Shown here: piece by piece, positions 1 through 64,000 of the stretch
How positions within the stretch are numbered: position 1 is the first letter of the stretch
Layout of the letters: every line of letters begins with the position of its first letter
IMG/VR virus record: IMGVR_UViG_3300031787_007614
Coordinates: 1-64,000 of that record
Reading direction: 5' to 3' (one strand)
DNA length: 64,000 bases
Notes under the pieces: generated by a model
Database searches by the model: none
What the model was told of the DNA's origin: nothing
Seen by the model: only the letters and a program-made list of their open reading frames with translations
Translations under genes and position numbers: made by a program

Positions 1-3
1 TTC

Positions 4-153
4 TATAGTCAAGCACCGAGAGATGCTCAATTTATGCGTCCTCCGCTAAGAGTGCAATAGCCGATAGCAGTTATATTAGGATCCGTTCCCGGCCGGTTGG
101 ACCCGAATAGCGTAAGCGTCCTTACACGATACCTTTATCGGTGCTTGACTATA
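4..153 (-). ncRNA. Unassigned structured RNA (A) closed by a 16-bp stem
   Basis: TATAGTCAAGCACCGA (4-19) is the perfect inverted repeat of 138-153. Internal hairpins (GTAAG/CTTAC, GGGTCC/GGATCC) and G-U pairs mostly favour the minus strand. No ORF; lies in the tRNA operon. Confidence 0.6.
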
Positions 154-183
154 AAAACTAAAAGTTCGGATTTGAAAATCAAA

Positions 184-325
184 TCCTCCCACTGCTAACT
201 ACTGCTTCCCAATTTATCGTCCATCGGCACCCGTGGTAGGGCTTGCGATGCTCATCGGCCCTGAGTTCTGGCTCAGGTGATCCTTGGGATAGGACTGCTG
301 GGCCTTGTCCTGCCCAGCATCAGGA
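184..325 (-). ncRNA. Unassigned structured RNA (B) with H-type pseudoknot
   Basis: Minus strand TGCTGGGC/GCCCAGCA stem whose loop AGGAC can pair with the following GTCCT; further hairpins CCTGAG/CTCAGG and CGATG/CATCG; GC-rich. Confidence 0.55.
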
Positions 326-331
326 AAATTA

Positions 332-530
332 GTTGCTCTGCATCCCCCGGCGGTAATTGTAGTGCATCATCTCTTGGGTTGCCCCGCAATTCTCACACAC
401 CTTCCACCCGCTTCCCGACAGGGACCGCTATCGTGTTGCTAACGGCCTTTCGGTAAGAAGACTACCACCCTTGAGAGTCACCTCACTTCTTATCCTGCGG
501 GTCACAGTATCCGCTAACCAAGCGGAACGT
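332..530 (-). ncRNA. Unassigned structured RNA (C), about 200 nt
   Basis: Minus-strand stems CCGCT/AGCGG, TAAGAAG/CTTCTTA enclosing TGAG/CTCA, and CGGT/ACCG; GC-rich, within the tRNA operon. Confidence 0.5.
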
Positions 531-535
531 CGGGG

Positions 536-595
536 AGAAGCCACGGTTGCAGGACCTAGTGCTCTTGCGAGGAAGTGTCCAGGCGATGTGGCTTC
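536..595 (-). ncRNA. Small bulged hairpin RNA (D)
   Basis: GAAGCCAC/GTGGCTTC outer stem, GCCTGG/CTAGGT middle stem, CTC-GCAA-GAG GNRA tetraloop. Confidence 0.45.
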
Positions 596-600
596 AAACT

Positions 601-693
601 TGAGGCATCATGTGGGATTCGAACCCACGCAAGAAAACCTTGATGATCATTCAAGGTTGAAGCAAACCACACTCCGTTACATCCTATGACGCC
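601..693 (-). ncRNA. Non-canonical tRNA-like RNA 1
   Basis: 8-bp acceptor GGCGTCAT/ATGATGCC, T-arm GTGGG-TTCGAAT-CCCAC, 8-bp hairpin with loop ATGATCA, no clear D-stem, ends TCA. Confidence 0.6.
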
Positions 694-700
694 ATAAACT

Positions 701-791
701 TGGTGGACAACAATGGGAATCTAACCCACTTCTTCCTCGTATGCTATTACGAAGTTTCATACCAGCCTCAGGTAATTGACACATCATGTCC
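701..791 (-). ncRNA. Non-canonical tRNA-like RNA 2
   Basis: GGACA.../...TGTCC acceptor ending ACCA, T-arm GTGGG-TTAGATT-CCCAT, hairpin CTTCGTA/TACGAGG, no canonical D or anticodon arm. Confidence 0.6.
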
Positions 792-798
792 ATAAACT

Positions 799-873
799 TG
801 GCGGTCCCAGGGGGTAACGATCCCCCTCCTCAGCAGTGACAGTGCTGTGTGCGTCCATGAACACCTTGAGACC
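799..873 (-). tRNA. tRNA-Asp(GTC)
   Basis: Full cloverleaf, anticodon loop CT-GTC-AC, G73 and encoded CCA; atypical T-loop ATCGTTA. Confidence 0.9.
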
Positions 874-879
874 AAATTA

Positions 880-1075
880 GGATAAGCTACTGGGTTCCAC
901 GCCAGCCCTTAATTGAGCAGTTACTCTGTCCATCTCATTTATTCAAAGTCTGTGTGCAGTGAGATTCTGCCTATCAGAGTCTGTAAGGGTAGTCTCCATC
1001 CTTACGCTTACGGTCTTCTGCCACCGGATCTCTATCGCTAATCAAACGCTACTTTAACGAAAGTAGTAACGGGAT
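880..1075 (-). ncRNA. Unassigned multi-hairpin RNA (G), about 195 nt
   Basis: Between tRNA-Glu and tRNA-Asp; stems CTACTTT/AAAGTAG, CGGT/ACCG, GTAAGG/CCTTAC, AGACTCTG/CAGAATCT, CTGG/CCAG; no ORF. Confidence 0.55.
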
Positions 1076-1076
1076 T

Positions 1077-1151
1077 TGGTAGAGCGTAGGGGAATCGAAC
1101 CCCTCTTACAGGCGTGAAAGGCTTGTGTCCTAACCGATAGACGAACGCTCC
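1077..1151 (-). tRNA. tRNA-Glu(TTC)
   Basis: Cloverleaf, anticodon loop CT-TTC-AC, T-loop TTCGATT, CCA end. Confidence 0.93.
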
Positions 1152-1157
1152 ATAGTT

Positions 1158-1392
1158 CACTATATGAAAACACATTAGGGAAGTTCTTGACACGCATCAC
1201 CAACTTGCATCAAGACCTCATTACAGGCCCAGTAGTTCCGCCGCCTTCCTGGAGTTTGGTGTAGCCTTATCCCTCACGCTCGATGGTGTCTCGCGCTACT
1301 CTTAGGCCCTCCTGCTTCATGGGTATCCGGCTCGAATCAGCCTTTGTTCACCCCTAACGGACTAGGTAACCCTAATGTGTTTACATATAGTG
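1158..1392 (-). ncRNA. Unassigned structured RNA (H) closed by a 23-bp stem
   Basis: 1158-1180 and 1370-1392 are inverted repeats with one mismatch; GC-rich interior with TCTTGA/TCAAGA and GTAGC/GCTAC stems. Confidence 0.6.
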
Positions 1393-1486
1393 CCCAGAAC
1401 TTAATCTGGGGCACTATACAAAATTAAATTTTTAACGAACTTCAAAGTAGTTTCGATCAACTGCCTTTGTTTTCTAACTAGTCTCT

Positions 1487-1515
1487 AGTATAGCATCTCC
1501 TGCTTTACTGGTCAA
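1487..1515 (-). promoter_or_regulatory. sigma70 promoter, RNA operon (proximal)
   Basis: TTGACC-17-TATACT with extended TG. Confidence 0.75.
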
Positions 1516-1584
1516 CTTGTTTTGTAAATGCCCCGCCTTGTTGCAGGGTCTTTACAAACTTCGCTGTTTTTCTAACTTGTGTCT

Positions 1585-1613
1585 AGTATAGCACCAATCC
1601 AATTATTGGTCTA
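1585..1613 (-). promoter_or_regulatory. sigma70 promoter, RNA operon (distal)
   Basis: TAGACC-17-TATACT with extended TG; downstream sequence duplicated relative to the proximal promoter. Confidence 0.7.
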
Positions 1614-1620
1614 CTGCCAT

Positions 1621-1650
1621 AAAAAAACCCGCCTACTTGGCGGGTTTTTT
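1621..1650. terminator. Rho-independent terminator after porin (bidirectional)
   Basis: A7-CCCGCC-loop-GGCGGG-T6. Confidence 0.85.
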
Positions 1651-1669
1651 GGTTTGTACTACTTCTGTT

Positions 1670-2560
1670 TTAGAACTGTACGACCAACCCGCCTGCTACT
1701 TGTTTGACATCAGTGGCTGCTGAGGTTCCCTCAACTGTACGATACAAAACTTGTGCATAGGTCTTTTTGCTGAAAGCATACTCAGCACCTACGTTGTAAC
1801 TCTTGATGCCATTTTCAATGCGACCATAGCTGGCCTTCACTGTGACTGGTCCACCAAGTTTGTGTGCCACGCCGACCAACTGAGCACGGTTGGTGTTGGC
1901 AGCAACGCCTTTGTTGTCGCTTGCGCTGGCAAACACAGTGGTTGCACCAAATTTAGCACGAGCAGCCAACACGTCACTGGTTTCTGCGCCAGCTTCGTAA
2001 CGAGCATAAGTCAACACAGCAGGTCCAACTGCGGCAATCACGGATGCGGCATAAGGATCAGCGGCAGTGCCAACAGCACCAGTGCTACGATCAAAGTTAG
2101 CAGAGACATTGCCAAAGTTCACAGAAGTGAAAGCGGCATTGCTCAAACGCAAACCACGCAGGTTATGCACGTCGGCAGCTGAGCTACCAATCAATGTGCC
2201 AAATGGATCATTGTCGCTGATGGCCAAGAAGTGAGTGTGAACATTGCGACCAAGATCAACGCTACCCATTTTGTGAGCAATACCCACGGTGCTTTGGCGA
2301 TCGCCAAGTCTAGTGTCAGTACCAGTGTCTGGGCTGTTGGCTTGGATGCCGGTCTCGTATGTGGCACGAGCTGTTAATCCGCCACCTAAGTTTTCAGTAG
2401 CACGAATGCCAAAGTGACTCAAGTCATTGGCCATGCCTTGCACGGTGGAAGCACCAGTTTTGGTGTTGTCAAGGTAAGTGCCAACACGACCATAGATACC
2501 AACTTGTGCGCTTGCAACACCAGCAACTGCCAGGGTCAACGCAATTAGAACTTTCTTCAT
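1670..2560 (-). CDS. Gram-negative general porin (Betaproteobacteria-type)
   Basis: Signal peptide, N-terminal V.IYGRV, S.FGIR..E.LGGGL, Y.FSKKT, C-terminal Phe. Confidence 0.9.
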   Translation of the reverse strand: MKKVLIALTLAVAGVASAQVGIYGRVGTYLDNTKTGASTVQGMANDLSHFGIRATENLGGGLTARATYETGIQANSPDTGTDTRLGDRQSTVGIAHKMGSVDLGRNVHTHFLAISDNDPFGTLIGSSAADVHNLRGLRLSNAAFTSVNFGNVSANFDRSTGAVGTAADPYAASVIAAVGPAVLTYARYEAGAETSDVLAARAKFGATTVFASASDNKGVAANTNRAQLVGVAHKLGGPVTVKASYGRIENGIKSYNVGAEYAFSKKTYAQVLYRTVEGTSAATDVKQVAGGLVVQF

Positions 2561-2608
2561 AAGTAATTTTTCCTTGTTAATGAAATGATCAAATGTCGAT
2601 CATAGAGT

Positions 2609-2638
2609 ATTATATAGCACAAACACTGAGAATGTCAA
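2609..2638 (-). promoter_or_regulatory. sigma70 promoter of porin
   Basis: TTGACA with downstream TATAAT-like box. Confidence 0.6.
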
Positions 2639-2640
2639 AG

Positions 2641-2666
2641 AAAATGGCTACTTTCGCAGCCATTTT
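2641..2666 (-). terminator. Terminator after tmRNA
   Basis: AAAATGGCT-GCGAAAGT-AGCCATTTT. Confidence 0.75.
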
Positions 2667-2826
2667 GGTGGTTTCTGTTACGAGGTATTTCCTACCCTAG
2701 ACGACCTTAAGCGGCCATCAAGAATTTTTCATCATTTGCAGATAAAAGTTTTGCTTGATTTACGGTCATCGCCTACCGTGCTGTCCACTCTGTTACTCTT
2801 TGCCCTGTCGAATCTAGGTCAGGCCC
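2666..2826 (-). ncRNA. ssrA: tmRNA, two-piece: piece with 5' acceptor strand and tag ORF ANDEKFLMAA* (2707-2739)
   Basis: Starts GGGCCTGA-CCTAGATTCGAC; tag reading frame ends in AA-stop. Confidence 0.92.
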
Positions 2827-2839
2827 ATCATAAAGAAAC

Positions 2840-2917
2840 TTAATCTACGCTTAATGTTGTTAACAACAAGCATAATATTGGAAAAACAATTAATAAAAAT
2901 TTTGCTAAATTTTCCAT
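2840..2917 (-). CDS. 25-aa hydrophobic micropeptide in tmRNA intervening segment
   Basis: MENLAKFLLIVFPILCLLLTTLSVD*; start is 1 nt after the upstream micro-ORF stop. Confidence 0.45.
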   Translation of the reverse strand: MENLAKFLLIVFPILCLLLTTLSVD

Positions 2918-2918
2918 A

Positions 2919-3029
2919 TTACCATAACTCACAGTTTTTTATTTTCTCTTCGTCCAATGTGGTATCACGTGTAAAATAAAATACACCAAACACTAACCAA
3001 AATAACAAAAATAAAACATAACCTATCAT
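2919..3029 (-). CDS. 36-aa single-TM micropeptide in tmRNA intervening segment
   Basis: MIGYVLFLLFWLVFGVFYFTRDTTLDEEKIKNCELW*; RBS AAGGAAG just upstream. Confidence 0.55.
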   Translation of the reverse strand: MIGYVLFLLFWLVFGVFYFTRDTTLDEEKIKNCELW

Positions 3030-3041
3030 TAAACTTCCTTA

Positions 3042-3108
3042 TGGTGGACCTGGGGGGATTCGCACCCCCGTCCAGAACACTTTTCTCTCGGCTTCATACA
3101 GCAATAAC
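3042..3108 (-). ncRNA. ssrA: tmRNA, two-piece: piece with T-arm and ACCA end (transcribed first)
   Basis: GGAC-GGGGG-TGCGAAT-CCCCC-CAGGTCC-ACCA; pairs with GGGCCTG giving the G3-U70 Ala identity. Confidence 0.92.
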
Positions 3109-3112
3109 TCGC

Positions 3113-3141
3113 AGTATATATTTATTCTTTGGGCTTGTCAA
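3113..3141 (-). promoter_or_regulatory. sigma70 promoter of tmRNA
   Basis: TTGACA-17-TATACT. Confidence 0.8.
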
Positions 3142-3283
3142 CTGCTTTGGAGATGATGTCATACACTTGTGCGTATGCATCAGTAATTTTGTCTAGTTGT
3201 TGTTCCGACACCAAGTCTGTGTCCTCCAGACTGACCAAGTCTCGGGCTAGATTTTCTTGTAGTTTTTTTATGGGATTGAGCAC
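3122..3283 (-). CDS. Hypothetical protein, 53 aa (GTG start)
   Basis: Manual translation VLNPIKKLQENLARDL...; ATAAATA motif upstream. Confidence 0.5.
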   Translation of the reverse strand: MLNPIKKLQENLARDLVSLEDTDLVSEQQLDKITDAYAQVYDIISKAVDKPKE

Positions 3284-3291
3284 ATACCTAT

Positions 3292-3825
3292 TTATTCATC
3301 CCCGCTATCTACTGGGATCCAGCCCAACTTAAAAAAGTCTTCCTGGATTTCTTCTGTGACATGTCCTTCGGGTACATATCTTTTAACACCGTCAGCATCA
3401 CCATTGCCCAGTCCATCGCCTATGCCCGAACAGTACCAATCAATATAGTCACCTTGTTCACGCATGTCGGCAACAATACCCCCGGCATAGCGCCACGAAC
3501 AACTGTAGGTCTCTCCCTTTAGCAAAGGCCATACTTCGTTGCGTTGCCAGTCTTGATTGCACAAGGCTGCGTAGATGTTTTGAGCGTAGGTATCGCTGGC
3601 CTTGGCTTTGTCGCAAACCCACTTGGTGCTACGCAAATCATATTCAAGATTGTTTTCTCGCCACCGTTCGTCGGCTTCGCGTTGAGCCTGATGTTCGTTG
3701 ATCATGCGTTCAAGATCTAAAGCTCGTTGAACATCTTCGTCAGTGGCAGGATCTCCTCCTTCCGCAATGACATCTTCAATTCTGCATTGACTGTGAAAGG
3801 TTCCGCGAGTAGGACTTTTGTTCAT
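3292..3825 (-). CDS. Hypothetical phage protein
   Basis: Start moved to MNKSP to avoid overlap with tRNA-Leu. Confidence 0.75.
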   Translation of the reverse strand: MNKSPTRGTFHSQCRIEDVIAEGGDPATDEDVQRALDLERMINEHQAQREADERWRENNLEYDLRSTKWVCDKAKASDTYAQNIYAALCNQDWQRNEVWPLLKGETYSCSWRYAGGIVADMREQGDYIDWYCSGIGDGLGNGDADGVKRYVPEGHVTEEIQEDFFKLGWIPVDSGDE

Positions 3826-3831
3826 AATGTT

Positions 3832-3917
3832 TGGTACCAGAGACGGGACTCGAACCCGTATGCCCTTGCAAGCGGCAGATTTTAAGTCTGCTGTGTATAC
3901 CATTCCACCACTCTGGC
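3832..3917 (-). tRNA. tRNA-Leu(TAA)
   Basis: Long variable arm, anticodon loop CT-TAA-AA, ACCA. Confidence 0.95.
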
Positions 3918-3935
3918 TTTGCGTTATTTAATACA

Positions 3936-4010
3936 TGGTCCGGCGTAGAGGAATCGAACCTCTATAATGACTTTAGAAGAATCATGTCCTATCCGTTGAA
4001 CGAACGCCAG
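3936..4010 (-). tRNA. tRNA-Arg(TCT)
   Basis: Cloverleaf, anticodon loop CT-TCT-AA, CCA. Confidence 0.93.
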
Positions 4011-4015
4011 ATGTT

Positions 4016-4090
4016 TGGTGGGCCAACTTGGAATTGAACCAAGACTCGACCGATTATGAGTCGGTTGCTTTACCATTAAGCTATTGGCCC
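4016..4090 (-). tRNA. tRNA-CAT (probably Ile2, otherwise elongator Met)
   Basis: Cloverleaf, loop CT-CAT-AA; G1-C72 paired so not initiator. Confidence 0.9.
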
Positions 4091-4098
4091 TGTGCTAC

Positions 4099-4127
4099 AT
4101 TGTAGCAGGAAAACTATTTAGTGTCAA
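4099..4127 (-). promoter_or_regulatory. sigma70 promoter for the tRNA trio
   Basis: TTGACA-17-TACAAT with extended TG. Confidence 0.75.
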
Positions 4128-4494
4128 CTGTTCCGTCGGCCAGGTGGTCATGTTTGATTTCTTTTACAGGATGCCCTAAAATGCTGGCAACAGAATTTTT
4201 GTAAGCAATACGTTTGTTGTTATGATCTCTAATGGCAATGGCTCGGCGACCAATCTCCTGAAGGCTCAACATTTGCTCCACGCCTGATTTGAGCTGCCAT
4301 TCTAGATCCCAGATAGCATGATGGATGTCGGTCATTGCTTGAATGTCCTCATCTAGTTCTGCGCTTTGTGGTAGTTGTCGAAACTTGTCCTCGTACCAAT
4401 CAAGTTCAACTTGGTTGGCGCCTTTGGTTCGTGCATGTTTTACTCTGGCAATGCAGAGTCGATCAATTAGTTCTAATACTGGAAGAAATTCCAT
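4114..4494 (-). CDS. Hypothetical helical phage protein (DUF6165-like)
   Basis: ELIDRL.I..VK ... IWDLE ... N.KR pattern; own promoter TTGACA-17-TATAAT at 4524-4552. Confidence 0.65.
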   Translation of the reverse strand: MEFLPVLELIDRLCIARVKHARTKGANQVELDWYEDKFRQLPQSAELDEDIQAMTDIHHAIWDLEWQLKSGVEQMLSLQEIGRRAIAIRDHNNKRIAYKNSVASILGHPVKEIKHDHLADGTVDTK

Positions 4495-4548
4495 AGCATA
4501 CCCTTTCTATTTTGTATAGAATTATTATACAAAAATGCTAAGTGTTTG

Positions 4549-5313
4549 TCAACGGTCTTTGTCAGTTCTTACCAATTGAATTAAGCGGTATCCAGGATCA
4601 AATTCCCACCATTTTTTGCCAAACTGTGGATCTGCGGCAGCGGCGTGATGATTGTTGTGCCAGCCCTCTCCACCAGTCAAATATCCTACCAGCAGGTTAT
4701 TTGAACTTTGATCACGTGTGTCAAAATTTCTATATCCTGATGGACTGTGAGTGAGAGAGTTGGTCAGTGAACTGGCATGTTGCAACAATAGTGACGGAAC
4801 CAAATAAGCATACACTACTGCATAAGGATCTATCATGTAAACTGCCACCCCGACCAAGATAGTGTACAACCAATGATTGTAGTACATGTGCATGTGAAAT
4901 TTGGATTTCACAATCTCTGGAGCATAACTTAATTTTGGAGTAGCAGGTGTGAGTCTAAATTGCACGGCTAGATAACCGTATACCGCAGGTGAGTGCGGAT
5001 CATCTTTTGTGTCAGAGTGTCTATGATGCGCTCGATGTATTGCTACCCAATACAACATTGGTAAAGTTGTGCCAGGAATAGCAATCAATGTTCCTAGATA
5101 TTCAAACCATTTTGGTGCTTGAAAAGAACGATGGGTGATCAGCCGATGAACTGTTACAGTTCCGACTACCATCTTGATATAGTAGACCAACAGACATATT
5201 GCCCACTGCCATGCTTCACTGTTGAAGATAAAGTAGACCAGGATCACATGTAGACAGGCACTGTATGCAATCATTTCGTTGTGCGAAGGCACAAACCAGT
5301 TTTTCTTTTTCAT
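4549..5313 (-). CDS. Membrane fatty-acid (delta-9-type) desaturase
   Basis: Three His boxes HRLITH, HRAHH, WHNNHH; TM segments; WWEFD. Confidence 0.92.
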   Translation of the reverse strand: MKKKNWFVPSHNEMIAYSACLHVILVYFIFNSEAWQWAICLLVYYIKMVVGTVTVHRLITHRSFQAPKWFEYLGTLIAIPGTTLPMLYWVAIHRAHHRHSDTKDDPHSPAVYGYLAVQFRLTPATPKLSYAPEIVKSKFHMHMYYNHWLYTILVGVAVYMIDPYAVVYAYLVPSLLLQHASSLTNSLTHSPSGYRNFDTRDQSSNNLLVGYLTGGEGWHNNHHAAAADPQFGKKWWEFDPGYRLIQLVRTDKDR

Positions 5314-5321
5314 GCAGATAC

Positions 5322-5480
5322 TTATGCATCTACTTGCAGTAGGTCAGCCTCTTGATCCATTTCCATTTCGGTAATCAGCAGGTCAGCAAATTGCTGACAG
5401 AAGATAGCAAACCAAAGTTGGTCCATCGCTTCTTCGGGTGCGCCAGCGGCCCGCACCAGGCGTTCAAGTTCAGTATTCAT
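5322..5480 (-). CDS. Hypothetical protein, 52 aa
   Basis: MNTELERLVRAAG...QFADLLI, resembles the 7204/7798 paralog family. Confidence 0.55.
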   Translation of the reverse strand: MNTELERLVRAAGAPEEAMDQLWFAIFCQQFADLLITEMEMDQEADLLQVDA

Positions 5481-5773
5481 AGCCTGGAATCATAAGTGAA
5501 GGCAGCAAGATATCGCATGCTGGCACGGCTGGGAATGTGCTGATTACAGAACCGTTGGTATGCCGCACGCCAACGCTTTTGGACAGGTGCTGGCGCATGG
5601 CAAGCAAGATAATGCAAGTGGCCAAATCTGCGCCCAATGCTGATGTGATTGGGCTTCCAGCCTGCAGGATACCATTTGTCGCGAGTTTGCCAATTGTAGT
5701 TTACCCAGACACCCATTCGGCGTTCTTGCATGATATACTTTTTAGATATATCTTGTGGTCTAAATCGGTTCAT
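5477..5773 (-). CDS. Hypothetical protein
   Basis: ATGA overlaps with neighbours. Confidence 0.6.
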   Translation of the reverse strand: MNRFRPQDISKKYIMQERRMGVWVNYNWQTRDKWYPAGWKPNHISIGRRFGHLHYLACHAPAPVQKRWRAAYQRFCNQHIPSRASMRYLAAFTYDSRL

Positions 5774-6564
5774 TTTTGCATCATCAGCGCATTGAAGTTT
5801 GCAGGAACAACAATTGTTTGCACACGACCGTTCTTGATACCTTCTGAGATATTCATCATAGCCTGCGCTTGCATGTAAGCAATTGACTGAGCACCTTGAT
5901 TACTCAATGCTTGCATACGTTCTGCTTCCATCTTAGCAGTCTTAACTTCAACTTCTTTTTGTTTCAATTCATTCTTGGCACGAACCAACTCATTTGCACT
6001 CGCAACCACAGAATCTGCAGGTACAATATTCCGAATCAACACTTGACCAACAACCAAACTACCATCAAGTTTTTCATCAGCCAAACTCTTTTGAATTTGT
6101 TCTTTAATTGCTTGTTCCATCACTTGGCGATTATCAGCCATGTCTAGTGCCTCGTACTTTCGGGCTTCTTTGTAGATGGCATTACGAGTGGTTTGAACCA
6201 TATAGTTGTACATCAAGTAGATGTCGCCGTTGTGCCGAGCATGGAATGCTTGACTCTTTTGGCTATACAACTCGGCTACCTGTGCTTGATTGATGTTATA
6301 GATAACCACTGCATCAAAGTCTTTCATTGTTGAGTTATCTTTAGCAACAGGTGTCATGTCCTCCAGTTTGACATTAACGTCCTTGATTGGGAATGTAAGA
6401 ACATCACCCCAAAAGGTTTGATTAAACGAGCCAGGCATTAATTCACCTTGCTGGACTTGTTTATCAAAGCCAACACGTACACCAACTTCACCTGTTTCGA
6501 TACGAGTACAACCTGTTGCCAGCACAGCCGCGGCAAGAACGGAGAGAGTCAAAATACGTTTCAT
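5770..6564 (-). CDS. SPFH/band-7 (prohibitin-like) lipoprotein
   Basis: Lipobox LATGC, IETGEVGV, C-terminal coiled coil. Confidence 0.88.
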   Translation of the reverse strand: MKRILTLSVLAAAVLATGCTRIETGEVGVRVGFDKQVQQGELMPGSFNQTFWGDVLTFPIKDVNVKLEDMTPVAKDNSTMKDFDAVVIYNINQAQVAELYSQKSQAFHARHNGDIYLMYNYMVQTTRNAIYKEARKYEALDMADNRQVMEQAIKEQIQKSLADEKLDGSLVVGQVLIRNIVPADSVVASANELVRAKNELKQKEVEVKTAKMEAERMQALSNQGAQSIAYMQAQAMMNISEGIKNGRVQTIVVPANFNALMMQK

Positions 6565-6573
6565 TTTATTTCC

Positions 6574-6762
6574 TTAAAAAAGTACCACAAGGGCAAGTAG
6601 ACTACCAAAAGTAAGTATAGCACAAAATGCACTGTAAGTCAAGAGTTTTACCAAACTCCACGATTCTTTTCCGGACATGTTCCGTAGGTACTGAATGCCG
6701 AAAAAGAACATGCCAAACACAACAACAAAAGCCAATAGGATTCTAATCATCACACTCTCCAA
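6574..6762 (-). CDS. Small two-TM membrane protein
   Basis: Two hydrophobic segments. Confidence 0.65.
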   Translation of the reverse strand: MESVMIRILLAFVVVFGMFFFGIQYLRNMSGKESWSLVKLLTYSAFCAILTFGSLLALVVLF

Positions 6763-7223
6763 ATTTCTTCAAAACCTTCCGACAAGTCTGGCTCTTCCCA
6801 GTCCCGAATCATGCGAGCAATCACCTCAGATGGGATTGTTTTGCCCGGACGGCCGGCCAATCGTCTAGCCAATTCTTCAGGCTCGGGCGTTCGAAATACC
6901 ACAGCAATGGCCGAGTATTCCGGCAACATGCGAAACTTTTTGGCCCGGCTTGCCCGTGTGGTGCTGGTCTGATCCCAGATGATGTCGTTGTTGTTAGCCT
7001 GTGCAGTCAACGCATGGTTGGTCATCAGGCGAACAGCAATAGGCATGTATTCTTCAAACACTTCTGAATAGGTCTTGCCTTGGCTCCGGGCATAATCTTC
7101 CACCCAGGGGTCTGTGCTGACCACACTCAAGCCCAAGGCCCAGACCTGGTCTTTGATCCAGGTGCTTTTGCCTGATCCTGGCACTCCTACCAACATGTAC
7201 AATTTAGGCACTTTCAACTCCAA
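6750..7223 (-). CDS. P-loop kinase (AAA_33/PNK kinase-like)
   Basis: GVPGSGKST, IIWDQT. Confidence 0.85.
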   Translation of the reverse strand: MELKVPKLYMLVGVPGSGKSTWIKDQVWALGLSVVSTDPWVEDYARSQGKTYSEVFEEYMPIAVRLMTNHALTAQANNNDIIWDQTSTTRASRAKKFRMLPEYSAIAVVFRTPEPEELARRLAGRPGKTIPSEVIARMIRDWEEPDLSEGFEEIWRV

Positions 7224-7431
7224 AATGTTCTTTGATATTCTTTGCAGAAAAGGTCAACGCTCTATCCCATTGATTATTACCGTGCCCGTTACCAATGCTT
7301 GCTTGTTCAATACATTCTCTCACAATCAACTCGGCGAATTTTTTACACTCTGGCATATCCCAGTGTCCAATGCCAAACATATCTTTTTCGTAGCCAGCCT
7401 GTTCAGCAAGTTGTCGAATTCGTTCGTTCAT
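7204..7431 (-). CDS. Small phage protein, MNERI...KFAELIVREC family
   Basis: Paralog of 7798-8091. Confidence 0.75.
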   Translation of the reverse strand: MNERIRQLAEQAGYEKDMFGIGHWDMPECKKFAELIVRECIEQASIGNGHGNNQWDRALTFSAKNIKEHFGVESA

Positions 7432-7637
7432 ATCATACCCTCAAACAATTTTTTAACCGATATCGCCTGACCTGTAGTATAAACAATATCAAAACTATCA
7501 TTCTCAATGTGATACCGATTGCGGTTGCAATTTACATACTCACCCTTGTCATCAGTATACACTTGTCGCATCTGTGTATAGGTTTTATCCACAGCACCAT
7601 CAAAGATAACCCGTGTAGTGATTTTACGCTTGTTCAT
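7428..7637 (-). CDS. Hypothetical protein
   Basis: ATGA-coupled in the gene string. Confidence 0.65.
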   Translation of the reverse strand: MNKRKITTRVIFDGAVDKTYTQMRQVYTDDKGEYVNCNRNRYHIENDSFDIVYTTGQAISVKKLFEGMI

Positions 7638-7801
7638 TCTTCAACCTCTGTTTCAAAAGTAGAAATTTCTTGATCTTCTGTCAGATCCAGACTTTCTAGT
7701 GCGTATTCTAAATTGTTCCTGGATGCAAACACACGGACACTCACATCGGGCACTTCACTGTCTTTGTCAAATGTTTGAACAGCATAGCCGTAGACTTTCA
7801 T
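7634..7801 (-). CDS. Hypothetical acidic protein, 55 aa
   Basis: MKVYGYAVQTFDKD...EVEE*; ATGA-coupled at both ends. Confidence 0.6.
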   Translation of the reverse strand: MKVYGYAVQTFDKDSEVPDVSVRVFASRNNLEYALESLDLTEDQEISTFETEVEE

Positions 7802-8091
7802 TCTTCAACTCCAAATTTCTTTTTCGCTAATTCTTGTTCGCATTGAGCAATGGAGGCGTCAAGCATAGCAGTTGTGATTTCTTTGGGATTCATTCCAAAA
7901 TGCAATTTAATCAAATCTACTCCCTGACCGCGACTGATCATGTCACGCAACATGGGATTCAATGCTATGCAACATTCCCGCACAATCAACTCGGCGAACT
8001 TTTCAATTTCGTCATCTAACAATGAAACAGCATGGTCATTGCTGTATACTGCGCCAGCCTCAACCGCAAGTAGTTTAATTTGTTCGTTCAT
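7798..8091 (-). CDS. Small phage protein, MNEQI...KFAELIVREC family
   Basis: Paralog of 7204-7431. Confidence 0.75.
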   Translation of the reverse strand: MNEQIKLLAVEAGAVYSNDHAVSLLDDEIEKFAELIVRECCIALNPMLRDMISRGQGVDLIKLHFGMNPKEITTAMLDASIAQCEQELAKKKFGVEE

Positions 8092-8298
8092 TTTACATCC
8101 TTATATAACCATCGGCGGAATCTTGTTGATACTGTTGTTAGCACATTTATGCCAATAATAACAACGACTGCAATAACAATAACAATTTCAATCATTCTTT
8201 AACTCCAAAATGTTTTTTACATTTGTGAAATGGCATAATACGACCAAGCCATCCAATCAGTTCACCGCAATTTTGGCAACAGTATGATGGGTATTTCT

Positions 8299-8577
8299 TC
8301 ATTTCAAATCGCCACGCAGGGTGTGCCACATTTTGGGATCGGTGCCCAAGTAGATGCGATACTTTTGATAATTGCGCCACTGGCTCAGTCGGTTCACACC
8401 ACGCTCGACCCAGTCAAACATGGCACTGCGGAACCACAAGGGATTCACAATGGCCACAATCAGTGCTGCCGCCACAGGCACAATCAGCACAGCCACAACC
8501 ACCCAATGAAATGTCATGGCACGGTAGTAACGGCCACCACCAGGCACCAGTTCAATTTCTTTACTCATATTTGCCAT
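8299..8577 (-). CDS. Hypothetical membrane protein
   Basis: One long hydrophobic segment. Confidence 0.65.
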   Translation of the reverse strand: MANMSKEIELVPGGGRYYRAMTFHWVVVAVLIVPVAAALIVAIVNPLWFRSAMFDWVERGVNRLSQWRNYQKYRIYLGTDPKMWHTLRGDLK

Positions 8578-8978
8578 TCCTTTTTTGTTTTGCGTTTGAA
8601 AGTTGTTGGGTCAATCACTGCCGACAGGGCTTGCGTGACATCTTCCGCAGTGTCTGGGTCAGTGCTCTTTTTGAGTCCTAGTGCAACCTTTTCTTCTGCT
8701 GTGAGTTTACGCAGGGCCGCACGCCGCAGGCGCAGACGCTCTTGTTTGCGTTCTTCCTTTTCGCGGGCCTTGCGGTCTGCTTCTTTGTGTTTAGCCCACC
8801 ATTCACGCACCTCGTCATCACGGAGCAACAACAGATCTTCAATCTTGTTGTTTTCCAGTTCAGTCATGGCCTTGCAGGCAATGCGAGCCAGCATGTCAGC
8901 ACGGTCTTTGAGATCGCGATACTGCCAACTGTCAGTGGGGCTGGAATAACTGTCTGATGCATAATCTCTACAGGGCAT
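8565..8978 (-). CDS. Hypothetical protein (MPCRD family)
   Basis: RBS GGAG; WW..H..AD and ALRKLT.EE motifs. Confidence 0.7.
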   Translation of the reverse strand: MPCRDYASDSYSSPTDSWQYRDLKDRADMLARIACKAMTELENNKIEDLLLLRDDEVREWWAKHKEADRKAREKEERKQERLRLRRAALRKLTAEEKVALGLKKSTDPDTAEDVTQALSAVIDPTTFKRKTKKEWQI

Positions 8979-8979
8979 G

Positions 8980-9372
8980 TTACTCTCCTTGTGTCTGCAG
9001 GGCTTTCAAAAACTCCACACATGCGGCCTCGGTGCGCTTGGTCACTACCACCCGGCCACCCCAGAAGCCCACATACAGACTGCGGTGCTCCACAAACTTC
9101 ACTTCACCGTCAGCACCAGTATGCTTTTGACGAGCCGCTGGCTTTGCAGGCACTGCCTTTTTTGCAGGTGCTTTAGGCACTGCGGCCACCACAGGCTTTG
9201 CTGTCACTGCCTTTGCAGGTGCAGGCACTGCAAGCGGACGATGCTCAAAGCCATGTTTCTTATCATACTTGGCAATGGCTTTTTCATCCATGCCCCATGT
9301 GGCCAGTAGTCGGCGAACTTCAGTGCCGGGCAGTTGATTCCAGTGTATGATAGGGTCAGTCCAGTTGGTCAT
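8980..9372 (-). CDS. Hypothetical protein with AKP-rich linker
   Basis: RBS AAGGAG. Confidence 0.7.
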   Translation of the reverse strand: MTNWTDPIIHWNQLPGTEVRRLLATWGMDEKAIAKYDKKHGFEHRPLAVPAPAKAVTAKPVVAAVPKAPAKKAVPAKPAARQKHTGADGEVKFVEHRSLYVGFWGGRVVVTKRTEAACVEFLKALQTQGE

Positions 9373-9382
9373 GTTGGGCTCC

Positions 9383-9583
9383 TTAATAAGATTGATGTGA
9401 ATGTCCGATACGATACACGGGTGCGCCTGGCGTCAAATCATTTTCCGGAGTATACACTTCCGGCAACATGATATCCGCAAACTCACCGTAGGAGTAATAA
9501 CCAGACTCGGTCACTACCAAGCGAGCATCAGCGGGCAGGGCACGGAGTGCCTCAATCATTTGTGCTACAGTTATAGTGGTCAT
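9383..9583 (-). CDS. Hypothetical early protein
   Basis: Start MTTITV after AAGGAG and an early promoter. Confidence 0.7.
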   Translation of the reverse strand: MTTITVAQMIEALRALPADARLVVTESGYYSYGEFADIMLPEVYTPENDLTPGAPVYRIGHSHQSY

Positions 9584-9602
9584 CTCAAGCTCCTTAGTGT
9601 CT

Positions 9603-9640
9603 ATGTGTGTATTATAGCAAATTGGGAATTTTTGGTCAAC
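9603..9640 (-). promoter_or_regulatory. Early sigma70 promoter (repeat 1)
   Basis: TTGACC-17-TATAAT, TG extension, followed by ACACACAT. Confidence 0.85.
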
Positions 9641-9836
9641 CGTGCAGAGCAGTCCAGGTTTCCCAGGGCTGATCGCGAATGTATTGTATTGCCTTAACAC
9701 CACCTTTAACCCTGCAGGCATACTGCATGGCTGTGGCAAATTTGCCACGCTGACGATGTGTTTTGCGAGCTAATCCTACCGGATTGAGCTTCCATTTCCA
9801 CAGCGAGTCATATTTGCCGCGAATCATCTTGTGCAT
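9636..9836 (-). CDS. Hypothetical basic protein
   Basis: RBS GAGGAG after a promoter. Confidence 0.55.
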   Translation of the reverse strand: MHKMIRGKYDSLWKWKLNPVGLARKTHRQRGKFATAMQYACRVKGGVKAIQYIRDQPWETWTALHG

Positions 9837-9855
9837 GGTGGCTCCTCTGTTGTCT

Positions 9856-9893
9856 ATGTGTGTATTATAGCAAAACGGTGATTTGGTGTCAAC
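9856..9893 (-). promoter_or_regulatory. Early sigma70 promoter (repeat 2)
   Basis: TTGACA-17-TATAAT, TG extension, followed by ACACACAT. Confidence 0.85.
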
Positions 9894-10218
9894 CGTTTTG
9901 CTTCACGCGAACGTCCGTGTTCAGCGCAGGTGCATACTTTTGTATTAACTCGCGCTCCAACTTATGTGCGGCATCTTTGCCACGCACAATGTCCACGATA
10001 GCCACGTTCATTGCTTCAGTACCGTTTGCGCGAATTGCTTCGTACAAGTTCCAGCCTTTGTCTTCTGTGCGGCTACGGTAGATGTGCTTGTTCACACGGC
10101 TACGGAGCGACATGTTGATTGTGCGCTGGGTTTTTGCGGTAATACCAATGTAGTACTCAAATCCAATTTGGATCATGTACACTATGTGGCTGCGATCAGT
10201 ACGTTTCTTTCTCATCAT
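9889..10218 (-). CDS. Small GIY-YIG-like nuclease domain protein
   Basis: VYMI....YYIGIT, R...H, E..LI, LN motifs; probably leaderless. Confidence 0.7.
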
Positions 10219-10254
10219 GTGTGTATTATAGCATTTTGGGCATTTTTGGTCAAC
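10218..10254 (-). promoter_or_regulatory. Early sigma70 promoter (repeat 3)
   Basis: TTGACC-17-TATAAT, TG extension, followed by ACACACAT. Confidence 0.85.
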
Positions 10255-10263
10255 CGAAATGCC

Positions 10264-10320
10264 TGTTGCAAAAATACAACAAAAGTACTACTTTTTTTAG
10301 CCCTAAAAGTAGTACTTTTT
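10264..10320. repeat. Nested palindromes at the strand switch
   Basis: TGTTGCAAAAATACAACA, then AAAAGTACTACTTTT and AAAAGTAGTACTTTT. Confidence 0.7.
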
Positions 10321-10372
10321 TCAGCAAAAATTGAATATTTGGTCAACCAAAGTGTGGGCTATAAGTAACAGC

Positions 10373-11446
10373 ATGGACACTGATCTTTACCACGACATTT
10401 ACACTAGCGAAATTTTTGACACCAGCCAATGCATATGGCACGAAAATAATACCATGAATTTCTTTCACAGTTTGTTGATCAAACTGGGATATGAGCCTGT
10501 GCAAGATGGACACAAAACATGGCGCCGTGGAGACCGTACTGTGGTGCTGTGTCTGGTAGACGACTACATCTCTACCACATACGACTATGACACACCAGTG
10601 GCATATCGATTTGATCGCAATACCACAGTGATCACAGACAACTATGTTACCAGTCCAACCTTGTACAAGGTGTTTCAACTGCCATCCAGTTTCTTTGGCA
10701 TCTATCATTATGAACCCAAGCTGACCAATTTCAATCCCACACGCAGATTTAATTTTTCAGTCAATCGCATTGATTCCAAACGCATGTTGACCATGCTGGA
10801 AATTGCGTTGCGTTGTGAAAAGTATCCAGATGCTGAAACGTTGGACTTTATCAATTTCAACTGCTGGAGTTGGGAAGGTGACAATTCCACAGCTGAAGGA
10901 TGCAATCAAAATTTCAGAGATGCCTACGAAAAACTAGAGCCACAATACAAAGCAGTGTATGGTGACACTTTTGAACGCATTGCTCAAACCATGCCATTTA
11001 AAAATCATGACATGTCAGTTGAGCAGGCACACCTCAGTGCTTATGTGAACATGGTAATTGAAACCTACTCCAGTGACAGTTCAATTGCTCTCAGCGAGAA
11101 GATATTCCGTGCATTGGTCACTCCGGCACCCTGGCAAGTGTATGCTGGCCGCCATGCAGTGGCCTATCTGGAAAGTCTAGGATTTGACACACTCAAAGAC
11201 ATTGTCAATCACAGTTACGATGTCATGATGGAAAACAAAACTGCTGCCTATGGTGACAAACTGGTTGAATACATCTTTGCTGGCGCAGATACATTTACCA
11301 AACTCAGTGCTATGGATCGCACAGAACTGCGACATCGTTGCCTTACTGCCAGCAGACAAAATCAAAAGGTGCTCAAAGACATGAGTGCTCGTTGGCCTGC
11401 AGAGTTTGCCGCTTGGTTGCCGGCTGTTATAGACCATATCAAATAA
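10373..11446 (+). CDS. Putative glycosyltransferase, GT10-like paralog 1
   Basis: IET....LSEK..RAL...P.......L..LGF...D..NHSYD motif; TATAAGTA at 10360-10367. Confidence 0.6.
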   Translation: MDTDLYHDIYTSEIFDTSQCIWHENNTMNFFHSLLIKLGYEPVQDGHKTWRRGDRTVVLCLVDDYISTTYDYDTPVAYRFDRNTTVITDNYVTSPTLYKVFQLPSSFFGIYHYEPKLTNFNPTRRFNFSVNRIDSKRMLTMLEIALRCEKYPDAETLDFINFNCWSWEGDNSTAEGCNQNFRDAYEKLEPQYKAVYGDTFERIAQTMPFKNHDMSVEQAHLSAYVNMVIETYSSDSSIALSEKIFRALVTPAPWQVYAGRHAVAYLESLGFDTLKDIVNHSYDVMMENKTAAYGDKLVEYIFAGADTFTKLSAMDRTELRHRCLTASRQNQKVLKDMSARWPAEFAAWLPAVIDHIK

Positions 11447-11447
11447 C

Positions 11448-12989
11448 ATGTGTGGTGTTCTATACGTAAAAAGCACCACTGATATACCGCTAGAAAAGCA
11501 CAACCAAGCTCTAGAAATTTTAAAAGATCGCGGTCCAGATTTTACCTGTTACCAACATCATGGTCGTGTGTTCTGTGCGCAAACAGTTCTGCACATCACT
11601 GGCAACACACAATTTTACAATCGACAGTCAGATGATTTTTTTGCATTCAATGGCGAAATCTACAACTATCGCTGGTTTGGTTCCTACAGCAACGACACTG
11701 AGCTGATGTATCGTGCTGTAAAAGACGCACCAGTAAAAAAACTCAAATACTTTGAAGGACCGTGGGCGTGGGTGTATGCTCAAGGCGACCAAGTGATATA
11801 TGCCACTGATCCACAAGGCGAAAGATGCCTGTACAGATATCAAGACAACAACATACTGATTGTGAGTTCTGAGGTGGCAGCTATTTTGGTATACATCCGA
11901 CCAAAATTACAAGACATTGATTACACAACCAAACACTATCCAATTTGGCAAAACACGCCTTGGCAAGGAATTGAACGATGTGTGCCAGGTGTGATGTATG
12001 ATCAGTCGGGCAACACCACAGTGATTGACAGTATCTTTTCATGGGCCAAACCCAGTAGTATTCAAACATTGGACCAGGCCTGGGAAGAATATCAACCCTT
12101 GTGGGAACGGGTAATCACTGACATGCGGCCAGAAACATCTTATGCCTGCACATTCAGTGGTGGGCTTGATTCTGGCGTGGTTGCAAAAAGTCTTCCACAA
12201 AGTCAGCACTATTATACCACCAACATGCTGGGCAAAGACCCAGTGAGTGAACAATCTCAACGTATGTTGGAAGGCAGTCAACGAGACAAAATCATCAACA
12301 TTGGTGTTACAGAACAGCAATGGGCCGATGCATTTGAGCAAGTGTGTCGTCGCACACTGATGCCAGTTCAAAGCTACAGTTTTGTTGGCCAGTGGATAAT
12401 TGCTCAACACTGCAAAGAACGTGTGTTGTTTACTGGTGTAGGCGCTGATGAACTGTTTGGTGGCTATGGCGTTTACTCACAGCTTGAATACACCACACAA
12501 ACAAGTGCAAGTCCTTACAGTTCATTTGGCAATGACACTCACGCTCAACAACTGTGGCAACAATGTTTGCATGCACATCAAGGTCAAGCAGAGCCAGCCA
12601 CTCTGTTGATGGATTATATCACTCAAATTTGTGCAATAGACATGCGTGGCATTGACGTTTGTACCATGGCACATGGCATTGAACCACGCTCGCCATTTGT
12701 GCATCCTAAGATCATTCGGTTTGCACTTGGCCTTCCCATGCACCTGAGGCGCGGCAAACCTTTGATTCGTCGACAGTTTTTGGCCTCCTGGCCTGAAGAA
12801 ATGATACTTCCCAAAAAAGGATTCACTGGACATTGCAATGATTCATTGCCTTGGATGAAATTCACTGTGCCAGATCAGGCTCGGGCACCACAGTGGAAGC
12901 AAATTGTCAAAACTGGATTTAGATATTATGCCAATCAATATCTTGATCAAACCACTCAGGACTTATCCGCACATGCGGATGTTGCTTGA
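11448..12989 (+). CDS. asnB: Asparagine synthetase-like glutamine amidotransferase
   Basis: MCG N-terminus, RGPD, NGEIYN, SGGLDS, G.GADELFGGY, E.RSPF. Confidence 0.9.
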   Translation: MCGVLYVKSTTDIPLEKHNQALEILKDRGPDFTCYQHHGRVFCAQTVLHITGNTQFYNRQSDDFFAFNGEIYNYRWFGSYSNDTELMYRAVKDAPVKKLKYFEGPWAWVYAQGDQVIYATDPQGERCLYRYQDNNILIVSSEVAAILVYIRPKLQDIDYTTKHYPIWQNTPWQGIERCVPGVMYDQSGNTTVIDSIFSWAKPSSIQTLDQAWEEYQPLWERVITDMRPETSYACTFSGGLDSGVVAKSLPQSQHYYTTNMLGKDPVSEQSQRMLEGSQRDKIINIGVTEQQWADAFEQVCRRTLMPVQSYSFVGQWIIAQHCKERVLFTGVGADELFGGYGVYSQLEYTTQTSASPYSSFGNDTHAQQLWQQCLHAHQGQAEPATLLMDYITQICAIDMRGIDVCTMAHGIEPRSPFVHPKIIRFALGLPMHLRRGKPLIRRQFLASWPEEMILPKKGFTGHCNDSLPWMKFTVPDQARAPQWKQIVKTGFRYYANQYLDQTTQDLSAHADVA

Positions 12990-13611
12990 AATATTTTTCA
13001 ACCCAATCCAAGCATTGTGATTCGCTAGGAGTCACTGACCTAGTGCGAGAACTGTTGAATTCATACCAGTACAACCCGTATGGTGCCTGAGAATCTGTAA
13101 ATCTAAAAGTAAACAACTGTCCGGGATCTGCTCCGCACAGTTTGGCAAATCTATCAAAAGTTGTGATTGGTTCAAAGTCTGAATACAAGTGTGCTCGACT
13201 GTGATGTGTGGTAATAAATCCTGGCACAGTTTGTATTTCGGGCAATCGTTCTAGACATCGCAATCGTGAATCTCCATTGCCAGCAAGATATGTGCCATCA
13301 CCCTGATCTAACACCAAAAATGGTTTTATAATGCCCTGTGCTCGTATGTCTCGTATCCACATGTTGAGCTTGACAAGATTGGCAATGTCATAGTGATTGC
13401 GCGGCTCAGCTAGAAACCCTGCTGGCCCATCATGATCTAGCCACTGATTGGCCCATTCGCAAAGATCATTCAGTCGTTGGTTGGTTGAAAAGTGTCGAAA
13501 TTCGCAACTGGGATTCCAGAACAAGCAATGCATGCCTTGATTTGAACTGATCTGAATGGGATCTTGTTTGCTGGGCCAGTGAAATTCCACAAGAGGATTA
13601 TTCCAATACAT
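12919..13611 (-). CDS. Hypothetical protein with ParB/Srx-like motif
   Basis: I..QGIIKPFLV.....Y...NGDSRL. Confidence 0.55.
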   Translation of the reverse strand: MYWNNPLVEFHWPSKQDPIQISSNQGMHCLFWNPSCEFRHFSTNQRLNDLCEWANQWLDHDGPAGFLAEPRNHYDIANLVKLNMWIRDIRAQGIIKPFLVLDQGDGTYLAGNGDSRLRCLERLPEIQTVPGFITTHHSRAHLYSDFEPITTFDRFAKLCGADPGQLFTFRFTDSQAPYGLYWYEFNSSRTRSVTPSESQCLDWVEKYFKQHPHVRISPEWFDQDIDWHNI

Positions 13612-13633
13612 AGATCTACTTAGTAAATAGGTC

Positions 13634-14593
13634 ATGGACTATACATCTTTGTTTGCCAACACACTCTCTGGCTTGGGGTTTGATCTGCATGCAGTTTACA
13701 ACTGCTTTGATCCGCCATATCGTCCAGAAACTGGTTGGCCGTTAAAGTTGCCCAACATTGAATTCAAACACAACACACTGCTGTTGTTGCATTTTCAAGA
13801 TTTCATAACACCATGTCAGGGTCGCATACTTGAACTGGAACAAGTAGAACGCCACTATGGCGCCAATGCACATCGTGTGCTGGTAACTTATTGGAGTCAT
13901 AATTTACAAAAATACTATCAAGGACCAGTGAACCTTATCGAATTCAGCAATCACAACATGGCCACTGTGACTGCTATCCAAGCTCGTGAGTCACAATGGA
14001 CCAATTCAATAAATGCAAAAACTTCAGCATGGCAATGCCTCAATGGTCGCATGTGCTTGCATCGTCGACGTGCTGTGGACATCTTGCAACATTGGCCTAA
14101 TGGTGTGTTAAGTTACGGCAACGACATTCCACTTGATGCTTGGGCTTATGACACCTATCGCGGCACAGAAAACGAAGATAACTTCATGCGACTGTTGCCG
14201 GTATATGCAAAATGTCAAGTGAACATTGTGACTGAAACACAGTATGATGAGCCGCCAGGCATTGTGAGCGAAAAAACATTGATGGCGATGATTGCACAGC
14301 AGGTACCCATTGTGATTGGTCACCAAGGTATTGTGCAAGACTGTAGAGAGCTTGGGTTTGACATGTTTGACGACCTGGTGGACACCAGCTATGATAGCAT
14401 GTCCAATGACGTTCGAGTCGAACAAGCCATAATGAAAAATCAAGATCTCATACTGGGAAAAATTAACCTTGCGCCATACCAAGAGCGACTGCAAAAACAA
14501 AGAAGTTTTTTGCTTGATGAATTTATAACTGGCACACAACAACGGTACATTCAAGACGTTGAACAGTTGGCTAAAAAACTAAGTGCGATTTAA
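13634..14593 (+). CDS. Putative glycosyltransferase, GT10-like paralog 2
   Basis: NIVTET....VSEKT...P......LGFDMFDD..D.SYD. Confidence 0.6.
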   Translation: MDYTSLFANTLSGLGFDLHAVYNCFDPPYRPETGWPLKLPNIEFKHNTLLLLHFQDFITPCQGRILELEQVERHYGANAHRVLVTYWSHNLQKYYQGPVNLIEFSNHNMATVTAIQARESQWTNSINAKTSAWQCLNGRMCLHRRRAVDILQHWPNGVLSYGNDIPLDAWAYDTYRGTENEDNFMRLLPVYAKCQVNIVTETQYDEPPGIVSEKTLMAMIAQQVPIVIGHQGIVQDCRELGFDMFDDLVDTSYDSMSNDVRVEQAIMKNQDLILGKINLAPYQERLQKQRSFLLDEFITGTQQRYIQDVEQLAKKLSAI

Positions 14594-14944
14594 AAACTTC
14601 AACCACTTTTCTAGATCGCCGTACATGGCCAACATCACTGCCTGCTGACTGCCAAACAAAACAATTTGCGGATGCTTGCCAATTTTAATGTAGTAAGGGC
14701 AATCTAACTTTTTATCCAAGGTCAGTAAATGTTTGGGTTTAGCAACCAAGTCAGAAGGAGCATCAAATGCGTATGTTTCTAAGTCACAAGTACCAATTGC
14801 TGTATATCCAGCATTGGTCAGTCTGAATCCGCCGCCATCTCTAAAGTTCATCCACCATGACTTGCAGGCTTCGTCGTAGGTCAGTTGGTCTTCCGACGGA
14901 AGACCTGTCAGTATGCGTTCGGTAATCTGTTGTTTAGTTAACAT
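14579..14944 (-). CDS. Hypothetical protein
   Basis: GG.RLT..G and PYYI motifs. Confidence 0.7.
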   Translation of the reverse strand: MLTKQQITERILTGLPSEDQLTYDEACKSWWMNFRDGGGFRLTNAGYTAIGTCDLETYAFDAPSDLVAKPKHLLTLDKKLDCPYYIKIGKHPQIVLFGSQQAVMLAMYGDLEKWLKFLNRT

Positions 14945-15230
14945 TGGGGTACACTTGTTCCCCTTGTGTTAACAGCATGACTGTGAATTTGTCAGTCTTG
15001 AACTGTGCATTTAATTTTTTTGCCAAATTTTTAGCATGCCCTGGATTTGAGAAACTGACTTTTTTGTACTTGGGTCCGGGGTATTGCGTAAGCATGTTAC
15101 CAGTCTTGAGATTGATTGGCTTTTGATCGTAAAAGACCGCCCACACACCTTCAGAGGCCAATACTTGTTCGGTCTTATAGGTTTGTTTCTCAGTGTGCTC
15201 AATTAGAACTAGCGGTTTGGGTCTACTCAT
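14934..15230 (-). CDS. Hypothetical protein
   Basis: MSRPKP start after GGAG; ATAAATA upstream. Confidence 0.75.
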   Translation of the reverse strand: MSRPKPLVLIEHTEKQTYKTEQVLASEGVWAVFYDQKPINLKTGNMLTQYPGPKYKKVSFSNPGHAKNLAKKLNAQFKTDKFTVMLLTQGEQVYPNVN

Positions 15231-15260
15231 ATTTTCTCCCAAGTTTATTTATCTAATAAA

Positions 15261-15476
15261 CTAGGTGTTTTTGAAGCTTCCGCCTGCGAGTTCTACCGTA
15301 ATCACTTCATTGGAATTTGTAGCAGTGTTTGACCGTAGTTCTTCCAAAGTTACCAATAGCTTGGTAATGTCTGCATGCAGATCCTTAGCGTCACGAAGTG
15401 TCATGATAAAATCACGTTGGTTGCGTGACTCATGCGCCTTGATAGAATCAACAAATCGGTGTATGTGTAAACTCAT
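15261..15476 (-). CDS. Hypothetical protein
   Basis: ATGA-coupled. Confidence 0.65.
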   Translation of the reverse strand: MSLHIHRFVDSIKAHESRNQRDFIMTLRDAKDLHADITKLLVTLEELRSNTATNSNEVITVELAGGSFKNT

Positions 15477-15841
15477 TTTTTAAGATATGGGTTGAGATCA
15501 GGTGGCGTCCAGCCTACAGGTTTGAGTACCTTACCATCTTCGCGCTTGCGAACCTTGCCGGTGTCTCGATCAATCTTGGCAAAGTTAGTTTTCATGACTT
15601 CTTTCCAAGCACCTTCGGCATCTGCGCCCATACTGTGTAATGCACCAATAGTAACAACCAAAATGTCAATAAGTGCATCAACAGTTTCGACTTGGTCGTG
15701 TGCTGTGATTGCATCAGCCAATTCGTTGGCTTCTTCTTCAATCAATGTAACATACAAGTTAAATTGATCTTTGTTAAACTCGTTGACACTTTGGTCGCAA
15801 GCCTTCATAAATTTTTCTTGATCTCTAAACGGATTGGTCAT
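15473..15841 (-). CDS. MazG-like NTP pyrophosphohydrolase
   Basis: LIEEEANEL, DALIDI, N.AK, DGKVLKP. Confidence 0.88.
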   Translation of the reverse strand: MTNPFRDQEKFMKACDQSVNEFNKDQFNLYVTLIEEEANELADAITAHDQVETVDALIDILVVTIGALHSMGADAEGAWKEVMKTNFAKIDRDTGKVRKREDGKVLKPVGWTPPDLNPYLKK

Positions 15842-16464
15842 AAGTTCTCCCGAAGTTCCCAAAGTGCTACCCAGCCATTAGATTTTGGAAAATAACTGGT
15901 TTGTAATTTATGTGATATTTTTAAATCATATCCCATATTTGACAGTGATTGATTAATAATAAAGAAGGGAGTTTTAAAATTGACCCCACAATGCTTCCAA
16001 GATTTTCGAAGTTGTCTCGACCCGCTGATATTAATATCTTCTGGTAGATAAGCTAACGGATGCTCGGCAGTTACACAATCAAGCATTATGTATTTTGGTG
16101 TATTATAATTTACAAATAGTTCCAACAGATGCAATGAACTATGATGATGATACAACACACCAAAACAAATTACAACATCAAATGGTTTAGCATCTCTCAT
16201 AAGCCAAACATCATCAACCACAACTTTGTCTACTCCAGGAATATCTTCTAATGTAGATTGGTGAACTATATTCCCTTCAATGCATTCTAAGTAACATGGT
16301 GCATGTTTTGCAATTAATTTAGTGTGTTTTCCAACATGCGGCCCTACTTCAAGTACTCGAGCATTAGCACATACCTTCAAATAGTTTTCATCTATAAAAT
16401 TATAATATTCAGTCTCATTACCAGTAACAGTTTTTACATCTTCTTTAAAGTCATAAGGATGCAT
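15838..16464 (-). CDS. Class I SAM-dependent methyltransferase
   Basis: VLEVGP..G, FDVVICFGVLYH; AT-rich. Confidence 0.85.
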   Translation of the reverse strand: MHPYDFKEDVKTVTGNETEYYNFIDENYLKVCANARVLEVGPHVGKHTKLIAKHAPCYLECIEGNIVHQSTLEDIPGVDKVVVDDVWLMRDAKPFDVVICFGVLYHHHSSLHLLELFVNYNTPKYIMLDCVTAEHPLAYLPEDINISGSRQLRKSWKHCGVNFKTPFFIINQSLSNMGYDLKISHKLQTSYFPKSNGWVALWELRENL

Positions 16465-16894
16465 TTGCTTGCTCCTCGGTGTAAAATGGTCCTTGATAGG
16501 TATAACGTTCTAGCACAATTAGTTTGGGATTCTGTAGCACTTTCCAACTGCGATGTTGTTTGATCGAATACCATCCGGCAGCAAACCATGATTTGCTTTT
16601 GGTTGTTTTGGTAAACAACGGCAATTTTAACTGCACATTCCACATGCCATTGTGTGTTCGGCAACCTGTAGGATAACCATGCACACAATCTTTTGGAATA
16701 GGCGTGACATGTTCTGGTTCAGCAAATTCAATGTTGGCCTGTCGGCGCAACATTCGAATGGTTTTAAATTTAGCAACCTTGTTGCGGATGGTAAGAGCAA
16801 ACCCACCATCTACAGCTTGAACGTTGCCAATTTTTTCATCGTCTTGTTTGAGTATCCAGTATTGATTGTCAATTACCGGTTTTGCTACTATCAT
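16451..16894 (-). CDS. Hypothetical protein
   Basis: LPLFTK...S.S..AAGWY; coupled to exonuclease. Confidence 0.7.
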   Translation of the reverse strand: MIVAKPVIDNQYWILKQDDEKIGNVQAVDGGFALTIRNKVAKFKTIRMLRRQANIEFAEPEHVTPIPKDCVHGYPTGCRTHNGMWNVQLKLPLFTKTTKSKSWFAAGWYSIKQHRSWKVLQNPKLIVLERYTYQGPFYTEEQANASL

Positions 16895-17925
16895 TTTAAC
16901 ACTCCTTGATATGTTTGATTCAGCCAGCGACCAATTGGTTCGGCTTGGTCACTCAGCTTGGTAAGCTCATACTTGCCACAGAACTTGAGAAAGTGTGCGC
17001 CCACCATCCCTATGTCTTTGTTACTGACTTGTTCACCAATCACAGCATCCACAGTATCTTTTACTTCTTGTGGTTGTGCAGTAAGGTCAATTAGTGTGAC
17101 ATTGCGTTCGTAGTCTTCGAGCACCTTGTGTTCTTTTTCTTCGTGGTCGGTCCAACGTTGCAACATGAGATTGTTCCAATTGTAGCCTTTTTTGTTGCGA
17201 TCTTCAAATGCTTCTGTAATGCCTACACGATTCTTTGTGCCTTTTACTGGTGCACCAGGGTATGCTGAGAACACATTGTCGCCGGGATCACCGCGCACAC
17301 ATTTCAAGAACAGCACCCATTTCTGATAGTCAGTTGGGGCCACAAAGCTCCGGTCGGCTTTGCCTACTTTGATCTTTGAATTGCTTTCGATTGTGAAACT
17401 CAATTTGTTGCCTTTGGCATCAGTTACGCCATCAATACTGAACAGGTGGTCGTTTATGCCATTGTACAATTGCACATTTGGTGCAACCAACTGAACGAAG
17501 TCTGAATCACTGCTGACAATAATATGTTCATCTTGGGGGTGTAGTGCAATCCAGCGGCCTATGATATCGTCCGCTTCTGCTGTTGCGCAACGAATCACGC
17601 TACAATTTGTTTTCTCAGACAAGTATTTAGTCAGCTCATCATAGGTTTCCCAAAACAACTTGTCCTCTTCTGCTTCAGTTTCACTCATGGCACCACGGGC
17701 CACAGCACGATTAGCTTTGTAGGGCTTGTAGTGATCTTTACGCCAGCTACGCCCTTCTAGTGCAAAAACCACATGGTCTACACCAAAACGCCTAGCTACT
17801 TTATTTGCACTCATCATGGTCAAGTGCAGTGCAAAGCCTAATTTAGTCCATGTGTCGCTGGCCCTGTGTGCTGAATGGCGGGCACGGAAAAACATGTTAG
17901 CAGTATCAATCAGTAGATATTTCAT
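16891..17925 (-). CDS. rnh: 5'-3' exonuclease / RNase H (T4 Rnh/FEN-like)
   Basis: LLID, WRK...YKANR, EADD, SSDSDF.QL, GD..DN. Confidence 0.92.
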   Translation of the reverse strand: MKYLLIDTANMFFRARHSAHRASDTWTKLGFALHLTMMSANKVARRFGVDHVVFALEGRSWRKDHYKPYKANRAVARGAMSETEAEEDKLFWETYDELTKYLSEKTNCSVIRCATAEADDIIGRWIALHPQDEHIIVSSDSDFVQLVAPNVQLYNGINDHLFSIDGVTDAKGNKLSFTIESNSKIKVGKADRSFVAPTDYQKWVLFLKCVRGDPGDNVFSAYPGAPVKGTKNRVGITEAFEDRNKKGYNWNNLMLQRWTDHEEKEHKVLEDYERNVTLIDLTAQPQEVKDTVDAVIGEQVSNKDIGMVGAHFLKFCGKYELTKLSDQAEPIGRWLNQTYQGVLK

Positions 17926-18634
17926 TAGGGCGGTCCAGAAGTTTGTGTTCCTTCAAGTATTGTAACACATATTCCGACCAAAATCTATGACCATCGGCTC
18001 CAAAGTGATAACTTTTGGGATTCACATGCTCAAATCCGTTGTTTTTTAGTATGGCATTCCAACTGTGGTCTCTTGAATATGGCTCAATGTAATGCCCTTG
18101 CCAATCTCTTAGATTAAATAAATCACTAAATGTACTGTTGCCACTGTAGAATAAATGTCGTACATTTAGATCTTTCAACCGACAATGCAGGTGCCATATT
18201 TTGTTATGCCATTCATCTGTTTTTTGAGTCCAGTTGACATCCAAAATGTACTGACGATACCTATCTTCAAGCTCTGGTGGTACCATGTCCACACCACTGG
18301 CGTTTACTTGATAGCATCGGCCTTCATACTCCCATTCTTCTCGTTCCCAAGTGGTCCATTGGATTACCATCACAGTGTCATACAAACGGCTATAGTTCTC
18401 ATGAATCCACTTGTTAGTGGTACGCAGTATGCGGTCATTGCTGGCTGCTGACTCAGCATCACAGTAAAATTCAGTGTTGAGCATTCGGCTCAATTGCTTG
18501 CCCCAGCTGGCTTCCAAGTTGATTGGATGAGGTCTACGGTCAATGCCATATCTACCATCATCCACAGCAAAGCAATCAGGCACCACTGCTTCGGCAGCCG
18601 CTGTATGGCTGCATCCATTTACATACAAGATCAT
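17906..18634 (-). CDS. SGNH/GDSL-like protein, paralog 1
   Basis: NGCSHT, SN.RI, HF...GH. Confidence 0.65.
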   Translation of the reverse strand: MILYVNGCSHTAAAEAVVPDCFAVDDGRYGIDRRPHPINLEASWGKQLSRMLNTEFYCDAESAASNDRILRTTNKWIHENYSRLYDTVMVIQWTTWEREEWEYEGRCYQVNASGVDMVPPELEDRYRQYILDVNWTQKTDEWHNKIWHLHCRLKDLNVRHLFYSGNSTFSDLFNLRDWQGHYIEPYSRDHSWNAILKNNGFEHVNPKSYHFGADGHRFWSEYVLQYLKEHKLLDRPNEISTD

Positions 18635-19107
18635 TTTTGTAGCAGTACTTTTTCGGTCTCTGCGGCAACCACACGCTTGCGCAGGCTACTGGATGAGAAT
18701 GAGTGATCTCGGCCGTTGAATACTAGTTCAATCCCGCGGTCATAGCATTCGTCGCGACCGGTAAAGTCTTTGTGTTCGTATTCTACTCCCAGTACTCGAA
18801 CATCTAATGGCAGAATTAGTAGAAGGTCACGTAGATCTTGTTCGGTTTGGTACACAACAACTTCATCAACGTAACGGCATGCAGCCAGCTGTATCTGTCT
18901 CTCCACAATACTTTGTATCGGACGATTCTTAGTCTCAGGCCTATCGATAGTTGGGTCCGTTTGGAGCCCACAGATGAGGTAGTCACAGTGATTTTTTGCT
19001 TCAGAAAGCATGGCAATGTGGCCTGCGTGGAGCATGTCAAAGGTTGAGAAAGTGATGCCAATTTTTTTGCCTTCTGCTTTGAGTTGTTTGATGTGATTGA
19101 ATATCAT
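18631..19107 (-). CDS. Cytidylyltransferase (TagD-like)
   Basis: FDMLHAGH, ER..QL, VDEV, SSS.LR. Confidence 0.88.
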   Translation of the reverse strand: MIFNHIKQLKAEGKKIGITFSTFDMLHAGHIAMLSEAKNHCDYLICGLQTDPTIDRPETKNRPIQSIVERQIQLAACRYVDEVVVYQTEQDLRDLLLILPLDVRVLGVEYEHKDFTGRDECYDRGIELVFNGRDHSFSSSSLRKRVVAAETEKVLLQK

Positions 19108-19505
19108 GATACCTCGCTCCTGCCATCGCCAAGATCTCGCTTTTGAACATACATGCCGGAGTTCTTGATGGCTTGTTCTTGTTCCCATGTTTCCATCACA
19201 ACATGGCGGCATACATTTTGAAACCAACGGTCAACAATGTCCCCATCAGTGTCTGTAGGTTTCATCATATAGCCAGCCTTTACCAGTCGAGCCACAAAGA
19301 TTTCATTCCAATCCAACTCAAATGCACCTTGATGCAGATTGTCAGGATCCACATCCATACTGAGCACAGCCACGTAAGGTTCTCCCTTTTCAGTAGCAAG
19401 TTGTTTTTCAGTTTTAGCTGGTGGTTCGGCAACTCTAGGCTTAGTGACTTTTTCTACCACAGGTGGTGGTTTCTTTTGAGATTTTTTAAACCAATCAAAC
19501 ATCAA
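19104..19505 (-). CDS. Hypothetical protein
   Basis: FELDWN..FV..L...GY motif. Confidence 0.72.
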   Translation of the reverse strand: MMFDWFKKSQKKPPPVVEKVTKPRVAEPPAKTEKQLATEKGEPYVAVLSMDVDPDNLHQGAFELDWNEIFVARLVKAGYMMKPTDTDGDIVDRWFQNVCRHVVMETWEQEQAIKNSGMYVQKRDLGDGRSEVS

Positions 19506-19677
19506 TCCTACCCCATTTAATTTTTAACCAAATACGTTCCATACTGTATTGCAAGAATGCTAACACAATATGGATTGCAACTGCATCACCCAGTCCGGTC
19601 CACAATGCAGTAATCAGCAATGCAGCAATTCGATAAGTTAGAGTTCGGATCCATGTTCTTGTATGAGTTTCTGACAT
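19495..19677 (-). CDS. Small membrane protein (DUF2061-like)
   Basis: ET..RT...T..YR and ERIW..I.WG. Confidence 0.7.
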   Translation of the reverse strand: MSETHTRTWIRTLTYRIAALLITALWTGLGDAVAIHIVLAFLQYSMERIWLKIKWGRIDV

Positions 19678-19678
19678 G

Positions 19679-20524
19679 TTATTTGCCCCATCCATTACCC
19701 CAGAGGTCCACATGCAATCGTGGGCTGTACCAATAACCTCGTTTGAGTGCTTCGTCGGCAACGTGAATTCTATTGCCATCATACACACTCACAACACCGC
19801 CAACAGGCATCACAAAAACTGGTCCGCTAAATCCACGGGTTCGATAGTCGTCAACTACTAGATCAAGCTCTTTGAAATCATCAATGTGACCAACAACAAA
19901 CTTCAAATAGGTAACACCGTGAGTTTCGTAATCCCAAATAATGTCAGGTTTGATAGCATCTTCATACTTTTCACCACTGACACTAAGTTTAGGACTTACT
20001 GAGAATGTGATCTCGCCAAACCATTCAGACAGATACTGTTTGAATTCTCTTGTGAGTTCTTGAGTACCATTGGTTTCAAATGTAATGTGTCGCAGTCCAC
20101 GTTCGTGCAACAGATTCAACAGTTCAGGATATGCACGTTGCCAACCTAGCAATGGCTCGCCACCTGTGATCACAAGATGCACTGAATTGCCGTTTGGTTG
20201 TTGCCAGTGGCCATTGGGCAACAGCGCAGCCATTTTGTCAACTAACTCTTGTGCTGTGTATGTGGGACTTAGATGTTTAAAGTCAGGATGCCAACTTGCA
20301 TACGAATCGCATCCTGTATTAACCAACGGGAGCTCTTCAAAAGTCTTGTAGAGATGAACGCTCTTTGCGACGTCATCTGCCTCAGTGCTCTTATCACCGG
20401 GTTGGCATCCAAATCCCGAACACGTAAAGTTGCAACCGAAGGTTCGTAAGAAGATAGAAGGAACTCCAATATAGCGTCCTTCGCCCTGAGCAGAATAAAA
20501 TAGTTCACTTACTTTTAATTTCAT
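19679..20524 (-). CDS. queE: 7-carboxy-7-deazaguanine synthase
   Basis: E.FYS.QGEG, FLR..GCN..C, CDS, ITGGEP, ETNG, SPK, RLH. Confidence 0.95.
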   Translation of the reverse strand: MKLKVSELFYSAQGEGRYIGVPSIFLRTFGCNFTCSGFGCQPGDKSTEADDVAKSVHLYKTFEELPLVNTGCDSYASWHPDFKHLSPTYTAQELVDKMAALLPNGHWQQPNGNSVHLVITGGEPLLGWQRAYPELLNLLHERGLRHITFETNGTQELTREFKQYLSEWFGEITFSVSPKLSVSGEKYEDAIKPDIIWDYETHGVTYLKFVVGHIDDFKELDLVVDDYRTRGFSGPVFVMPVGGVVSVYDGNRIHVADEALKRGYWYSPRLHVDLWGNGWGK

Positions 20525-20527
20525 TGT

Positions 20528-21238
20528 TTATAACCTTGTTACCTTTGACATTCCCGACTTGCGGGGATTCTTATTTAGATTGATACTTTCATCATGCATT
20601 TTAACACGAGTAGATTGTTTTGTCACCCAACCCGGTAATACTGCATCTAAATAGGCCAAATGTTCTTCGGGGCTGGGATGTGGGTCACCGTTTCTATTAG
20701 GATATCCAGTGTTTTTAAATACAGTTTTGTCATACCCTGGTTTGATACTTAAAACCACATTTTCGTACAATCGCATGACATCTCTGTGTTTGCTAACATT
20801 GTCGGACGGAAATGGCATGGCCATTAATTCTACCATACTCAAAAATTCCCATTTTAGATTGTGTCGAGATTCCAGTAGAGTTTTAACTGCTTTGATGCAT
20901 GCCAGATCTCTAATTAGGAATCCTCTTTCATCCATGTGTGTTTTAAGGTATTCTTTGTTAAACACATTGGTTGCGAAGTGTGCATTTCCGGGTGTGTGCC
21001 ATCGACCGTCAACATATCGATCCTCTCGATCTAAACTGGTCCAGCATACAACAACAGTATCTCCGTCACCAAAACAATGCCTTTGATCAGCCTCCATGAC
21101 TGAATTGAAAATATATTGATTTCCTCCTCCTGCCTGGCCCCAATTTTCAAAGTGATCAAATTCTGGAGCAAGACAATCTGCCCAGGTGCTCCAGCGATAG
21201 TTTGTAAAACTACAACCAAACGTAAACAGTCGGCGCAT
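20528..21238 (-). CDS. SGNH/GDSL-like protein, paralog 2
   Basis: FGCSFT, G.GN, D.HP...H. Confidence 0.65.
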   Translation of the reverse strand: MRRLFTFGCSFTNYRWSTWADCLAPEFDHFENWGQAGGGNQYIFNSVMEADQRHCFGDGDTVVVCWTSLDREDRYVDGRWHTPGNAHFATNVFNKEYLKTHMDERGFLIRDLACIKAVKTLLESRHNLKWEFLSMVELMAMPFPSDNVSKHRDVMRLYENVVLSIKPGYDKTVFKNTGYPNRNGDPHPSPEEHLAYLDAVLPGWVTKQSTRVKMHDESINLNKNPRKSGMSKVTRL

Positions 21239-21240
21239 TG

Positions 21241-23223
21241 TTAGGCTGCTAGTTTTGCCCTGGCGCCAGCATCTCCGCGTTTGGCAACGTCTACCTGCGT
21301 GTCAGCGTTCAAGCATTCAACTGTGGCTTTTCCAAAATTTCTACGTCTAGCAAAATAAAATAGTTCTAAGAAACGTGGAAAGCTCATAGTTTTATCTTCT
21401 GGAAACTCCAGTTGATATTCTCTTGGCGCATGTACAAGTTTGTGATCAAAGCTGAGATATTCCCAGATGTTGTAGTCTAATTCTAAAACCTCAGGATAAG
21501 TGTTCATAGCATCGTAAGCCACATGGTATCTGCGTTGGAATCGCATGATGTTCTCCAACAACACAGGCGGTAAATCATAACGACTCATGAACTTTTCTAA
21601 CATGTCAAAGATATTGTGATTTTGTTTTTCCACATGCATGTTCAACACAGTTCTGTGTATGAGGTTCCATCCGTGAATTTCAATGCCAATCTTGGGATGA
21701 TTGATTCGGCCATTGGTCATCCAACTGCGATAGTACTCGCGAACTTCTTCTTGTTCGCGGTGGATCCATTCATGACCTTGCACGTATTCAAACAGGTCTG
21801 CATAAAACTCGCTGTAGGGCACACCCTGATACTTGAACACCAATCGACTCAACAGTGTGCTGATGCCATTGATGTGGAAGGTATTGATAAACCATGAAAA
21901 AATATGTGCTTCCATCATGACATCAAACGGCATGTCTTTGGTGCCAGTGATAATGTCAATGGCTTCTTCAATGTGTTCGTTGGAGTATGATCCAGAAAAA
22001 TAGTCTGTTACACTTTGATTGGTAATCTTAAACAACTTCTTCTGCAACAGGTTCATTTCGGCATTTTCCAACAACTGAGCCTGGAACACCGTGAGACCAG
22101 TATGATTGCCCATTTCAAACAAAGTCCAAAAGTTTTTCTTCCAAGACTCAAGACTTTCACCAGGTAGGCCCAAGATAAGTTCAGTGTAGGTTGGAATGTT
22201 ACGTTGCTCACACAGCTCAAATACTTCGTTGAGCTTGTTCATTTCCATGTTTTTGCGACGAATGTTTTCCAATACATCCAAGTCAAGACTTTGCACACTC
22301 AGCGTTAGACCTTGATTGAAGCCTCGGGCATCCAGCAATTTTTTAACAATGTCCACAACTTCTTTCTTTTGATTCTTGGCCCAGGCCACAGAGAAAGTTC
22401 TCGGAGAACCATACTTTTCTTGACATTCAATAATCTTGTCTGCAATCAAACTGTCACGTTCGGCAAACATGCCAAAGTTAGCGTCAGTAATTGATATGAA
22501 ATCAAAGTTGTGCTTAGCCATCCATTCCAACTCATGGTACACACGTTCTAAACCAAACTTCTTGACCTTGTTGTATGTCAAGCTACCCCAGTCACAAAAC
22601 GTACAAGCAAATGGGCAACCACGAGAAGTTTCTAGTGTGCCTTGCCACATGATGTCAGGATTTGCAGCCATTAGGTCATCAAATACACCTGCCAGATACG
22701 GGCTAGGAATATCTTCAAGAGTTTCAATGCGCTTGGCATCACCTGTGCTTATAGCTTCGCCGTCTCGATTGATCAGCAAGCCAGGTATTGACTCCCAGTC
22801 TTTGCTGTCATATGCCAGCATGAGATTTCTAAATGTGATTTCACCTTCGTAGCAAATCACAATGTCCATGAATGGTTCTTTGCGAAACAGATCTTTGTCT
22901 GTGATTGCAGGTTCGGGACCGCCAAATATGGTCAACACGCCAGGATTGATCTCCTTGAGCCTGCGAGCCAATGCATAGTTGAAATTGTGATTCCACACAT
23001 AAGTGCTAAAAGTCACAACATCATTTTCAGCCAGTCGTTGTGCAATTGGCTCTATGTTGTCCCGGCGCCACACCCATTCAGTCACTTGCCATGCATCACG
23101 TATGCTGGGTTCCGCAACTGCATAACTCCAAATCACACCTGCTGAGTATGGCAGGTAGTAGGCATTGAGTTCTTTAGGACCTTGTTGGAAGTTTGGTTGT
23201 ACCCAGGCAATTTTTCTTTTCAT
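21241..23223 (-). CDS. B12-binding radical SAM enzyme
   Basis: STYVWN/GGP cobalamin domain, ETSRGCPFACTFC, DANFG, ILGLPGE. Confidence 0.92.
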   Translation of the reverse strand: MKRKIAWVQPNFQQGPKELNAYYLPYSAGVIWSYAVAEPSIRDAWQVTEWVWRRDNIEPIAQRLAENDVVTFSTYVWNHNFNYALARRLKEINPGVLTIFGGPEPAITDKDLFRKEPFMDIVICYEGEITFRNLMLAYDSKDWESIPGLLINRDGEAISTGDAKRIETLEDIPSPYLAGVFDDLMAANPDIMWQGTLETSRGCPFACTFCDWGSLTYNKVKKFGLERVYHELEWMAKHNFDFISITDANFGMFAERDSLIADKIIECQEKYGSPRTFSVAWAKNQKKEVVDIVKKLLDARGFNQGLTLSVQSLDLDVLENIRRKNMEMNKLNEVFELCEQRNIPTYTELILGLPGESLESWKKNFWTLFEMGNHTGLTVFQAQLLENAEMNLLQKKLFKITNQSVTDYFSGSYSNEHIEEAIDIITGTKDMPFDVMMEAHIFSWFINTFHINGISTLLSRLVFKYQGVPYSEFYADLFEYVQGHEWIHREQEEVREYYRSWMTNGRINHPKIGIEIHGWNLIHRTVLNMHVEKQNHNIFDMLEKFMSRYDLPPVLLENIMRFQRRYHVAYDAMNTYPEVLELDYNIWEYLSFDHKLVHAPREYQLEFPEDKTMSFPRFLELFYFARRRNFGKATVECLNADTQVDVAKRGDAGARAKLAA

Positions 23224-24089
23224 GCATTATTTACTTGTTTTTGATCAGTATCTTTTTTTGCAAAATGTGTATGCGGGTTGGCAAATTGAACCATTTGACT
23301 GTTTACATCATTCTGTGCTAGTTTTTCCCAGGGATCTTGACTGCCGTTGAACACGTTGGTAAAGAATGAAAGATCCATACCTAATTCACTGCGCATGTAT
23401 GTGGCCAATTTTGCACAGTCTCGGTGTCGCAGGTCCATTTGCTGAACGCTGTGAAAGTCCAACGGATCATCGGGGCGACCTTCTAGCATGGCACGATTTT
23501 TAAATGTTTCATCGCCGTTGTTGCCAGTCAAGTCGTGGCGATCATGTTCTACCCATACTGGAATTCTTTCCCAAATGTCCAGCATGTATGCCTGTTGACT
23601 CAACCACCCATCTTGTGTGGGATGGGGACTGATGTATCCCAACAGTTCATACCATTTGCGTGGAACTATTGGAAAAATTGAGTAGGGGTGGTCGTTGTGA
23701 GTATGGAATGCCAGCAATCTAAACTTGCCATTGTATTTCAAAATCTCACTGTCCCACCCCTGGGTTTGCATGATGGCATCATCATTCCAAATAACAAACC
23801 AAGGAGCCAGGGCTTTCTCAGCCATCTTGTTGTTGTAGATATGCAATCTGATATATCCCAATGGGTCAAACAACATGGCGGTATAGTGATAACCGTGTGA
23901 GTCTAACCAAGGCTGCAATTCAGTTTGGAAGTACGTTTTGCCTTTGTCATCGTCTTTGTCAAATCCAAACATGATTTGCAAACGATGAGGATTGTCAGCC
24001 AGTTCAAACAAACTGCGAACACTTTTGCCCAACGCTTCTGTACGACCTCGAGTGGCCAACAGTAAAGATATATCAAATTCTTGTGCCAT
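23220..24089 (-). CDS. Glycosyltransferase (GT-A/GT2-like)
   Basis: SLLLATRGR, WNDD. Confidence 0.75.
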   Translation of the reverse strand: MAQEFDISLLLATRGRTEALGKSVRSLFELADNPHRLQIMFGFDKDDDKGKTYFQTELQPWLDSHGYHYTAMLFDPLGYIRLHIYNNKMAEKALAPWFVIWNDDAIMQTQGWDSEILKYNGKFRLLAFHTHNDHPYSIFPIVPRKWYELLGYISPHPTQDGWLSQQAYMLDIWERIPVWVEHDRHDLTGNNGDETFKNRAMLEGRPDDPLDFHSVQQMDLRHRDCAKLATYMRSELGMDLSFFTNVFNGSQDPWEKLAQNDVNSQMVQFANPHTHFAKKDTDQKQVNNA

Positions 24090-24112
24090 AAATTCCTACC
24101 AATTTGATGTAA

Positions 24113-24733
24113 TTATGCTTGATTGTCTGCAGCCAGCTTTTTCTGCAAGTGATTCAACAAGAAACCATACGCAGGCAGAATAACCAACAGACTCACAATG
24201 ATCTTACTGATTGAATTGTTGGTTGCAACAATGTGCCAGTTAGCAGCCATGAACTCATTTGCGCCACCAGCAAAGGCAGTAAAGAAGAACACATAGGTAT
24301 CAAAGAATGTGCTCACAATTGAACTCAATGCAGGAGCAATCCACCAAGTGGCGTACTTTTCACGAATGTATTGGAACACGTACACATCAAGCAAGTTGCT
24401 CACAAAGTATGCAACACCCGAGCCAAGACCAATGCGGAAAGCAACTGAGTCAGGAGCACCGCCCAGTTTGACCACTGCCATTGACACAATGATAGCAGGG
24501 ATGAATGCCAATGCAATCACCGCACGACCAGTTTGTTTGCCTAACATTCGCACAGTCAAGTCGGTCAACACAACCACTAGTGGGAATGTGAATGCGGCTG
24601 CTGCCAATGGTGCACCAAACACTGAGAATTTGAATTGCACAATGTAGTTGCTGATAGCAATGATAATGATATGTGCCAGCATGAGCTTGTAGGCCAATGC
24701 ACGGTCAACGCCACTTAAGATTCGATCTAACAT
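24113..24733 (-). CDS. yhhQ: preQ0/preQ1 transporter (VUT family)
   Basis: SN..VQ, FTFP....TDLTVR, RI..GS..AY, DT..FF. Confidence 0.9.
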   Translation of the reverse strand: MLDRILSGVDRALAYKLMLAHIIIIAISNYIVQFKFSVFGAPLAAAAFTFPLVVVLTDLTVRMLGKQTGRAVIALAFIPAIIVSMAVVKLGGAPDSVAFRIGLGSGVAYFVSNLLDVYVFQYIREKYATWWIAPALSSIVSTFFDTYVFFFTAFAGGANEFMAANWHIVATNNSISKIIVSLLVILPAYGFLLNHLQKKLAADNQA

Positions 24734-24750
24734 GATTTTTCCTTGTTATA

Positions 24751-25257
24751 TTAAACGAATAGATCTTCCATCCACTCGCGATGGCCTTCTCTAAAAGCCA
24801 TATTGCTCTGTGTTTCGCGCACTTCCACACGATAGCACCAGAGACGCTCTGCTTCACCCGGTCCCCACAGGTCCGGAATGTAAACACCGTTCACATACTT
24901 GTACAGCATGTCTGCCAAGCCTTCACACCCTAAGCGTGGCAGGATTGTGAGTTTGGCCATTTTTTTCTCTTGCAAGAGCTTGTATGTCGCCAGCTCTGGA
25001 TCATCTGCAGACACCAGCAAGGTATGATCAAATTGATCTTCTAATGTCTTTTTAAGTTCTTTGAGACCGCCATAGTCAGCGGCCCAGTTACGCACATCCA
25101 GGTTGTCTGTGCCAAAGTAGAACTTCATTGAGAATGAGTAACCGTGAATTAGATTGCAGTGGCTGTCGGCACGCCATTGACGGTATGCGCAGGGAAAAGC
25201 ATCATGATACTCTTTGGTGCTGGTGTACTTGTATTGTACTGGTTGATTTGTTGCCAT
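24751..25257 (-). CDS. queD: 6-carboxytetrahydropterin synthase
   Basis: C..IHGY, DYG.LK, FDH, E.LA, V.ET. Confidence 0.88.
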   Translation of the reverse strand: MATNQPVQYKYTSTKEYHDAFPCAYRQWRADSHCNLIHGYSFSMKFYFGTDNLDVRNWAADYGGLKELKKTLEDQFDHTLLVSADDPELATYKLLQEKKMAKLTILPRLGCEGLADMLYKYVNGVYIPDLWGPGEAERLWCYRVEVRETQSNMAFREGHREWMEDLFV

Positions 25258-25283
25258 ATTGTCCTCCTATGTATTATAGCATA

Positions 25284-25326
25284 GGCAGCAGAGTTTGTAT
25301 AGCGGGATGATGCCGGACAGGCCGCT
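25284..25326 (-). promoter_or_regulatory. Candidate preQ1-I-like pseudoknot riboswitch in queD leader
   Basis: AGCGG-CCTGTCCGGCATCATC-CCGCT-ATACAAACT-CTGCTGCC; begins 9 nt after TATAAGTA (25335-25342). Confidence 0.55.
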
Positions 25327-25359
25327 TAGAGAAATACTTATATTAAATATCAACAGAGG

Positions 25360-26016
25360 TTAAGGTTCACGCCAGGTTTCTATTGAAAGAAACTCTTTAG
25401 ACCAAGTTTCTCGATCATATGTGACATCGCCCCATTGGCACGATCCGTGCCATTGGAAACTTTCAAACGCAATTAGATCACCAGGTGACTCCCATTTTAT
25501 GATTTTTCTTACACTGAAATTTCTTGCTTCTTCAGTGTATTGGTCAGAATACGCTGGCAAGATGTTTGGCATATCTGTATATAATGGTTCATTCAAATTG
25601 GCTGGACAACTATAAAATGCAGTACCAGGAGTATGACCGTCTTTCCACCACAAAGGAATTAAAAAAGTAAGACCTTCTTTGAAACCTTTGCTTTTATTTT
25701 CTTTGAGCCAATCGACTCCTCTAATGTCGCTATGTGGCAAAATTGGTGCTGACAAATATCGGATACTGGAATCGTGGATGATAAACTCACCAAAGTCTGT
25801 TTTTAACTGGTTGACTATTTTATGAATAGGACTTCGGGGCAGTTCATAGTGCAACTGACGATCCCAACAACTTGCCCATCCCAGTTTAGATTTTGGATTA
25901 GGATAAGGTCCAGCTGAGTCTAACAATGAATCATTTATTTTTTCATAGTATGATTTTATATCATTGACAACGCTCAATGAAATATACTTTTTTTTGTATA
26001 TAATTTTTTTTTGCAT
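25360..26016 (-). CDS. 2OG-Fe(II) oxygenase-like protein
   Basis: PHSD ... WHGS; AT-rich. Confidence 0.55.
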   Translation of the reverse strand: MQKKIIYKKKYISLSVVNDIKSYYEKINDSLLDSAGPYPNPKSKLGWASCWDRQLHYELPRSPIHKIVNQLKTDFGEFIIHDSSIRYLSAPILPHSDIRGVDWLKENKSKGFKEGLTFLIPLWWKDGHTPGTAFYSCPANLNEPLYTDMPNILPAYSDQYTEEARNFSVRKIIKWESPGDLIAFESFQWHGSCQWGDVTYDRETWSKEFLSIETWREP

Positions 26017-26021
26017 GTTAA

Positions 26022-26426
26022 TTATGGTTTTTGGTAACTACCTGTTTTGTAGTTAGCTTGTCCAATAATAACCCCACGTACTCCGCCCACTGGGTCAGCA
26101 CAGTCACCTGCTCGGCGTGGAATCAAATGCACATGTGGATACATCACAGTTTGACCTGCTTCACGACCCATGTTGATGCCGATATTAAATGCATCACATT
26201 CGCCATTGACAACCATTCTGCGACCATGCAGCATGGCTGATTCAAAACAGTCCATGATTACCGCATCGTTATTGTACTGTGGCACAAACAACAAATGACC
26301 GGGTGTGACAGGATAACGATCACGAAACACAGCCACGTGATAGTCTGACAGTTCTGTCACACGGTCGTCCCAGGGTGCAATATCTTGTTGATATGCAATT
26401 TCTAAATCAGTCATAATAGTTTTCAT
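26022..26426 (-). CDS. HIT family hydrolase
   Basis: D.YPVT.GH.L..P, AGQTV..PHVHLIPR. Confidence 0.92.
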   Translation of the reverse strand: MKTIMTDLEIAYQQDIAPWDDRVTELSDYHVAVFRDRYPVTPGHLLFVPQYNNDAVIMDCFESAMLHGRRMVVNGECDAFNIGINMGREAGQTVMYPHVHLIPRRAGDCADPVGGVRGVIIGQANYKTGSYQKP

Positions 26427-26869
26427 TCAATTGGTAACGGAAAAACTCTTCCAGTCAAGCTGAATCTAGTATGTCCAGATTCTATGCCTTCTACACTATG
26501 ATATCTGCTGGCATGCAATATGTGCCATTGATGTGTTGGAATAACAAAACTGTGTGTTATGGTAGTTTTATCATCTTCAAAAAAATTGGTCCTAACATTG
26601 CTTCCACCAGCGTCAATCAAATACGTTAATTTTACTTCAGTACCAACATCTTTGTGTGCAATGATATCGTTGTTCATAAACTGAAATCCCCAATGCATAG
26701 TGTCACAAATATTTTGCTTGCACCATGTATCTATCTGTTGGGTAAAATCGTCTGACCACTTGTAAGCACCGTTAAGATAGTTGGCCTTAAACGAGTATTG
26801 ATCAAAATTGTAATTGAGGCTGTCTAAAATCTCAACTGGAATTTTAGGCAGATTCAGATATCTAATCAC
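26423..26869 (-). CDS. 2OG-Fe(II) oxygenase-like protein
   Basis: HKD ... YHSV ... R.SL. Confidence 0.6.
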   Translation of the reverse strand: MIRYLNLPKIPVEILDSLNYNFDQYSFKANYLNGAYKWSDDFTQQIDTWCKQNICDTMHWGFQFMNNDIIAHKDVGTEVKLTYLIDAGGSNVRTNFFEDDKTTITHSFVIPTHQWHILHASRYHSVEGIESGHTRFSLTGRVFPLPIE

Positions 26870-27039
26870 TCTTGATCCAAGGCCTCAATAGCATTGTCAT
26901 ATCCACGTTGGAAGTCGTCAGCATCTGCTTCGGCATCTTCCAGTTTCAAATAGGGGTTGAGGCATTTTTCGCCGGCCTTGGCCTGCTCATAGCCTTGTTG
27001 ATAAGGCGCTTGTTCATAAGGAGTGATTTTCTTAGCCAT
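26866..27039 (-). CDS. Small protein, 57 aa, RMF/CrpP-like motif
   Basis: YQQGY..A..G....NPY......F.RGY. Confidence 0.55.
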   Translation of the reverse strand: MAKKITPYEQAPYQQGYEQAKAGEKCLNPYLKLEDAEADADDFQRGYDNAIEALDQE

Positions 27040-27377
27040 TATTCTGCCCTTTCAATTTCAGTTGCTTCACGAACCAACACCAACAGTTCGTCTACAGTGT
27101 CAACGATGATCTTGGAAGTTTTCCAGTTGTCTTCATCGTCCCTACCGCTTACTTCAATCATGTAGCCATTGTCATACATGTTGATGCTAAAGTTTTCGTT
27201 AACTTTGACCAGCTTGTCGCTGAGTTTTTTTACAGACCCTTCAGTCTTTGTTTTTGCTTTTGATTTTGCCATTTGATTTTCCTCTGTAGTAAATGTAGTT
27301 AGTGCTTCAAATTCCAGTTTTAACTCTTCAAGAGCTAATAGTTCTGCTTTGGACACCATTGGTTTTCGTCCGGCCAT
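27039..27377 (-). CDS. Hypothetical protein (alternative start at 27272)
   Basis: YDNG..IEV.G motif; both ATGs have an RBS. Confidence 0.7.
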   Translation of the reverse strand: MAGRKPMVSKAELLALEELKLEFEALTTFTTEENQMAKSKAKTKTEGSVKKLSDKLVKVNENFSINMYDNGYMIEVSGRDDEDNWKTSKIIVDTVDELLVLVREATEIERAE

Positions 27378-27491
27378 TTAGATCTCCTCCAAATGGTATT
27401 GTGAGTAGGGATAGTTCGCTTGCAACCATTCCAACAATCCTTCTTCAACTGGAAATTGAATGTTGCCAGTATAATTAGTAATAATTATCAT
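27378..27491 (-). CDS. Hypothetical protein, 37 aa
   Basis: MIIITNYTGNIQFPVEEGLLEWLQANYP...; fills the gap with ATGA coupling. Confidence 0.5.
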   Translation of the reverse strand: MIIITNYTGNIQFPVEEGLLEWLQANYPYSQYHLEEI

Positions 27492-27898
27492 ACGCAAACT
27501 TCCTCTTTGAGATATCGTTTGAGTTCTTTGTCATTGGGTTCTACAGTATAGTTCTTCTTGAAAAAAATTTCATAACTATCACTGCCGTATTTGCCAATGC
27601 CGTACAAATCGGTAGCATCATCACCATTCCAAGTCATGTAGTCTTGACTCATTTTTTTCAATCTGGTGTATCTTACATTAGCCATACCTAATGGTGCAAT
27701 AATGCTTTTTACAAAATCTTCATCGGCTGCGATCAATGCTTCCGGCGTTGGGAACCAGTATAAAAATTCTGGCAAGGTTGTTTTTACAGATTTGCGGCCT
27801 GTTTGATTCAACATGATCACTCCAACCATGTGTTCCCATGAGTTAGAGATTTGTTGTTGAACCATCAGATCATCTCGTAATGCATGAAAAAATATCAT
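27488..27898 (-). CDS. HhH DNA glycosylase (MBD4/endonuclease III-like)
   Basis: W...V..I.LNQT, PLG....R, LYGIGKYG.DSY.IF. Confidence 0.85.
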   Translation of the reverse strand: MIFFHALRDDLMVQQQISNSWEHMVGVIMLNQTGRKSVKTTLPEFLYWFPTPEALIAADEDFVKSIIAPLGMANVRYTRLKKMSQDYMTWNGDDATDLYGIGKYGSDSYEIFFKKNYTVEPNDKELKRYLKEEVCV

Positions 27899-28587
27899 CG
27901 TGGTGCAAAGTCCTGTTGTAGTTTGATGTTGTCAAAGAATTCTTTTTTTACACTTTGGTCTGATTTAAACGCACCGTGTAAAACTGTTGTTTGGGTGAGA
28001 CTAGAGTGAGCCATGATACCGCGATTCTCACAACAACCATGGGTAGCTTGTATATAAACTGCAACATCCTTGGACCCGGTCGCGAATTCAATTTCGCGAG
28101 CAATATCCATACATAGCTCTTCTTGGAGAGTGCCTCGACGGGCACACCATTGCGCAATCCTGGTATACTTGGATAGACCAATAAGTTTGGGGCCAGCAAT
28201 GATTCCAATATAAGCCACACCCGTAACAGGCTGGTGATGATGCGAACACATGCTCTTAAGCTCTGAACGCACCACAAGCATACCTTCGTATGCTCCGTCC
28301 GTATCGTTTGGGAAAGCCGTAGCATTAGGGCTCGTCTCATAGCGACCAGCCATAATTTCATTGAAGTACATTTTTGCAAGGCGTTGCGCCGTGCCTTGTG
28401 AGTTAGGATCATTTTCCCTGTCAATTAGTAGTGTATCGAGAACTTGTTCAAATGCTTGAGTGGCCTCCATAATCAAATGTTCACGATCTGACTCAGCAAC
28501 ATAATCACTGATGTTGTCACCAGCCCAGAATCTCTTGCCGTCTGCCTTCATGCGTTCGCGAAGGACTTGTGATAGATTTTTTTCCAA
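27895..28587 (-). CDS. folE: GTP cyclohydrolase I
   Basis: SMCSHH, GLSK..R, LQE, H.C...RG; TTG start. Confidence 0.95.
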   Translation of the reverse strand: MEKNLSQVLRERMKADGKRFWAGDNISDYVAESDREHLIMEATQAFEQVLDTLLIDRENDPNSQGTAQRLAKMYFNEIMAGRYETSPNATAFPNDTDGAYEGMLVVRSELKSMCSHHHQPVTGVAYIGIIAGPKLIGLSKYTRIAQWCARRGTLQEELCMDIAREIEFATGSKDVAVYIQATHGCCENRGIMAHSSLTQTTVLHGAFKSDQSVKKEFFDNIKLQQDFAPR

Positions 28588-28594
28588 TTGTTAT

Positions 28595-28621
28595 TCTCCG
28601 AGTTATAAGACGTGGATGTCT
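28595..28621 (-). promoter_or_regulatory. Candidate mini-pseudoknot over the folE RBS
   Basis: AGAC-ATCCAC-GTCT-TATAACTC-GGAG; promoter TTGACA-17-TACAAT at 28630-28658. Confidence 0.35.
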
Positions 28622-28654
28622 ATGTGTTAATTGTAAACTATTTAGATTGACTTG

Positions 28655-29326
28655 TCAATAGATTAATTGATTTGTGACCCATCTAATTAACCTATCTGCT
28701 ATAACTTGATGGCCCAGTTGATTGGGATGGCCACCACTACTGCTAAACAATTCATGTCCTCGTTCCATACTGGTAAATTTCACTCCCAGTATGTCAGCAC
28801 AAGTTACCTTGCCATTCTCATACATGTATCTAGTGTCTACTTCAGACCAAAATTTTATCTTTTGCCAGCCAGCAACAAATAGTGCATTTACCCTGGCTTC
28901 TCTGCAAATTCCTTGCACAGTCAAGATAGCAGTGTTCACAGCATAATCGTGTGCGGCATCGCTAGAAAAATACTTGTAATACAATTCGTTTAGATTGTGT
29001 TCTGTGGGATTGGCATTGGGCACAGCCACTCCGTTGGGTTGCAAATGTACCAGCCGATCATGCCAGGTCATGTGACGTTGTTGAGAAGTCAAAAACACCA
29101 ATACAGTGTACCTATTGTCTGGATTTTCTCTTTCAGTGCGGTACTTGTCTAAAAAGCCTTTGAGTTGCAACACTGTGTGAGGAATGCTGGATCCAGGTAC
29201 TGCAACATTATCCACACTGGTCACATTCAAACGGTCACCAATGATCTGGCCAAATGATTTTTCGCCTGGCTCAAGTTCTGCACCATATGCCCAACTGTCT
29301 CCTAAAATAGCAAGTCTATGAATCAT
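28655..29326 (-). CDS. SGNH/GDSL-like protein, paralog 3
   Basis: LGDSWAYG, N.A.PG, HPN..GH. Confidence 0.75.
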   Translation of the reverse strand: MIHRLAILGDSWAYGAELEPGEKSFGQIIGDRLNVTSVDNVAVPGSSIPHTVLQLKGFLDKYRTERENPDNRYTVLVFLTSQQRHMTWHDRLVHLQPNGVAVPNANPTEHNLNELYYKYFSSDAAHDYAVNTAILTVQGICREARVNALFVAGWQKIKFWSEVDTRYMYENGKVTCADILGVKFTSMERGHELFSSSGGHPNQLGHQVIADRLIRWVTNQLIY

Positions 29327-30317
29327 TCTTATCAAACTCTGTTTCCACGCGGCTGTACCAAGCATCTACGTCTCGTGCATATTCTCTCAACAGATTATAG
29401 TTGTTTTCAATGCGTGTGGACAACTGTTGTTTTAACTCACAACATTGTCCCACAGTCAATTGATCTAGCCTGTGTATTTCTTTCAGCACAGCATGTAATC
29501 TCTGATCTTCATCTGTGATGTTGTCATAACTGTGTGTGACAATGTCATCAAACACATCAAACCCCAGTTTACGCACTTCAGCAACCAGACCAGGAACTGC
29601 AAACCAAATTGGAATTTGTCTCAAGCCAAATGCCTTGAATGTTTTTTCACTGATAAAATGACTGCGCCACACGCCAACATCAGACTGACTGCCAGACTCT
29701 GCAACAATATTGAACATGCAGGTTTTGAACATGCTGTTGGTTTGGTCATGTTCTAGCCCAGTTGATCGTTCCACAATCCCATCCAACAACAGCGGCAATT
29801 CTCTTGGTATAATTTCTCGGTATTCGTTGGTAATGTTATTGGCACCCATGCTACCAAAGCTGAGTCTGACACTAGAGATGTCCGTCAACCCAGCAGCAAG
29901 TCTAGCACGACTTATACTGGGCCTACGAATCAAACACAAAAACTTTGTGTCAATGCCAGTAGCGGCACCAGACGCATCAAGACGATCAAACCAACCGGCA
30001 AAATTTGTTAGAAAAGTAGGTTGCGACAGTGCTTTGTACGAAAGGCCATCAACGTCAACCACAGCGTTGAATACCACCAGGATATCTTCAACTGGTAGTG
30101 TTTGCAAATACGTAATTAGATTGCCGATCACTTTGTCACACTGGCCTTCGGCTCTAAAATCTACTATGAGTTTTTTGCCGTGCAAGTCGGCTCGTGACAT
30201 TCCGCTGGTTGCTAAATCTTGTTCTACTCTAGGACCAGGGTTATCAAGATACCATTGTGCCATGTGCAATGCACCATAATGCACAAGATTGCGTCTTGAA
30301 AAACTAAACCACTTCAT
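29316..30317 (-). CDS. Putative glycosyltransferase, GT10-like paralog 3
   Basis: FNIVAES....ISEKTFK...P......LGFDVFDD...SYD. Confidence 0.6.
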   Translation of the reverse strand: MKWFSFSRRNLVHYGALHMAQWYLDNPGPRVEQDLATSGMSRADLHGKKLIVDFRAEGQCDKVIGNLITYLQTLPVEDILVVFNAVVDVDGLSYKALSQPTFLTNFAGWFDRLDASGAATGIDTKFLCLIRRPSISRARLAAGLTDISSVRLSFGSMGANNITNEYREIIPRELPLLLDGIVERSTGLEHDQTNSMFKTCMFNIVAESGSQSDVGVWRSHFISEKTFKAFGLRQIPIWFAVPGLVAEVRKLGFDVFDDIVTHSYDNITDEDQRLHAVLKEIHRLDQLTVGQCCELKQQLSTRIENNYNLLREYARDVDAWYSRVETEFDKNDS

Positions 30318-30910
30318 TCAACAATCTTGATATTTCTTAGATCAGGATATGGCACATACACAGGTTTAGGATTGTGTTCCTTGACACCTTGTAGCAATGC
30401 CACACCTTGAATGGCATCTTCAATACTGGGCTTGTAGTGATAGCCCACATGAAATGTCTTTTGGTCCTGCCAAGGTGCCACAGTCAAGTCTCTGCCATCA
30501 TAGCGTTGGCGCAATATGGTTTCATATGCTTTTTTATCATCCAACAATATAGCACCACCATGCCCAATAGCCAATGGCTTTGTATGTCCAAAACTCAAAC
30601 ACTGCATGGTGCCTGGCCGATACATATCCTGTTCCAATCTGCGAGCTGAGTCCCAAATTCTAGTGTAAGTGAATTCATACTCGCCTTCCCAATGCTGCCA
30701 GTCAATATCGTGATAGACATAGTGAATGCCTAACTTGTGCATGGTCATAGGAATGCTCAAATAAGTGTAAGGTGTAAACTTACAAGCTCGTACTCGATCA
30801 TATCGCAAGCAAAGTTCAATGGCATGTGTACAGCAATCAGTCATGATTGCATACGGTGCTCCTGTGAACTCTGCTAGTTCTTCTTCAAACTTTTTTATCT
30901 TGTCGAACAT
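30314..30910 (-). CDS. DegT/DnrJ-type PLP aminotransferase (short)
   Basis: FE..LA, T.A..L, DSA, SF...K.L..G.GG. Confidence 0.82.
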   Translation of the reverse strand: MFDKIKKFEEELAEFTGAPYAIMTDCCTHAIELCLRYDRVRACKFTPYTYLSIPMTMHKLGIHYVYHDIDWQHWEGEYEFTYTRIWDSARRLEQDMYRPGTMQCLSFGHTKPLAIGHGGAILLDDKKAYETILRQRYDGRDLTVAPWQDQKTFHVGYHYKPSIEDAIQGVALLQGVKEHNPKPVYVPYPDLRNIKIVE

Positions 30911-31847
30911 ACCAGTTCCATGCGTGTTGAATCATGTCATCTAGCTCATAATGACGCCATGCTCCTGCTATCAAATTAAACTTTTCTGAACTGGCAGTAA
31001 GTACAGGAGGGTCACCGGCTCTACGCTTGCCAACAACAACATTCAATGGTTGTTGTGTTTCATCAAGTGCGGCTTCAATAATGCCGTGATTGCTTGTGCC
31101 CATGCTGGAGCCAAGATTGTAAACGCCCGCAGGGATTTTGTGATATAACGCCAGAACGTGGGCCCGGGCAATATCATCCACATGCACGTAATCACGCACA
31201 CATGTACCATCCTCAGTGGGGAAATCGTTTCCGTTTAACACAAAATCTTTTTGATCCCTTATGCTTTCAAGCACTCTAGCAATAATATGTGTGGCACCAG
31301 GCTCTTGACCATGCCTGCCTTTGGGGTCTGCACCACATGCATTGAAATAGCGAAAACTAACATAGTCAAGACCGTATGCCCGGTGATAGCTTTCCAGCAT
31401 CATGTCAATCATCAGTTTAGATTCGCCATAAGGACTAACAGGTTCGTTGGGATCCACTTCATGTATGGGATTCATGACGGGCTCACCGTATGTGGCTGCT
31501 GAACTTGAAAACACCAATCTACAACGAGGCATGCTTTGTTTAACAATATCCAACAACTTCAATGTTTTGGCCACATTGTTGTTGTAGTATTCTGAAGGGT
31601 TCTGTACTGAAGGCCCCACAAGGCTGGTGCCAGCACAATGAATGATAGCATTGGGTTGCTTTTGTATGATCCAACTCAGTGCTACATCACTTGCAAAGTC
31701 CTGATACAAGAATCCATCGGGCACACCTCTAAGATGTTCAGGAGGCTGTCTGCGATCAATGCCGTATACTTCATGCCCGGCATCTTTCAATGCCAGCATG
31801 GTCTGACCACCAATGTACCCGGCTGATCCAGTTACAATTACAATCAT
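30885..31847 (-). CDS. galE: UDP-glucose 4-epimerase
   Basis: G.AGYIG, SSAA.YG, PYG.SK, RYFN, DGT.VRDY.HV.D. Confidence 0.93.
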   Translation of the reverse strand: MIVIVTGSAGYIGGQTMLALKDAGHEVYGIDRRQPPEHLRGVPDGFLYQDFASDVALSWIIQKQPNAIIHCAGTSLVGPSVQNPSEYYNNNVAKTLKLLDIVKQSMPRCRLVFSSSAATYGEPVMNPIHEVDPNEPVSPYGESKLMIDMMLESYHRAYGLDYVSFRYFNACGADPKGRHGQEPGATHIIARVLESIRDQKDFVLNGNDFPTEDGTCVRDYVHVDDIARAHVLALYHKIPAGVYNLGSSMGTSNHGIIEAALDETQQPLNVVVGKRRAGDPPVLTASSEKFNLIAGAWRHYELDDMIQHAWNWYVRQDKKV

Positions 31848-33058
31848 TTTTCAATCTTTACAACTTGATATTTTTCGTGAGAAGCGTGGTCACGATAGCG
31901 GTTGCCCGCTCTATTCCATTGCTCACCGCTACCACTAATAATATCAATAACGCGATCCACAGTGGCATTGTTCCAATCTGAAATAAGTCCCATGTTGTGG
32001 TGCGGCTCGCGAAGTAGGTTTTGCATTTTGTGATAAGCATCATCTATGCTCCAGGGAATATACAGTCTATTGGGATCGTTCGCGAAGGTTTCAGGAAAAC
32101 TGCGATACGCTGGATATAGCACATTGCATCCAACAGTATCGGCCTCTGATACGGTGTTTGAAACCCAATCTTGTAAAGCACAATTAAACAACACACGAGT
32201 ATTGTTGAGATGACTATAGTATTCATTCTTGCTTATATTGTCGTAGATCTTGAGCTTGCCTTCTGCCTCCATACGGAGGGCACGTTCAATATAGTCTGGA
32301 TTGTTGGATCGGAGAGGTCCGCCACTGTATATTGCAAACTCACACGGTTCGGAGGTAAGCTCACCATACATCTCAATAAGGTCCATGAAGAATCCAGGTT
32401 GTTTTTCCTGATCGAAACGGGCTGCAAAACCCACTCGTCTCGGTCTTTCAGCAAACGGCGTGATATTCTCTGTACCGCCAATTCTTTCCAGAACCTCTGA
32501 TTTTCCAAATGCCAGACCGGAAATGTTGTAGATTGGAGCAGTCCATCCAGCGATGCGCATGTGCGCGACCATTTCTTCATTGGTAGCCAATACTGCACCC
32601 CCCGAGAAAGCCACCATCTCATTGACCATTTGTTCATACAAGTTCATCCACTTTGCCATACCCCACACATGCACAAAGTCATCAGGATCAATGGCCTGTG
32701 CCAAACAACGAACATAAATCTTTGGACATTGTTCTTGTGGAATCTGATTCATGATGTAACCAAGGCTTTCAAAGCCCGGCTGGAACATGTCTTCAAAGTA
32801 GATCACATCGTCACCGGTAACATCGCCGTTCTTCATGAGCTGAACCAAGTTCATCATTTGGCTCATGGCAAAGAAACTGCGTCCGTGTGCGTCTAACACT
32901 TGACCTACTGAGATAGCTTGTGTGTTGTCAATTGTAGTGCCAGGCACATACACAACATCAAGACCTCTGCGGTCAAACACACGTCGATTCCACTCTGTGA
33001 GTTGTAGTGTGTAGCGGGCTTCATAACTTTCCAAGCCCATGTAAAATAGTTTTCTCAT
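31844..33058 (-). CDS. GT-B fold glycosyltransferase
   Basis: R.DQEK, N..SEA...G, YP..RSFPE. Confidence 0.7.
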   Translation of the reverse strand: MRKLFYMGLESYEARYTLQLTEWNRRVFDRRGLDVVYVPGTTIDNTQAISVGQVLDAHGRSFFAMSQMMNLVQLMKNGDVTGDDVIYFEDMFQPGFESLGYIMNQIPQEQCPKIYVRCLAQAIDPDDFVHVWGMAKWMNLYEQMVNEMVAFSGGAVLATNEEMVAHMRIAGWTAPIYNISGLAFGKSEVLERIGGTENITPFAERPRRVGFAARFDQEKQPGFFMDLIEMYGELTSEPCEFAIYSGGPLRSNNPDYIERALRMEAEGKLKIYDNISKNEYYSHLNNTRVLFNCALQDWVSNTVSEADTVGCNVLYPAYRSFPETFANDPNRLYIPWSIDDAYHKMQNLLREPHHNMGLISDWNNATVDRVIDIISGSGEQWNRAGNRYRDHASHEKYQVVKIEK

Positions 33059-33762
33059 TGATGTTCCTGTAAAAATTTTATCACTGTGGGTTTTAAATGT
33101 TCTGCAAACAGTACATTGCCTTTGAAGTTTGGATGAACATTGTTGAACAAATCTTGTGTTTCAAGTTGTTTCCAAAAAAAGAATGTGTCCCACACACTGT
33201 CTACCAAACTTGGTTCTGGATCGATGTTAGGGGTTTCGTGCATGAACCTGTGTATAACTTCAGCACCCCAACAATGATGCATATCAAATTCTGTGCCATC
33301 GTTTAGTATAACACAAACCGACCCATTATTAATAGTCATTCCGGCTTTGTCTGCTAGAAATTTTTGCCAGGAAAGATGTCCTATAGTAATGTTTGGATAA
33401 TTGCAATTAACAATGTCACTGTGTGCTCCAATTAACAACACAGGTTTATTTAAACTGTTGATTTTGTTCAGACAAAATTGATTGCATTCTTCCCAAATAT
33501 CTTTCCAGTCTGAACGCTGAATAAATTCTTTGAAAGTTAACTTAGTTGCATCTTGTAAACACAAAATAGGTTCATTATAGATCCAAATTACAGGTACATT
33601 AGGCGATCGTACCAATCTAATATAACTTCCCAACACACTAGTTCCAGATTGAGCATGGTCATAGAACTCAAACCCCCATTCCTTGGCAAGATTAGTTGTT
33701 GGTACATCCAGCGGCCAACTAGATGCCGCCCAACTTGGTCCAGTGTATGTAAATTTTTTCAT
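33055..33762 (-). CDS. SGNH/GDSL-like protein, paralog 4
   Basis: GPSW, A.SG.S, HPN..G; AT-rich. Confidence 0.55.
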   Translation of the reverse strand: MKKFTYTGPSWAASSWPLDVPTTNLAKEWGFEFYDHAQSGTSVLGSYIRLVRSPNVPVIWIYNEPILCLQDATKLTFKEFIQRSDWKDIWEECNQFCLNKINSLNKPVLLIGAHSDIVNCNYPNITIGHLSWQKFLADKAGMTINNGSVCVILNDGTEFDMHHCWGAEVIHRFMHETPNIDPEPSLVDSVWDTFFFWKQLETQDLFNNVHPNFKGNVLFAEHLKPTVIKFLQEHQ

Positions 33763-33769
33763 CAGCCAC

Positions 33770-33997
33770 TTAGTTACGAAATGCTCCGGCAAAGCGACGA
33801 GTGTCTTCGTCCCACATGTTCTTGGCATTCTTGCCTTGTGAAAACTTGTTGAACTGCTGCCAGGCATAACTCTTAAAGTTATACAAATCGGCTTCGTTGT
33901 AACGATAACCGTAGTCTTGGCAGAACTCCTGGAAGTGCTCAAGATGCTCAAAGAGCTCGGCCACACGTGGGTTAGATTTAATAGCGATTTTTGCCAT
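33770..33997 (-). CDS. Hypothetical protein
   Basis: RBS AGGA; FC..YGY.Y.E..LY. Confidence 0.7.
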   Translation of the reverse strand: MAKIAIKSNPRVAELFEHLEHFQEFCQDYGYRYNEADLYNFKSYAWQQFNKFSQGKNAKNMWDEDTRRFAGAFRN

Positions 33998-34008
33998 TTT
34001 GTTTCCTA

Positions 34009-34452
34009 TTAGATAGCAATGTTAATACTAGGGCGGTGAGTTTCATACTTAATAAGAGCTCCGTTTTCACCATCTTCGGAGACCTCAATCCAGACTGAGC
34101 GTTCTGGATACCGTGCGGCAATTTGCAAATACAAATCGTCTGACATCATTTCACATGACTTGTAGTCGAGTTGGACGGTTCCTGACTCGTAGAGTTTTTG
34201 TAGCCATCGTTTGAACTGGATGAATTCAATGTCTCGATCATTGTGTACAACATCAATCCACACCCGGAAGTGGAAGATATGACGGTGAGGAGTACCAAGG
34301 AAACTAACATCATACTCATCGCCCGTCTTAAGGGCTGGATCTGTTGCGGCTGCGGGGTAGAAGTGGATGCCTTCTTTTTGGAAGGTAACCCAGATTCTTC
34401 TTTGTGCGGCATATTTGATTCTTTCAATTTGTTCACGTTCATCTTGTATCAT
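34009..34452 (-). CDS. Second QueD-like T-fold protein (DpdL-type, putative CDG decarboxylase)
   Basis: H..P, LGTPHRHIF (LxxxHRHxF), RDIEF, SCE, V.EDGE. Confidence 0.72.
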   Translation of the reverse strand: MIQDEREQIERIKYAAQRRIWVTFQKEGIHFYPAAATDPALKTGDEYDVSFLGTPHRHIFHFRVWIDVVHNDRDIEFIQFKRWLQKLYESGTVQLDYKSCEMMSDDLYLQIAARYPERSVWIEVSEDGENGALIKYETHRPSINIAI

Positions 34453-34982
34453 TTGATTACTTCATCCTTTGTGTATTGGTCCCAAGAGGTAAATGTTTTT
34501 CTATCCAGCAAGTCATGCAGGCTGTGACACCATACTCCTGGGTTGGTTGCTTTGAAATCTTTGTCGTCTAGCTTGATAGTGGCATTGTAGCCTAGCAGTT
34601 TAATATAAGGCAGTTTCACTGAAATCATAGGAACAAATTGTGCTTGTTCGCACAAGCTACCTTCGCACAATCCTTCCACAGCACTTGAATCAAGATCCAA
34701 GGTACACCAGTATCCTCGATCCAGCCACGGTTGAATCATCTGTTCCCAGGCAGTCCAGACTCCAGCATCGTTCATAGTGGGGTTTGGAAAACTTTGATTG
34801 GCGCCAAAGTAGATGTGTGTGATTGGATTTTTACTCTTGTGGTCTGACTCACCCAGTTGCCACATGATTTGATCTGCATCTTGCAGTCCGACCACAAACA
34901 ATGTACGGTGACCGGCTACAGGACTGGCCTCAACTTCTGTACCTACAAAGAAATTGGTATCTTCGTGTCCGGGTCTATTCAT
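34449..34982 (-). CDS. Hypothetical protein coupled to the DpdL-like gene
   Basis: G.EVE....G..TLFV, HIYFGAN, K.DD..F..TNPGVW. Confidence 0.75.
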   Translation of the reverse strand: MNRPGHEDTNFFVGTEVEASPVAGHRTLFVVGLQDADQIMWQLGESDHKSKNPITHIYFGANQSFPNPTMNDAGVWTAWEQMIQPWLDRGYWCTLDLDSSAVEGLCEGSLCEQAQFVPMISVKLPYIKLLGYNATIKLDDKDFKATNPGVWCHSLHDLLDRKTFTSWDQYTKDEVIK

Positions 34983-35956
34983 AATGTAATCTCAAATAAG
35001 TTAGATAAATGTTTGTTGTTTGCTTTTTTGTCTGTCTTAGTTTTTTTCATGCCAGGGTGTACCTTTTTATTTTTAAATTCAGTAGCATCAAAAATTGATC
35101 TTGGCACAAAGAAACGATCCATAACTCCAGATACTTTGGTATAACTTTTACCAAGGTCATTGCCGTTAAAATCACACATCACATAATCACCTAACCCCAT
35201 CATAAGATTGATAATATCATTGCAAGTGTACCCAAATCGTTTACAATGTGTATCTCGCAGTTCGACCTGAACCACGGGTTGATACTTAGCAATGGTTTGT
35301 GTTGCACCTTCTAATGCAAACAGTTCAGAACCTTCAATATCAATCTTAATAAGATCAACATTTTCAAACCCAAAACTGTCAAGTGTGCGTTGCTCTGCAG
35401 TCTGTGTGGGATTGTTGGTAGTTTTGCCATCAAGTAACACAGCATCACCGCGACTGCACTCGTTGGTTTTTTGTTCCATGGTAATAATTCCAGCGACTTT
35501 ACCTAATGCATATTCAAAAAACTCAATCTCTCCTATCAAGTCAAGACTGGCAAATGTGCCATTGGGGAACTTGAACCAGCCATCTGGACGATCCGGCTGA
35601 TGTCTTACTTGTTGCAGTTTGCTATCCCAATAACGACCTTGAAGTTTTGCATTTTTTGCAATGTCTACATTGAGTTTCATTAGTTCCATGCTAGACTGCA
35701 TGGGCTCAAAGGTTTTTACATGTTGGCACCAGGTGGCATATTCAATTGCGTTCATGCCAATGTTGCCACCAATGTCAATTACAGTTCTTGCATTAGGTAG
35801 CAAGCGACGATTCATTACCAAATTGCGAGCCTGGTATGGACCGTTTTCTCTTGCCATACGCTGTTCATAAAGTTTGTCATTGTCCCAGATCCAATATTGC
35901 CTGCCTATGCGGTTTGTTACTAGTTTTTTGTTGTTGATATCAAATAGTTGTGCCAT
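34979..35956 (-). CDS. FkbM-family methyltransferase
   Basis: IDIGGNIG, FEP, TLD....DLIKIDIEG.E. Confidence 0.9.
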   Translation of the reverse strand: MAQLFDINNKKLVTNRIGRQYWIWDNDKLYEQRMARENGPYQARNLVMNRRLLPNARTVIDIGGNIGMNAIEYATWCQHVKTFEPMQSSMELMKLNVDIAKNAKLQGRYWDSKLQQVRHQPDRPDGWFKFPNGTFASLDLIGEIEFFEYALGKVAGIITMEQKTNECSRGDAVLLDGKTTNNPTQTAEQRTLDSFGFENVDLIKIDIEGSELFALEGATQTIAKYQPVVQVELRDTHCKRFGYTCNDIINLMMGLGDYVMCDFNGNDLGKSYTKVSGVMDRFFVPRSIFDATEFKNKKVHPGMKKTKTDKKANNKHLSNLFEITL

Positions 35957-36027
35957 GTTGTTGCCTTATAAAGAAATCCTGCATACATATTTAACAGTAT
36001 ACAGGATCACGAGAGAGAAAGCAAGAG

Positions 36028-36951
36028 TTACTTCTTCTTTTTCCAACGATCTTTGAAGGCATCAGGGCACCATCTGGTTGCAATTTCCATTGGATCATTT
36101 TGAGCCAATACATCTAATGCTTCAGGAGTCAAATCGATTAACTTGCGTTCTGTCGAACCAGGAGTTATATTGTAGAGACTCTGCTTTGTTTCTTCCCTAA
36201 CATCTTCAAAATTTGAATCAGGAAGATCTTCAAACAAGCAAATAAATTCCTTGTAGTAAGAATTACGATTCCATCTATTATAGGTTACTTCTTGTATTGT
36301 TGCATTGGTTACGTCAATGAATCTTCCGTCAACATACTGTAACACTCCGTCGTTATATTTTTCAAACGGACGTAAATTTTCGTTAGTAGTGGGACCACCG
36401 TGTGTTCTTTCTGACGTATGAACGGTCGTTGCTAAAGCATGATTCATTGCATATCTAGCCATGTCTTTAGGGCTGACTCTCCTGCTGTTTTCGATCACTT
36501 CTCGAATTAAATCTTTTTCAATTTGTTTAATAGGATATGTGTGCTCGCAATGCCATTCATTGGCAAAGTTATCACCTGATAAACCGGCCAACCCTAGCTC
36601 ATGCATTCTTCCAATGGCCTTGCCAGTGATTAGATCTGTACCGCTATTGCCGGTAGCATGTTGTAATCCCATAACATCTGAATGAAATTTTCTGATACCG
36701 CCATTACTCCAATGCACAGTGTCACCAGAAATGCTCGCCTGGTTATATTCAGGTCCTGCGGCAAAACCACCATTGAAAAATCTTTTGTAATAGCAATATT
36801 CTTTGAGTTCTTCGATTGTGCGGGCTTTAACATGATTAGCAAATTTTCGCAAGTCGCCGGCCATAAATGCTAATCTTACACCGGCCGTTATAGCCTTTAG
36901 AACGGCTTTGTTGGGATCTTGTGCAAGTAGTTTCTGAATATTCAAAACCAA
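36028..36951 (-). CDS. Hypothetical protein with EHxxP motif
   Basis: 307 aa; own promoter TTGACT-17-TATAGT at 36976-37004. Confidence 0.7.
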   Translation of the reverse strand: MVLNIQKLLAQDPNKAVLKAITAGVRLAFMAGDLRKFANHVKARTIEELKEYCYYKRFFNGGFAAGPEYNQASISGDTVHWSNGGIRKFHSDVMGLQHATGNSGTDLITGKAIGRMHELGLAGLSGDNFANEWHCEHTYPIKQIEKDLIREVIENSRRVSPKDMARYAMNHALATTVHTSERTHGGPTTNENLRPFEKYNDGVLQYVDGRFIDVTNATIQEVTYNRWNRNSYYKEFICLFEDLPDSNFEDVREETKQSLYNITPGSTERKLIDLTPEALDVLAQNDPMEIATRWCPDAFKDRWKKKK

Positions 36952-37026
36952 CTCCTAAGTTGTTACAATGCACACACTATAACACAAGAACAATTTTGAG
37001 TCAATCAAATTGTTAAAATAAAAGTA

Positions 37027-38565
37027 TTATATTTCTGTGCTCAGGTTGTCCAATTTGTCACTGTCCAAATCTACTTCGTCGGGCTCCGACTCACTGTCCT
37101 CATATTCAAACAATGCATTGAATTGAGTAGTAGCATTCACAGTCTTCTTGCCCTTAAAGCCTCGTGTGCCCACAATCTCCATCCAATATGTACTGTATTT
37201 CTCAACAATAGATTCGGCTTGTTCTCTTGTGGGTGCAGTGAAAATATCTTCCACAATGTCTTCAAAGTAAGCATAGTCACCAGTGCTACGACGCATCATG
37301 GCAGGATGTTCTCCTGCATCAAAACGTCTATTGGCTTCTTGTACTGCGGTCAAGTGCATCCAGACATTATGGCCCATGAGTAAAGCATATGAGAAACTGT
37401 CCCACGATGTCTTGCCTTCTTTACCATTTTTATTTAGGTCGCCTGGCTTGTAGATACAGATGTCTTTCATCTTGAGAAGTTTGCTTATGGGGCTATCTTC
37501 CCAACGTGGTACTACTCCATCGGCAACTATACTTGTACCCCAGGCACGTGTGTCAGTGGCGTACTTTTTGTCGTCGGCTGTAGGAGCCATGCGATACGAC
37601 CATTTTGAGTTGTTTTCAAAGACATTTTCAAAGTAGACCTGTCCGTTTGCTGTTGCAAGGAACGGACTGGCGCAGTCAAACGAGATTGTGAAGTTTGGAT
37701 TGACATATTTTCTCACGGCCCTTTGGATTACAGTTAATAAAACAGCCCACTCCAGTTTGGAGGTTCCCAAGAAGTGCATCCAATCATGGACACCTTCTTG
37801 AAGTAAATTGTCATAGCGCAATGCCACAATACGTTTGAGTACCAAGTGAACATCACACATGTTTTGTCCGCCCATGGCCCAGCCATTGAAATGCGTATCT
37901 GGATATTTTTGTGGATCGCAATAATCCTTCATCATCTGATACCATTCTTCTGCATGAGTATGGTTACCACCTTGCAACACATTCAAGAACTTGGTACCAC
38001 CGTTTGCCACACCCTTGCGATGTTTCATGAAGTATTCGTTGTTGTAATGTGTTGCCTTGACTGCCTCATCCAAAGTGCTAATGCCAGACTTCCATCCATT
38101 CTTTTCATTGATAACAAAACTTGGAATATCAAGTGTCATAGCATAGTCTGCTATACCATCTAACCAGGCTAGTGCTTGTTCTCGTTTGGCCTGAGCCTTG
38201 GCACAACCTGAGTTGGCTCGCCAATCACCTTCCCACACACCTTTAGCAATCTGGAAACCACCAGAGTCGCCCAGCATGATTGTGCCAGGCTCTCTGTTCC
38301 GTACCATGTCTTCTGACCAGTCTTGTTTAGCAAGATCGAGATTTGCATGCCCTCCAGAGTATAGGGACCAACGGTAAGGGAAAAGTGCTTTGGTAGAGTT
38401 AAGCCAATTAAGTTGCTCCATGTCACTAAGGCCCTGAGGCAATCTCGCCGGATCCACATATGGTTCATTCCTTTGCTTGCCTATGAACGTGGCATAGAAC
38501 CCGCTGATGGCCGGAAGGAACACAGCGTAGTCCGATTGCTTGGCAGTTAAGTCGTCTTGGGTCAT
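37027..38565 (-). CDS. TGT-fold guanine transglycosylase (DpdA-like)
   Basis: DSGGFQ, LDIP, VLQG, GWAMGG, HFLG, SFD; no CxCxxC zinc site seen. Confidence 0.85.
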   Translation of the reverse strand: MTQDDLTAKQSDYAVFLPAISGFYATFIGKQRNEPYVDPARLPQGLSDMEQLNWLNSTKALFPYRWSLYSGGHANLDLAKQDWSEDMVRNREPGTIMLGDSGGFQIAKGVWEGDWRANSGCAKAQAKREQALAWLDGIADYAMTLDIPSFVINEKNGWKSGISTLDEAVKATHYNNEYFMKHRKGVANGGTKFLNVLQGGNHTHAEEWYQMMKDYCDPQKYPDTHFNGWAMGGQNMCDVHLVLKRIVALRYDNLLQEGVHDWMHFLGTSKLEWAVLLTVIQRAVRKYVNPNFTISFDCASPFLATANGQVYFENVFENNSKWSYRMAPTADDKKYATDTRAWGTSIVADGVVPRWEDSPISKLLKMKDICIYKPGDLNKNGKEGKTSWDSFSYALLMGHNVWMHLTAVQEANRRFDAGEHPAMMRRSTGDYAYFEDIVEDIFTAPTREQAESIVEKYSTYWMEIVGTRGFKGKKTVNATTQFNALFEYEDSESEPDEVDLDSDKLDNLSTEI

Positions 38566-39320
38566 GCTTGGTAAAAGTTTACTGTTTCAAATAGTTCACA
38601 GTCCTCTTTATAGAAACTGCGAAGTCTATTTAGATAGTCTGGATTGCTTGAAAGTTTTTCATTGATACGATCTACTATATTTTGTTGTAACTCTGTAGTG
38701 AACAATTCTGTCACTGTGGGGTTGATCTTTTTAGTAATATTAAACACATTGGTAGGATCTTGATCTTCTGTTGTGAGATTAAACGGTGTACCAGTAAACT
38801 GTTCCATCATCTTGCCAAAGTTTTTGGCCAGCTCATCATCACACCGTAACCAAGTGATCTTAGAATGATCGATACCTTTAATAAAATCACATTGTGGTTG
38901 AGTGTGACTGTCGAACATTACAGTATCGAATATCATATCCCAATCAACATTGTTTATATGCAATGGATGTTCTGGATCCCATCCTTGCAGATACTGTGCT
39001 AGTCCAGTCACCCACCGATTGATAGGATCTCTAAGTATCACAGCATACTGGGCATTCTGTAAATGTTCTGACCATGTTGAAACGTTGATATTGTATTGTG
39101 TTGGAATATCTTCGTAAAATTTTTGTGTACGGTAGTTAAACAAATATCCCGGTGTATGATGCTTGGTCCAGCTGCTGGCATTTTTAGGAATGTGAACGTA
39201 AATCAAACATCTTGATGGATTATCTTTGACAATGCAATAGCTTTGTCCATTCCCAGCTTGGTTAGGTCCTGCCGGATCACCATCATCAACAAATTTAGGT
39301 CCTGTTGGTTTTTTAAACAT
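38562..39320 (-). CDS. Sulfotransferase-family protein
   Basis: HIPKNASS, LRDP..R, H..PQ, FY..D. Confidence 0.75.
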   Translation of the reverse strand: MFKKPTGPKFVDDGDPAGPNQAGNGQSYCIVKDNPSRCLIYVHIPKNASSWTKHHTPGYLFNYRTQKFYEDIPTQYNINVSTWSEHLQNAQYAVILRDPINRWVTGLAQYLQGWDPEHPLHINNVDWDMIFDTVMFDSHTQPQCDFIKGIDHSKITWLRCDDELAKNFGKMMEQFTGTPFNLTTEDQDPTNVFNITKKINPTVTELFTTELQQNIVDRINEKLSSNPDYLNRLRSFYKEDCELFETVNFYQA

Positions 39321-39321
39321 A

Positions 39322-40044
39322 TCACTTGCTTTGTGCTGGTAAGATATAATTGTAAACAGCAATGCCACTATCCACCGTGATCTTGGCAGCACCATCATCA
39401 CTGATACGAACGGTCTTGTCCCCAGTCAATGACAGGATACTCATGACTTGTTGAGCAGGCCACGACCAAGCACGTTTCAATTGACCATTTACACCTGGGT
39501 GGAACACAAAGTTACCAGCATGTGTGCTATGATCACCAAAGAAAAACTTCAAGTCTCCGTTTTCAGTCTTGGCCTGGAAATGTGGTTCTTCAGCATTGGC
39601 CTGTGCTTGCATACGCAGGCGTTGGATGGCAGCCACAGTGGGTTCAAATTCAATGTGCCAGTTTACACCTTTGAACTTGGGCGTCTTGAGTTTTTCAGTC
39701 ACAATGGCTTCGGCCATGAAACGATAGTTGTTTTGAAAATCGCCTGCGGCATTTTCAAACTTGATGCCATCTGGCTCGCCGCCTGCTCGGCGACTCAAGC
39801 TGAGTTTGGCGTTTTCTTTGTACTCCTGCAAGTTCAACAGAATTTTGATCTTGGCCAAGTTTGGCATGCCAAATGTGCCCACAAAGTCTGGATGTGGATT
39901 TTTGAATTCACCTTCCACAACCACGCTCATGTCTTCAGCAAGGCCTACAATTTGTGTGGCTTTGTCATCGCCTACAATCTTGATCAAATCAATGCAGCCA
40001 AGATCGTGTGTGTGTTGTACTAAGTCTAATAGATAATCTCTCAT
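39322..40044 (-). CDS. Putative DNA polymerase sliding clamp
   Basis: 240 aa, beta-rich, C-terminal Y.YILP, next to the polymerase. Confidence 0.6.
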   Translation of the reverse strand: MRDYLLDLVQHTHDLGCIDLIKIVGDDKATQIVGLAEDMSVVVEGEFKNPHPDFVGTFGMPNLAKIKILLNLQEYKENAKLSLSRRAGGEPDGIKFENAAGDFQNNYRFMAEAIVTEKLKTPKFKGVNWHIEFEPTVAAIQRLRMQAQANAEEPHFQAKTENGDLKFFFGDHSTHAGNFVFHPGVNGQLKRAWSWPAQQVMSILSLTGDKTVRISDDGAAKITVDSGIAVYNYILPAQSK

Positions 40045-40077
40045 TTTGTATACTCCTAATGTTTAAGTTTAACAGGT

Positions 40078-41022
40078 TTATTTAGAATTTGCAACTATTC
40101 TGGCTAATGTTTGTCCGCCTCTAAGCGAATCTATTTCTCCAGGTTTTTGGAACTCAAACCATGCAACGTCAGCAGGGCCATTGTGACGATGCATGAGCTC
40201 AAATCCCAATGTTTCAGCATGTTCTTGAATCAACGATCCTGGAGTGTAGCACATGTAACTGCGCTCGGCCAATGCAACTCCGTGAGCACGATCACAGTCG
40301 TTGTAGGTAAAAAACACCACTCCGCCAGGCCGAAGTTTTTTCCACAGCTCATCCAAGTACTGACATATCAATTCCAATGGTTTGTAATTGAAGTAATTGT
40401 AAGCAAAGCAATATCCAAACTGAGCATCTGGCAACAGTGCAAGTATTGGTTTGCCTAGAATCTCTTCAGCTGTGTATAATCTCAGTCTACGTCGATATTC
40501 TTCAGTAAATCCTTGACAGGCAGGTTCTAGCAATTCAAGATTGTTGTCAATCATGTACAACGGGTCCAATGGTACCAATTGCTCCACGTGTTGTTCCAGT
40601 GCTGGTCTGAAAATCAATCCAGGCACACGCCAATCTGTGTAGCGTAAAATTCTACCTTGTAGTAGTTCAGCACTTTCGGGATCGCAACGTAGCCTACGAT
40701 TAAGAATGTGTTCGGTAGTGTCATAACACATTTCATGCTGGAACAATCTCAAACTTTCACGCAAGTATTCTGGATGCTGTGCAGTCATAGCGTCAATCAC
40801 GTGACTGCGTATAGCGTCAATGGTATGATTGAATTGCTGGAAACTTTCATTAATTTTGTTACCATTGGCAATGATGCCTTGTGTAAATTTGTTAAATTGC
40901 ACATTGTGGTTGGCAATTTTGTGTATCACAGCATCAAGTCTGTGACGGGCTTCTTGATGAATTTGACCTAACTCAAATTCATCAATGTGGTTCAAGTAAT
41001 CAACAAGTTCGCTCAGTTTCAT
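40078..41022 (-). CDS. Protein with C-terminal SAM methyltransferase-like domain
   Basis: LP..QF, L...LRPGG...FT. Confidence 0.6.
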   Translation of the reverse strand: MKLSELVDYLNHIDEFELGQIHQEARHRLDAVIHKIANHNVQFNKFTQGIIANGNKINESFQQFNHTIDAIRSHVIDAMTAQHPEYLRESLRLFQHEMCYDTTEHILNRRLRCDPESAELLQGRILRYTDWRVPGLIFRPALEQHVEQLVPLDPLYMIDNNLELLEPACQGFTEEYRRRLRLYTAEEILGKPILALLPDAQFGYCFAYNYFNYKPLELICQYLDELWKKLRPGGVVFFTYNDCDRAHGVALAERSYMCYTPGSLIQEHAETLGFELMHRHNGPADVAWFEFQKPGEIDSLRGGQTLARIVANSK

Positions 41023-43679
41023 TCGAATGAAAATAGTGATGTAAAAGTATTTTCTGTGTTGGTAGCAGACGCAAGGTCCCATTCCAACACACCCAGCAAG
41101 TTGTCGACCTTTTGATCCACAACAGTTGCTTCCATTAGCCCATCGTCAAACGGCAGTTCAGTAAACCATGCAGGCAATCTTTGCTCATCTGTAGGATAGC
41201 CAATTGATGTCCATCCAAGTGCATTTGATTTGAGTTTGCACACAATGGTTTTCATACCATCCACAACCTGCATTGAGTAGTTGTCTGAATTCATTCTACG
41301 CATTTGATTCCAATTCATTGCGGCACGAACGTGTCCTGGCATGTTTGCTTTGCCCAGGCGTGCTTCCTCTGCCGCATATTTGGTCAAGTTGTTCACACGC
41401 TTAGGCGATCCTTTTTCCCAGCCTGGACGCTCTTTAAACTCATACTTGAATTCTCTAATGCGTTCAATGATCTCATCTCGTTGTGTACCTGCCAGTACTT
41501 TATTTAGAATTTCTAACAGGAAGTCTTGAATTACTTTGGGGGTATCTGAACGCTTGAGATCCAAGCCCATGGCCTTGGTCTTGCCAATCTTGCCGTCTAC
41601 ATCCAGTCGCTTGCCTTCCAAGTCAATGATGTTCACAGCATAACGCTTCTTGGTAATGAACAAACTGCGGTCAGCAACCAGTTCACGACCTGCTTTGATC
41701 AACGCACCCATGTCTCGGGGACAATGGAACGCCTGTTCCATAAACGCTGGAAAGCTCTCATTCACTTGATCAGCAATTGAGTCGTACAGTTGGATGCAGA
41801 TTTCTTTTGACCATTCCATCCGTCCTTCTGCAACTTCTTTTTCCAGTATGGGCCACGCAGAAAAATAGCATGAGTCTGTATCACCATAGATGATGGCCTT
41901 GCCTGTGTGATCATATTCGCCTGTGATGCACTCATTGATGTGAGCATCCATGTGCTTGGCAATACTTCGACCTGCCAGTGTGGTTGACTGCCCAATACGC
42001 TTGTCAAAGAATCTACAGCCTGGATTCAAAATAGCACCATACAAGCTATTCAAGTTAATCTTCTTGACCAATTGACGTTTGTCCCAGAACGCAATCTCTT
42101 TGGGATCCTTGGTCTGCTTCTTCTTGGCTTGCAGTTCTTGTCGTTCACGATACCAGCGTTCCAGCAGGCCAGGGATGATACCTTTCTTCTCGTAAGTGAG
42201 AATGGTACCATTGGCAGTAAGGATCCAAGGTTGATTTGAGTCAAAGATCATGTGCCAGATTTCCATAGCAGAGTGTACTGACTCTTCGCCACCTTCCCAG
42301 TCAATGGTAATTTCTGTACCACGTTGCTGTTCCATCACAGCAGTATACTCTAAACTGGCAAACAAGCCTTCCCATGCAGCCGCAAAACTTTGTCCCTTGG
42401 CCATGTTGGATTTGATCAACTGATCAGTCATGGTTTGCCGCAATTGGCCCACCACAGTTTCTGGACCCATGTTCATGGCACGAATTGCAGATGGATATAG
42501 ACTGTTGATGTCCACTGACCCAATCCACATGTGCAGGCCCTTTTTAGGATATGCCACATAAGCACCTGCGGCCTGGGTGTCATCATCTGTAAGGCGTTGC
42601 TTACGATTGGGCACAACCATTCCACGCTCGTGTGCTTCATTGATAATGGCCTGTTCAGTCACTGCCACAGCACCCATTGTGGTTTGTAGCAACACAGTAT
42701 TGGCGTGTGCCAGTTCATTGGCTAGGTCCAAGAAACGCAATTTCTTGTCTAACTTGGCAATGATCATGGTGTCTTGGCGGTTGTACTCAATAAACTTTTT
42801 GAAGTGCTGGTTGTACAACTGATCCAGTGTGCCTTCAAATTGTGTTTTGCGTTCACCCAGCTCGTACTCGCCGATAGCATCCAAACTATATGAGTGGCGT
42901 TCCTCGTATGTGTACTTGCGATACAACTGCATGTAGTCCATATGCACACGACCGACTAAGTCGTAAGTTTGATTCTCTGCGCCAAAGCGTTCAAACATTC
43001 TTTGCTTGGGAAACTGTCCCCACAAACAAAAGCGTCGTGTGTCATCCTTGCTGAGTATTCTTGTGGTACGATTTACTGTGTAAGGAATGTCGTAACCTTC
43101 TGAGTTCCAACCTGTAAGTACATCCGCACCTTCAATCACATCCAAGAACATTTTGATCATGTCTTCTTCACGCTCAAACAAGATGGTATTTTCAAACTCG
43201 GCCACCAGCTCTTGTGCAGTATCCCAGCTTAGATGTTTAGGCGGCACCGCCAGTGTGATCATCTGATCCAGCCAATCTAAATATACAGATATAGCAGTGA
43301 TAGGATTGAAGGGATCTGCCACAGGCGAGAATCCACGCTCTGCATCAAACGCAACTTCGATGTCAAAAAATGCTGTGTGCAGTTCTGGAGCATCTTGGTC
43401 TTTGTAGTTCTCTTCCAAACATCTAAAGATAGGATTGATGTCTGATTCATACAACTGCTTGCCCGACTGGCTGCGAACTTCCTTGCGAAATTCTTTGTTG
43501 TTGCGCGATGAGAATCTATTTACAGGTGTGCCGTAGATGCTTTGAAACTTGCCTCTAGGATCGTCATAATAGAAAATGTAGTTGGCAGGATATTCCTTGT
43601 AGACTCGTTCGCCATCGCGGCGTTCTACTACATGTATGCGATCGTGTTCACGATCAAAAAGTGCGTCGATATAACTCAT
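41019..43679 (-). CDS. DNA polymerase family B
   Basis: DIE exonuclease, DINSLYPS, K...NS.YG, YGDTDS, KKRY. Confidence 0.97.
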   Translation of the reverse strand: MSYIDALFDREHDRIHVVERRDGERVYKEYPANYIFYYDDPRGKFQSIYGTPVNRFSSRNNKEFRKEVRSQSGKQLYESDINPIFRCLEENYKDQDAPELHTAFFDIEVAFDAERGFSPVADPFNPITAISVYLDWLDQMITLAVPPKHLSWDTAQELVAEFENTILFEREEDMIKMFLDVIEGADVLTGWNSEGYDIPYTVNRTTRILSKDDTRRFCLWGQFPKQRMFERFGAENQTYDLVGRVHMDYMQLYRKYTYEERHSYSLDAIGEYELGERKTQFEGTLDQLYNQHFKKFIEYNRQDTMIIAKLDKKLRFLDLANELAHANTVLLQTTMGAVAVTEQAIINEAHERGMVVPNRKQRLTDDDTQAAGAYVAYPKKGLHMWIGSVDINSLYPSAIRAMNMGPETVVGQLRQTMTDQLIKSNMAKGQSFAAAWEGLFASLEYTAVMEQQRGTEITIDWEGGEESVHSAMEIWHMIFDSNQPWILTANGTILTYEKKGIIPGLLERWYRERQELQAKKKQTKDPKEIAFWDKRQLVKKINLNSLYGAILNPGCRFFDKRIGQSTTLAGRSIAKHMDAHINECITGEYDHTGKAIIYGDTDSCYFSAWPILEKEVAEGRMEWSKEICIQLYDSIADQVNESFPAFMEQAFHCPRDMGALIKAGRELVADRSLFITKKRYAVNIIDLEGKRLDVDGKIGKTKAMGLDLKRSDTPKVIQDFLLEILNKVLAGTQRDEIIERIREFKYEFKERPGWEKGSPKRVNNLTKYAAEEARLGKANMPGHVRAAMNWNQMRRMNSDNYSMQVVDGMKTIVCKLKSNALGWTSIGYPTDEQRLPAWFTELPFDDGLMEATVVDQKVDNLLGVLEWDLASATNTENTFTSLFSFE

Positions 43680-43682
43680 TGT

Positions 43683-43747
43683 TCTCCGTTTGTGGCCGGT
43701 AAGCCATGATTCATGCTCGTAACGAGAGCGACTCGCAGATATTTATA
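43683..43747 (-). promoter_or_regulatory. Late-type promoter and structured leader of the polymerase gene
   Basis: TATAAATA (43740-43747); TGGC-TTACCG-GCCA-CAAA-CGG-AG pseudoknot reaching the RBS. Confidence 0.5.
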
Positions 43748-43775
43748 TTAGACAGTGTGTTGACAGGAAATCTTA

Positions 43776-44840
43776 TCATGCTCGACTCAAGTCGTTTGTG
43801 ATACAGTGTATACCAGCGTCCCAAAAATAACGATGCCTAAACGGCGACACATGAACTTCAATACCGTGTCTAGCACAGGCTTTTTCAACTTGATCATTGT
43901 GGCTGGATACCACAATGTTCTTTTGATCTATCACAAGTATGTTGACATCAAACACAGTTTCACTAGCATTGCCTACCCAAGACTCAAAGTAATGTTCAAC
44001 CATGTGTACAAGATTAGGATCTGATTCAAAGCCCGGAATGTTCCAGCGGCCTCGATTGTGCTTCATGCTGGCTCGAAATTCCGCAGTGTCTGCATAATCA
44101 CTTGGTGGCAAGTACACCACTTCCCATCCAGGAAAAGTGTCTGCGTAAGTTGGCACATCTCGTAGGCTAATGATCAATCCAGGAGTAACTGGGCAATAGG
44201 TAGCATCTCCGTGACCGCCAGCATTCACAATGCGATTGCGTGTGCGCGGGAACAGTTGATTGACTTTGGCCAACAGTTGTGTTTGATCTTCATCATAACT
44301 TTGAGTGGCAAAATACAAGTCTTGACCAATGCGACTCACAAAGCATCCTGACACTACATCAAGATCTGTATGTCGTACTGTGTTGCCTTGTGACAACACA
44401 TGCTCAACGACGTTTTGATAACAACTCAATTTAGCACGATGTTGTGCAAGATCTCTATGTTGAAATTCTGTCCAAGTCAGTTCAGTTTGATTGGCGTATG
44501 CTCTTTGAGCATGTGAGCTGTTTGGCTGTTGCGGAACCCACAGTTCATCATGAATCATGATGAAATAATCTCTTGGAGTTACAGGCGGTGGCACCCAATG
44601 ATCATGAATTTTCAAAGCACTGAGATCCTCAGGCAGTTGAGGCCGCAACACACGGATTCCGAACCGGCTTTGCAATAGTGCAATAAGGGCTTGATAATCT
44701 TGTTCAGTTTCTTCTGCCAACGTTTGGAAACGTTGGCGTGTGTTGCGATCTTGGATCCAATAGTAATAATCCGGCGGGTACGTCATACCGACCACGCATA
44801 CCTGTAATGGATCCCAGTGTTGAAAAACTTGATAGCTCAA
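43776..44840 (-). CDS. Amidinotransferase-family protein
   Basis: WD.L...VVG, PRD, H.D, N.L, G.HC.T. Confidence 0.82.
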   Translation of the reverse strand: MSYQVFQHWDPLQVCVVGMTYPPDYYYWIQDRNTRQRFQTLAEETEQDYQALIALLQSRFGIRVLRPQLPEDLSALKIHDHWVPPPVTPRDYFIMIHDELWVPQQPNSSHAQRAYANQTELTWTEFQHRDLAQHRAKLSCYQNVVEHVLSQGNTVRHTDLDVVSGCFVSRIGQDLYFATQSYDEDQTQLLAKVNQLFPRTRNRIVNAGGHGDATYCPVTPGLIISLRDVPTYADTFPGWEVVYLPPSDYADTAEFRASMKHNRGRWNIPGFESDPNLVHMVEHYFESWVGNASETVFDVNILVIDQKNIVVSSHNDQVEKACARHGIEVHVSPFRHRYFWDAGIHCITNDLSRA

Positions 44841-45097
44841 AGAGTTTTACCAACTGTTTCTAAAATAGTTTCCAGGGTTTCGTGATCCTGTTTGGCTTTG
44901 CCAAATTCAGCTTTGTGTGCCAGCTTGATTGCTTTTTTAAGTACAGCAGGCTTGATTTCCAGTTCTTCAGCCACAGCCTTGATGGTGTCAGTAAGTCCGC
45001 CGTTGAGAGTTTCAATTTCGTGCATGACTTGCATGCCTTCGTTGATGATCTGAGTGAGTTTGAGTTTTTGCTCGCCGTTAAATGTTTTGCCGCTCAT
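44837..45097 (-). CDS. Small helical dsDNA-binding protein (T4 DsbA/GapR-like)
   Basis: Coiled-coil pattern; promoter TTGACT-17-TATACT at 45116-45144. Confidence 0.55.
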   Translation of the reverse strand: MSGKTFNGEQKLKLTQIINEGMQVMHEIETLNGGLTDTIKAVAEELEIKPAVLKKAIKLAHKAEFGKAKQDHETLETILETVGKTL

Positions 45098-45153
45098 AGA
45101 GCCTCCTAAAACAATAGTATATAGATTTATTTAAAGAAAGTCAATGTATGGTT

Positions 45154-45227
45154 GCTCGTTTTGGATCATTGGGTAGCGAATCCAATGACCCGGGCAGAAG
45201 CCGCCCACTCGGTCCTAAGGCCAGAGT
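45154..45227 (-). ncRNA. Structured intergenic RNA with three stems and a pseudoknot
   Basis: ACTC-TGG/CC-GAGT, GGGCGG/CTGCCC, GGGTCATTGG/CCAATGATCC with loop TTCG pairing to 3' CGAG. Confidence 0.5.
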
Positions 45228-45229
45228 TC

Positions 45230-46762
45230 TTATGTACGACGGATTTGTTTGATTAGGTGGCGGCTTGGATCAAAGTTTTTGCTCCAAGTCAAAGTTTCTG
45301 CAACAATCTTCTCTCTTAGTTTTTTCTTTTTAGTCTTTGTGGGCAGAGTTTTTGTTTGCTTTGTAGGCAGTTTGACCTTGCGACCTGTGTATCCAGGAAC
45401 CTTGCCGGCTGCTCCTGAGCCAGAGGCGTCTGCTGGAGCAGGTGCGGGTGGTCTACTAGCTCTTTTTGCTATCTCAGCATCAAGAACTGCTTTCATTTTT
45501 GGATGTAAATCTGTTCTTGCGGCAAATCTGGATAATACTTCATCAGGTCCTTTCTGAACATCTCTAACTAAATTAGCTATTTGAACATCACTTGGTTCAT
45601 GTGCTGTCGCTCCTGGTGCTGGCGCTGGTGCTGGAGCAGGCTCTGCTGCTGTGACTCCCAGTTGATTTACAAAACTCAACAATGCTTTGGCATCTTCTAC
45701 TGACAGATTGGCCAATTCAACTTGTATATCGTCCCAGCTCAATTCGCCTTGCCCTACATACTTGGTACCAGCTTGTTTGCCTTTAGCGTATGCTTGTGAC
45801 ATTCCAGTGAATGCACCTCTTGTGGCACCAGCAGCAGTTGAAAGCGCACGTGGTGTTGCAGCAATTGCTGAACCTGTGGTTTTTAGAGCTTGTTTGCCCA
45901 TGTCGTATGCTTGGCTCATTCTGCTTTTGTTTGGTACCACAGGTGCGACTGTAGGAGGCAAACGTTCTTCCAATGCACCAGCGGCCTTTTTAGACAATAT
46001 CTGTTTGACTATTTCCAACTGCTTGGCGTCAAGAGCTTGAATGGATTGCACTAGAGGTTTGTTTTGCATCACTTGTGATGCGGCAATTTTGGCATACAAC
46101 GGATCGCTTGGAGAAATCTTTTGTCCACCAATGCTGACTGTTTCAGGCTTGCCACCAGTTGGGGTTCCTGCAATTGCTGATCCCAATGCACCGGTTGCGG
46201 GTTCTGCAGTAGGTTCTGTGCCAGCATCACCAGCAGGTGTTGATGACAGTGCTTCAAGTTCTTTGTTTAGCGCATTGCGTCTTGTTTTGTAGGCTGCATC
46301 TAAATTGCGCAGTTCTGTTTTGACTGTGTCAGCATCTCGTGTGGCTGCTGCGCCACCGCCACCGCCAGAAGCAGCAGGTGCAGGTGTTGCTGTTGCACTA
46401 CCACCTGACGGCCCAGAAAAATCACTAGGCACATAGGGCTTGCCGGTACGAGGATTAATCGTATTAGATCCAATTGGCATTTCTGCTTTACCGCCGGCCT
46501 TGGCGCCAGATGTGTCACCATAGGCTGCGCCGGGCACTGTGCTGCCAGCATCATCTTCGCCACCAATGCCTTTTACTGATCCACGATAACCTTTTTTAAT
46601 TGCTCGACCCAGGCCTTGCGGAATACCTGCCACAGCGCCTGCTGTTTTACCAATGCCGCCGACAAGGCCGCCAATGCCTCGACCAACCTGGTCCAGGCTA
46701 ATTTCGTCAAGCTGTTGCTCGTTGATTGTGGTAGTTGGTTTGATTAGATCAGTGTATATCAT
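45230..46762 (-). CDS. Gly/Ala/Pro-rich putative internal virion protein
   Basis: Low complexity, LDE/LEE/LRE motifs. Confidence 0.7.
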   Translation of the reverse strand: MIYTDLIKPTTTINEQQLDEISLDQVGRGIGGLVGGIGKTAGAVAGIPQGLGRAIKKGYRGSVKGIGGEDDAGSTVPGAAYGDTSGAKAGGKAEMPIGSNTINPRTGKPYVPSDFSGPSGGSATATPAPAASGGGGGAAATRDADTVKTELRNLDAAYKTRRNALNKELEALSSTPAGDAGTEPTAEPATGALGSAIAGTPTGGKPETVSIGGQKISPSDPLYAKIAASQVMQNKPLVQSIQALDAKQLEIVKQILSKKAAGALEERLPPTVAPVVPNKSRMSQAYDMGKQALKTTGSAIAATPRALSTAAGATRGAFTGMSQAYAKGKQAGTKYVGQGELSWDDIQVELANLSVEDAKALLSFVNQLGVTAAEPAPAPAPAPGATAHEPSDVQIANLVRDVQKGPDEVLSRFAARTDLHPKMKAVLDAEIAKRASRPPAPAPADASGSGAAGKVPGYTGRKVKLPTKQTKTLPTKTKKKKLREKIVAETLTWSKNFDPSRHLIKQIRRT

Positions 46763-46763
46763 T

Positions 46764-47489
46764 TTAGCGTTCATCCAAATAATCTTGTTGGCTTGTTTGT
46801 TGAGCCTGTTGTTTCATTGCTCTGCGTTTTTGAAACAACTTTACTGCCATGTCAGCATGGTCTAGGTTTTTAAATTTGCTGGGCATGGATCTATTACCTT
46901 GCCGCAGTTCAAATCCATCCTTTTCGTTGCCATAACATTCAAAGGTAACACCATATTCCATGGCGTAACTTTTTACCGGAGCAGATGATGTTTCTGACAT
47001 GTCATTGATAGGCTGTTGTGGGTTGCCTAGCTGAGTGTCTACTTTGTCCTCGATGCCATGCACTGTGCTGGGATCTGTCAACTCGTAGTCATCTTCTTCA
47101 ATTTCTTCTTCGGCTTGACCTTTTTCCACAGCGTCAACTGCTTTGTCTTTGAGTTCACGATCAACTCGAACTTTTTGTTCCAACTGATCAAGATATTGTG
47201 TAAGGTCCTTCTTGACCTTGCTCAACATATCTTCTTCAACTTCTTGCATGGCTTCTTCTAGTGCGGATTTTCTGGGCTCTACAGAATCACCCACCATGTA
47301 TCCATCCATTGGATGTGCTGGATCTTTTTTGGCACGCAACGCAGGACTGGCTGATTTAGGCTTGAACAGCGCAGGCAACTGTGGCACACCTTTTTGTTGT
47401 GTGTTAAGCCCATGCTTGACGCCTACTGGCGTAAGTTTACCTTCTACCGCCGCAAGGCGTTCCAGTATTGATCTAATGTCCGAACTCAT
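46764..47489 (-). CDS. Hypothetical acidic protein
   Basis: 241 aa, operon-coupled. Confidence 0.7.
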   Translation of the reverse strand: MSSDIRSILERLAAVEGKLTPVGVKHGLNTQQKGVPQLPALFKPKSASPALRAKKDPAHPMDGYMVGDSVEPRKSALEEAMQEVEEDMLSKVKKDLTQYLDQLEQKVRVDRELKDKAVDAVEKGQAEEEIEEDDYELTDPSTVHGIEDKVDTQLGNPQQPINDMSETSSAPVKSYAMEYGVTFECYGNEKDGFELRQGNRSMPSKFKNLDHADMAVKLFQKRRAMKQQAQQTSQQDYLDER

Positions 47490-47926
47490 GCTCTTTCTTC
47501 TTTCAGGTAACTTCTCAGCATCCAGCCATGCTTTTGATGAGCATCGATGCGTTCAGCAATGAAGTTAGCAATACCTTGTTGGTTTTCTTCAGTTGCTACT
47601 TGGAAGACTTGATTGAGAAGATCCAACATTTGGCCGTTGTTGGCCAAGAGTTCTTCTAGCATGAGTCGGGCACGTGGAATTTTTGTTTGGCCCTGTATTT
47701 TTGTTAATTCTACAAATCGTTCAAAACTACCAGGAGCATAGTCGCCCAGGGCACGTATGTATTCTGCTGTGGGATCTGTAGCACCATAAACATCGTCATG
47801 GATTGCGTCAAAGAAAGCGTGAAGCTGGCCAAAGTCTGGGCCTTCAACGTTCCAGTGGAACTGTTTGGCTTTGAGAGCAAAAGCCTCCTCAGTTGCCAGG
47901 AGTGTTTTTAAAGCGTCCGCTAACAT
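47486..47926 (-). CDS. dps: Dps/ferritin-like protein
   Basis: HWNV.G..F..LH, D..AE, K..WML. Confidence 0.92.
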   Translation of the reverse strand: MLADALKTLLATEEAFALKAKQFHWNVEGPDFGQLHAFFDAIHDDVYGATDPTAEYIRALGDYAPGSFERFVELTKIQGQTKIPRARLMLEELLANNGQMLDLLNQVFQVATEENQQGIANFIAERIDAHQKHGWMLRSYLKEERA

Positions 47927-48101
47927 TCTTATTCCTTTTGTATTCCTTGGGCGTGTTAGGCGTAGGATCAGTTGTATATTTACCACTCAACAAGGATCCG
48001 CCTGATCTTGACACCATGCCTAAGGCCTGGCTCACAGGTGCTATACTACCAGCACTGGTGCCGCCCACTGACGCATTTTCCATGATTTCTTGAATTTTCA
48101 T
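47889..48101 (-). CDS. Hypothetical protein (MKI.EI N-terminus)
   Basis: MKIQEIMEN..G.TSAG.IA. Confidence 0.65.
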   Translation of the reverse strand: MKIQEIMENASVGGTSAGSIAPVSQALGMVSRSGGSLLSGKYTTDPTPNTPKEYKRNKNVSGRFKNTPGN

Positions 48102-48385
48102 TATAGTATTTCCAACTCGCCGCCGCTGTCTATCATGCCCGGGCCATCAACCACACGCCAATTCAGCTGCTGTATTGACGCTAATGTTCCAGGCAATAAT
48201 TCATAGCGCAACTTGTACTTACCTGGTTCTGCGGCAATTTGAAAAGACTCTTCCAAATGCTGATCACGCCAAACCCAGGTGCGTTCGGTAAACAATTCAT
48301 TATTGACATAAGCTCGGTAGGTTGGAGGGTCAGTCCAACCTTGGCAATAAACTTCGCAAATTACCTTGACAAACTTTTTGTTCAT
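48101..48385 (-). CDS. Hypothetical protein
   Basis: YR.YVN.EL..ERTW; ATAAATA at 48391-48397. Confidence 0.7.
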   Translation of the reverse strand: MNKKFVKVICEVYCQGWTDPPTYRAYVNNELFTERTWVWRDQHLEESFQIAAEPGKYKLRYELLPGTLASIQQLNWRVVDGPGMIDSGGELEIL

Positions 48386-48422
48386 AAAGATATTTATCAT
48401 TAAGTGGGTCTATAAATATTGC

Positions 48423-49469
48423 ATGCTAAAATTGAATGATATACGCAAAGTGCATGTGGAATTGACCACTAGATGCAATGCCAGATGCCCCATGTGCATG
48501 AGAAACTATCGAGGGTATGATTACAATAGTGGATATCCGCTGTGTGAACTCAGTGTTGGAGATTTCAAGAAAATTCTAACTCCTAACGTTTTAGCACAAC
48601 TAATTCAGCCCGATCCGCCCATTGGAGATCGTGTGCCAATCATATATGAATTTAGAGGTGTGGCATTCAATGGAAATCTGGGTGATTTTGCTTCTGCACG
48701 TGATGCTGTTGAAATAGTAGAATACCTGGTAGAGCATCAGGTACCTGTTATTATCAATACCAATGGTTCTGTGCGCAGTCCAGAATGGTGGGCAAGACTG
48801 GCTCTACCCAAAGTTACAGTGGGTTTTGCCATTGATGGCCTAGCAGACACGCATCATTTGTATCGCCAAGACACAGACTGGCATAGAATAATTTCACATG
48901 CTCAAGCACTGATCAACGCTGGTGGACAAGCTGTATGGAGGTTTGTGCCGTTTGATCATAACCGTCATCAGGAACAGGCCTGCAGAGATATGGCTGCCCA
49001 AATGGGCTTTGCAAAGTTTGAAAATATCTATGATGGAAGAGATCGCACGTCGGTATACAATCGAGACGGCACATTCAGTCACAAGATTGGTCCAGACCCT
49101 GGCGGTCTTACCAATCAAACAGTGCATCCTTTTTTGGAAAGTCATATCACTTGGTACGATGCCAAAACAATCACACATCACAAAGATACTCCTGTGCTAG
49201 ACATGCAGTGTCATCACAAACGCAATCGAGAAATATACATAGCTGCCGACGGCTCTGTTTATCCCTGCTGCTTTTTGGGGTTTTATCCGCATACCATGAA
49301 TCATCCCGGCAATCAAGAACTGGCTCCATTAGTAACAGAAAACAATGCATTGGAATATCCTCTTGAACACTGTCTTGAATGGTTTGAACGTGTGGAACAA
49401 ACCTGGAATGAGTCTAGCATTGCGGCTGGCAGAACTTATCAATGTGTAGTAACTTGTAATCGAACATGA
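48423..49469 (+). CDS. Radical SAM protein with SPASM/twitch domain
   Basis: CNARCPMC, TNGS, G.V.PCC, C...C; TATAAATA at 48411-48418. Confidence 0.88.
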   Translation: MLKLNDIRKVHVELTTRCNARCPMCMRNYRGYDYNSGYPLCELSVGDFKKILTPNVLAQLIQPDPPIGDRVPIIYEFRGVAFNGNLGDFASARDAVEIVEYLVEHQVPVIINTNGSVRSPEWWARLALPKVTVGFAIDGLADTHHLYRQDTDWHRIISHAQALINAGGQAVWRFVPFDHNRHQEQACRDMAAQMGFAKFENIYDGRDRTSVYNRDGTFSHKIGPDPGGLTNQTVHPFLESHITWYDAKTITHHKDTPVLDMQCHHKRNREIYIAADGSVYPCCFLGFYPHTMNHPGNQELAPLVTENNALEYPLEHCLEWFERVEQTWNESSIAAGRTYQCVVTCNRT

Positions 49470-49512
49470 ATAAAGATCTACAACAATTCATGAATCAAAT
49501 TGTCAACTTGTT

Positions 49513-50382
49513 ATGACTGTAGCAAGAGTATTGTTCCTAGCAAGATATCGTGTGCCACATGCATGTTTTGCCATGCAGTGGGACCATAATTTACTGGGCA
49601 TAGATTACACCATAATAGCTTCGCCAGTGCCACAGCATGAACTATGGCCAGTGTTTGAACGCTATGGTATTGATACTTCACAGCTAAAGTACATGAATGA
49701 CAGTGTGATATACCAACGCTATCCTGAAGTCAACAACTGGGTGTTTGACCATGACTATCGGGGCTGGTGGTTGCGACAACAAGCAATCAAACTGGCCTAC
49801 CGAGACCTGTTGGAAGAAGATGTCATACTCATGCATGACTGTGACACTTTTATGATTGAACCTTATAGATGCTGGGATGGTGAACAACTGAATTATCTTG
49901 TGATACCTGACACCAAGCACGGCAGTTATCATGGGGTATTTGAAAGCATTACTGGATTGCCAGAGGCCAGCCCGCATTGTTTTGTGTCAGAGCTTGTGCC
50001 TGTACTGCGCACACACTGGCTTGAATTGCGCAAACTGCTGGCCCAACGTTGGCCCAACAAACTGTGGCTGGACGCTATTATTGACGCTGTTCCTGGCATG
50101 CCCACAATACCTCCCTGGGGCACAGGCGAAATAATCAAATGGTTTTCAGAATATGAATTGATAGGAAACTGGGCAGCATGTTGTGATCCCATCAACTACA
50201 CTTTTCAGAAACGTTTTGAATACAATCAATTGGAGCTGTTGTCTACATTGAATGCCAAAGAGTTCAATGCAGTATGTGATGCTGTGCCGGACCTAAGTCA
50301 AAGCATGCAACTTGATTGGGACACATTGGACATACCTAATTTTGAACATTATCAACACATGGTGAAGCAATGTACACAATAA
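49513..50382 (+). CDS. GT-A-like protein (DUF6492-like), paralog 1
   Basis: W..QQ.IKL, DCD, SEY.L. Confidence 0.65.
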   Translation: MTVARVLFLARYRVPHACFAMQWDHNLLGIDYTIIASPVPQHELWPVFERYGIDTSQLKYMNDSVIYQRYPEVNNWVFDHDYRGWWLRQQAIKLAYRDLLEEDVILMHDCDTFMIEPYRCWDGEQLNYLVIPDTKHGSYHGVFESITGLPEASPHCFVSELVPVLRTHWLELRKLLAQRWPNKLWLDAIIDAVPGMPTIPPWGTGEIIKWFSEYELIGNWAACCDPINYTFQKRFEYNQLELLSTLNAKEFNAVCDAVPDLSQSMQLDWDTLDIPNFEHYQHMVKQCTQ

Positions 50383-51497
50383 CATACCCAGCAAAGTTCC
50401 GATATCCTGTGTATCAACCTGCATCACAAAGTATTGATGTCACAGCTGATTGGGGTCTGGGCAGATTTGAAACTACCAACGATCCTGCACTGGCGCTGAG
50501 TCAACCGTGGTCTGTAGCAGCATTTCGTGTGCTGTGCAACGAGCCCGGCGTGTTTGATTATGATCCAGCACTGGCTGACATGGATCTCAGTCAGTTTGAT
50601 TTGGTACTGCTGAGTGACATTGAATACTACAGTGTTAAAGAAATACGTGCCTGGATTGAAAAAAACAAAATTCAACGTTATGTGTTGGCAGTAGGCGGTC
50701 TTGTGCAAGGAGAAGAATTGGATCAATCCTGCATGGTGTATCGCCCTTGGTGGGCTTACAATCTCTTGCGACACAACGAATACCAAGACACCTACCAAGA
50801 TCAAAAACCCTACATGTTTGAAGCACTGTTAGGAGCACGTAGACCGCACCGTGACTATGTGATGATGGCCATGGACAAAACTGGGCTGTTGGATCGTAGC
50901 ATTGTGACCTACAGAGATTGCTTTGAAGGCAAATTGATTGACAGAAACTGTGATCAATTTCAGCAGACTTTTTATGACACTCCGCTAAAGTGGCCTTACG
51001 TGAGTGCAAACTTAAATCCTGCATGGGAAGTCACGGACAACATCACTCGCAGTATCAGTCCATATGTGCCCTGGAACATCTATCAACGCAGTCATTACAG
51101 CATTGTGTGTGAAACACTGGGCACTGGCACAACATTTTTCTGGAGTGAAAAAGTTACCAAGTGTTTGTTAGCCAGAAGAATTTTTGTGTTTTTTGGCGCA
51201 CAAGGATTTCTTGCTCGCATGCGCGAACTAGGGTTTGAAACATTTAGCAGTATCCTTGACGAAAGCTACGATGAACATCCTGTGGACAGCATACGATTTG
51301 AACGGGCCATGCATCAGGTATTGCAGTTGGCATATTTTGAAAATCCCAAAGTGTTGTATGAACGCATACAAGCCATACTGGATCACAACCAAGCTAGATT
51401 GCGCAGTTACCAGATTCAGTTTCAAGCCACAATGTCTGATCTACTGCATCAACACATTGAAGGTGGCCATTGGTTATGGGATGACGAAGTGGGTTGA
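50370..51497 (+). CDS. Putative glycosyltransferase, GT10-like paralog 4
   Basis: SIVCET....WSEK..K......LGFETF...DESYD. Confidence 0.6.
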   Translation: MYTITYPAKFRYPVYQPASQSIDVTADWGLGRFETTNDPALALSQPWSVAAFRVLCNEPGVFDYDPALADMDLSQFDLVLLSDIEYYSVKEIRAWIEKNKIQRYVLAVGGLVQGEELDQSCMVYRPWWAYNLLRHNEYQDTYQDQKPYMFEALLGARRPHRDYVMMAMDKTGLLDRSIVTYRDCFEGKLIDRNCDQFQQTFYDTPLKWPYVSANLNPAWEVTDNITRSISPYVPWNIYQRSHYSIVCETLGTGTTFFWSEKVTKCLLARRIFVFFGAQGFLARMRELGFETFSSILDESYDEHPVDSIRFERAMHQVLQLAYFENPKVLYERIQAILDHNQARLRSYQIQFQATMSDLLHQHIEGGHWLWDDEVG

Positions 51498-52289
51498 AAT
51501 GTGCTGATAGAAGTTTTCAGCAATTTTTTCCTGTCCTTCGGGACCAGAATGATATCCAGGGTCGTCTCCTGAAAATGGGTAACTGCCACATATGGCTTGA
51601 GGACTTTTAGTTGTGTCCAATTGTATGTAGTGATCAGGGATAAGTTTAGGAAACGCATCACGCCATAAGGTATGATTGTCAGGATCGAATGGCCACAGCA
51701 AGTTGGGTAGCACTAAAAACTTGATGTCATCCAAGAACATGGTAATCACACCTTCTCGGATCATCCACTCGTCCTGTTGCTTTTTCCAAGCATTGTCATA
51801 GATTGAATCAATCCAGTGACGTATGCCGTTCTGCGCTTGTTTGGTAATGCGGCCCTGTCTGTACGGATGATCAAAGTTTTCTGCAAGAGTAAAAATAGTT
51901 TCGCAGATCATGTTTGATGGCTCCCGACCATAATTTACATTGCGTATGCCATCTTGTCTGTTGTAGCCATTGCCCAGTTTTCTATTTTGTAGGTGTCGTT
52001 CTAGTGGAGGATTTTCCCCGGCGCTGGGTGCCTGTGACCAATCATATGGCACAGAGTTTGCAGGTATTTCCATACGATCCCAGAAGGTAGGACCAATCAC
52101 AGCAAAGTCTGGACGCTGTCTGCGTATCTCGTCTATTTGTATACGGATGCCGCCGTTTGAACAACCTTGGCGTGCTAGGTTAACCAACTCCCAGCCACCT
52201 AGTTTTTCGGCCAAGCGTTCACTCCAAGCAGTGCCTGGCAAAGTTTGACTCACTGCCGAAAACGAGCAGCCTGCTACCATTAATTTCAT
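51474..52289 (-). CDS. SGNH/GDSL-like protein, paralog 5
   Basis: AGCSFS, NLA..G.SN, YH...G. Confidence 0.65.
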   Translation of the reverse strand: MKLMVAGCSFSAVSQTLPGTAWSERLAEKLGGWELVNLARQGCSNGGIRIQIDEIRRQRPDFAVIGPTFWDRMEIPANSVPYDWSQAPSAGENPPLERHLQNRKLGNGYNRQDGIRNVNYGREPSNMICETIFTLAENFDHPYRQGRITKQAQNGIRHWIDSIYDNAWKKQQDEWMIREGVITMFLDDIKFLVLPNLLWPFDPDNHTLWRDAFPKLIPDHYIQLDTTKSPQAICGSYPFSGDDPGYHSGPEGQEKIAENFYQHISTHFVIP

Positions 52290-52798
52290 AGTGTTTCCTT
52301 GTAACTGTTTCGGTGTTCTTCGCTGTGAAAACTAGCAATAATTTCTTTGTGCATGGGCAATTCGTCTAAGTTGTATGTGCCAGGTGGAATTGTATGTGTA
52401 ACTCCTTCACCAGGCCGTGCAAAAGTTACCAGTCTAGGATGCCACTGCACTGCACGATGTACCAGCACATGATGTATGTGTCCATAGTCTCCTAGTTCGT
52501 CATGGGTGAGCACTAGATCATAATCACGAGCAAGGTGCCAGCAGGCACGGTCGGCAGATTCTTCAGCCCAGCGTGTGAATACTTTTTGCTCGTTGTCATG
52601 CCAGTGGTCTTCAAAGCCCAAAAACACACAGTCGATTCCCCGACGTTTCCAAAACGCCAAAAGTTCTTGGCCTCGGGGATCATGCTCAGTGTACGTTAAA
52701 TAGCCAATGGTCCATTTGTGCTCAGGGTGCGCATGAATATAACTGTAACCAAATATCACACAGTCATCTGGATGCGCTACCATACACAATGCGTTCAT
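52286..52798 (-). CDS. PIG-L/LmbE-family deacetylase
   Basis: AHPDD, TH...G.YGH.HH. Confidence 0.85.
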   Translation of the reverse strand: MNALCMVAHPDDCVIFGYSYIHAHPEHKWTIGYLTYTEHDPRGQELLAFWKRRGIDCVFLGFEDHWHDNEQKVFTRWAEESADRACWHLARDYDLVLTHDELGDYGHIHHVLVHRAVQWHPRLVTFARPGEGVTHTIPPGTYNLDELPMHKEIIASFHSEEHRNSYKETL

Positions 52799-53640
52799 TC
52801 AAGTTCCCAAGCAGCAAAATGGCCGCGATCAATCAACAACATCTTAAATGCAGTTTTTTGTTCTGGTAACATTTTTGACCAAGCATTTCGATGAATACTC
52901 ACTGTGAGAGCATTTTTATCACGCATGAGTTCAAGTTTCTTATCAAACTGGTCAACTTCGCTATGACAAACATTTACCACACCGCCAAGTGTGTTTTGTT
53001 TGGTATAAAAATGATCCAAATGTCCATACTTGTATTGACAAAATCCTGAGTACAACATGAATTCTGTCAGCATGCCTTGGCGCTGAAACCATGTGGGAAA
53101 ACTTTCATGTGTTTTGATTGTGGTATCAGCAATCATAAAGCGTACAGTGTCATTGTGGAAGAAAAATGGCACACCGCCAGGGCCAGCTTGTTTGGTCATG
53201 TTGATGTCAAACAGCTGATCCACAATGTTCTTACTGGGTTTAAAAACATCAAATATATCCAATTGTCCCACAGTAAGCTGACCTTGTTCGTTAACCAATT
53301 TGGATATTTCCAAGGGTCTAACAAATATAGTCTTGGCGTCTAATACCATGGTGTAGACATTGTAACTTATAGACGCGGTGAGAAGTTTTAGAATCTGCTG
53401 GCTTACCCAGCCGTTTGCTATCCAAGCACTGCTGAATGCTGTGCGCGGCACTACCAAGACAGAGCTTGCTAGATCACCCCACCATGCTGGATCAATTTTT
53501 TCCGCTAGGGTTTCGTAATCATTGAGCACCACATAGATATTTCTTATGCCTATGTTGCGACAATAATTGTTTATGCTTTGTGCCTGAATTTTAAGGATCG
53601 GCAGTTCCTGTTCAAATACTACTGTGCAGATATCAATCAT
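52795..53640 (-). CDS. GT-A-like protein (DUF6492-like), paralog 2
   Basis: GW..QQ.LKL, LDAK, TEF.LY. Confidence 0.65.
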   Translation of the reverse strand: MIDICTVVFEQELPILKIQAQSINNYCRNIGIRNIYVVLNDYETLAEKIDPAWWGDLASSVLVVPRTAFSSAWIANGWVSQQILKLLTASISYNVYTMVLDAKTIFVRPLEISKLVNEQGQLTVGQLDIFDVFKPSKNIVDQLFDINMTKQAGPGGVPFFFHNDTVRFMIADTTIKTHESFPTWFQRQGMLTEFMLYSGFCQYKYGHLDHFYTKQNTLGGVVNVCHSEVDQFDKKLELMRDKNALTVSIHRNAWSKMLPEQKTAFKMLLIDRGHFAAWELE

Positions 53641-53673
53641 GCAGTTATGTATTTGGGTTTTGGGGTGGCCTAA

Positions 53674-54030
53674 TTATTTTCCTGCTGCAAACAGTGCGGC
53701 ACCGCGATTGAAACTGTCGCTCCAACTTGCAGGTTGTCGGCCACCGCGCTTTTGACTCCAGGCATATCCTGCTCTGTGACCAGAACAGTCTTTGGTGCAT
53801 TGTGAACCTAGAAAACTTAATTCACGCAGTTGCTCGCGGGTCCACTTGTCTGGAATTGTGCCGTGTTTTTTCACAAACTCGTCGTGCAGTTGTTTGCCAG
53901 TAATGCCGTAGTCACGAGCAATGGTTTGCATCATGTGATCAATTGCGCTGTAGCTCTTGGGATCATCTAGATCTTTTTCCAAATCTTCTACAGCGCCTTC
54001 TTTCAACTGTGCAAACTCGTATGCTCTCAT
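53674..54030 (-). CDS. Two-module putative internal virion protein
   Basis: MRAYEF start; LKE/LRE junctions; CT.DCSGH.AGY.W module. Confidence 0.7.
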   Translation of the reverse strand: MRAYEFAQLKEGAVEDLEKDLDDPKSYSAIDHMMQTIARDYGITGKQLHDEFVKKHGTIPDKWTREQLRELSFLGSQCTKDCSGHRAGYAWSQKRGGRQPASWSDSFNRGAALFAAGK

Positions 54031-55862
54031 TTTTTAGGTTGCACCGCTGTGGGCATGTTGCGATACACACGCTTTTGGGGATCATACACAGTTTTAAGTG
54101 GGCCCAAGCCAGCCAGTTTCTTTACTCTAGCAATCATGTCTTGATAATCATCACCGTAGTCGGCTTCTTTTTCTTTGGGAGTTGATTTGCTTTCGTCAGC
54201 CTTTTTAGGCAAGTCTGCATAGTCCTGCTTGCGATCAGCACCGTGGAACTCTTGAGCAACGTCTTGGCTGATGCCAACTTTTTTTGCAAATTCAGGATTG
54301 TGTGCGGCTGCTGCCATGGTGCGGAATTGTGCTTGGCTGGTTGACTTTTCATTCAAGTCACCTTCTTGCATGTTCTTTAATAGTTCTTTTGCTTTTTCAA
54401 CACTAACCATTGGTCTTGGGTGCTTGCCGTCTATTACACTTTGTAAATATTCTTTGCTAAAGCCTTTTGGTGCTTCTGCAGCCGGTTTATTATCAGCAGG
54501 TGATGTCATTGTTGCACTTGGCTTGAATCCGCCAGTGAAACCGCCTTGGCCATCAGGAGTAACTCTAGCATTGGCACCACCTGCGCCCAGTGCCATTGCA
54601 CCTGCCAATGCCGCGCCACCTAATTTTTCTTTCCAGCCTTCGTCAAGATCACCTTCCGCTACACCTTGTTCTCTTACACTACTGCGGAAATGTCTGGCAT
54701 CATTTGCATCGTGTTTGCCGCGTTCTAATCCTTTGGCCCATTCGTCATTTTTACGGGCTTCTCTTGTGGCACTATATGGATTGTCTCTGATGGTCATACC
54801 TTGTTTGTATGCTCGACGACCCAGTTCGTATGCTACGCCAACACCTGCTAGTTCATACTCTTCCGCCATGCCTTTCTTCTTCAATGCTTCCTTATTTCTC
54901 ACCCAGCCTTTGCCACCGCATTCTGGGCACTCATCATCGTGTGTATCTATTCCAGTGCCATCGCAAGAACCACATTCATGCTTTTCACCAGTGTTACCGT
55001 AAGCATCTGACTCCGAGCCTTCCGCCATGCCTTGTCCTAGATTGGCTATGTAACCATCAGGGCCAGTCCATTGATCTTTATAGTCTTGCCATTCTTTTAG
55101 ACCCCAAGCTATAGGAAACTGATGCCAAGCCCACATTCCGTGGGTATTAAACTCGCTAGAAAATTCCTGTATGTCAGCCTGTGTAATGCCTGAGGTATTG
55201 GATTGTTTGGCGACCTCAATCAACCAGTGCGCCATAGTTTCGCCACCGTCGTCAAGATTACCTACTTTTTCTAATTTATTAAACCTATCTACACCTTGCC
55301 TTTCAAAGTTGCGGCAAATTTTTTCAAGCCAATTTATAAATTCCTGGCCCCATTTGGCCAATGCTGTTTCTGGGTCGCTGCCTGTTCTTGCAGTGAGAGA
55401 CTTATTCAAACTATCTACACTTTGCCTAGCAGTAGCACCACCTGTGATCTGACCCATCATTGAGTCAAACTTTTGATCGCCAGTTGCTTCCGCCACACCT
55501 TGCTTCTTGTTTAACTCTTTGTTTAGAATCTTTTCAGCATCCTTGGCTACTTTTTTAGCAGTGGTTGCTTTAGCAGTGTATTCTTTTTTGCCGCCTTCAT
55601 CGTTACTACCATCACGCCCTGGAGGTGTTTGTGATTTGTCCATTTCCATCACACCTTCAGACTTGTTGCCATAATTGCCAGCGCCTTTTTTGCGACACTG
55701 AACCAAGCGTCCAGATGCATAGGCTGATGGCCATACTTTTGCTGACGCTTTTACTTTGTAGTAGCAGGCGTCTTTCTTTTCCATCATCAGCATTTCACTG
55801 AACATGGGACCACCACAGTGTGGGCATGACTGTGAGGCTTCAAATAAGTCGTCTATAATCAT
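54027..55862 (-). CDS. Modular polyprotein with G-[VM]-A-E junctions
   Basis: QGVAE, QGMAE, KGMAE, QGVAE separate unrelated modules, including Zn-finger-like and RMF-like ones. Confidence 0.8.
   Translation of the reverse strand: MIIDDLFEASQSCPHCGGPMFSEMLMMEKKDACYYKVKASAKVWPSAYASGRLVQCRKKGAGNYGNKSEGVMEMDKSQTPPGRDGSNDEGGKKEYTAKATTAKKVAKDAEKILNKELNKKQGVAEATGDQKFDSMMGQITGGATARQSVDSLNKSLTARTGSDPETALAKWGQEFINWLEKICRNFERQGVDRFNKLEKVGNLDDGGETMAHWLIEVAKQSNTSGITQADIQEFSSEFNTHGMWAWHQFPIAWGLKEWQDYKDQWTGPDGYIANLGQGMAEGSESDAYGNTGEKHECGSCDGTGIDTHDDECPECGGKGWVRNKEALKKKGMAEEYELAGVGVAYELGRRAYKQGMTIRDNPYSATREARKNDEWAKGLERGKHDANDARHFRSSVREQGVAEGDLDEGWKEKLGGAALAGAMALGAGGANARVTPDGQGGFTGGFKPSATMTSPADNKPAAEAPKGFSKEYLQSVIDGKHPRPMVSVEKAKELLKNMQEGDLNEKSTSQAQFRTMAAAAHNPEFAKKVGISQDVAQEFHGADRKQDYADLPKKADESKSTPKEKEADYGDDYQDMIARVKKLAGLGPLKTVYDPQKRVYRNMPTAVQPKK
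54653..55502 (-). repeat. Dispersed 16-bp repeat (C/A)AAGG(T/C)(G/A)T(G/A)GCGGAAG
   Basis: Copies at 54653-54668, 54860-54875, 55019-55034, 55487-55502; variant at 56728-56743. Confidence 0.75.
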
Positions 55863-56212
55863 TTCTTTTTAGTGGCCACGTTGATGGCCTTTCCTGTGCG
55901 GTTGGGGTTGGGATCTTGTCTGCGTTTTCTTGCGGCTGCTGACGCACGACCTTTTTTGCCCAGGGCATGTGCTTTGGCTTGCGGCAAACACTTGGGCTTG
56001 CCTTCTTTTGAACTGCCTCTAGCACAATCACCACGGATCTTGCCGTCGGGCCCAAAGCGTACCCACTTGTCTTTGAACCAATCACGGAGATTTTCTTCCA
56101 ACTCGGTTTCGCTCACAGGCACACAATTGGGCACCTGACGACCACCTTTGTTTTTCATGCCTGCTTGGCGATAACCAGTCCAGCAGGCTTCAAGAATTTC
56201 TTTATATCTCAT
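55859..56212 (-). CDS. Basic two-module protein (CW.GY...VPNCV; L..WF..KW)
   Basis: MRYKEILE start. Confidence 0.75.
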   Translation of the reverse strand: MRYKEILEACWTGYRQAGMKNKGGRQVPNCVPVSETELEENLRDWFKDKWVRFGPDGKIRGDCARGSSKEGKPKCLPQAKAHALGKKGRASAAARKRRQDPNPNRTGKAINVATKKK

Positions 56213-56218
56213 GATGGG

Positions 56219-59200
56219 TTATTTATTGCGTTTGGCTCGAGCCCGTCCAGCCTTCATGTTGGCCATCCAGTGTGCCAATTGTCCTTTGCGACCGCCTTGT
56301 TTGGCCACTTTACGCAGGGTGCTTACTGATGCTTTGGTGGGCACGCCGTGTCGCTTTGAATCGCCTTTGTCTTGGGGATTCCGACCGTCAGCAAAGTTTT
56401 CACCTACGTTGTATGTGGGATCAGTTTTTTGACGCTTGATGCCAGCAGGTTGATTGGGATCTACAGGATCAATGTCAGTGGTGGTTAACCCTAGTTTTTC
56501 CAACTGCTTGATGTATTCATGTTCAAGATCTTCGTCGCCAAAACTCACAATAGTACTGGGTGGTCCTTTGCCAAAATCGTCAGTGTTATCTCTGTCTAAG
56601 TTAGCAATGTTCTTGCCCAACTTGTACCAGTCATACATGTCTGACACATCCACTCGCACAGTGCCCGCTGGCATTGTGGGTCGGCTTTCAGGACCAGGAG
56701 GATCAAAGTTTCCGTAGCGATCCTTGCCTTCGGCTACACCTTCTGTCATGATTGGCACAACTTCAAAGCCTTCGCCTGACACTCCCCGACCATTGTTTCG
56801 CAACCATTGAGCCGCTACACGGTTAGCATCGCCTTGATTGTTGCCCACGCCTGAAAATCTATGAACTTCTTCACCATTGACCAACACCTTCCATGCACCA
56901 GAGAATGTGCCTGGCGTGGCTCGCTGTTGTGCCAAGGCTGCTGTGCTTCCAGGGTAGACCACCTCTATATCTGGTTCAATGTCAATGATACCACCCGATG
57001 CTGCATCTGCAGGCCGATCCCATTGTTCAGTATCCACCACCATGTAGTCAGCAGCAACCACATTGTTTCTAGCAGCCCAGGCTTGGAGAACATATCTGCC
57101 TTGTGCCTGTTCCGCTGGATTGCCCATGTTAAATCTAAACTGATAGTCAGGTGCTGGGCCAGTAAAACTGCCATACAGGCCTGGATCCGAGCGTAGCACA
57201 ATGGCATAGCGACCGTTGGGGTCATTGGGGCGGCCACCACCTTGAGAACCTGGCGGTGCAGTAAAGGCACTAGCTGTGTCGTCGTCTTGTGTAGATTGTG
57301 CATCCAAATTATACGGACGCACAGGTTCAGCCACAATAGATTGTCGTGTGTTGGCCCAAGACGGATAGCCATCATCCCCCAAGGCTTTTTCAATGGCTTC
57401 TTCTCGAGAGGTGGCAACAACTTCTACACTGGCATAACTATTGCCAGGATTGGAAACGTTCCACCACATCTTTTCACCGCTTGTTTTATTACGCTCCGTC
57501 TTGCGTTGTAGTTGTGCTTGCTTGACAAAACTACGCAAGGCAGCCTTGGGAATCTTGCCAGCCACATAGTCAGCAAAGTATCGGATTGTGTCTGACCCTT
57601 TTTGATCCTGAGTCAACAGTTTGTATAGTTTCTTTTGATACTCTTCTCGATAGGCTTCAGGGTTAAGTGCTGCACTCATGGCCACTGTGAAACGCAACAG
57701 AGTGTTTTCAATCTTGTCAAAGTTGTCATCCAGCCAGTCACCACCCGGCGAACGGAATTCAATGTGTCCGCTCTTGGTGTTGATTGATGTGTACTTGTCT
57801 GTGCTGCCTGAATGGATGGCCTTGGAAGCCAGTTCACCCATTTGACCTTTCATCTTGTCCAGCAAACGCTGTGCGTCTTCGGGGTTGGACCGCACACGAT
57901 CACGCACCTTGCCTAGTGCTGATTTGGTGTAGGTATTGGAACTGCGACCAAATTGTTTGAGCACATACTCGTCGCCCAACAGCAAGGCCAGTTTTACATA
58001 GTCCAAACGATCTAAACTGTAGTCAGGCACTGATATGTTGATGTGCAGGCCAGTCGAACTGTTGGTATAAACGCCCATGCGTCCAGCCCAGGCCTTCACG
58101 GCATTTAAATCTTTCAGCAGTTCATCTATGGGCATGGGCGGGCTCACAAACTCCAAGCCTTCGTCGCCGTCATTGTCGCCTTCCAAACTGGCGTCTGGTT
58201 CTACTACATAGAATTGATTGTTGGGTCCAGGTCTGTCGCCGGACTGATGATATCTTGTGTTCACTCGCACTTCACGACCCACAGCCTGACTGAATTCGTC
58301 AGCCACTTGATCTGCGTCAATCTCGCCGCTGTTCATGCTAGTCCAGTAGGGCCAATTCATTCCATACATTTGCTCAACCTCACTCATTCTGTCAAGGTCT
58401 GTGGCGTCTAACCAGTCGCTTTCGTCATAATTTTCTTGGAATTCTTCCCGCCATTCATCAAAGGCTTCATTGTAGTAAGTACTCGAAGGATCAGCGTCTA
58501 CATTGGCTGCAAATTCATCAAATGCTTCGTTTCGTTCATCACCAGTTAACTCGTTAGGATTCCATTCATCTTCATTTACATTATTCCGAAGCCAGTCACG
58601 AATGTAATCTTGGCTTTCACCGCCCCAGTCATCGCGAAGTTTTTCATCCAGCCATTCCTGGAAATCGTCCTGCATTCTTTCACGCAGGCGTTCAACATCT
58701 CTACGGCCGTTGTAGTCGCCATCATGAAAGAATCGCACAGCATCATCAATGCTAACACAGCGTTCATCCTGATCATAGTCTGGTTCCATTTCAGGATCTT
58801 CGGATTCCATACCAGGCACAATCATTTCAAATTCCATGCCAGCAATGGCACCTGTTTTGGCAGCTTCCCTGCGCAAATTTTTGCTGCCCATGTTTATTTC
58901 AAACAGGTCTTGTTCTTCAAACAGTTCAAATTCTTGTGCTAGACTTTCTGCTAACTTTACCTTGCCATCTGCTCGCAACAGTTGTGGATGGCCTTGCGAA
59001 TCAGTGGCCAGTCGCATCTTGTTGGCTTCTGTGCCAGTTTGTCCTGGATGCACATCCACACTCAGTGCCATTTCAAATCGAGGATCGTTGCGTTCGGCCC
59101 AGGTGGGAATGTATCCAGATGACTCACGAATGTCTTCATGGTCAAACAGTTCTGGGTGTGCATCAGCAAAGTCTCGCATGATAATGCCAGCCACAGCGTT

Positions 59201-60388
59201 TGCTTCGTTCTCCACAGGAGAGCCTGTGTTGCCAGATGTGTGATCCAATTGTTCTAATTCCTGTTGGCGGCAGTGTGCCAGTTCGTGTGCCACAGTGCGA
59301 AGAATATCCATCACATGTCGATCGCGCAGATTCACATGCAAAACATGCAGCTCTGGTTGGTACATGCCAAATGAACGATTTTGTTCACTCCATCCGTCAT
59401 TGTCATGTAGTACAATTTCAGGCATGCGTTCAATGCCCAAGCGTTCAGCAGTGTCTTGAATAAACTGTTGCACCATGCTCTCAGTGTCATCTTCATTCAA
59501 GAACATTTGTGTGCTGGCAGCAACACCATCTTCTGAACTGTAGGGTTGTCCTTGATGGCCTTCGCGCATGCTTTCGCCACCACCACCGTCACCACCTTCG
59601 CCTGATTCTCCTCCGTAGCCAAATCCAGGAGACCAATAGCTGCCAAATCCATAACGCACTCGGGATTTCTTTTTTCGGCGTTCTTGTAGACTCAGCTCGT
59701 GATCTTGTGCGGCTGTTCTAGCTGTGCGCAAATCCTTGATGCAACCTTTGTTACGCAGGATTTTGAACACAATGTTTTCACACCCAAACTCGCCGTGAGC
59801 ATCCAAGCCACTTTGGCGCATGGCCTTGATCTTGTCCCACAGTCTGCTCATGGATTCAGCGTTGCCAGATTCAATTGCTGAATGTATTCTAGCATCCAAA
59901 TCTTCGACCTTGGCTCGCACACAGGTGTCGTCAATTCTGGCACGTTTTCTGCGTGGCACTTGAATCCATTCGTCACGTGGGATAGAATACTCACCTTGAC
60001 TCACAGGAGACTCGGCTGCATTTTGCACATACAGTTCCACAGGCACGCCGCCGATGCTCAACTTGTGTTCATCGTTATATTGGTATTTTTTGGCATTGAA
60101 CAGTTCCTGATAAACTTCGTCGTCAGCAGGAAACTCCACCACAAGGTGTAGATCAATGTCGGAATATGGGGTATAGCTGTAGGCAGCATTACTGCCTGAG
60201 ATGGTTATGTCACGGACGTCAAGGTCACCTACGCCAAGAAATTCGCGAAAATTGTCAGCAATGGCCAACAGCTTTTCGCGTACTTCGGGTAACAATTGCT
60301 CGTCCCTGCCCCAGATTTTAGGGTTGAGACGATTGTGAAACTTTACAGCATCACTCAGCTTGAAGGAATCCAGTTCGTTGATGTTCAT
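56219..60388 (-). CDS. Polyvalent protein: nucleotidyltransferase + zincin + putative amidoligase + variable modules
   Basis: GS...SDIDLH; HELAH; G.EFE, EFVSPP, GLHIN, KY.SIN, IEFR. Confidence 0.82.
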   Translation of the reverse strand: MNINELDSFKLSDAVKFHNRLNPKIWGRDEQLLPEVREKLLAIADNFREFLGVGDLDVRDITISGSNAAYSYTPYSDIDLHLVVEFPADDEVYQELFNAKKYQYNDEHKLSIGGVPVELYVQNAAESPVSQGEYSIPRDEWIQVPRRKRARIDDTCVRAKVEDLDARIHSAIESGNAESMSRLWDKIKAMRQSGLDAHGEFGCENIVFKILRNKGCIKDLRTARTAAQDHELSLQERRKKKSRVRYGFGSYWSPGFGYGGESGEGGDGGGGESMREGHQGQPYSSEDGVAASTQMFLNEDDTESMVQQFIQDTAERLGIERMPEIVLHDNDGWSEQNRSFGMYQPELHVLHVNLRDRHVMDILRTVAHELAHCRQQELEQLDHTSGNTGSPVENEANAVAGIIMRDFADAHPELFDHEDIRESSGYIPTWAERNDPRFEMALSVDVHPGQTGTEANKMRLATDSQGHPQLLRADGKVKLAESLAQEFELFEEQDLFEINMGSKNLRREAAKTGAIAGMEFEMIVPGMESEDPEMEPDYDQDERCVSIDDAVRFFHDGDYNGRRDVERLRERMQDDFQEWLDEKLRDDWGGESQDYIRDWLRNNVNEDEWNPNELTGDERNEAFDEFAANVDADPSSTYYNEAFDEWREEFQENYDESDWLDATDLDRMSEVEQMYGMNWPYWTSMNSGEIDADQVADEFSQAVGREVRVNTRYHQSGDRPGPNNQFYVVEPDASLEGDNDGDEGLEFVSPPMPIDELLKDLNAVKAWAGRMGVYTNSSTGLHINISVPDYSLDRLDYVKLALLLGDEYVLKQFGRSSNTYTKSALGKVRDRVRSNPEDAQRLLDKMKGQMGELASKAIHSGSTDKYTSINTKSGHIEFRSPGGDWLDDNFDKIENTLLRFTVAMSAALNPEAYREEYQKKLYKLLTQDQKGSDTIRYFADYVAGKIPKAALRSFVKQAQLQRKTERNKTSGEKMWWNVSNPGNSYASVEVVATSREEAIEKALGDDGYPSWANTRQSIVAEPVRPYNLDAQSTQDDDTASAFTAPPGSQGGGRPNDPNGRYAIVLRSDPGLYGSFTGPAPDYQFRFNMGNPAEQAQGRYVLQAWAARNNVVAADYMVVDTEQWDRPADAASGGIIDIEPDIEVVYPGSTAALAQQRATPGTFSGAWKVLVNGEEVHRFSGVGNNQGDANRVAAQWLRNNGRGVSGEGFEVVPIMTEGVAEGKDRYGNFDPPGPESRPTMPAGTVRVDVSDMYDWYKLGKNIANLDRDNTDDFGKGPPSTIVSFGDEDLEHEYIKQLEKLGLTTTDIDPVDPNQPAGIKRQKTDPTYNVGENFADGRNPQDKGDSKRHGVPTKASVSTLRKVAKQGGRKGQLAHWMANMKAGRARAKRNK

Positions 60389-60405
60389 ACGAACTGTATT
60401 TACCG

Positions 60406-61266
60406 TTACTTGGCTGTAGCTGGTTCTTCCACGGGCACAACATCCACAGGGGTGCTGGATGCCATGATTTCAGGCTCAGTTATATCAACTGGTTGCTTGG
60501 CTGCATCATGTGCATTGGCAATCTTAGGAGCAGCAATAGCATGCAAGTCTTGGTACAACTTGTCCTGTGTTTGCGCATCAAACACATAGGTGCCCACGTG
60601 TTTCAACAACACACGTTTGTCGATATACACTTTGCCGCCTAGATCACGCCAGTTTTCGCAGAATGTCCAGTCTTCTGAATAGTAGCGGTTTTCACGCACA
60701 GCAGTGTCAAAGTAGGTTTTCATGTACTTGTCCAGCGCAGGATCTAGACCAATGTCATTGTTGAAATGACGCACAGCAGGGTGTGCATTCAGTTTGTCAA
60801 ACACATCTTTCTTGATCAACAAGAATCCTGTGCCAGTCTTGGTAACTTCTACCAAGTTGTCCACGCCTTCTTCTTGACCTGGAATGCCATTCACACACCA
60901 TTTAACTGGCAGTGATTTCATGGGATACAATCCACCAATCACATCCACTTGGCGATTTAGCAACACCAACAAATGCCAGGGTTCCCAGCCAATGTCCGCG
61001 TCAATAAACATCAAGTGTGTTGAACCTTCTGTATTCAAAAACTTTGCAGTCAGAGTGTTTCTAGCACGACTAATCAAACTTTCATTAGTCATGGTTTCTA
61101 CAGTCCAATCAATGCCTAGTTGTCGGCAGGTATTGCCCCATTTGATAAAACTCATGAATGTTGCTTCTGTCAGCTGGCCCCCATAACAGGGCATACAGAT
61201 GTGAACACGAGTGGTTTTTAGATATTCAAGGTCGACTTGAATTTGAACTTGTTGTGGCTCTGCCAT
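60406..61266 (-). CDS. GT-A-like glycosyltransferase
   Basis: SLI.RARN, FIDAD, TGF.LI, SED..FC. Confidence 0.75.
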   Translation of the reverse strand: MAEPQQVQIQVDLEYLKTTRVHICMPCYGGQLTEATFMSFIKWGNTCRQLGIDWTVETMTNESLISRARNTLTAKFLNTEGSTHLMFIDADIGWEPWHLLVLLNRQVDVIGGLYPMKSLPVKWCVNGIPGQEEGVDNLVEVTKTGTGFLLIKKDVFDKLNAHPAVRHFNNDIGLDPALDKYMKTYFDTAVRENRYYSEDWTFCENWRDLGGKVYIDKRVLLKHVGTYVFDAQTQDKLYQDLHAIAAPKIANAHDAAKQPVDITEPEIMASSTPVDVVPVEEPATAK

Positions 61267-61322
61267 TTAGATCTCCGTAAAAAAGTGTAGTATTTACGGA
61301 TTATACAGCCAAGGCAAAATTT

Positions 61323-62039
61323 TTACGACCTAGACTCTTCCATGTAGTCAATAACGGGCTGATTTTCTCTAGCTTGATAGCCTGCCTTCATGCCACCCAC
61401 ACTCAGTTGATTCTCGCTGGTAAATGTCGCGGCCCAGCCTTGATTCTCAGCCACAGTACCAATGGCAGTGTCCAACAGTTTGACAACATTAGCAGCCAAT
61501 TTGGGATTCTTTTGTGTTGCTGGATACAAGCTCATCACAAGAGCTGTTTTGCGTTTTTCGTTTAGTGTGGGCCATGCGCCACGAATCTCTGTGGCCGACG
61601 TCATGCCTGGACCAAACTCCACTGTGGGTAGGTAGGCCATGTAGGCATGTTTTGCAAATGGCTCTAATCGCTTTGCACCTATCAGTGGTTGCAAGTATGC
61701 AGGATTGCCATCTTTCTTTATGCCGCCTGCTTGTGGAGGTTTGTTGGCGTCTTTATCAGAACGCACAAAAATTAATGTGTCTGTAGCAGGGTTAAATTGC
61801 GCAGTAATTTCTTCAGCACGAAACGGTGATTTGACCTGCACAAAATGTCCAGCATCTACTCCAGCCAGCTTGGCCAACTTTTCTTTTACTGCAAATGGAA
61901 ATGGTCTAGCTGAGGTATCGTTTGTGGCCGCAACAAAAACTTCAGCATCAGGGAATGCCCGTTGTGCGGATTGATAAAGTGCTAGGTGCCCTGCATGGAA
62001 AGGATGAAATCCCCCGGGCATGATTACTACAGTGCTCAT
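61323..62039 (-). CDS. HxGH nucleotidyltransferase (cytidylyltransferase-like)
   Basis: PGGFHPFHAGH, SAT.IR. Confidence 0.8.
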   Translation of the reverse strand: MSTVVIMPGGFHPFHAGHLALYQSAQRAFPDAEVFVAATNDTSARPFPFAVKEKLAKLAGVDAGHFVQVKSPFRAEEITAQFNPATDTLIFVRSDKDANKPPQAGGIKKDGNPAYLQPLIGAKRLEPFAKHAYMAYLPTVEFGPGMTSATEIRGAWPTLNEKRKTALVMSLYPATQKNPKLAANVVKLLDTAIGTVAENQGWAATFTSENQLSVGGMKAGYQARENQPVIDYMEESRS

Positions 62040-62055
62040 ACACTGTATTTAGTGC

Positions 62056-62496
62056 TTACATGTGTTCCAGCAACCACAGATAAAATGGTGTGGTAAATTC
62101 AAGTGTTATTGAGCCGTTACAGCCCATGGCTCCATAGAACTTGTCTTTTATGGGATCTTGTGTGCCATTGAAATCGTGTGCATAATCTGCTGTTTCATTC
62201 AACAACTGAGTGATATCAACTCCGTCAATTGACACAGTATCAATGGTCAACATGGCATCAGCAGTGATATTGCCCTGATCATCAACTTGTGTGTGTTCTG
62301 TAGTTTTGCCTGACATCACCAGTTGTAGTTTTTGTTCAGTGTCATCTGTATCTGGAATGTCAAATGTTACCTGACAGTTATCAGTCACATGATCTAACTT
62401 AAAAACACTTTGGCCATTTAGTAAAGCTTCAAAACTCAGTGGTGCAGCGGACGAGGTGGTGCCTAACGTACACTGAAATTTAACAACTTCTGACAT
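62056..62496 (-). CDS. Hypothetical beta-rich protein
   Basis: NG...L.F..P.Y.WLLE C-terminus. Confidence 0.72.
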   Translation of the reverse strand: MSEVVKFQCTLGTTSSAAPLSFEALLNGQSVFKLDHVTDNCQVTFDIPDTDDTEQKLQLVMSGKTTEHTQVDDQGNITADAMLTIDTVSIDGVDITQLLNETADYAHDFNGTQDPIKDKFYGAMGCNGSITLEFTTPFYLWLLEHM

Positions 62497-62504
62497 GGAT
62501 TTCC

Positions 62505-62867
62505 TTAGTAAGTGGCGGTGACAGAATTTATAGTGCCACCAGAAAAGTTTTCAATTCTGCAACGCAGCCACACAAAATTACCAGTTATTGTTGCAGGATG
62601 GTAATCAGTTATTGGTATAGTAGACCCATCATCAAAAATAAATGTGTTAAACCAAGTGGCTGATTCTGGTAGTGTATCCAGCGTGGCGTCAAGATAAATG
62701 GTACCTTCAAAATTTTCAACACTAAAAGTCACAGTTTGCAAGCCGCCACGGCCGCGATAATAACTGGCTGCTGGCACAGCGTCTGATGCCCAGTCTTGAC
62801 TTGACCCGTCGTAGTTGCCCGAAGGTTCTCCGTAAACTGTGGTGCCAAGAATGATTTCAGTGGTCAT
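62505..62867 (-). CDS. Hypothetical beta-rich (possibly structural) protein
   Basis: GNF.W.R motif. Confidence 0.72.
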   Translation of the reverse strand: MTTEIILGTTVYGEPSGNYDGSSQDWASDAVPAASYYRGRGGLQTVTFSVENFEGTIYLDATLDTLPESATWFNTFIFDDGSTIPITDYHPATITGNFVWLRCRIENFSGGTINSVTATY

Positions 62868-63031
62868 TATGCGCGATCAGCTTCCACAACAACACCGCTG
62901 CCGGCTAGTTCTTCTGCAACTGATTGCAGGGCTGCCACAATGTCATCAGTGGCAATTGCTTCTGCTGTTGCATCGTCTTTGACCAATTTTGATAGTTTGA
63001 TCACAACTATTTCTTCATGTATTTTTGCCAT
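62867..63031 (-). CDS. Hypothetical protein, 54 aa
   Basis: MAKIHEEIVVIKLSKLVKD...; ATAAATA upstream. Confidence 0.65.
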   Translation of the reverse strand: MAKIHEEIVVIKLSKLVKDDATAEAIATDDIVAALQSVAEELAGSGVVVEADRA

Positions 63032-63041
63032 AGTGTGTTAT

Positions 63042-63737
63042 TTATTGTTTTTTCACTATGGGCAGAGTTTTCCTAACCATGCCCGGGCATACCATACTCA
63101 GCATGGTTTCATATTGTAGGCTATTGTGCTCGATGTAGTAATAGCTTTCAGTAACATCATTGCGCCACCAATACACCCGTGTTGGCCTAATTTCAATATC
63201 TAAAAATTCTCGCAAACTCTTGCTGGCTGCAACGTCATTGCCCTGGGTGGTTATCCATGCAGCCAGTCGAGACTTTTGTGTTTTGCCAAGTGATCGCCCA
63301 CGGAAATAAGTGCGGTATTGATACTGTGGATTTTTTAATAAAATTGTATCAGGTGGCAAATTGAGTTCTGCTCGTTTGAGATCTACAGACTCAATCCAAT
63401 CGCATGCCATCAATCGACCATGCAAGCCAAGATTGTTTGTGTACACTGTGAGATAATTGTTGAAAAACACCATTTTCTTTGGGGGAGTTTCTGCTGCCAA
63501 CAGTGCTCGCATGCCTTCTAAATTGTCACAACAGCGTGTGGTAAATTTGCTTATAAATTTTTCGCCATAGCGTTGGTAATGAGAATTTCTACTAGCTTCG
63601 TACTCCATTCTCACGCGAATGTGTGACTGCATTTTCTTTTGATCAAGACTGCGAATACACCCAATTTCGTCCTGCTGCCAGGTCATGGCATATTCATATG
63701 CGTTGTAGTACAACGAACTACGCGATTCACTTCTCAT
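63042..63737 (-). CDS. Hypothetical protein
   Basis: 231-aa ORF. Confidence 0.7.
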   Translation of the reverse strand: MRSESRSSLYYNAYEYAMTWQQDEIGCIRSLDQKKMQSHIRVRMEYEASRNSHYQRYGEKFISKFTTRCCDNLEGMRALLAAETPPKKMVFFNNYLTVYTNNLGLHGRLMACDWIESVDLKRAELNLPPDTILLKNPQYQYRTYFRGRSLGKTQKSRLAAWITTQGNDVAASKSLREFLDIEIRPTRVYWWRNDVTESYYYIEHNSLQYETMLSMVCPGMVRKTLPIVKKQ

Positions 63738-64000
63738 TGTCCACCACTATAATTCCATCAACATTTACACTTGCAATCACTTCCACAGGTGCGTCCGCTT
63801 GAACATCAAACACAATTTTGTCCGCCACAACATCCGCAGTGATAGTACAATCACGCAAGCGATCAAACAGGATCTTCTTGCTCAACGGCACACGAATCAG
63901 TTCATCAATCTTCCTCGAGAGTGGTCGCGCACCCAGCTTCGAATCATAGCCCTTGTCAGCAAGCAGGTCAACTGCGCCTTCGGATAAGTTGAGACGTATA
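63727..64000 (-). CDS. ClpA/ClpB-type ATPase, C-terminal fragment (continues beyond window)
   Basis: GYDSKLGARPLSRKI...I..PL...IL. Confidence 0.85.
   Translation of the reverse strand, partial: IRLNLSEGAVDLLADKGYDSKLGARPLSRKIDELIRVPLSKKILFDRLRDCTITADVVADKIVFDVQADAPVEVIASVNVDGIIVVDNEK

Follow-up and report, generated by a model that had tools for sequence, protein, structure and literature searches.

Two unrelated families of conserved tRNA mimics in the tRNA arrays of uncultured phages

The minus strand of positions 601-791 of the window (the whole 64 kb of DNA that was analysed, taken from the start of a phage genome of 364,404 bp with direct terminal repeats) encodes two real, functional and conserved tRNA mimics that are not decaying tRNAs. 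They represent two independent, unrelated RNA families, here called type 1 and type 2. Many uncultured phages have members of these families in their tRNA arrays, next to tRNA neighbours that vary from array to array. Conservation with covariation is the decisive evidence that the elements are more than chance resemblances. Folding of the single sequences is only mildly better than that of shuffled ones (z = -2.5 for type 1 and -1.1 for type 2), which is weak evidence, and the case therefore rests on the relatives. Neither family appears to have been described before.

The usual view of phage tRNA clusters is that they help with codon usage, or provide spares against defences that cleave tRNAs. 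The region discussed here shows that they also carry conserved RNAs that have a tRNA body and have given up decoding. Taking the reading as a whole, we regard it as rather likely that the pair consists of two small non-decoding tRNA-like RNAs, which are co-transcribed with tRNAs, processed, in the case of type 1 charged, and act through proteins.

Position of the pair in the tRNA cluster

All 30 tRNA genes of the phage and its two-piece tmRNA gene are on the minus strand, in a single cluster that spans the genome ends. The tmRNA is of the betaproteobacterial type (111.5 bits). A custom scan for acceptor and T arms detected about two dozen of the 30 tRNA genes, and CCA is encoded in every one of these. 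The tRNA set covers all 20 amino acids, and both elements are therefore supernumerary; an ordinary tRNA-Ala(UGC) is also encoded. The DNA sequencing runs that contain the phage carry mostly lake or freshwater metagenome labels, and four are labelled as fungus metagenome.

The 1.6-kb stretch around the pair holds no open reading frame of more than 72 aa. On the minus strand, it consists of a promoter-like site, a 335-nt leader, tRNA-Glu, a 203-nt module and tRNA-Asp, followed by a spacer, type 2, another spacer, type 1, and about 600 nt of further noncoding DNA. The features from the promoter-like site to the pair are as follows:

1487..1515, minus strand: promoter-like site, sigma-70-like TTGACC-17-TATACT with TG before the -10 box (consensus match only)
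1077..1151, minus strand: tRNA-Glu(UUC), first tRNA of the presumed transcription unit, CCA encoded
799..873, minus strand: tRNA-Asp(GUC), 36.2 bits, CCA encoded, atypical T loop AUCGUUA
792..798, minus strand: spacer AGUUUAU between tRNA-Asp and type 2, read from the sequence
701..791, minus strand: type 2 tRNA-like RNA gene
694..700, minus strand: spacer AGUUUAU between type 2 and type 1, a heptamer identical to 792..798
601..693, minus strand: type 1 tRNA-like RNA gene

The site at 1487..1515 is the likely start of a transcription unit that would comprise tRNA-Glu, tRNA-Asp, type 2, type 1 and the downstream RNAs. tRNA-Asp is located directly upstream of the pair in the same presumed transcript. 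U-rich spacers that resemble AGUUUAU are also seen in related arrays. The position in a tRNA operon and the encoded CCA end are as expected for RNAs that are processed by RNase P.

The type 1 and type 2 families

The first homologue of type 1, in the viral contig L028, was found with a custom scan for acceptor-plus-T-arm minihelices. Compared with the window copy, its helices are changed and the supposedly unpaired part is unchanged. Pattern scans of IMG/VR and of JGI metagenomes led to a set of 23 distinct type 1 sequences. The covariance model built for the family (R1) scores its members at 93-117 bits, with 117 bits for the window copy, compared with 15-35 bits and not more for ordinary tRNAs.

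The type 1 consensus is a four-arm cloverleaf with an acceptor, a D-like hairpin, a hairpin in the anticodon position and a T arm. The acceptor has 7 bp and is followed by the discriminator and CCA at the 3' end. A near-invariant 10-nt junction insert, AGGAUGUAAY, precedes the D-like hairpin, which has 5 bp and the loop GYGG(U)UU. The hairpin in the anticodon position has 8 bp, with a conserved AACC/GGUU base, and is joined to the T arm, GUGGG-UUCGAAU-CCCAC, by a linker UUCUUGC that is near-invariant across the family. In the window copy, the parts are arranged as follows:

693, minus strand: -1 G
686-692, minus strand: acceptor, 5' strand
676-685, minus strand: invariant junction AGGAUGUAAC
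659-675, minus strand: hairpin A
636-658, minus strand: hairpin B, loop AUGAUCA
629-635, minus strand: linker UUCUUGC
612-628, minus strand: T arm with the 7-nt loop UUCGAAU
605-611, minus strand: acceptor, 3' strand
604, minus strand: discriminator C
601-603, minus strand: 3' end UCA

The predicted pairs are formed in 94.8% of the cells of the type 1 alignment, and 10 pairs have double changes among the 23 distinct sequences. The observed covariation exceeds that of all 500 shuffles, and sliding the pairing partners reduces the paired fraction to 36-51%. The 3' end is CCA in 21 of the 23 sequences, the window copy being counted, and UCA in the window copy and one other lineage. The discriminator is variable (A in 11, C in 8 and G in 4 sequences). 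The tip of hairpin B is variable as well, with 10 different loops of 4-7 nt. As this loop varies and no anticodon is conserved, type 1 cannot decode.

The type 2 set, from two pattern scans, comprises 15 distinct sequences, all of 90-91 nt. The window copy scores 115.9 bits with the covariance model of this family (R2). RNAalifold and our own structure agree on a five-way junction, which is closed by a 4-bp stem GGAC/GUCC. The arms are a 3-bp mini-hairpin, a 4-bp hairpin with the loop UGAUGCU, a 7-bp hairpin with the loop AUAGCA, and a T arm of 5-6 bp. The T loop is mostly UUAGAUU, with UUUGAUU or UUCAAUU in distant members, in which the T stem covaries. The tRNA-type combination of acceptor, T arm and NCCA is thus present, with a closing stem of only 4-5 bp. 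In the window copy, the parts are:

788-791 with 705-708, minus strand: closing stem, GGAC with GUCC
777-786, minus strand: mini-hairpin
760-774, minus strand: hairpin A, loop UGAGGCU
735-754, minus strand: hairpin B, loop AUAGCA
712-730, minus strand: T arm, with the 5-bp stem and the 7-nt loop UUAGAUU at 713-729
704, minus strand: A73
701-703, minus strand: CCA

Pairing in type 2 holds in 98.1% of the cells, with double changes at 10 pairs in the 15 distinct sequences and, again, a covariation score that none of the 500 shuffles attains. The 3' end GUCCACCA, ACCA included, is invariant or nearly so, and the loops UGAUGCU and AUAGCA are near-invariant. The two could pair with each other (AUGCU/AGCAU), and a contact between the loops is therefore suggested. 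As both are (nearly) invariant, covariation is uninformative on this contact.

An earlier note on this DNA, made from the window sequence alone, had described two tRNA mimics with a common architecture. It had correctly described a 5-bp T stem beginning with GUGGG in both elements, and ends in UCA and ACCA. Both elements are on the minus strand, with UCA at 601-603 (type 1) and ACCA at 701-704 (type 2). The stretch of about 28 largely unpaired nucleotides that it described is in fact occupied by hairpins supported by covariation in both families. In type 1, this is the 5-bp hairpin at 659-675, in which an A-U pair (10 sequences) alternates with a G-C pair (13 sequences) across the relatives. 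In type 2, it is the 3-bp mini-hairpin and the 4-bp hairpin, both with compensatory changes. The acceptor-like stems of 8 nt per strand exist, but are shorter than stated. In type 1 the stem has 7 bp, with an optional eighth -1:73 pair that forms in 17 of the 23 relatives (G-C in 8, U-A in 5, U-G in 4) and is mismatched in 6. In type 2 it has 4-5 bp, GGAC(A)/(U)GUCC, and the other 3 nt belong to the mini-hairpin. The elements are not diverged copies of one thing, and the type 1 covariance model misses type 2.

The expectation that tRNA finders would not call the elements was borne out, since ARAGORN with default settings calls neither. With introns allowed or in mitochondrial mode, ARAGORN gave no credible call, and at thresholds of 70-80% it forced tRNA-Leu(CAA) and tRNA-Tyr folds with poor stems. 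In Rfam 15, neither element matches any family at the gathering threshold. Searches at E values up to 10, with stretches down to 271 nt, found only a sub-threshold tRNA match and a tmRNA match confined to the T arm. The tRNA model (RF00005) gives 20 bits for 604-692, compared with a gathering score of 29 bits, and does not match type 2. A canonical anticodon loop, with 7 nt, U33 and a conserved anticodon, is absent from both families. Selenocysteine tRNA was rejected as well, since the consensus structures have no UCA anticodon, no 6-bp D stem and no long variable arm; the tRNA-Sec model reported no match on either element. The 8-bp acceptor with a 5-bp T stem of tRNA-Sec and 8+5 allo-tRNAs would be available only to those type 1 sequences that pair -1:73, 17 of the 23.

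The two families rarely occur together. Among 28 related records, only this phage and the contig L069 have both, in the latter in reversed order. Type 1 alone is present in near-complete phages of 164 kb and 340 kb, and type 2 alone in a complete 79-kb phage. A blastn search of GenBank phages (50,697 records) found no match to either element. In prokaryote reference genomes (one per species), the type 1 pattern had no match, and the type 2 pattern had 24, which is about the number expected by chance; the type 2 model rejects all of them. The literature on phage tRNA-like or anticodon-less RNAs yielded no description of either family. The neighbouring porin gene, used as an anchor for synteny, led only to identical copies of the phage and to two contigs free of tRNAs. 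A weak tRNA-Sec match in Bordetella phage PHB04 (87 nt, 8-bp acceptor, no CCA) belongs to neither family, and the region folds better as a long hairpin.

Possible roles of the two RNAs

A G3:U70 pair in a 7-bp acceptor helix with an NCCA end is the main determinant for alanyl-tRNA synthetase (AlaRS). It suffices even in minihelices, and causes tmRNA to be charged. In type 1, the third acceptor pair is G3:U70 in 20 of the 23 sequences, G-C in two and A-U in one. It is set in a 7-bp acceptor helix, with CCA at the end of 21 of the 23 sequences, and G3:U70 in such a helix followed by NCCA is the combination found in substrates of AlaRS. The neighbouring pair occurs in four Watson-Crick forms (U-A 14, A-U 5, C-G 3, G-C 1). 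Among the tRNAs called by ARAGORN in the same phage loci, G3:U70 is present in 14 of 14 tRNA-Ala and in only 6 of 448 others. The retention of the pair against this background is the reason to predict alanine charging of type 1, a specific prediction that we make with less than even confidence. It lends indirect support to the earlier suggestion that the elements could be aminoacylated. Some features speak against it. A C or G discriminator, a C-G pair at 2:71 and loss of G3:U70 all lower the efficiency of alanine charging. Three of the 23 sequences have another pair in place of G3:U70, 12 have C or G as the discriminator, C-G is found at 2:71, and the window copy and one other lineage end in UCA instead of CCA. 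In type 2, position 3:70 is A3-U70, and the 4-bp closing stem may be too short for the standard enzymes that act on acceptor ends.

In the reading that we favour, type 1 and type 2 would be co-transcribed with tRNA-Glu and tRNA-Asp. Host RNase P would cut the 5' ends of both RNAs, and the 3' ends would be generated by trimming or CCA repair. Both RNAs would then fold into tRNA-shaped bodies, and type 1 would most likely be charged by the host AlaRS, like the tRNA-like domain of tmRNA. A decoding role is unlikely for either RNA. As neither reads a codon, they most likely act via a protein that recognizes the tRNA body or the acceptor end, which they would occupy or supply. Candidate partners are a host tRNA-targeting enzyme or defence that would be titrated, or an enzyme that uses aminoacyl-tRNA. 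No partner can be read from the phage genome, because it has no gene for AlaRS, SmpB, a CCA-adding enzyme, Ro/TROVE or RtcB, and none for FemAB, an aminoacyl-phosphatidylglycerol synthase or an L/F-transferase. Any single partner protein would be a much less secure guess than charging itself. A still more specific version is offered tentatively, and we consider it rather unlikely in its full detail: type 1 may be a free-standing, alanine-charged, anticodon-less tRNA body that feeds or jams a host protein acting on Ala-tRNA or on acceptor ends, and type 2 may be an independent mimic with a partner of its own. If type 1 is charged, it would add to tmRNA a novel sort of RNA that is aminoacylated and does not decode.

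The elements might instead be pure punctuation for processing, that is, tRNA-shaped cleavage signals that only release neighbouring structured RNAs. Plant mitochondrial t-elements and mascRNA are examples of such signals. The setting would suit this role, since the elements are flanked by tRNAs and by other conserved non-tRNA modules within a single noncoding island, and the modules are shuffled as units that are bounded by CCA and a U-rich spacer. However, an acceptor/T minihelix would suffice for cleavage, and the idea does not account for the 10-nt junction, the 7-nt linker and the G3:U70 pair of type 1, or for the two invariant loops of type 2. Moreover, ordinary tRNAs adjoin the elements in many arrays and already provide cleavage sites. 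We consider the explanation improbable, and place in the same class the proposal of the earlier note that the elements are decoys or sponges for host defence toxins that target tRNAs. A tRNA-like body with a CCA end, as kept here, would be appropriate for a decoy. Yet no defence system or target can be identified, and a stoichiometric decoy needs to be very abundant, whereas the depth in RNA libraries is low. Anticodon nucleases, which the earlier note had put forward as an example, are excluded as targets of type 1 by the lack of a conserved anticodon loop, and fit type 2 poorly, with its loops of 6 or 8 nt, or without U33.

Very unlikely, in our view, is a third possibility, in which type 1 is related to the tRNA-like domain of tmRNA but stands alone, and would use SmpB binding to act on stalled ribosomes or to compete for them. 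Like this domain, both families combine a T arm and the acceptor stacked on it with a CCA end, and have no anticodon. Type 1 also shares the G3:U70 pair, which type 2 replaces by A3-U70. The phage itself carries a two-piece tmRNA, and by direct reading the type 1 junction GGAUGUAACGG loosely resembles the D-loop analogue of tmRNA, GAUUCGACAGG. The kinship to tmRNA that the earlier note had considered is nevertheless not confirmed: the Rfam tmRNA models match 18 nt of the T arm only, at 12.6 bits compared with a threshold of 47 bits. Unlike tmRNA, the window RNAs have no messenger part with a reading frame and no pseudoknots, and they have extra D-like and anticodon-like hairpins, which in type 1 fill the place of SmpB. 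A gene for SmpB is absent from the phage. The invariant AGGAUGUAA might be taken for a mini-tmRNA frame, AUG followed by UAA; this was rejected on geometry, because the segment adjoins the acceptor stem, within the tRNA core and at a great distance from the codon-reading site.

That the elements are decaying pseudogenes, functionless remnants of duplicated tRNA genes, is extremely improbable. The tRNA-Leu-like and tRNA-Tyr-like folds that ARAGORN forces at very low threshold, and the UCA end of the window copy of type 1, could be taken as signs of decay. However, both elements are conserved in many phage contigs with different neighbours. The earlier note had argued against random decay, and conservation together with compensatory changes in both families bears it out. 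It had also named the finding that would overturn its view, canonical tRNAs at the orthologous positions in relatives, of which the elements would be degenerate copies. No relative has such a resembling canonical tRNA, and the next-best matches of the type 1 model are generic tRNAs of at most 35 bits. The covariation and the near-invariance of the unpaired segments thus largely refute the pseudogene reading. The different flanks of the relatives, and the double changes at 10 pairs, also speak against near-identical copies of one recent element. Equally remote is the idea of unconventional decoding tRNAs, such as oddly shaped suppressors or quadruplet readers. In its favour, hairpin B of type 2 allows a loop of 8 nt (AAUAGCAU), the only variant of which has CAG in place of UAG (both leucine anticodons), and one related contig has an amber-suppressor tRNA. 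Against it, the candidate loop of type 1 varies in length and sequence, the loops of type 2 either measure 6 or 8 nt or are without U33 and a purine at 37, the phage tRNAs already cover all 20 amino acids, and the open reading frames of the window are long and dense under table 11, with no sign of an altered genetic code.

Among known systems, the closest analogue of the pair is RNAC/RNAD of phage T4 (the species 1 and 2 stable RNAs). These are likewise tandem small non-tRNA RNAs, which come directly after the tRNA that closes a phage tRNA cluster and share its strand (RNAD and RNAC at 2909-3172 of L088, after tRNA-Arg). T4 RNAC, like the window pair, ends in a tRNA-type T arm, CCGGG-UUCGAAU-CCCGG, that adjoins the terminal stem. 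Homology is lacking in both sequence and structure: with R1, rnaC scores 17.3 bits, as an unrelated tRNA would, and rnaD has no match. At 139 and 119 nt, the T4 RNAs exceed the 91-94 nt of the window RNAs; their genes do not encode CCA, and G3:U70 was not noted in them. The roles of T4 RNAC and RNAD are still unexplained (PMC3014915, PMC9697503). They have been a puzzling case of conserved non-decoding RNAs for about 50 years, and the two families described here offer dozens of natural variants and clear consensus structures.

Other comparisons are more distant. YrlA, which is bound by Ro/Rsr, also contains a tRNA-like module with acceptor, T and D parts in a small non-decoding RNA. In contrast to YrlA, the two families have an encoded CCA end, and the window RNAs belong to a tRNA operon, in a phage without Ro or RtcB. 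The relationship to YrlA that the earlier note had raised finds no support in Rfam, where there is no match, or in the phage genome, which has no Ro/TROVE gene. Canonical tRNA-Ala shares with type 1 the 7-bp acceptor with G3:U70, the NCCA end and the T loop UUCGAAU; unlike tRNA-Ala, it lacks an anticodon and a normal D arm, and contains a 10-nt insert. In eukaryotic systems, the tRNA-like RNAs of murine gammaherpesvirus 68 and mascRNA are non-decoding RNAs that are processed by tRNA enzymes and receive CCA; they are reported not to be aminoacylated. Their likeness to the window RNAs is one of analogy only, with no sequence relation.

Other structured RNAs of the island

Around the pair, 1.5 kb of DNA is pieced together from other structured RNAs that are conserved and unannotated, the modules of which recur in other phage tRNA arrays with 74-93% identity:

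1-165: multi-hairpin RNA of about 155 nt, 17 compensatory pairs
166..329, minus strand: conserved structured RNA of about 155 nt, downstream context, outside the pair
335-600, 874-1076 and 1152-1486: further conserved modules

Bordetella phage PHB04 also has the RNA at 166-329, as do 27 viral stretches. Of its 42 predicted pairs, 17 have compensatory changes, and it has no match in Rfam. The island makes several more unannotated structured RNAs available for study. If the proposed reading of the pair is true, then together with at least five other conserved modules of the island it would mean that phage tRNA arrays are a reservoir of undescribed functional RNAs.

Contigs assembled from metatranscriptomes contain these modules and relatives of them, although DNA carry-over is possible in such assemblies. 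No usable RNA ends were found in these contigs, and the depth over type 1 and type 2 is low. In variant contigs, position 593/598 is joined straight to 781/798, so that the pair is missing as a unit. In estuary and marine metatranscriptomes, the contig depth has its maximum at 343-570.

Further tRNA-like elements and unusual tRNAs

In addition to the two families of anticodon-less tRNA-like RNAs present in the window, termed type 1 and type 2, comparable elements are found in related phage loci.

L069 (the only other contig with both types), oriented +192 to +276 after its type 1: tRNA-like element, which follows type 1 and type 2
L020 (a related viral stretch), 4470-4550 and 4926-5008: two tRNA-like elements
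L003 (the cultured Bordetella phage PHB04), 2431-2521, minus strand: tRNA-like element of 87 nt, with an 8-bp acceptor stem and without CCA

The acceptor and T arms are intact in each of the L069, L020 (n=2) and PHB04 elements, and the tRNA finder ARAGORN makes no call for any of them. These elements suggest that more families of this kind exist.

The phage arrays also contain tRNAs with uncommon features.

G000 (the phage record containing the window), 359297-359388, minus strand: tRNA-Ile(UAU), 90-92 nt in length and bearing a long extra arm; also in L020, L066, L068, L069, L074 and L083
L077 (a related phage array), +209 to +285 after its type 2: tRNA with a CUA anticodon

The long extra arm of the recurrent tRNA-Ile(UAU) is unusual for an isoleucine tRNA. 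The L077 tRNA is an amber suppressor by its anticodon, and is labelled tRNA-Pyl by ARAGORN. The tRNA-Asp of the window (799-873, minus strand) has the T loop AUCGUUA, which is atypical when compared with the usual UUCRANY type, and its score against the Rfam tRNA model is only 36 bits.

The type 1 junction

The invariant junction of type 1, AGGAUGUAA (window 676-685, minus strand), can be read as a Shine-Dalgarno-like AGGA, followed by AUG-UAA. Because the junction sits in the tRNA core, we take this apparent signal as a coincidence. The AUG of the junction (680-682) is a repeat of the AUG at 609-611, and the CAU at 686-688 is complementary to both. Judging from these complementarities, an alternative pairing of the CAU with one or the other AUG is therefore possible.

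Conserved RNA modules of the noncoding island

Other parts of the island are occupied by conserved noncoding modules.

Window 1-165, minus strand: conserved RNA with several hairpins, enclosed by an 18-bp closing stem
Window 166-329, minus strand: conserved structured RNA of about 155 nt, with the core GUCCUAUCCCAAGGAUCACC
Window 335-600, 874-1076 and 1152-1486, minus strand: three further noncoding modules, 77-93% identical across other phage tRNA arrays

For the 1-165 RNA, 42 pairs are predicted, 17 of which show compensatory changes, and the RNA is seen again in at least 10 other phage loci. The 166-329 RNA, which has no match in Rfam, likewise has compensatory changes in 17 of its 42 predicted pairs. 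Its 20-mer core is present in 27 viral stretches and in PHB04, in settings that vary: in some cases the RNA lies between tRNAs, and in others it follows an ORF and precedes a ribosome-binding site. The order of the remaining three modules differs among other phage tRNA arrays, and the 203-nt module (874-1076) is missing from some relatives, in which 873 is joined directly to 1076. In the estuary and marine metatranscriptomes, contig depth is maximal at window 343-570.

Phage tmRNA and porin ORF

Window 2616-3155, minus strand: two-piece (permuted) tmRNA encoded by the phage, betaproteobacterial type
Window 1670-2560, minus strand: phage ORF of 296 aa; Gram-negative porin domain, matching Porin_4 at E = 2.8e-25

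The tmRNA specifies the tag ANDEKFLMAA, its intervening segment exceeds that of the model by about 194 nt, and no SmpB gene is found in the phage that carries it. The porin ORF has the tmRNA on one side and the tRNA-Glu unit on the other, and copies with 87-88% identity are present on two short tRNA-free contigs.

What the first reader, a model, noticed from the sequence alone, without database searches (positions are those of the whole stretch)
880..1075. RNA G: 195-nt multi-hairpin RNA punctuated by flanking tRNAs
Seen: starts 1-2 nt after the tRNA-Glu CCA and ends about 6 nt before tRNA-Asp, with at least five stems. Inference: released as a discrete RNA by tRNA processing.
Basis: partly seen in the sequence, partly recalled or inferred. 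Interest (0 to 1): 0.6.

Follow-up and report, generated by a model that had tools for sequence, protein, structure and literature searches.

The report
Conserved phage RNA inside tRNA arrays
The 203-base spacer between two phage tRNA genes is a real, strongly conserved, pseudoknotted non-coding RNA of an uncatalogued family that sits in the tRNA clusters of well over a hundred uncultured, mostly freshwater phages; RNA libraries contain it, and its function is unknown.

Summary
tRNA-Glu (1151..1077) is followed directly by a 203-nt spacer (1076..874) and then tRNA-Asp (873..799). The window is the start of a 364-kb jumbo-phage genome with about 31 tRNAs.

Folding the single sequence gives nothing above chance. 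Comparison does: two 17-mers and one invariant core pattern from the spacer hit 118, 47 and more than 119 IMG/VR phage contigs. All 61 distinct full-length copies that were checked lie inside same-strand tRNA arrays, and most abut a tRNA on both sides.

Covariation supports about 11 helices, two of them pseudoknots: 95% of cells paired against 32-39% in slid controls, and 17 pairs with compensatory changes.

No Rfam 15 family matches. There are no hits in 185,579 bacterial and archaeal genomes, in T4 (rnaC/rnaD) or in the nearest cultured jumbo phages.

Contigs from lake and river RNA libraries lie on it.

Carriers include phages whose DNA polymerase is only about 30% identical to this one, yet the RNA stays 81-87% identical.

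Best reading: a stable trans-acting RNA, cut out of the tRNA transcript by tRNA-processing enzymes. Its partner is unknown. It is a new family of a known kind, alongside T4 RNA C/D, GOLLD and ROOL.

The parts
874..1076 (-). 'RNA G': 203-nt structured non-coding RNA (type A of the family). The conserved core is about 883-1074.
   Evidence: R1 gives 230.5 bits and E = 1.5e-70, the only hit in the 364-kb genome. Homologues. Covariation.
1077..1151 (-). tRNA-Glu(UUC) with encoded CCA, immediately upstream
   Evidence: ARAGORN; Rfam tRNA 53.8 bits
799..873 (-). tRNA-Asp(GUC), immediately downstream. Its T-loop is unusual (AUCGUUA).
   Evidence: ARAGORN; Rfam tRNA 36.2 bits
1058..1074 (-). 5' strand of long-range helix P1 (1074-1072, pairs with 931-929), plus pseudoknot PK1 (1071-1069 with 1060-1058)
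   Evidence: The PK1 pair at RNA positions 6:19 reads CG 53, GC 5, UG 2, AU 1. P1 C:G becomes U:G in 13 sequences.
1049..1066 (-). Hairpin P2 (1066-1063 with 1052-1049). Its loop supplies the 3' strand of PK1.
   Evidence: Two pairs with compensatory changes (UA/CG 53:8 and CG/UA 46:15); 100% of cells paired
1011..1043 (-). Hairpins P3 (1043-1041 with 1029-1027, near-invariant loop UAGCGAUAGAG) and P4 (1026-1023 with 1014-1011, invariant loop GGCAGAAR)
   Evidence: The P3 pair reads UA 54, CG 4, AU 3. P4 is invariant in sequence.
983..1005 (-). Variable-length hairpin P5. It is replaced by quite different hairpins in relatives.
   Evidence: Hairpin swap in L013. The closing pair has five pair types: AU 32, GC 12, UG 9, CG 4, UA 4.
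932..978 (-). Hairpin P6 (978-975 with 952-949, and 970-967 with 959-956). Its loop (965-960) pairs with 937-932, forming pseudoknot PK2.
   Evidence: PK2 has 5 of 6 pairs with changes on both sides. At least 10 different complementary loop/3'-strand pairs occur across types A and B; a 6-of-6 match occurs in 35 of 93 sequences against 21 of 930 controls.
883..931 (-). 3' module. It holds the P1 3' strand, the near-invariant GGACAG-N-GUAAC-NN-CUC, and helices P8 (911-908 with 886-883) and P9 (905-902 with 893-890) around an invariant GG/UAG internal loop.
   Evidence: P8 has 3 pairs and P9 has 2 pairs with compensatory changes. The module is shared with the divergent type B copies. Unbiased variants.
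1487..1613 (-). Two tandem sigma-70-like promoter matches, both with an extended -10 TG: TTGACC-17-TATACT at 1515..1487 and TAGACC-17-TATACT at 1613..1585. They lie upstream of the RNA/tRNA cluster.
   Evidence: Consensus scan. The count is not above chance (3 found, 2.0 expected), so these are only candidates.

Best explanation
RNA G is a gene for a stable, compactly folded non-coding RNA. It belongs to a large phage-specific family that is not in Rfam.

It is transcribed on the minus strand as part of the phage's tRNA operon. It is then freed by the machinery that matures the neighbouring tRNAs. RNase P cutting at the 5' end of the downstream tRNA makes its 3' end. The endo- and exonucleases that trim the upstream tRNA to its encoded CCA make its 5' end.

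The released RNA is about 195-200 nt. It folds into a long-range helix enclosing an H-type pseudoknot, three hairpins with near-invariant loops, a variable hairpin and a second hairpin-loop pseudoknot, followed by a conserved 3' stem-loop module.

It most likely acts in trans during infection by binding a conserved macromolecule, probably in host translation, tRNA metabolism or tRNA-directed defence.

Shown: the family, its structure, its context in tRNA arrays, and its presence in RNA libraries.
Inferred: the processing route.
Conjecture: the trans-acting role and the kind of partner.
For: - Family size: 118, 47 and more than 119 IMG/VR contigs contain exact 17-29-nt cores. There are 93 full-length nhmmer hits, 61 of them distinct, plus 46 further distinct variants.
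- Structure: 95.2% of cells paired against 32-39% in slid controls, 17 doubly changed pairs, and 0 of 500 shuffles reaching the score. PK2 complementarity is kept with at least 10 different sequences across two subfamilies.
- About half of the positions are invariant, many of them in loops.
- Context: every copy lies in a same-strand tRNA array, and the flanking tRNAs differ between contigs.
- Copy number: one copy in this genome and 1-2 per complete carrier genome.
- Conservation beyond phylogeny: complete 160-190-kb phages with DNA polymerase only 30-33% identical to ours carry copies scoring 222-232 bits and 81-87% identical.
- Not coding: the longest ORFs change frame and strand between copies, and element lengths run from 190 to 219 nt, not in steps of three.
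- Expression: contigs from RNA libraries lie on it. In X19 a 170-nt contig covers 918-1049. In X17 several contigs run between adapter junctions at 907 and 1066. Their word depth is far above that of contigs on the adjacent porin gene.
- Precedent: T4 rnaC and rnaD lie 1-6 nt from tRNA-Arg and from each other and are called small stable RNAs of unknown role (PMC3014915).
Against: - No RNA ends were mapped. The RNA-run data are assembled contigs, so neither strand nor termini can be read. DNA carry-over and pile-up from many related phages on a conserved segment could inflate depth (caveats printed).
- The single-sequence fold is no better than shuffles.
- No partner, target or phenotype is known.
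- The high nucleotide conservation could partly reflect horizontal exchange of tRNA-array modules rather than constraint alone.
- In about a third of copies the upstream tRNA found by ARAGORN is 50-290 nt away, so a tRNA directly upstream is not obligatory.
Confidence: 0.65

Rival explanations
1. Self-cleaving ribozyme that trims the 3' trailer of the upstream tRNA, working like the HDV-like theta ribozymes found next to phage tRNAs.
For: The conserved core begins 0-4 nt after the CCA of the upstream tRNA in 38 of 61 copies. It has pseudoknots and many invariant unpaired nucleotides. Theta ribozymes set a precedent for ribozymes abutting phage tRNA 3' ends (PMC10879173).
Against: No ribozyme family in Rfam 15 matches, even at E <= 10 on the 211-nt stretch alone. 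The 5' pseudoknot leaves only 2 nt where an HDV-like fold needs its P3/L3 (strands at RNA positions 6-8/17-19 and 11-14/25-28; reasoning). The distance to the tRNA end varies, and a third of copies have no abutting upstream tRNA. At about 200 nt it is far larger than known small self-cleavers.
Confidence: 0.08
2. Purely cis-acting element of the precursor. In this reading it is a folding insulator or processing scaffold that helps RNase P, RNase E or other enzymes cut the array, and it is then degraded.
For: It is always embedded in tRNA arrays and usually sits just before tRNA-Asp (40 of 61).
Against: Most tRNAs in the same array are separated by only 4-6 nt and need no such element. Near-invariant loops and a conserved double-pseudoknot architecture are far more than a spacer needs. 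RNA-library contigs cover the element itself, while the bins over the flanking tRNAs are shallow. The flanking tRNAs differ between contigs.
Confidence: 0.12
3. Selfish mobile element, or a horizontally shuffled DNA module, whose conservation reflects recent transfer rather than RNA function.
For: Copies 81-87% identical occur in phages whose DNA polymerases share only about 30% identity. Its neighbours vary.
Against: There are one or two copies per genome, always on the same strand as the tRNAs. Compensatory substitutions preserve the helices, which is selection at the RNA level. No terminal repeats or associated endonuclease gene were noted, though this was not searched for systematically.
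Confidence: 0.05
4. Not a real feature: chance hairpins in a spacer, a small protein gene, or an undetected odd tRNA.
For: The single-sequence MFE z-score is +0.25. Other spacers of about 200 nt in the same array do hold small ORFs, for example the Pro/Gly and Leu/Phe spacers.
Against: More than 100 distinct conserved homologues show covariation. There is no conserved ORF. Neither ARAGORN nor the Rfam tRNA model hits 874-1076.
Confidence: 0.01

Closest known systems
Bacteriophage T4 small stable RNAs, species 1 (rnaC, 139 nt) and species 2 (rnaD, 119 nt)
   Same: They are non-tRNA RNAs encoded inside a phage tRNA cluster on the tRNA strand. They are separated from the preceding tRNA and from each other by 1-6 nt. 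They are stable, and their role is still unknown (PMC3014915). The carrier phages here also have T4-type family-B DNA polymerases.
   Different: No detectable homology. The best R1 score anywhere in the T4 tRNA region is 4.4 bits, E = 0.33, with filters off, and there is no hit in the whole T4 genome. RNA G is longer and has two covariation-supported pseudoknots.
GOLLD and ROOL large ornate RNAs
   Same: They are phage- and prophage-encoded, often lie near tRNA islands, are highly structured with pseudoknots, can be very abundant, and have unknown function (PMC12286853). GOLLD was also first seen in lake metagenomes.
   Different: They are roughly 600-800 nt or more, against about 200 nt here. 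The Rfam GOLLD and ROOL models give no hit, even at E <= 10. Whether RNA G forms homo-oligomers was not tested.
Theta (minimal HDV-like) ribozymes adjacent to phage tRNAs
   Same: They are structured RNAs that abut the 3' end of phage tRNAs and are proposed to take part in tRNA 3' maturation (PMC10879173).
   Different: They are minimal HDV-like self-cleavers, much smaller than RNA G, and were found in gut phages. RNA G matches no HDV model, and its pseudoknot topology does not fit.

Membership tests
Any Rfam 15 family (4227 models) | Match to a curated covariance model | tested here: not met
   Nothing at gathering threshold. At E <= 10 over 1-1700, nothing lies on 874-1076 except the tRNA flanks. 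On 870-1080 alone there are only two noise hits, both on the other strand, with E of 5-7.
T4 rnaC / rnaD | Sequence and structure homology to the T4 species 1 or 2 RNAs | tested here: not met
   R1 with filters off on T4 69.5-74 kb gives a best score of 4.4 bits, E = 0.33. The whole T4 genome gives no hit at E <= 1.
T4 rnaC / rnaD | Non-tRNA RNA gene inside the phage tRNA cluster, on the same strand, a few nt from a tRNA | tested here: met
GOLLD / ROOL | Large (roughly 600-800 nt or more) multi-domain RNA matching the Rfam GOLLD or ROOL model | tested here: not met
   The element is 190-219 nt and bounded by tRNAs. There are no partial hits.
GOLLD / ROOL | Homo-oligomeric RNA-only assembly | not testable with these tools
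   Needs SEC-MALS, native gels or cryo-EM.
HDV-like / theta ribozyme | Nested double pseudoknot (P1, P1.1, P2, P3/L3, P4) with the cleavage site at the 5' end of P1 | tested here: not met
   The covariation-supported strands at RNA positions 6-8/17-19 and 11-14/25-28 leave 2 nt where P3/L3 should be. No HDV-family hit.
HDV-like / theta ribozyme | Self-scission in vitro | not testable with these tools
   Bench assay needed.
tRNA / tRNA-like | Cloverleaf detectable by ARAGORN or the Rfam tRNA model | tested here: not met
   No call within 874-1076.
Bacterial RNase P RNA | P4 long-range helix formed by conserved regions CR-I and CR-V; match to the RNase P models | tested here: not met
   No RNase P model hit. 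The AGAUCCGG stretch, which resembles CR-I by eye, instead forms local helices P3 and P4 according to covariation.
T-box-like tRNA sensor | A UGGN loop whose N covaries with the discriminator base of the cognate tRNA, and a specifier codon matching that tRNA | tested here: not met
   The GGCAG and UGGAA loops stay the same whether the neighbouring tRNA is Asp, Tyr, Ala, Met or Cys. No T-box hit.

The most novel reading that the evidence does not exclude
RNA G is a new functional RNA class that acts directly on tRNAs or on the enzymes that attack them. It could be a decoy or shield that binds tRNA ends or elbows through its invariant GG-containing loops, or that sequesters a host tRNA-cleaving defence nuclease. 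Alternatively it could be a new ribozyme involved in maturing the phage's own tRNA array. This would explain three things: its strict residence in tRNA arrays, its near-invariance across very different phages, and the coexistence of two paralogous types in some arrays.
Probability: 0.15. Interest if true: 0.85.

Novelty: new member of a known kind. Interest (0 to 1): 0.62.

Why it matters
Phage tRNA clusters are usually read simply as sets of tRNA genes. Here the 'spacers' in such clusters include at least one widespread RNA of about 200 nt, and probably several. This one is highly conserved and doubly pseudoknotted, RNA libraries from lakes and rivers contain it, and it is absent from Rfam and from cultured phages.

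It joins T4 RNA C/D, GOLLD and ROOL as orphan phage RNAs tied to tRNA islands. It has practical advantages over them: it is small enough for easy biochemistry and structure work, and there are more than 100 natural variants for covariation analysis.

Its conservation across phages whose polymerases have diverged to about 30% identity suggests that it meets a conserved host component. Given current interest in tRNA-targeting antiphage defences, it is a concrete candidate to test.

Tried and rejected
- Single-sequence folding gave no signal on either strand.
- blastn of 600-1450 against 50,697 GenBank phages matched only the tRNAs.
- The other spacers of about 200 nt in this genome were compared with RNA G and share no similarity. 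Two of them are small ORFs.
- Porin-based relatives L006 and L007 carry the porin at another genome position and lack the tRNA region, so they were of no use.
- L008 keeps the Glu-spacer-Asp order, but its 270-nt spacer is unrelated and contains a tRNA-like 3' half.
- A helix between 67-72 and 130-133, suggested by L013, was rejected because it shows no covariation.
- P7 (151-154 with 159-162) is only weakly supported once unbiased variants are included.
- HDV-like, RNase P-like and T-box-like readings were rejected (see the membership rows).
- A second copy in the same genome was looked for and not found.
- The nearest cultured relatives (Phosso, Atu_ph07, Vibrio phage 2.275.O, CBB) and T4 gave no R1 hit. 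The best was E = 0.19.
- Obligate partnership with the second conserved RNA (324-535) was rejected. That RNA was found in only 1 of 5 distant carriers.
- The IMG/VR candidate-RNA catalogue (PMC10690425) could not be checked because no supplement is held. Parts of RNA G may be among its 29-151-nt candidates.
- Four literature searches found no description of this RNA.
- The type B set was fished with an exact 17-mer. Conservation of that 17-mer among type B copies is therefore a selection artefact and was not counted as evidence.

Full report
**Where it is.** The window is the first 64 kb of a 364,404-bp IMG/VR virus record with 127-bp direct terminal repeats, judged complete. It carries a T4-type family-B DNA polymerase. 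The nearest cultured relatives are jumbo myoviruses: Sinorhizobium phage Phosso at 51% polymerase identity, Agrobacterium phage Atu_ph07 at 47%, and the Rak2/CBB group at 42%. About 31 tRNA genes and a permuted tmRNA, all on the minus strand, form one cluster that wraps around the record's ends.

The finding lies in this cluster. tRNA-Glu(UUC) is at 1151..1077 with an encoded CCA, the spacer is 1076..874 (203 nt), and tRNA-Asp(GUC) is at 873..799. Two sigma-70-like promoter matches with extended -10 boxes lie upstream on that strand at 1515..1487 and 1613..1585, just after the terminator of a porin gene. Their number is not above chance, so they are only candidates.

**Is the structure more than chance?** Not from this sequence alone. 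The MFE of the minus strand is -45.5 kcal/mol, against -46.6 +/- 4.5 for dinucleotide shuffles (z = +0.25). The plus strand gives z = -0.52. Rfam 15 has no match at gathering thresholds, at E <= 10 over 1-1700, or on 870-1080 alone.

**Relatives.** A contig found through the tRNA-Glu 3' end (L013, about 92% identical over the region) showed one hairpin replaced by a different hairpin and a second helix kept through two compensatory changes. Exact 17-mers from the conserved parts then hit 118 and 47 IMG/VR contigs. The same pattern hit none of 185,579 bacterial and archaeal genomes.

nhmmer found 93 full-length copies in the fetched loci, 61 of them distinct. The later scan added 46 more distinct variants. 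The distinct copies are 190-219 nt long and have a median pairwise identity of 82%.

**Structure.** RNA positions count from 1 at window 1076. Mutual information and pair counting on alignment A1 support these elements:
- P1: 3-5 with 146-148.
- PK1: 6-8 with 17-19.
- P2: 11-14 with 25-28. PK1 and P2 together form an H-type pseudoknot.
- P3: 34-36 with 48-50, with the near-invariant loop UAGCGAUAGAG.
- P4: 51-54 with 63-66, with the invariant loop GGCAGAAR.
- P5: a variable hairpin spanning 72-94.
- P6: 99-102 with 125-128, and 107-110 with 118-121.
- PK2: the P6 loop (112-117) with 140-145.
- P7: 151-154 with 159-162, a weak helix.
- P8: 166-169 with 191-194.
- P9: 172-175 with 184-187. P8 and P9 flank an invariant GG/UAG internal loop.

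Overall, 95.2% of cells are paired, against 32-39% when the 3' partners are slid by 1-3 columns. Seventeen pairs change on both sides, against 3-6 in the slid controls. The covariation score is 0.199 against 0.02-0.05, and no shuffle out of 500 reaches it. About 100 of the 203 positions are invariant across the 61 sequences, and many of these lie in loops and junctions.

**A divergent subfamily.** A covariance model (R1) found only this one copy in the 364-kb genome. In other fetched loci it found about 40 much more divergent full-length copies at 36-66 bits, called 'type B' here. In five contigs a type B copy sits a few hundred to a few thousand nt from a type A copy in the same locus.

Type B keeps the 5' pseudoknot, a P3-like hairpin with a CGAUAGA loop, the hairpin-loop pseudoknot and the 3' module, but uses different helix sequences. 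PK2 complementarity is maintained with at least ten different sequence pairs. A perfect 6-of-6 match occurs in 35 of 93 sequences, against 21 of 930 mismatched controls. One caveat applies: type B copies were fished with the exact 17-mer, so conservation of that 17-mer among them is not evidence.

**Context.** All 61 distinct type A copies lie in tRNA arrays on the same strand as the tRNAs; no opposite-strand tRNA occurs within 1.2 kb. In 38 of 61 an ARAGORN tRNA ends 0-4 nt before the element: Tyr in 22, otherwise Glu, Ile, Ala, Ser, Leu, Cys or Met. In 51 of 61 a tRNA starts within about 2 nt of the end of the 203-nt frame: Asp in 40, otherwise Tyr, Ala or Met. So the 'punctuation' by tRNAs is general and does not depend on which tRNAs flank the element. 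Most other tRNAs in this array are only 4-6 nt apart, so a long spacer is not needed for processing.

**Who carries it?** Among ten large carrier records, three are jumbo phages with polymerases 56-63% identical to ours. Seven are complete or near-complete 160-190-kb phages whose polymerases are only 30-35% identical. Five of those seven carry a type A copy scoring 222-232 bits; one carries types A and B, and one carries type B only. The sampled type A copies from four of them are 81-87% identical to ours.

T4 (including rnaC and rnaD) and the four closest cultured jumbo phages have no hit. The RNA therefore looks restricted to uncultured phages. By the labels of the runs that hold this phage, these are mainly freshwater.

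**Expression.** Only assembled contigs of public runs were available, so ends, strand and level cannot be read, and DNA carry-over cannot be excluded. Within those limits, contigs from RNA libraries do lie on the element. In the river run X19 a 170-nt contig covers 918-1049. In the lake run X17 several contigs cover the element, with Illumina adapter directly abutting at 907 and 1066; X19 has one at 918.

The summed word depth in X17 is 3,835 and 16,566 in the two bins over RNA G. It is 7-12 in the bins over the flanking tRNAs and 20-80 over the porin gene. Pile-up from many related phages on a conserved segment contributes to this. The contrast is still what a stable, abundant RNA would give.

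**Not a protein gene.** The longest ORFs are 20-60 codons and change frame and strand between copies. Length differences are not multiples of three, and substitutions are compensatory in helices.

**How it most likely works.** The anatomy and context point to a stand-alone RNA gene in the tRNA operon. RNase P cleavage at the downstream tRNA would define its 3' end. 3' maturation of the upstream, CCA-encoding tRNA would define its 5' end. This is the T4 rnaC/rnaD situation (PMC3014915).

Three features argue for a trans-acting RNA that binds a conserved partner rather than a passive spacer: the dense tertiary-looking architecture, the invariant loops, and conservation across phages that share little else. 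The kind of partner is conjecture. Translation or tRNA metabolism, or a tRNA-directed defence, is suggested only by the genomic company the RNA keeps.

Other readings were tested and not supported:
- A self-cleaving ribozyme like the theta ribozymes (PMC10879173). No ribozyme family matches and the topology does not fit.
- An RNase P-like RNA. The CR-I-like stretch forms local helices instead.
- A T-box-like tRNA sensor. The loops do not covary with the neighbouring tRNAs.

**Novelty.** Four full-text literature searches found no description. I file it as a new family within a known kind: orphan structured RNAs of phage tRNA islands, alongside T4 RNA C/D and GOLLD/ROOL (PMC12286853).

Noticed in passing
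window 324-535 (minus strand): A second conserved RNA-like element of about 212 nt lies downstream in the same array. nhmmer finds it in 38 other fetched loci. RNA-library contigs lie on it, with X17 depth of 1,200-2,800 in bins 281-560. There is no Rfam hit, and its MFE z-score is -1.7. Only 1 of 5 distant RNA G carriers has it by BLAST.
   Followed up: partly
window 1152-1400 (minus strand): A 249-nt leader lies between the candidate promoters and tRNA-Glu, closed by a long inverted repeat (about 1152-1181 with 1369-1398). It is conserved in 7 other loci. An X19 RNA-run contig lies at 1232-1382.
   Followed up: partly
window 55-138 (minus strand) and 1-160: Another conserved segment has hits in 18 other loci. 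Window 1-20 and 140-160 form a long inverted repeat around it.
   Followed up: no
G000 360936-361146 (outside the window, same array): A 211-nt spacer between tRNA-Arg(ACG) and tRNA-Thr(UGU) has a closing stem and is conserved in 28 other fetched loci. The array therefore holds several distinct conserved families of about 200 nt.
   Followed up: partly
window ~602-693 and ~705-780 (minus strand): Two degenerate tRNA-like genes lie just after tRNA-Asp and are missed by default ARAGORN. One has an 8-bp acceptor stem, a long variable arm and no encoded CCA; it scores 20 bits on the Rfam tRNA model, below threshold. Each is preceded by AGUUUAU.
   Followed up: partly
window 1670-2560 (minus strand): The phage carries a Gram-negative porin gene (Pfam Porin_4, E = 3e-25). 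In relatives with 87-88% identical porin protein (L006, L007) the gene sits in a different genomic neighbourhood, matching our 152-163 kb region.
   Followed up: partly
window 2616-3134 (minus strand): A permuted (two-piece) tmRNA gene with tag peptide ANDEKFLMAA lies inside the tRNA cluster. RNA-run contigs lie on it.
   Followed up: no
window 4549-5313 and 5770-6564 (minus strand): Genes with fatty-acid desaturase and SPFH/Band 7 domains lie next to the tRNA cluster.
   Followed up: no
L056, L060, L024, L021, L133: These contigs carry both a type A copy and a divergent type B copy of the RNA G family in one locus. This suggests two paralogous specificities.
   Followed up: partly
window 799-873: The phage tRNA-Asp has a non-canonical T-loop, AUCGUUA, where U54/A58 would normally be. 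It scores only 36 bits on the tRNA model.
   Followed up: no

What the first reader, a model, noticed from the sequence alone, without database searches (positions are those of the whole stretch)
1158..1418. RNA H: 23-bp closing stem with a competing upstream hairpin
Seen: the 235-nt unit is closed by a 23-bp stem with one mismatch. Its 5' CACTATA can alternatively pair in the hairpin TATAGTGCCCCAGA/TCTGGGCACTATA (1386-1418). The design parallels RNA A. Inference: rRNA-like processing stem or folding switch at the head of the operon.
Basis: partly seen in the sequence, partly recalled or inferred. Interest (0 to 1): 0.6.

Follow-up and report, generated by a model that had tools for sequence, protein, structure and literature searches.

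The report
Bracketed structured RNA heading phage tRNA operon
The stem and its competing hairpin are real and conserved: they bracket a previously undescribed, roughly 190-nt structured RNA that sits just after the promoter of tRNA operons in a group of large freshwater phages, and they most likely guide its folding and its excision from the transcript.

Summary
Observation confirmed. On the minus strand, which is the transcribed one, 1392-1370 pairs with 1180-1158 (23 bp, one U-U mismatch). The hairpin 1418-1386 shares CACUAUA (1392-1386) with that stem.

The window is the start of a 364-kb phage record. RNA H lies about 90 nt after two tandem sigma-70-type promoters and 6 nt before tRNA-Glu, at the head of a tRNA array.

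The interior is a new RNA family with no Rfam 15 match. I found 41 distinct homologs in viral contigs. The structure has 43 pairs, 91% of cells are paired, and 35 pairs show compensatory changes.

In 32 of 39 distinct homologs a helix abuts the core. It stays paired for about 22 bp although its sequence differs greatly between clades.

Wherever a transcribed leader precedes the helix, an upstream hairpin overlaps its outer 5-9 nt. The three strands change together between clades. In folding predictions the hairpin forms first and the long helix then wins or ties.

The same stem type also brackets other cargo RNAs, or nothing at all, and one clade keeps the core without it.

Best reading: a modular bracket for processing and folding insulation, probably cut by host RNase III, with a transient guard hairpin. 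Cleavage is not shown, and the function of the core is unknown.

The parts
1585..1613 (-). Upstream promoter-like site P1 (TAGACC-17-TATACT, with TG before the -10 box)
   Evidence: It is one copy of a 98-nt tandem duplication of the promoter module (D1 and D3).
1487..1515 (-). Promoter-like site P2 (TTGACC-17-TATACT), about 90 nt upstream of the long stem
   Evidence: The same promoter type is aligned in the homologs.
1419..1482 (-). Transcribed A/U-rich leader between the inferred start site and the hairpin
   Evidence: Sequence. No long-range partner was found for it in 4 kb downstream.
1386..1418 (-). Upstream guard hairpin hp1. Its lower stem UAUAGUG/CACUAUA competes with the long stem, and its G+C-rich top persists.
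1370..1392 (-). 5' arm of the 23-bp closing helix
   Evidence: (I1).
1177..1372 (-). Core of RNA H: a conserved structured RNA with two three-way junctions and invariant junction motifs (GGUUACC, CCGUUAG, AUGAA, GCGGCGGA, GUAAUGA)
   Evidence: Covariance-model match of 90.8 bits. Covariation. No Rfam match.
1158..1180 (-). 3' arm of the closing helix
   Evidence: (I1).
1077..1151 (-). tRNA-Glu (UUC), starting 6 nt after the helix. RNase P cleavage here would define the 3' side of the unit.

Best explanation
RNA H is the first gene of a phage tRNA/ncRNA operon and is transcribed from the minus strand. Its roughly 190-nt core belongs to a previously undescribed family of structured RNAs. These are found just downstream of strong sigma-70-type promoters in tRNA arrays, and sometimes early operons, of a group of aquatic and mostly large phages. 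The 22-23-bp A/U-rich helix that closes it is a modular bracket rather than part of the functional core. It joins sequences made about 190 nt apart, insulates the core fold from its neighbours, and presents two turns of dsRNA. Host RNase III most likely cuts that helix. This would release the core on a short stem and leave a single-stranded leader on pre-tRNA-Glu for RNase P. The upstream hairpin is a co-transcriptional guard: it forms first and holds the outer 7-9 nt of the 5' arm until the 3' arm is made. The inner helix then nucleates and displaces it by branch migration, while the G+C-rich hairpin top remains stacked on the end of the helix.

Shown: the structures, their conservation and covariation, the order of formation in folding predictions, and the position in the operon. 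Inferred: RNase III cleavage, the guard role of the hairpin, and every statement about what the core does.
For: Context. The window is bases 1-64000 of a 364,404-bp virus record with terminal repeats, and it carries a T4-type DNA polymerase. The genome has 31 tRNAs on the minus strand.

Core family. An nhmmer profile and a covariance model find 41 distinct homologs. The structure has 43 pairs, 91.2% of cells are paired against 36-53% when the partners are slid by 1-3 columns, 35 pairs show changes on both sides, and 0 of 500 shuffles reach the observed values. There is no Rfam 15 match in the window or in eight divergent homologs.

Helix. Of 39 distinct homologs, 32 have a helix of 19 bp or more abutting GG of GGUUACC. 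In the anchored pair profile, positions 1-22 are 73-100% paired (16 of the 22 at 88% or more), position 23 is 65% paired, and positions from 24 outward are about 50%. Each position shows 1-5 standard pair types (two or more from position 3 outward). Pairing is 92.6% in register against 40-55% slid.

Module. The same stem type brackets a bare 11-nt loop and cargoes of 57, 80 and 107 nt in related contigs. A second unit in this operon, RNA A, has its own 23-bp closing stem. One clade keeps the core with only about 4 bp of closure.

Guard hairpin. In 21 of 21 hairpin-bearing homologs the transcript prefix folds the hairpin over the outer part of the 5' arm. In the complete mini-constructs the outer 7 nt pair downstream with probability 0.55-1.0. 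Strands 1 and 3 are 5-9 of 9 identical in the hairpin-bearing homologs, and they change together with strand 2 between clades. For the window itself the two states differ by 2.6 kcal/mol.

Expression. In one metatranscriptome a 139-nt contig of depth 68 is identical to 1231-1352. In the same run, depth over 1369-1700 is 0-3.
Against: No cleavage site or RNA end was observed. Only assembled contigs of RNA libraries were available, and these cannot show ends and may contain DNA. The phage encodes no RNase III, and the host is unidentified. In one clade (L143, L172, L188, L115) the helix begins at about the predicted transcription start. There the 5' end needs no processing, which fits an uncleaved terminal helix equally well. 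The hairpin covers only 5-9 of the 22 nt of the 5' arm, so its protective value is limited. The overlap is individually significant against shuffles in only 11 of 31 sequences, and a chimera test was uninformative. The helix may end at 22 bp simply because the hairpin top and the tRNA start there.
Confidence: 0.55

Rival explanations
1. The long helix is an uncleaved terminal helix. It ties the 5' and 3' ends of a stable RNA together, as in 6S, SRP and Y RNAs or P1 of RNase P RNA, and protects them from exonucleases and 5'-end-dependent decay. The ends would be made by transcription initiation or single-strand cuts upstream, and by RNase P at the following tRNA.
For: In the L143/L172/L188/L115 clade the helix starts about 7-10 nt after the -10 box, that is, at the predicted first transcribed base. 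The 3' arm ends 0-7 nt before a tRNA in many homologs. The phage has no RNase III gene.
Against: The same stem type brackets unrelated cargo and even an empty loop, and one clade keeps the core without it. This looks more like a generic processing or insulation module than the family's own P1. Stability alone does not explain a length held at about 22 bp, nor the upstream hairpin.
Confidence: 0.25
2. It is a true two-state switch. The hairpin and the outer helix are alternative end states, and their balance, set by a ligand, a protein or temperature, controls something downstream. One example would be how much of the 3' arm is free as a single-stranded leader for RNase P at tRNA-Glu.
For: In the window the two states differ by only 2.6 kcal/mol, and the probability of the hairpin state reaches 0.2-0.4 in several homologs. 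The three-strand covariation shows that both pairings are under selection. The invariant junction nucleotides of the core resemble those of ligand-binding RNAs.
Against: There is no terminator-like U tract, no RBS and no ORF after the element on the minus strand. A 22-bp P1 is far more stable than riboswitch P1 helices, which by general knowledge are typically 4-8 bp. In most homologs the long helix wins outright, with probability 0.9-1.0. The competitor lies 5' of the core, not in a 3' expression platform.
Confidence: 0.08
3. It is a DNA-level feature: a small mobile element with terminal inverted repeats, a recombination cassette boundary like the promoter-stem-loop modules of T4-type phages, or a promoter or operator palindrome.
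For: The interior is present, absent or replaced between the same arms in related phages (for the joint 1179 to 1374, 65). Strands 1 and 3 form a short direct repeat.
Against: There is a single copy per genome. No target-site duplication lies directly outside the arms. The arms covary rather than keep their sequence, and they use G-U pairs that exist only in minus-strand RNA. The core has strong RNA covariation. The promoter scan finds no site at the TATAGT motifs.
Confidence: 0.04

Closest known systems
RNase III processing stems of bacterial rRNA operons and phage T7 early transcripts
   Same: A long helix, here about 22 bp, forms between sequences that flank a stable RNA in an untranslated polycistronic transcript that also carries tRNAs. 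It lies at the head of the operon just after strong promoters. Its pairing is conserved more than its sequence.
   Different: Cleavage is not demonstrated. The enclosed RNA is about 190 nt, not an rRNA. An upstream hairpin shares one strand with the helix. The same stem is reused around different small cargoes.
Stable RNAs of the phage T4 tRNA gene cluster (species 1 and 2, rnaD/rnaC). From my own knowledge, species 1 is an in vitro RNase III substrate.
   Same: They are small stable non-tRNA RNAs of unknown function, encoded and co-transcribed within a phage tRNA cluster of a T4-type phage.
   Different: blastn against 50,697 phage records, a collection I expect to include T4-type phages, found no similarity for the H region. 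The size and architecture differ.
GOLLD and ROOL RNAs (large ornate phage RNAs near tRNA islands; PMC12286853)
   Same: They are phage-encoded structured RNAs of unknown function next to tRNA genes. A GOLLD RNA lies in this same array, about 2.7 kb downstream of RNA H.
   Different: RNA H is about 190 nt against 600-800 nt or more. It has no match to either Rfam model and a different architecture.
Non-native 5' hairpin of E. coli SRP RNA, rearranged during transcription (bioRxiv 10.1101/379222)
   Same: A local 5' hairpin forms first. It is then displaced when the distant 3' partner is transcribed and a long terminal helix forms.
   Different: This is predicted here from thermodynamic folding of prefixes, not measured. 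Here the competitor lies outside the mature helix, and its top survives.

Membership tests
RNase III processing stem | A double helix of about two turns (20 bp or more) formed by sequences flanking the mature RNA | tested here: met
   23 bp with one mismatch. About 22 bp across 26 distinct arm pairs.
RNase III processing stem | Pairing maintained in evolution by compensatory change | tested here: met
   One to five standard pair types per position (two or more from position 3 outward). 92.6% paired in register against 40-55% slid.
RNase III processing stem | Staggered double-strand cleavage by RNase III | not testable with these tools
   Only contigs of RNA libraries were available, so no ends could be read.
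RNase III processing stem | An RNase III is available | tested here: inconclusive
   None is encoded by the phage (PF14622). The host is unidentified; by general knowledge RNase III is near-universal in bacteria.
Riboswitch or regulatory RNA switch | Conserved mutually exclusive pairings | tested here: met
Riboswitch or regulatory RNA switch | An expression platform (terminator or RBS sequestration) coupled to the switch | tested here: not met
   No terminator-like site on the minus strand in 1-1480. The next gene is a tRNA.
Any Rfam 15 family (GOLLD, ROOL, 6S, SRP, RNase P, Y RNA, tmRNA, group I intron, self-cleaving ribozymes and the rest) | A match to the family covariance model | tested here: not met
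   No family covers the core, either at E up to 10 in the window or at the gathering score in eight divergent homolog loci. The only overlap is a chance-level snR33 match at 1368-1462 on the plus strand (17 bits, E = 9.6), at the edge of the unit.
T4 tRNA-cluster stable RNAs | Encoded inside a phage tRNA cluster | tested here: met
T4 tRNA-cluster stable RNAs | Sequence or structure homology to rnaC/rnaD | tested here: not met
   No blastn match for the H region in the phage collection. The structures were not compared.
MITE-like inverted-repeat element | Multiple copies, terminal repeats conserved in sequence, and a flanking target duplication | tested here: not met
   Single copy. The arms covary. 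There is no duplication outside the arms.
Co-transcriptional guard hairpin (SRP-RNA-like rearrangement) | A local hairpin forms before the long-range partner exists and is less stable than the final helix | tested here: met
   Prefix folds compared with complete folds in 21 homologs. This is a prediction only.
Co-transcriptional guard hairpin (SRP-RNA-like rearrangement) | The rearrangement is observed experimentally | not testable with these tools
   It needs co-transcriptional structure probing.

The most novel reading that the evidence does not exclude
The H core is a new functional RNA class, either a catalytic RNA or an RNA that acts on the transcribing polymerase in cis, as the put and EAR antitermination RNAs do. 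Phages would place it as the first transcribed element of long untranslated tRNA/ncRNA operons and early operons. The 22-bp stem plus guard hairpin would be a portable 'RNA expression cassette' that these phages reuse and exchange to deliver different structured RNAs.
Probability: 0.12. Interest if true: 0.85.

Novelty: new variant of a known kind. Interest (0 to 1): 0.6.

Why it matters
Phage tRNA arrays are known to carry enigmatic RNAs such as the T4 species 1 and 2 RNAs, GOLLD and ROOL. This adds a well-supported new family to that list: 41 distinct members, about 45 invariant nucleotides concentrated in junctions, and strong covariation. It always lies immediately after a strong promoter. 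The work also shows a reusable bracket of a long stem plus a competing hairpin that delivers several different RNAs. The family is compact enough for biochemistry. Its three-strand covariation gives a natural and testable case of designed co-transcriptional strand exchange. If RNase III cleavage is confirmed, it would show how these phages mature mixed tRNA/ncRNA operons using host enzymes.

Tried and rejected
- **Rfam:** scans at the gathering score and at E up to 10 found nothing on H.
- **Synteny through the neighbouring porin gene:** the 87-88% identical porins lie in contigs without the array.
- **blastn against cultured phages:** three different H variants gave no homolog.
- **Scan of 185,579 prokaryote genomes with a three-motif pattern:** one true hit, on a 183-kb contig that looks like a phage binned into a MAG, and one chance hit.
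- **Phage-encoded RNase III and Ro60/TROVE:** absent.
- **Long-range partner for the leader, as a giant operon-wide stem:** no better than shuffled leaders.
- **Chimera test for hairpin covariation:** uninformative, because the outer arms are all A/U-rich and similar.
- **Coding potential of the conserved AUGAAG:** the frames and stops are not conserved, and the helices covary, so this was rejected by inspection.
- **Promoter reading of the TATAGT motifs and terminator reading of the hairpin:** neither is supported.
- **MAFFT Q-INS-i:** not installed. I used a covariance model instead.
- **The count of structure pairs on the flanks:** I did not pass a long dot-bracket string for the flanks. 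The stem statistics come from an anchored script instead.

Full report
**1. What the window is**

The window is bases 1-64000 of a 364,404-bp IMG/VR virus record with 127-bp terminal repeats, estimated complete. It carries a T4-type family B DNA polymerase. The genome has 31 tRNA genes on the minus strand. The array starts near window position 1600, runs down through position 1 and continues at the other end of the record, at about 355.7-364.3 kb. A two-piece tmRNA of the betaproteobacterial type lies nearby. The finding therefore concerns the minus strand of a phage tRNA/ncRNA operon.

**2. The observation**

The repeat finder reports arms 1158-1180 and 1370-1392: 23 nt, 96% complementary, 189 nt apart (I1).

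- On the minus strand the 5' arm is CACUAUAUGUAAACACAUUAGGG (1392-1370).
- The 3' arm is CCCUAAUGUGUUUUCAUAUAGUG (1180-1158).
- The single mismatch is U-U.
- The hairpin at 1418-1386 (UAUAGUGCCCCAGA, a 6-nt loop, then UCUGGGCACUAUA) uses 1392-1386 as the end of its 3' arm.

The MFE fold of 1425-1152 contains the whole long stem plus the G+C-rich top of the hairpin: -92.5 kcal/mol, z = -3.0. The stem motif is unique in the genome.

**3. Position in the operon**

- Two sigma-70-type promoter-like sites lie upstream on the minus strand: 1613-1585 and 1515-1487. They are part of a 98-nt tandem duplication (D1 and D3).
- The bidirectional terminator of the neighbouring porin gene is at 1622-1650.
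- tRNA-Glu begins at 1151, 6 nt after the stem.

RNA H is therefore the first structured element of the transcript.

**4. Homologs**

Synteny through the porin gene gave only identical copies, or contigs without the array. Relatives found through the DNA polymerase were searched whole.

- One relative (G001) has the interior upstream of tRNA-Glu but only a vestigial closing stem.
- Another (G002) has both hairpins in the same place but no interior. Its long stem closes on a 3-nt loop, and no core was found in its 72-kb fragment.

Motifs shared by the window and G001 were used for two scans of viral contigs. A profile search and a covariance model then gave 41 distinct homologs. A few more are visible through their stems. 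All lie in viral contigs, mostly in tRNA arrays.

None was found in cultured phages by blastn. A scan of one genome per prokaryote species gave a single true hit, on a 183-kb contig that looks like a phage binned into a MAG.

**5. The core is a real structured RNA family that appears to be undescribed**

On the 41-sequence alignment the 43-pair structure has 91.2% of cells paired. With the 3' partners slid by 1-3 columns the figure is 36-53%. Changes on both sides are seen in 35 pairs, and 0 of 500 shuffles reach the observed scores.

The architecture has these parts:

- a closing helix;
- an interrupted helix P2;
- a three-way junction carrying two variable hairpins;
- a further hairpin before the 3' strand of the closing helix.

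Nearly invariant unpaired or junction segments are GGUUACC, CCGUUAG, AUGAA, GCGGCGGA, GUAAUGA and UUCC. No Rfam 15 family covers it, either in the window at E up to 10 or at the gathering score in eight divergent homolog loci. The only overlap is a chance-level snR33 match at the plus-strand edge of the unit (17 bits, E = 9.6). Five literature searches found no description of it. The invariant G-U pairs fix the strand as minus.

**6. The closing helix is conserved in form, not in sequence**

Of 39 distinct homologs, 32 have a helix of 19 bp or more that abuts the GG of GGUUACC. Shuffled-arm controls score about 9 against 16-27 observed. The arm sequences differ strongly between clades:

- CACUAUAUGUAAACACAUUAGGG (the window);
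- GCUAUAUUAAAAUGUAUUAAAGG;
- UCAUAUGUAAAUAUAUUAUGGG;
- CAGUUAGAAAAGAGCAAAGG;
- CCGCUAUUAGGAAAGAGUUGAAGG.

I anchored the arms at the core and compared 26 distinct arm pairs.

| Positions, counted from the core | Share paired |
|---|---|
| 1-22 | 73-100% (16 of the 22 positions at 88% or more) |
| 23 | 65% |
| 24 and beyond | about 50% |

Overall 92.6% are paired in register, against 40-55% when slid. Each position shows 1-5 standard pair types (two or more from position 3 outward). There is one exception: one clade (G001 and L104, L106, L109, L110, L112) keeps the core with only about 4 bp of closure, and two further homologs (L170, L190) also lack a long helix.

**7. The stem is a module**

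- The same stem type (CUAUAUG.AAACA ... UGUUU.CAUAUAG) brackets a bare loop in G002.
- It brackets a 57-nt cargo right after the H unit in L146 and L161.
- It brackets an 80-nt cargo elsewhere in the array of L106.
- It brackets a 107-nt cargo just before an unbracketed H core in L190.
- A metatranscriptome contig joins 1179 to 1374 with other or no letters between.
- A different unit of this operon, RNA A (window 158-1 and across the record's ends), has its own 23-bp closing stem. That stem is conserved in G001 and G002.

I saw no overlapping competitor hairpin at A.

**8. The competing hairpin**

Wherever a transcribed leader precedes the helix, an upstream hairpin ends inside the 5' arm and overlaps 5-9 nt of the 22-bp helix. 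In the clade where the helix begins at about the predicted transcription start (L143, L172, L188, L115) there is no room for one, and none is present.

I call the three strands 1 (hairpin 5' arm), 2 (the shared strand) and 3 (outer 3' arm). Strands 1 and 3 are 5-9 of 9 identical in the hairpin-bearing homologs. All three change together between clades:

| Clade | Strand 1 | Strand 2 | Strand 3 |
|---|---|---|---|
| Window | UAUAGUG | CACUAUA | UAUAGUG |
| L100 | CAUAUGG | CCAUAUG | CAUAUGG |
| L181 | CAUAUGAA | UUCAUAUG | CAUAUGAA |

L164 and L218 behave similarly. This argues that both pairings are selected.

In 21 of 21 hairpin-bearing homologs, the transcript up to the end of the 5' arm folds the hairpin over the outer arm. 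The complete mini-construct then folds the full long helix with only the hairpin top left, and the outer 7 nt pair downstream with probability 0.55-1.0. For the full-length window sequence the two states are -89.9 and -92.5 kcal/mol.

There are caveats. The overlap beats shuffles individually in only 11 of 31 sequences, and a chimera test was uninformative.

**9. Expression**

Four metatranscriptomes from different studies hold parts of the stretch. In run X1 a 139-nt contig of depth 68 is identical to 1231-1352, while depth over 1369-1700 is 0-3. That is what a stable RNA would give and not what contaminating DNA would give. Other units of the operon also reach high depth, namely 343-456, 913-1026 and the tRNAs. 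These are contigs, so no ends, strand or level can be read, and the tool warns that DNA may be present.

**10. Mechanism**

The best-supported reading is a modular bracket. A helix of about two A/U-rich turns flanks a stable RNA in an untranslated operon, is reused for other cargo and is dispensable for the core. By general knowledge of RNase III substrates in rRNA operons and T7 early RNA, this is what a host RNase III site looks like. Cleavage would free the core on a short stem and would leave pre-tRNA-Glu with a single-stranded leader for RNase P.

The hairpin is best read as a transient guard that is displaced by strand exchange. This resembles the rearrangement described for the 5' hairpin of E. 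coli SRP RNA (bioRxiv 10.1101/379222).

The steps not shown are cleavage, the benefit of the guard, and any function of the core.

- **Main rival:** an uncleaved terminal helix. The clade whose helix starts at the transcription start favours this.
- **A regulated switch** is unlikely, because no read-out element follows and the long helix usually wins.
- **DNA-level explanations** are disfavoured by the single copy, the covariation that includes G-U pairs, and the absence of flanking duplications.
- **A cis-acting antitermination role** for the core is an attractive speculation given its constant position right after promoters, including one case ahead of small ORFs. The array, however, has several internal promoter-like sites, and no predicted terminators lie between H and the next units. 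Nothing specific supports this idea.

**11. Comparison with what is known, and novelty**

RNA H works like an rRNA-type processing stem, and it resembles the stable RNAs of the T4 tRNA cluster and the GOLLD and ROOL RNAs in its genomic habit (PMC12286853). A GOLLD RNA lies in this very array. It is not a member of any Rfam family. The combination of a new core family, a reusable 22-bp bracket and a three-strand competing hairpin is a new variant of a known kind. I score interest at about 0.6. The structural evidence is strong and the family appears to be undescribed, but the function and the processing are still inferred.

Noticed in passing
G000 362284-362748, minus strand (L234:7785-8249); outside the window: A GOLLD RNA (RF02032, 204 bits against a gathering score of 150) with a nested tRNA lies in the same tRNA array, about 2.7 kb downstream of RNA H. 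A promoter-like site lies just upstream of it.
   Followed up: partly
window 2639-3155, minus strand: The phage encodes a two-piece (permuted) tmRNA of the betaproteobacterial type with the tag ANDEKFLMAA. The same type occurs in the related contig L164 and in Bordetella phage PHB04, which hints at a betaproteobacterial host.
   Followed up: partly
window 1-158, continuing across the record's ends: RNA A is a 160-nt unit closed by its own 23-bp stem. It is conserved in G001 and G002, where it sits in a different position relative to the tRNAs, and has no Rfam match. I saw no overlapping competitor hairpin.
   Followed up: partly
window about 157-600, minus strand: A large structured unit of about 440 nt is partly conserved in G001 and G002. 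It is 80.6% identical over 98 nt to an unannotated gap in Bordetella phage vB_BbrM_PHB04 (47164-47261), next to that phage's tRNAs and tmRNA. It reaches the highest metatranscriptome depth of the stretch (343-456). It has no Rfam match.
   Followed up: partly
window about 604-692 and 700-790, minus strand: Two tRNA-like sequences have acceptor and T arms but long internal inserts. ARAGORN does not call them, and Rfam tRNA gives only 20 bits for the first. They may be type II, intron-bearing or degenerate tRNAs.
   Followed up: no
window 880-1076, minus strand: A further unit of about 200 nt lies between tRNA-Glu and tRNA-Asp and reaches depth 96 in one metatranscriptome. Contigs of relatives join 873 to 1076 directly, so it is present in some relatives and absent in others.
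   Followed up: partly
L146:13376-13458, L106:2977-3082, L190:146-278: The same stem cassette as in RNA H brackets unrelated small cargo RNAs of 57, 80 and 107 nt in related phage contigs.
   Followed up: partly
window 1459-1495 and 1557-1593 (also 1532-1553 and 1628-1649): A promoter-plus-hairpin module is duplicated in tandem at 98-nt spacing, which gives the operon two promoters.
   Followed up: no
window 1670-2560, 4549-5313, 5770-6564, 11448-12989: Host-like genes sit in the phage: a Gram-negative porin (Porin_4), a fatty-acid desaturase, an SPFH/Band 7 protein and an asparagine synthase. The porin has 87-88% identical relatives in other viral contigs with a different neighbourhood.
   Followed up: partly
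L233 (NZ_JBBAKG010000001.1, 183 kb, labelled as a Haliscomenobacter MAG): This contig carries an H homolog with the same hairpin and stem design as the window. It is probably a phage contig binned into a bacterial MAG.
   Followed up: no
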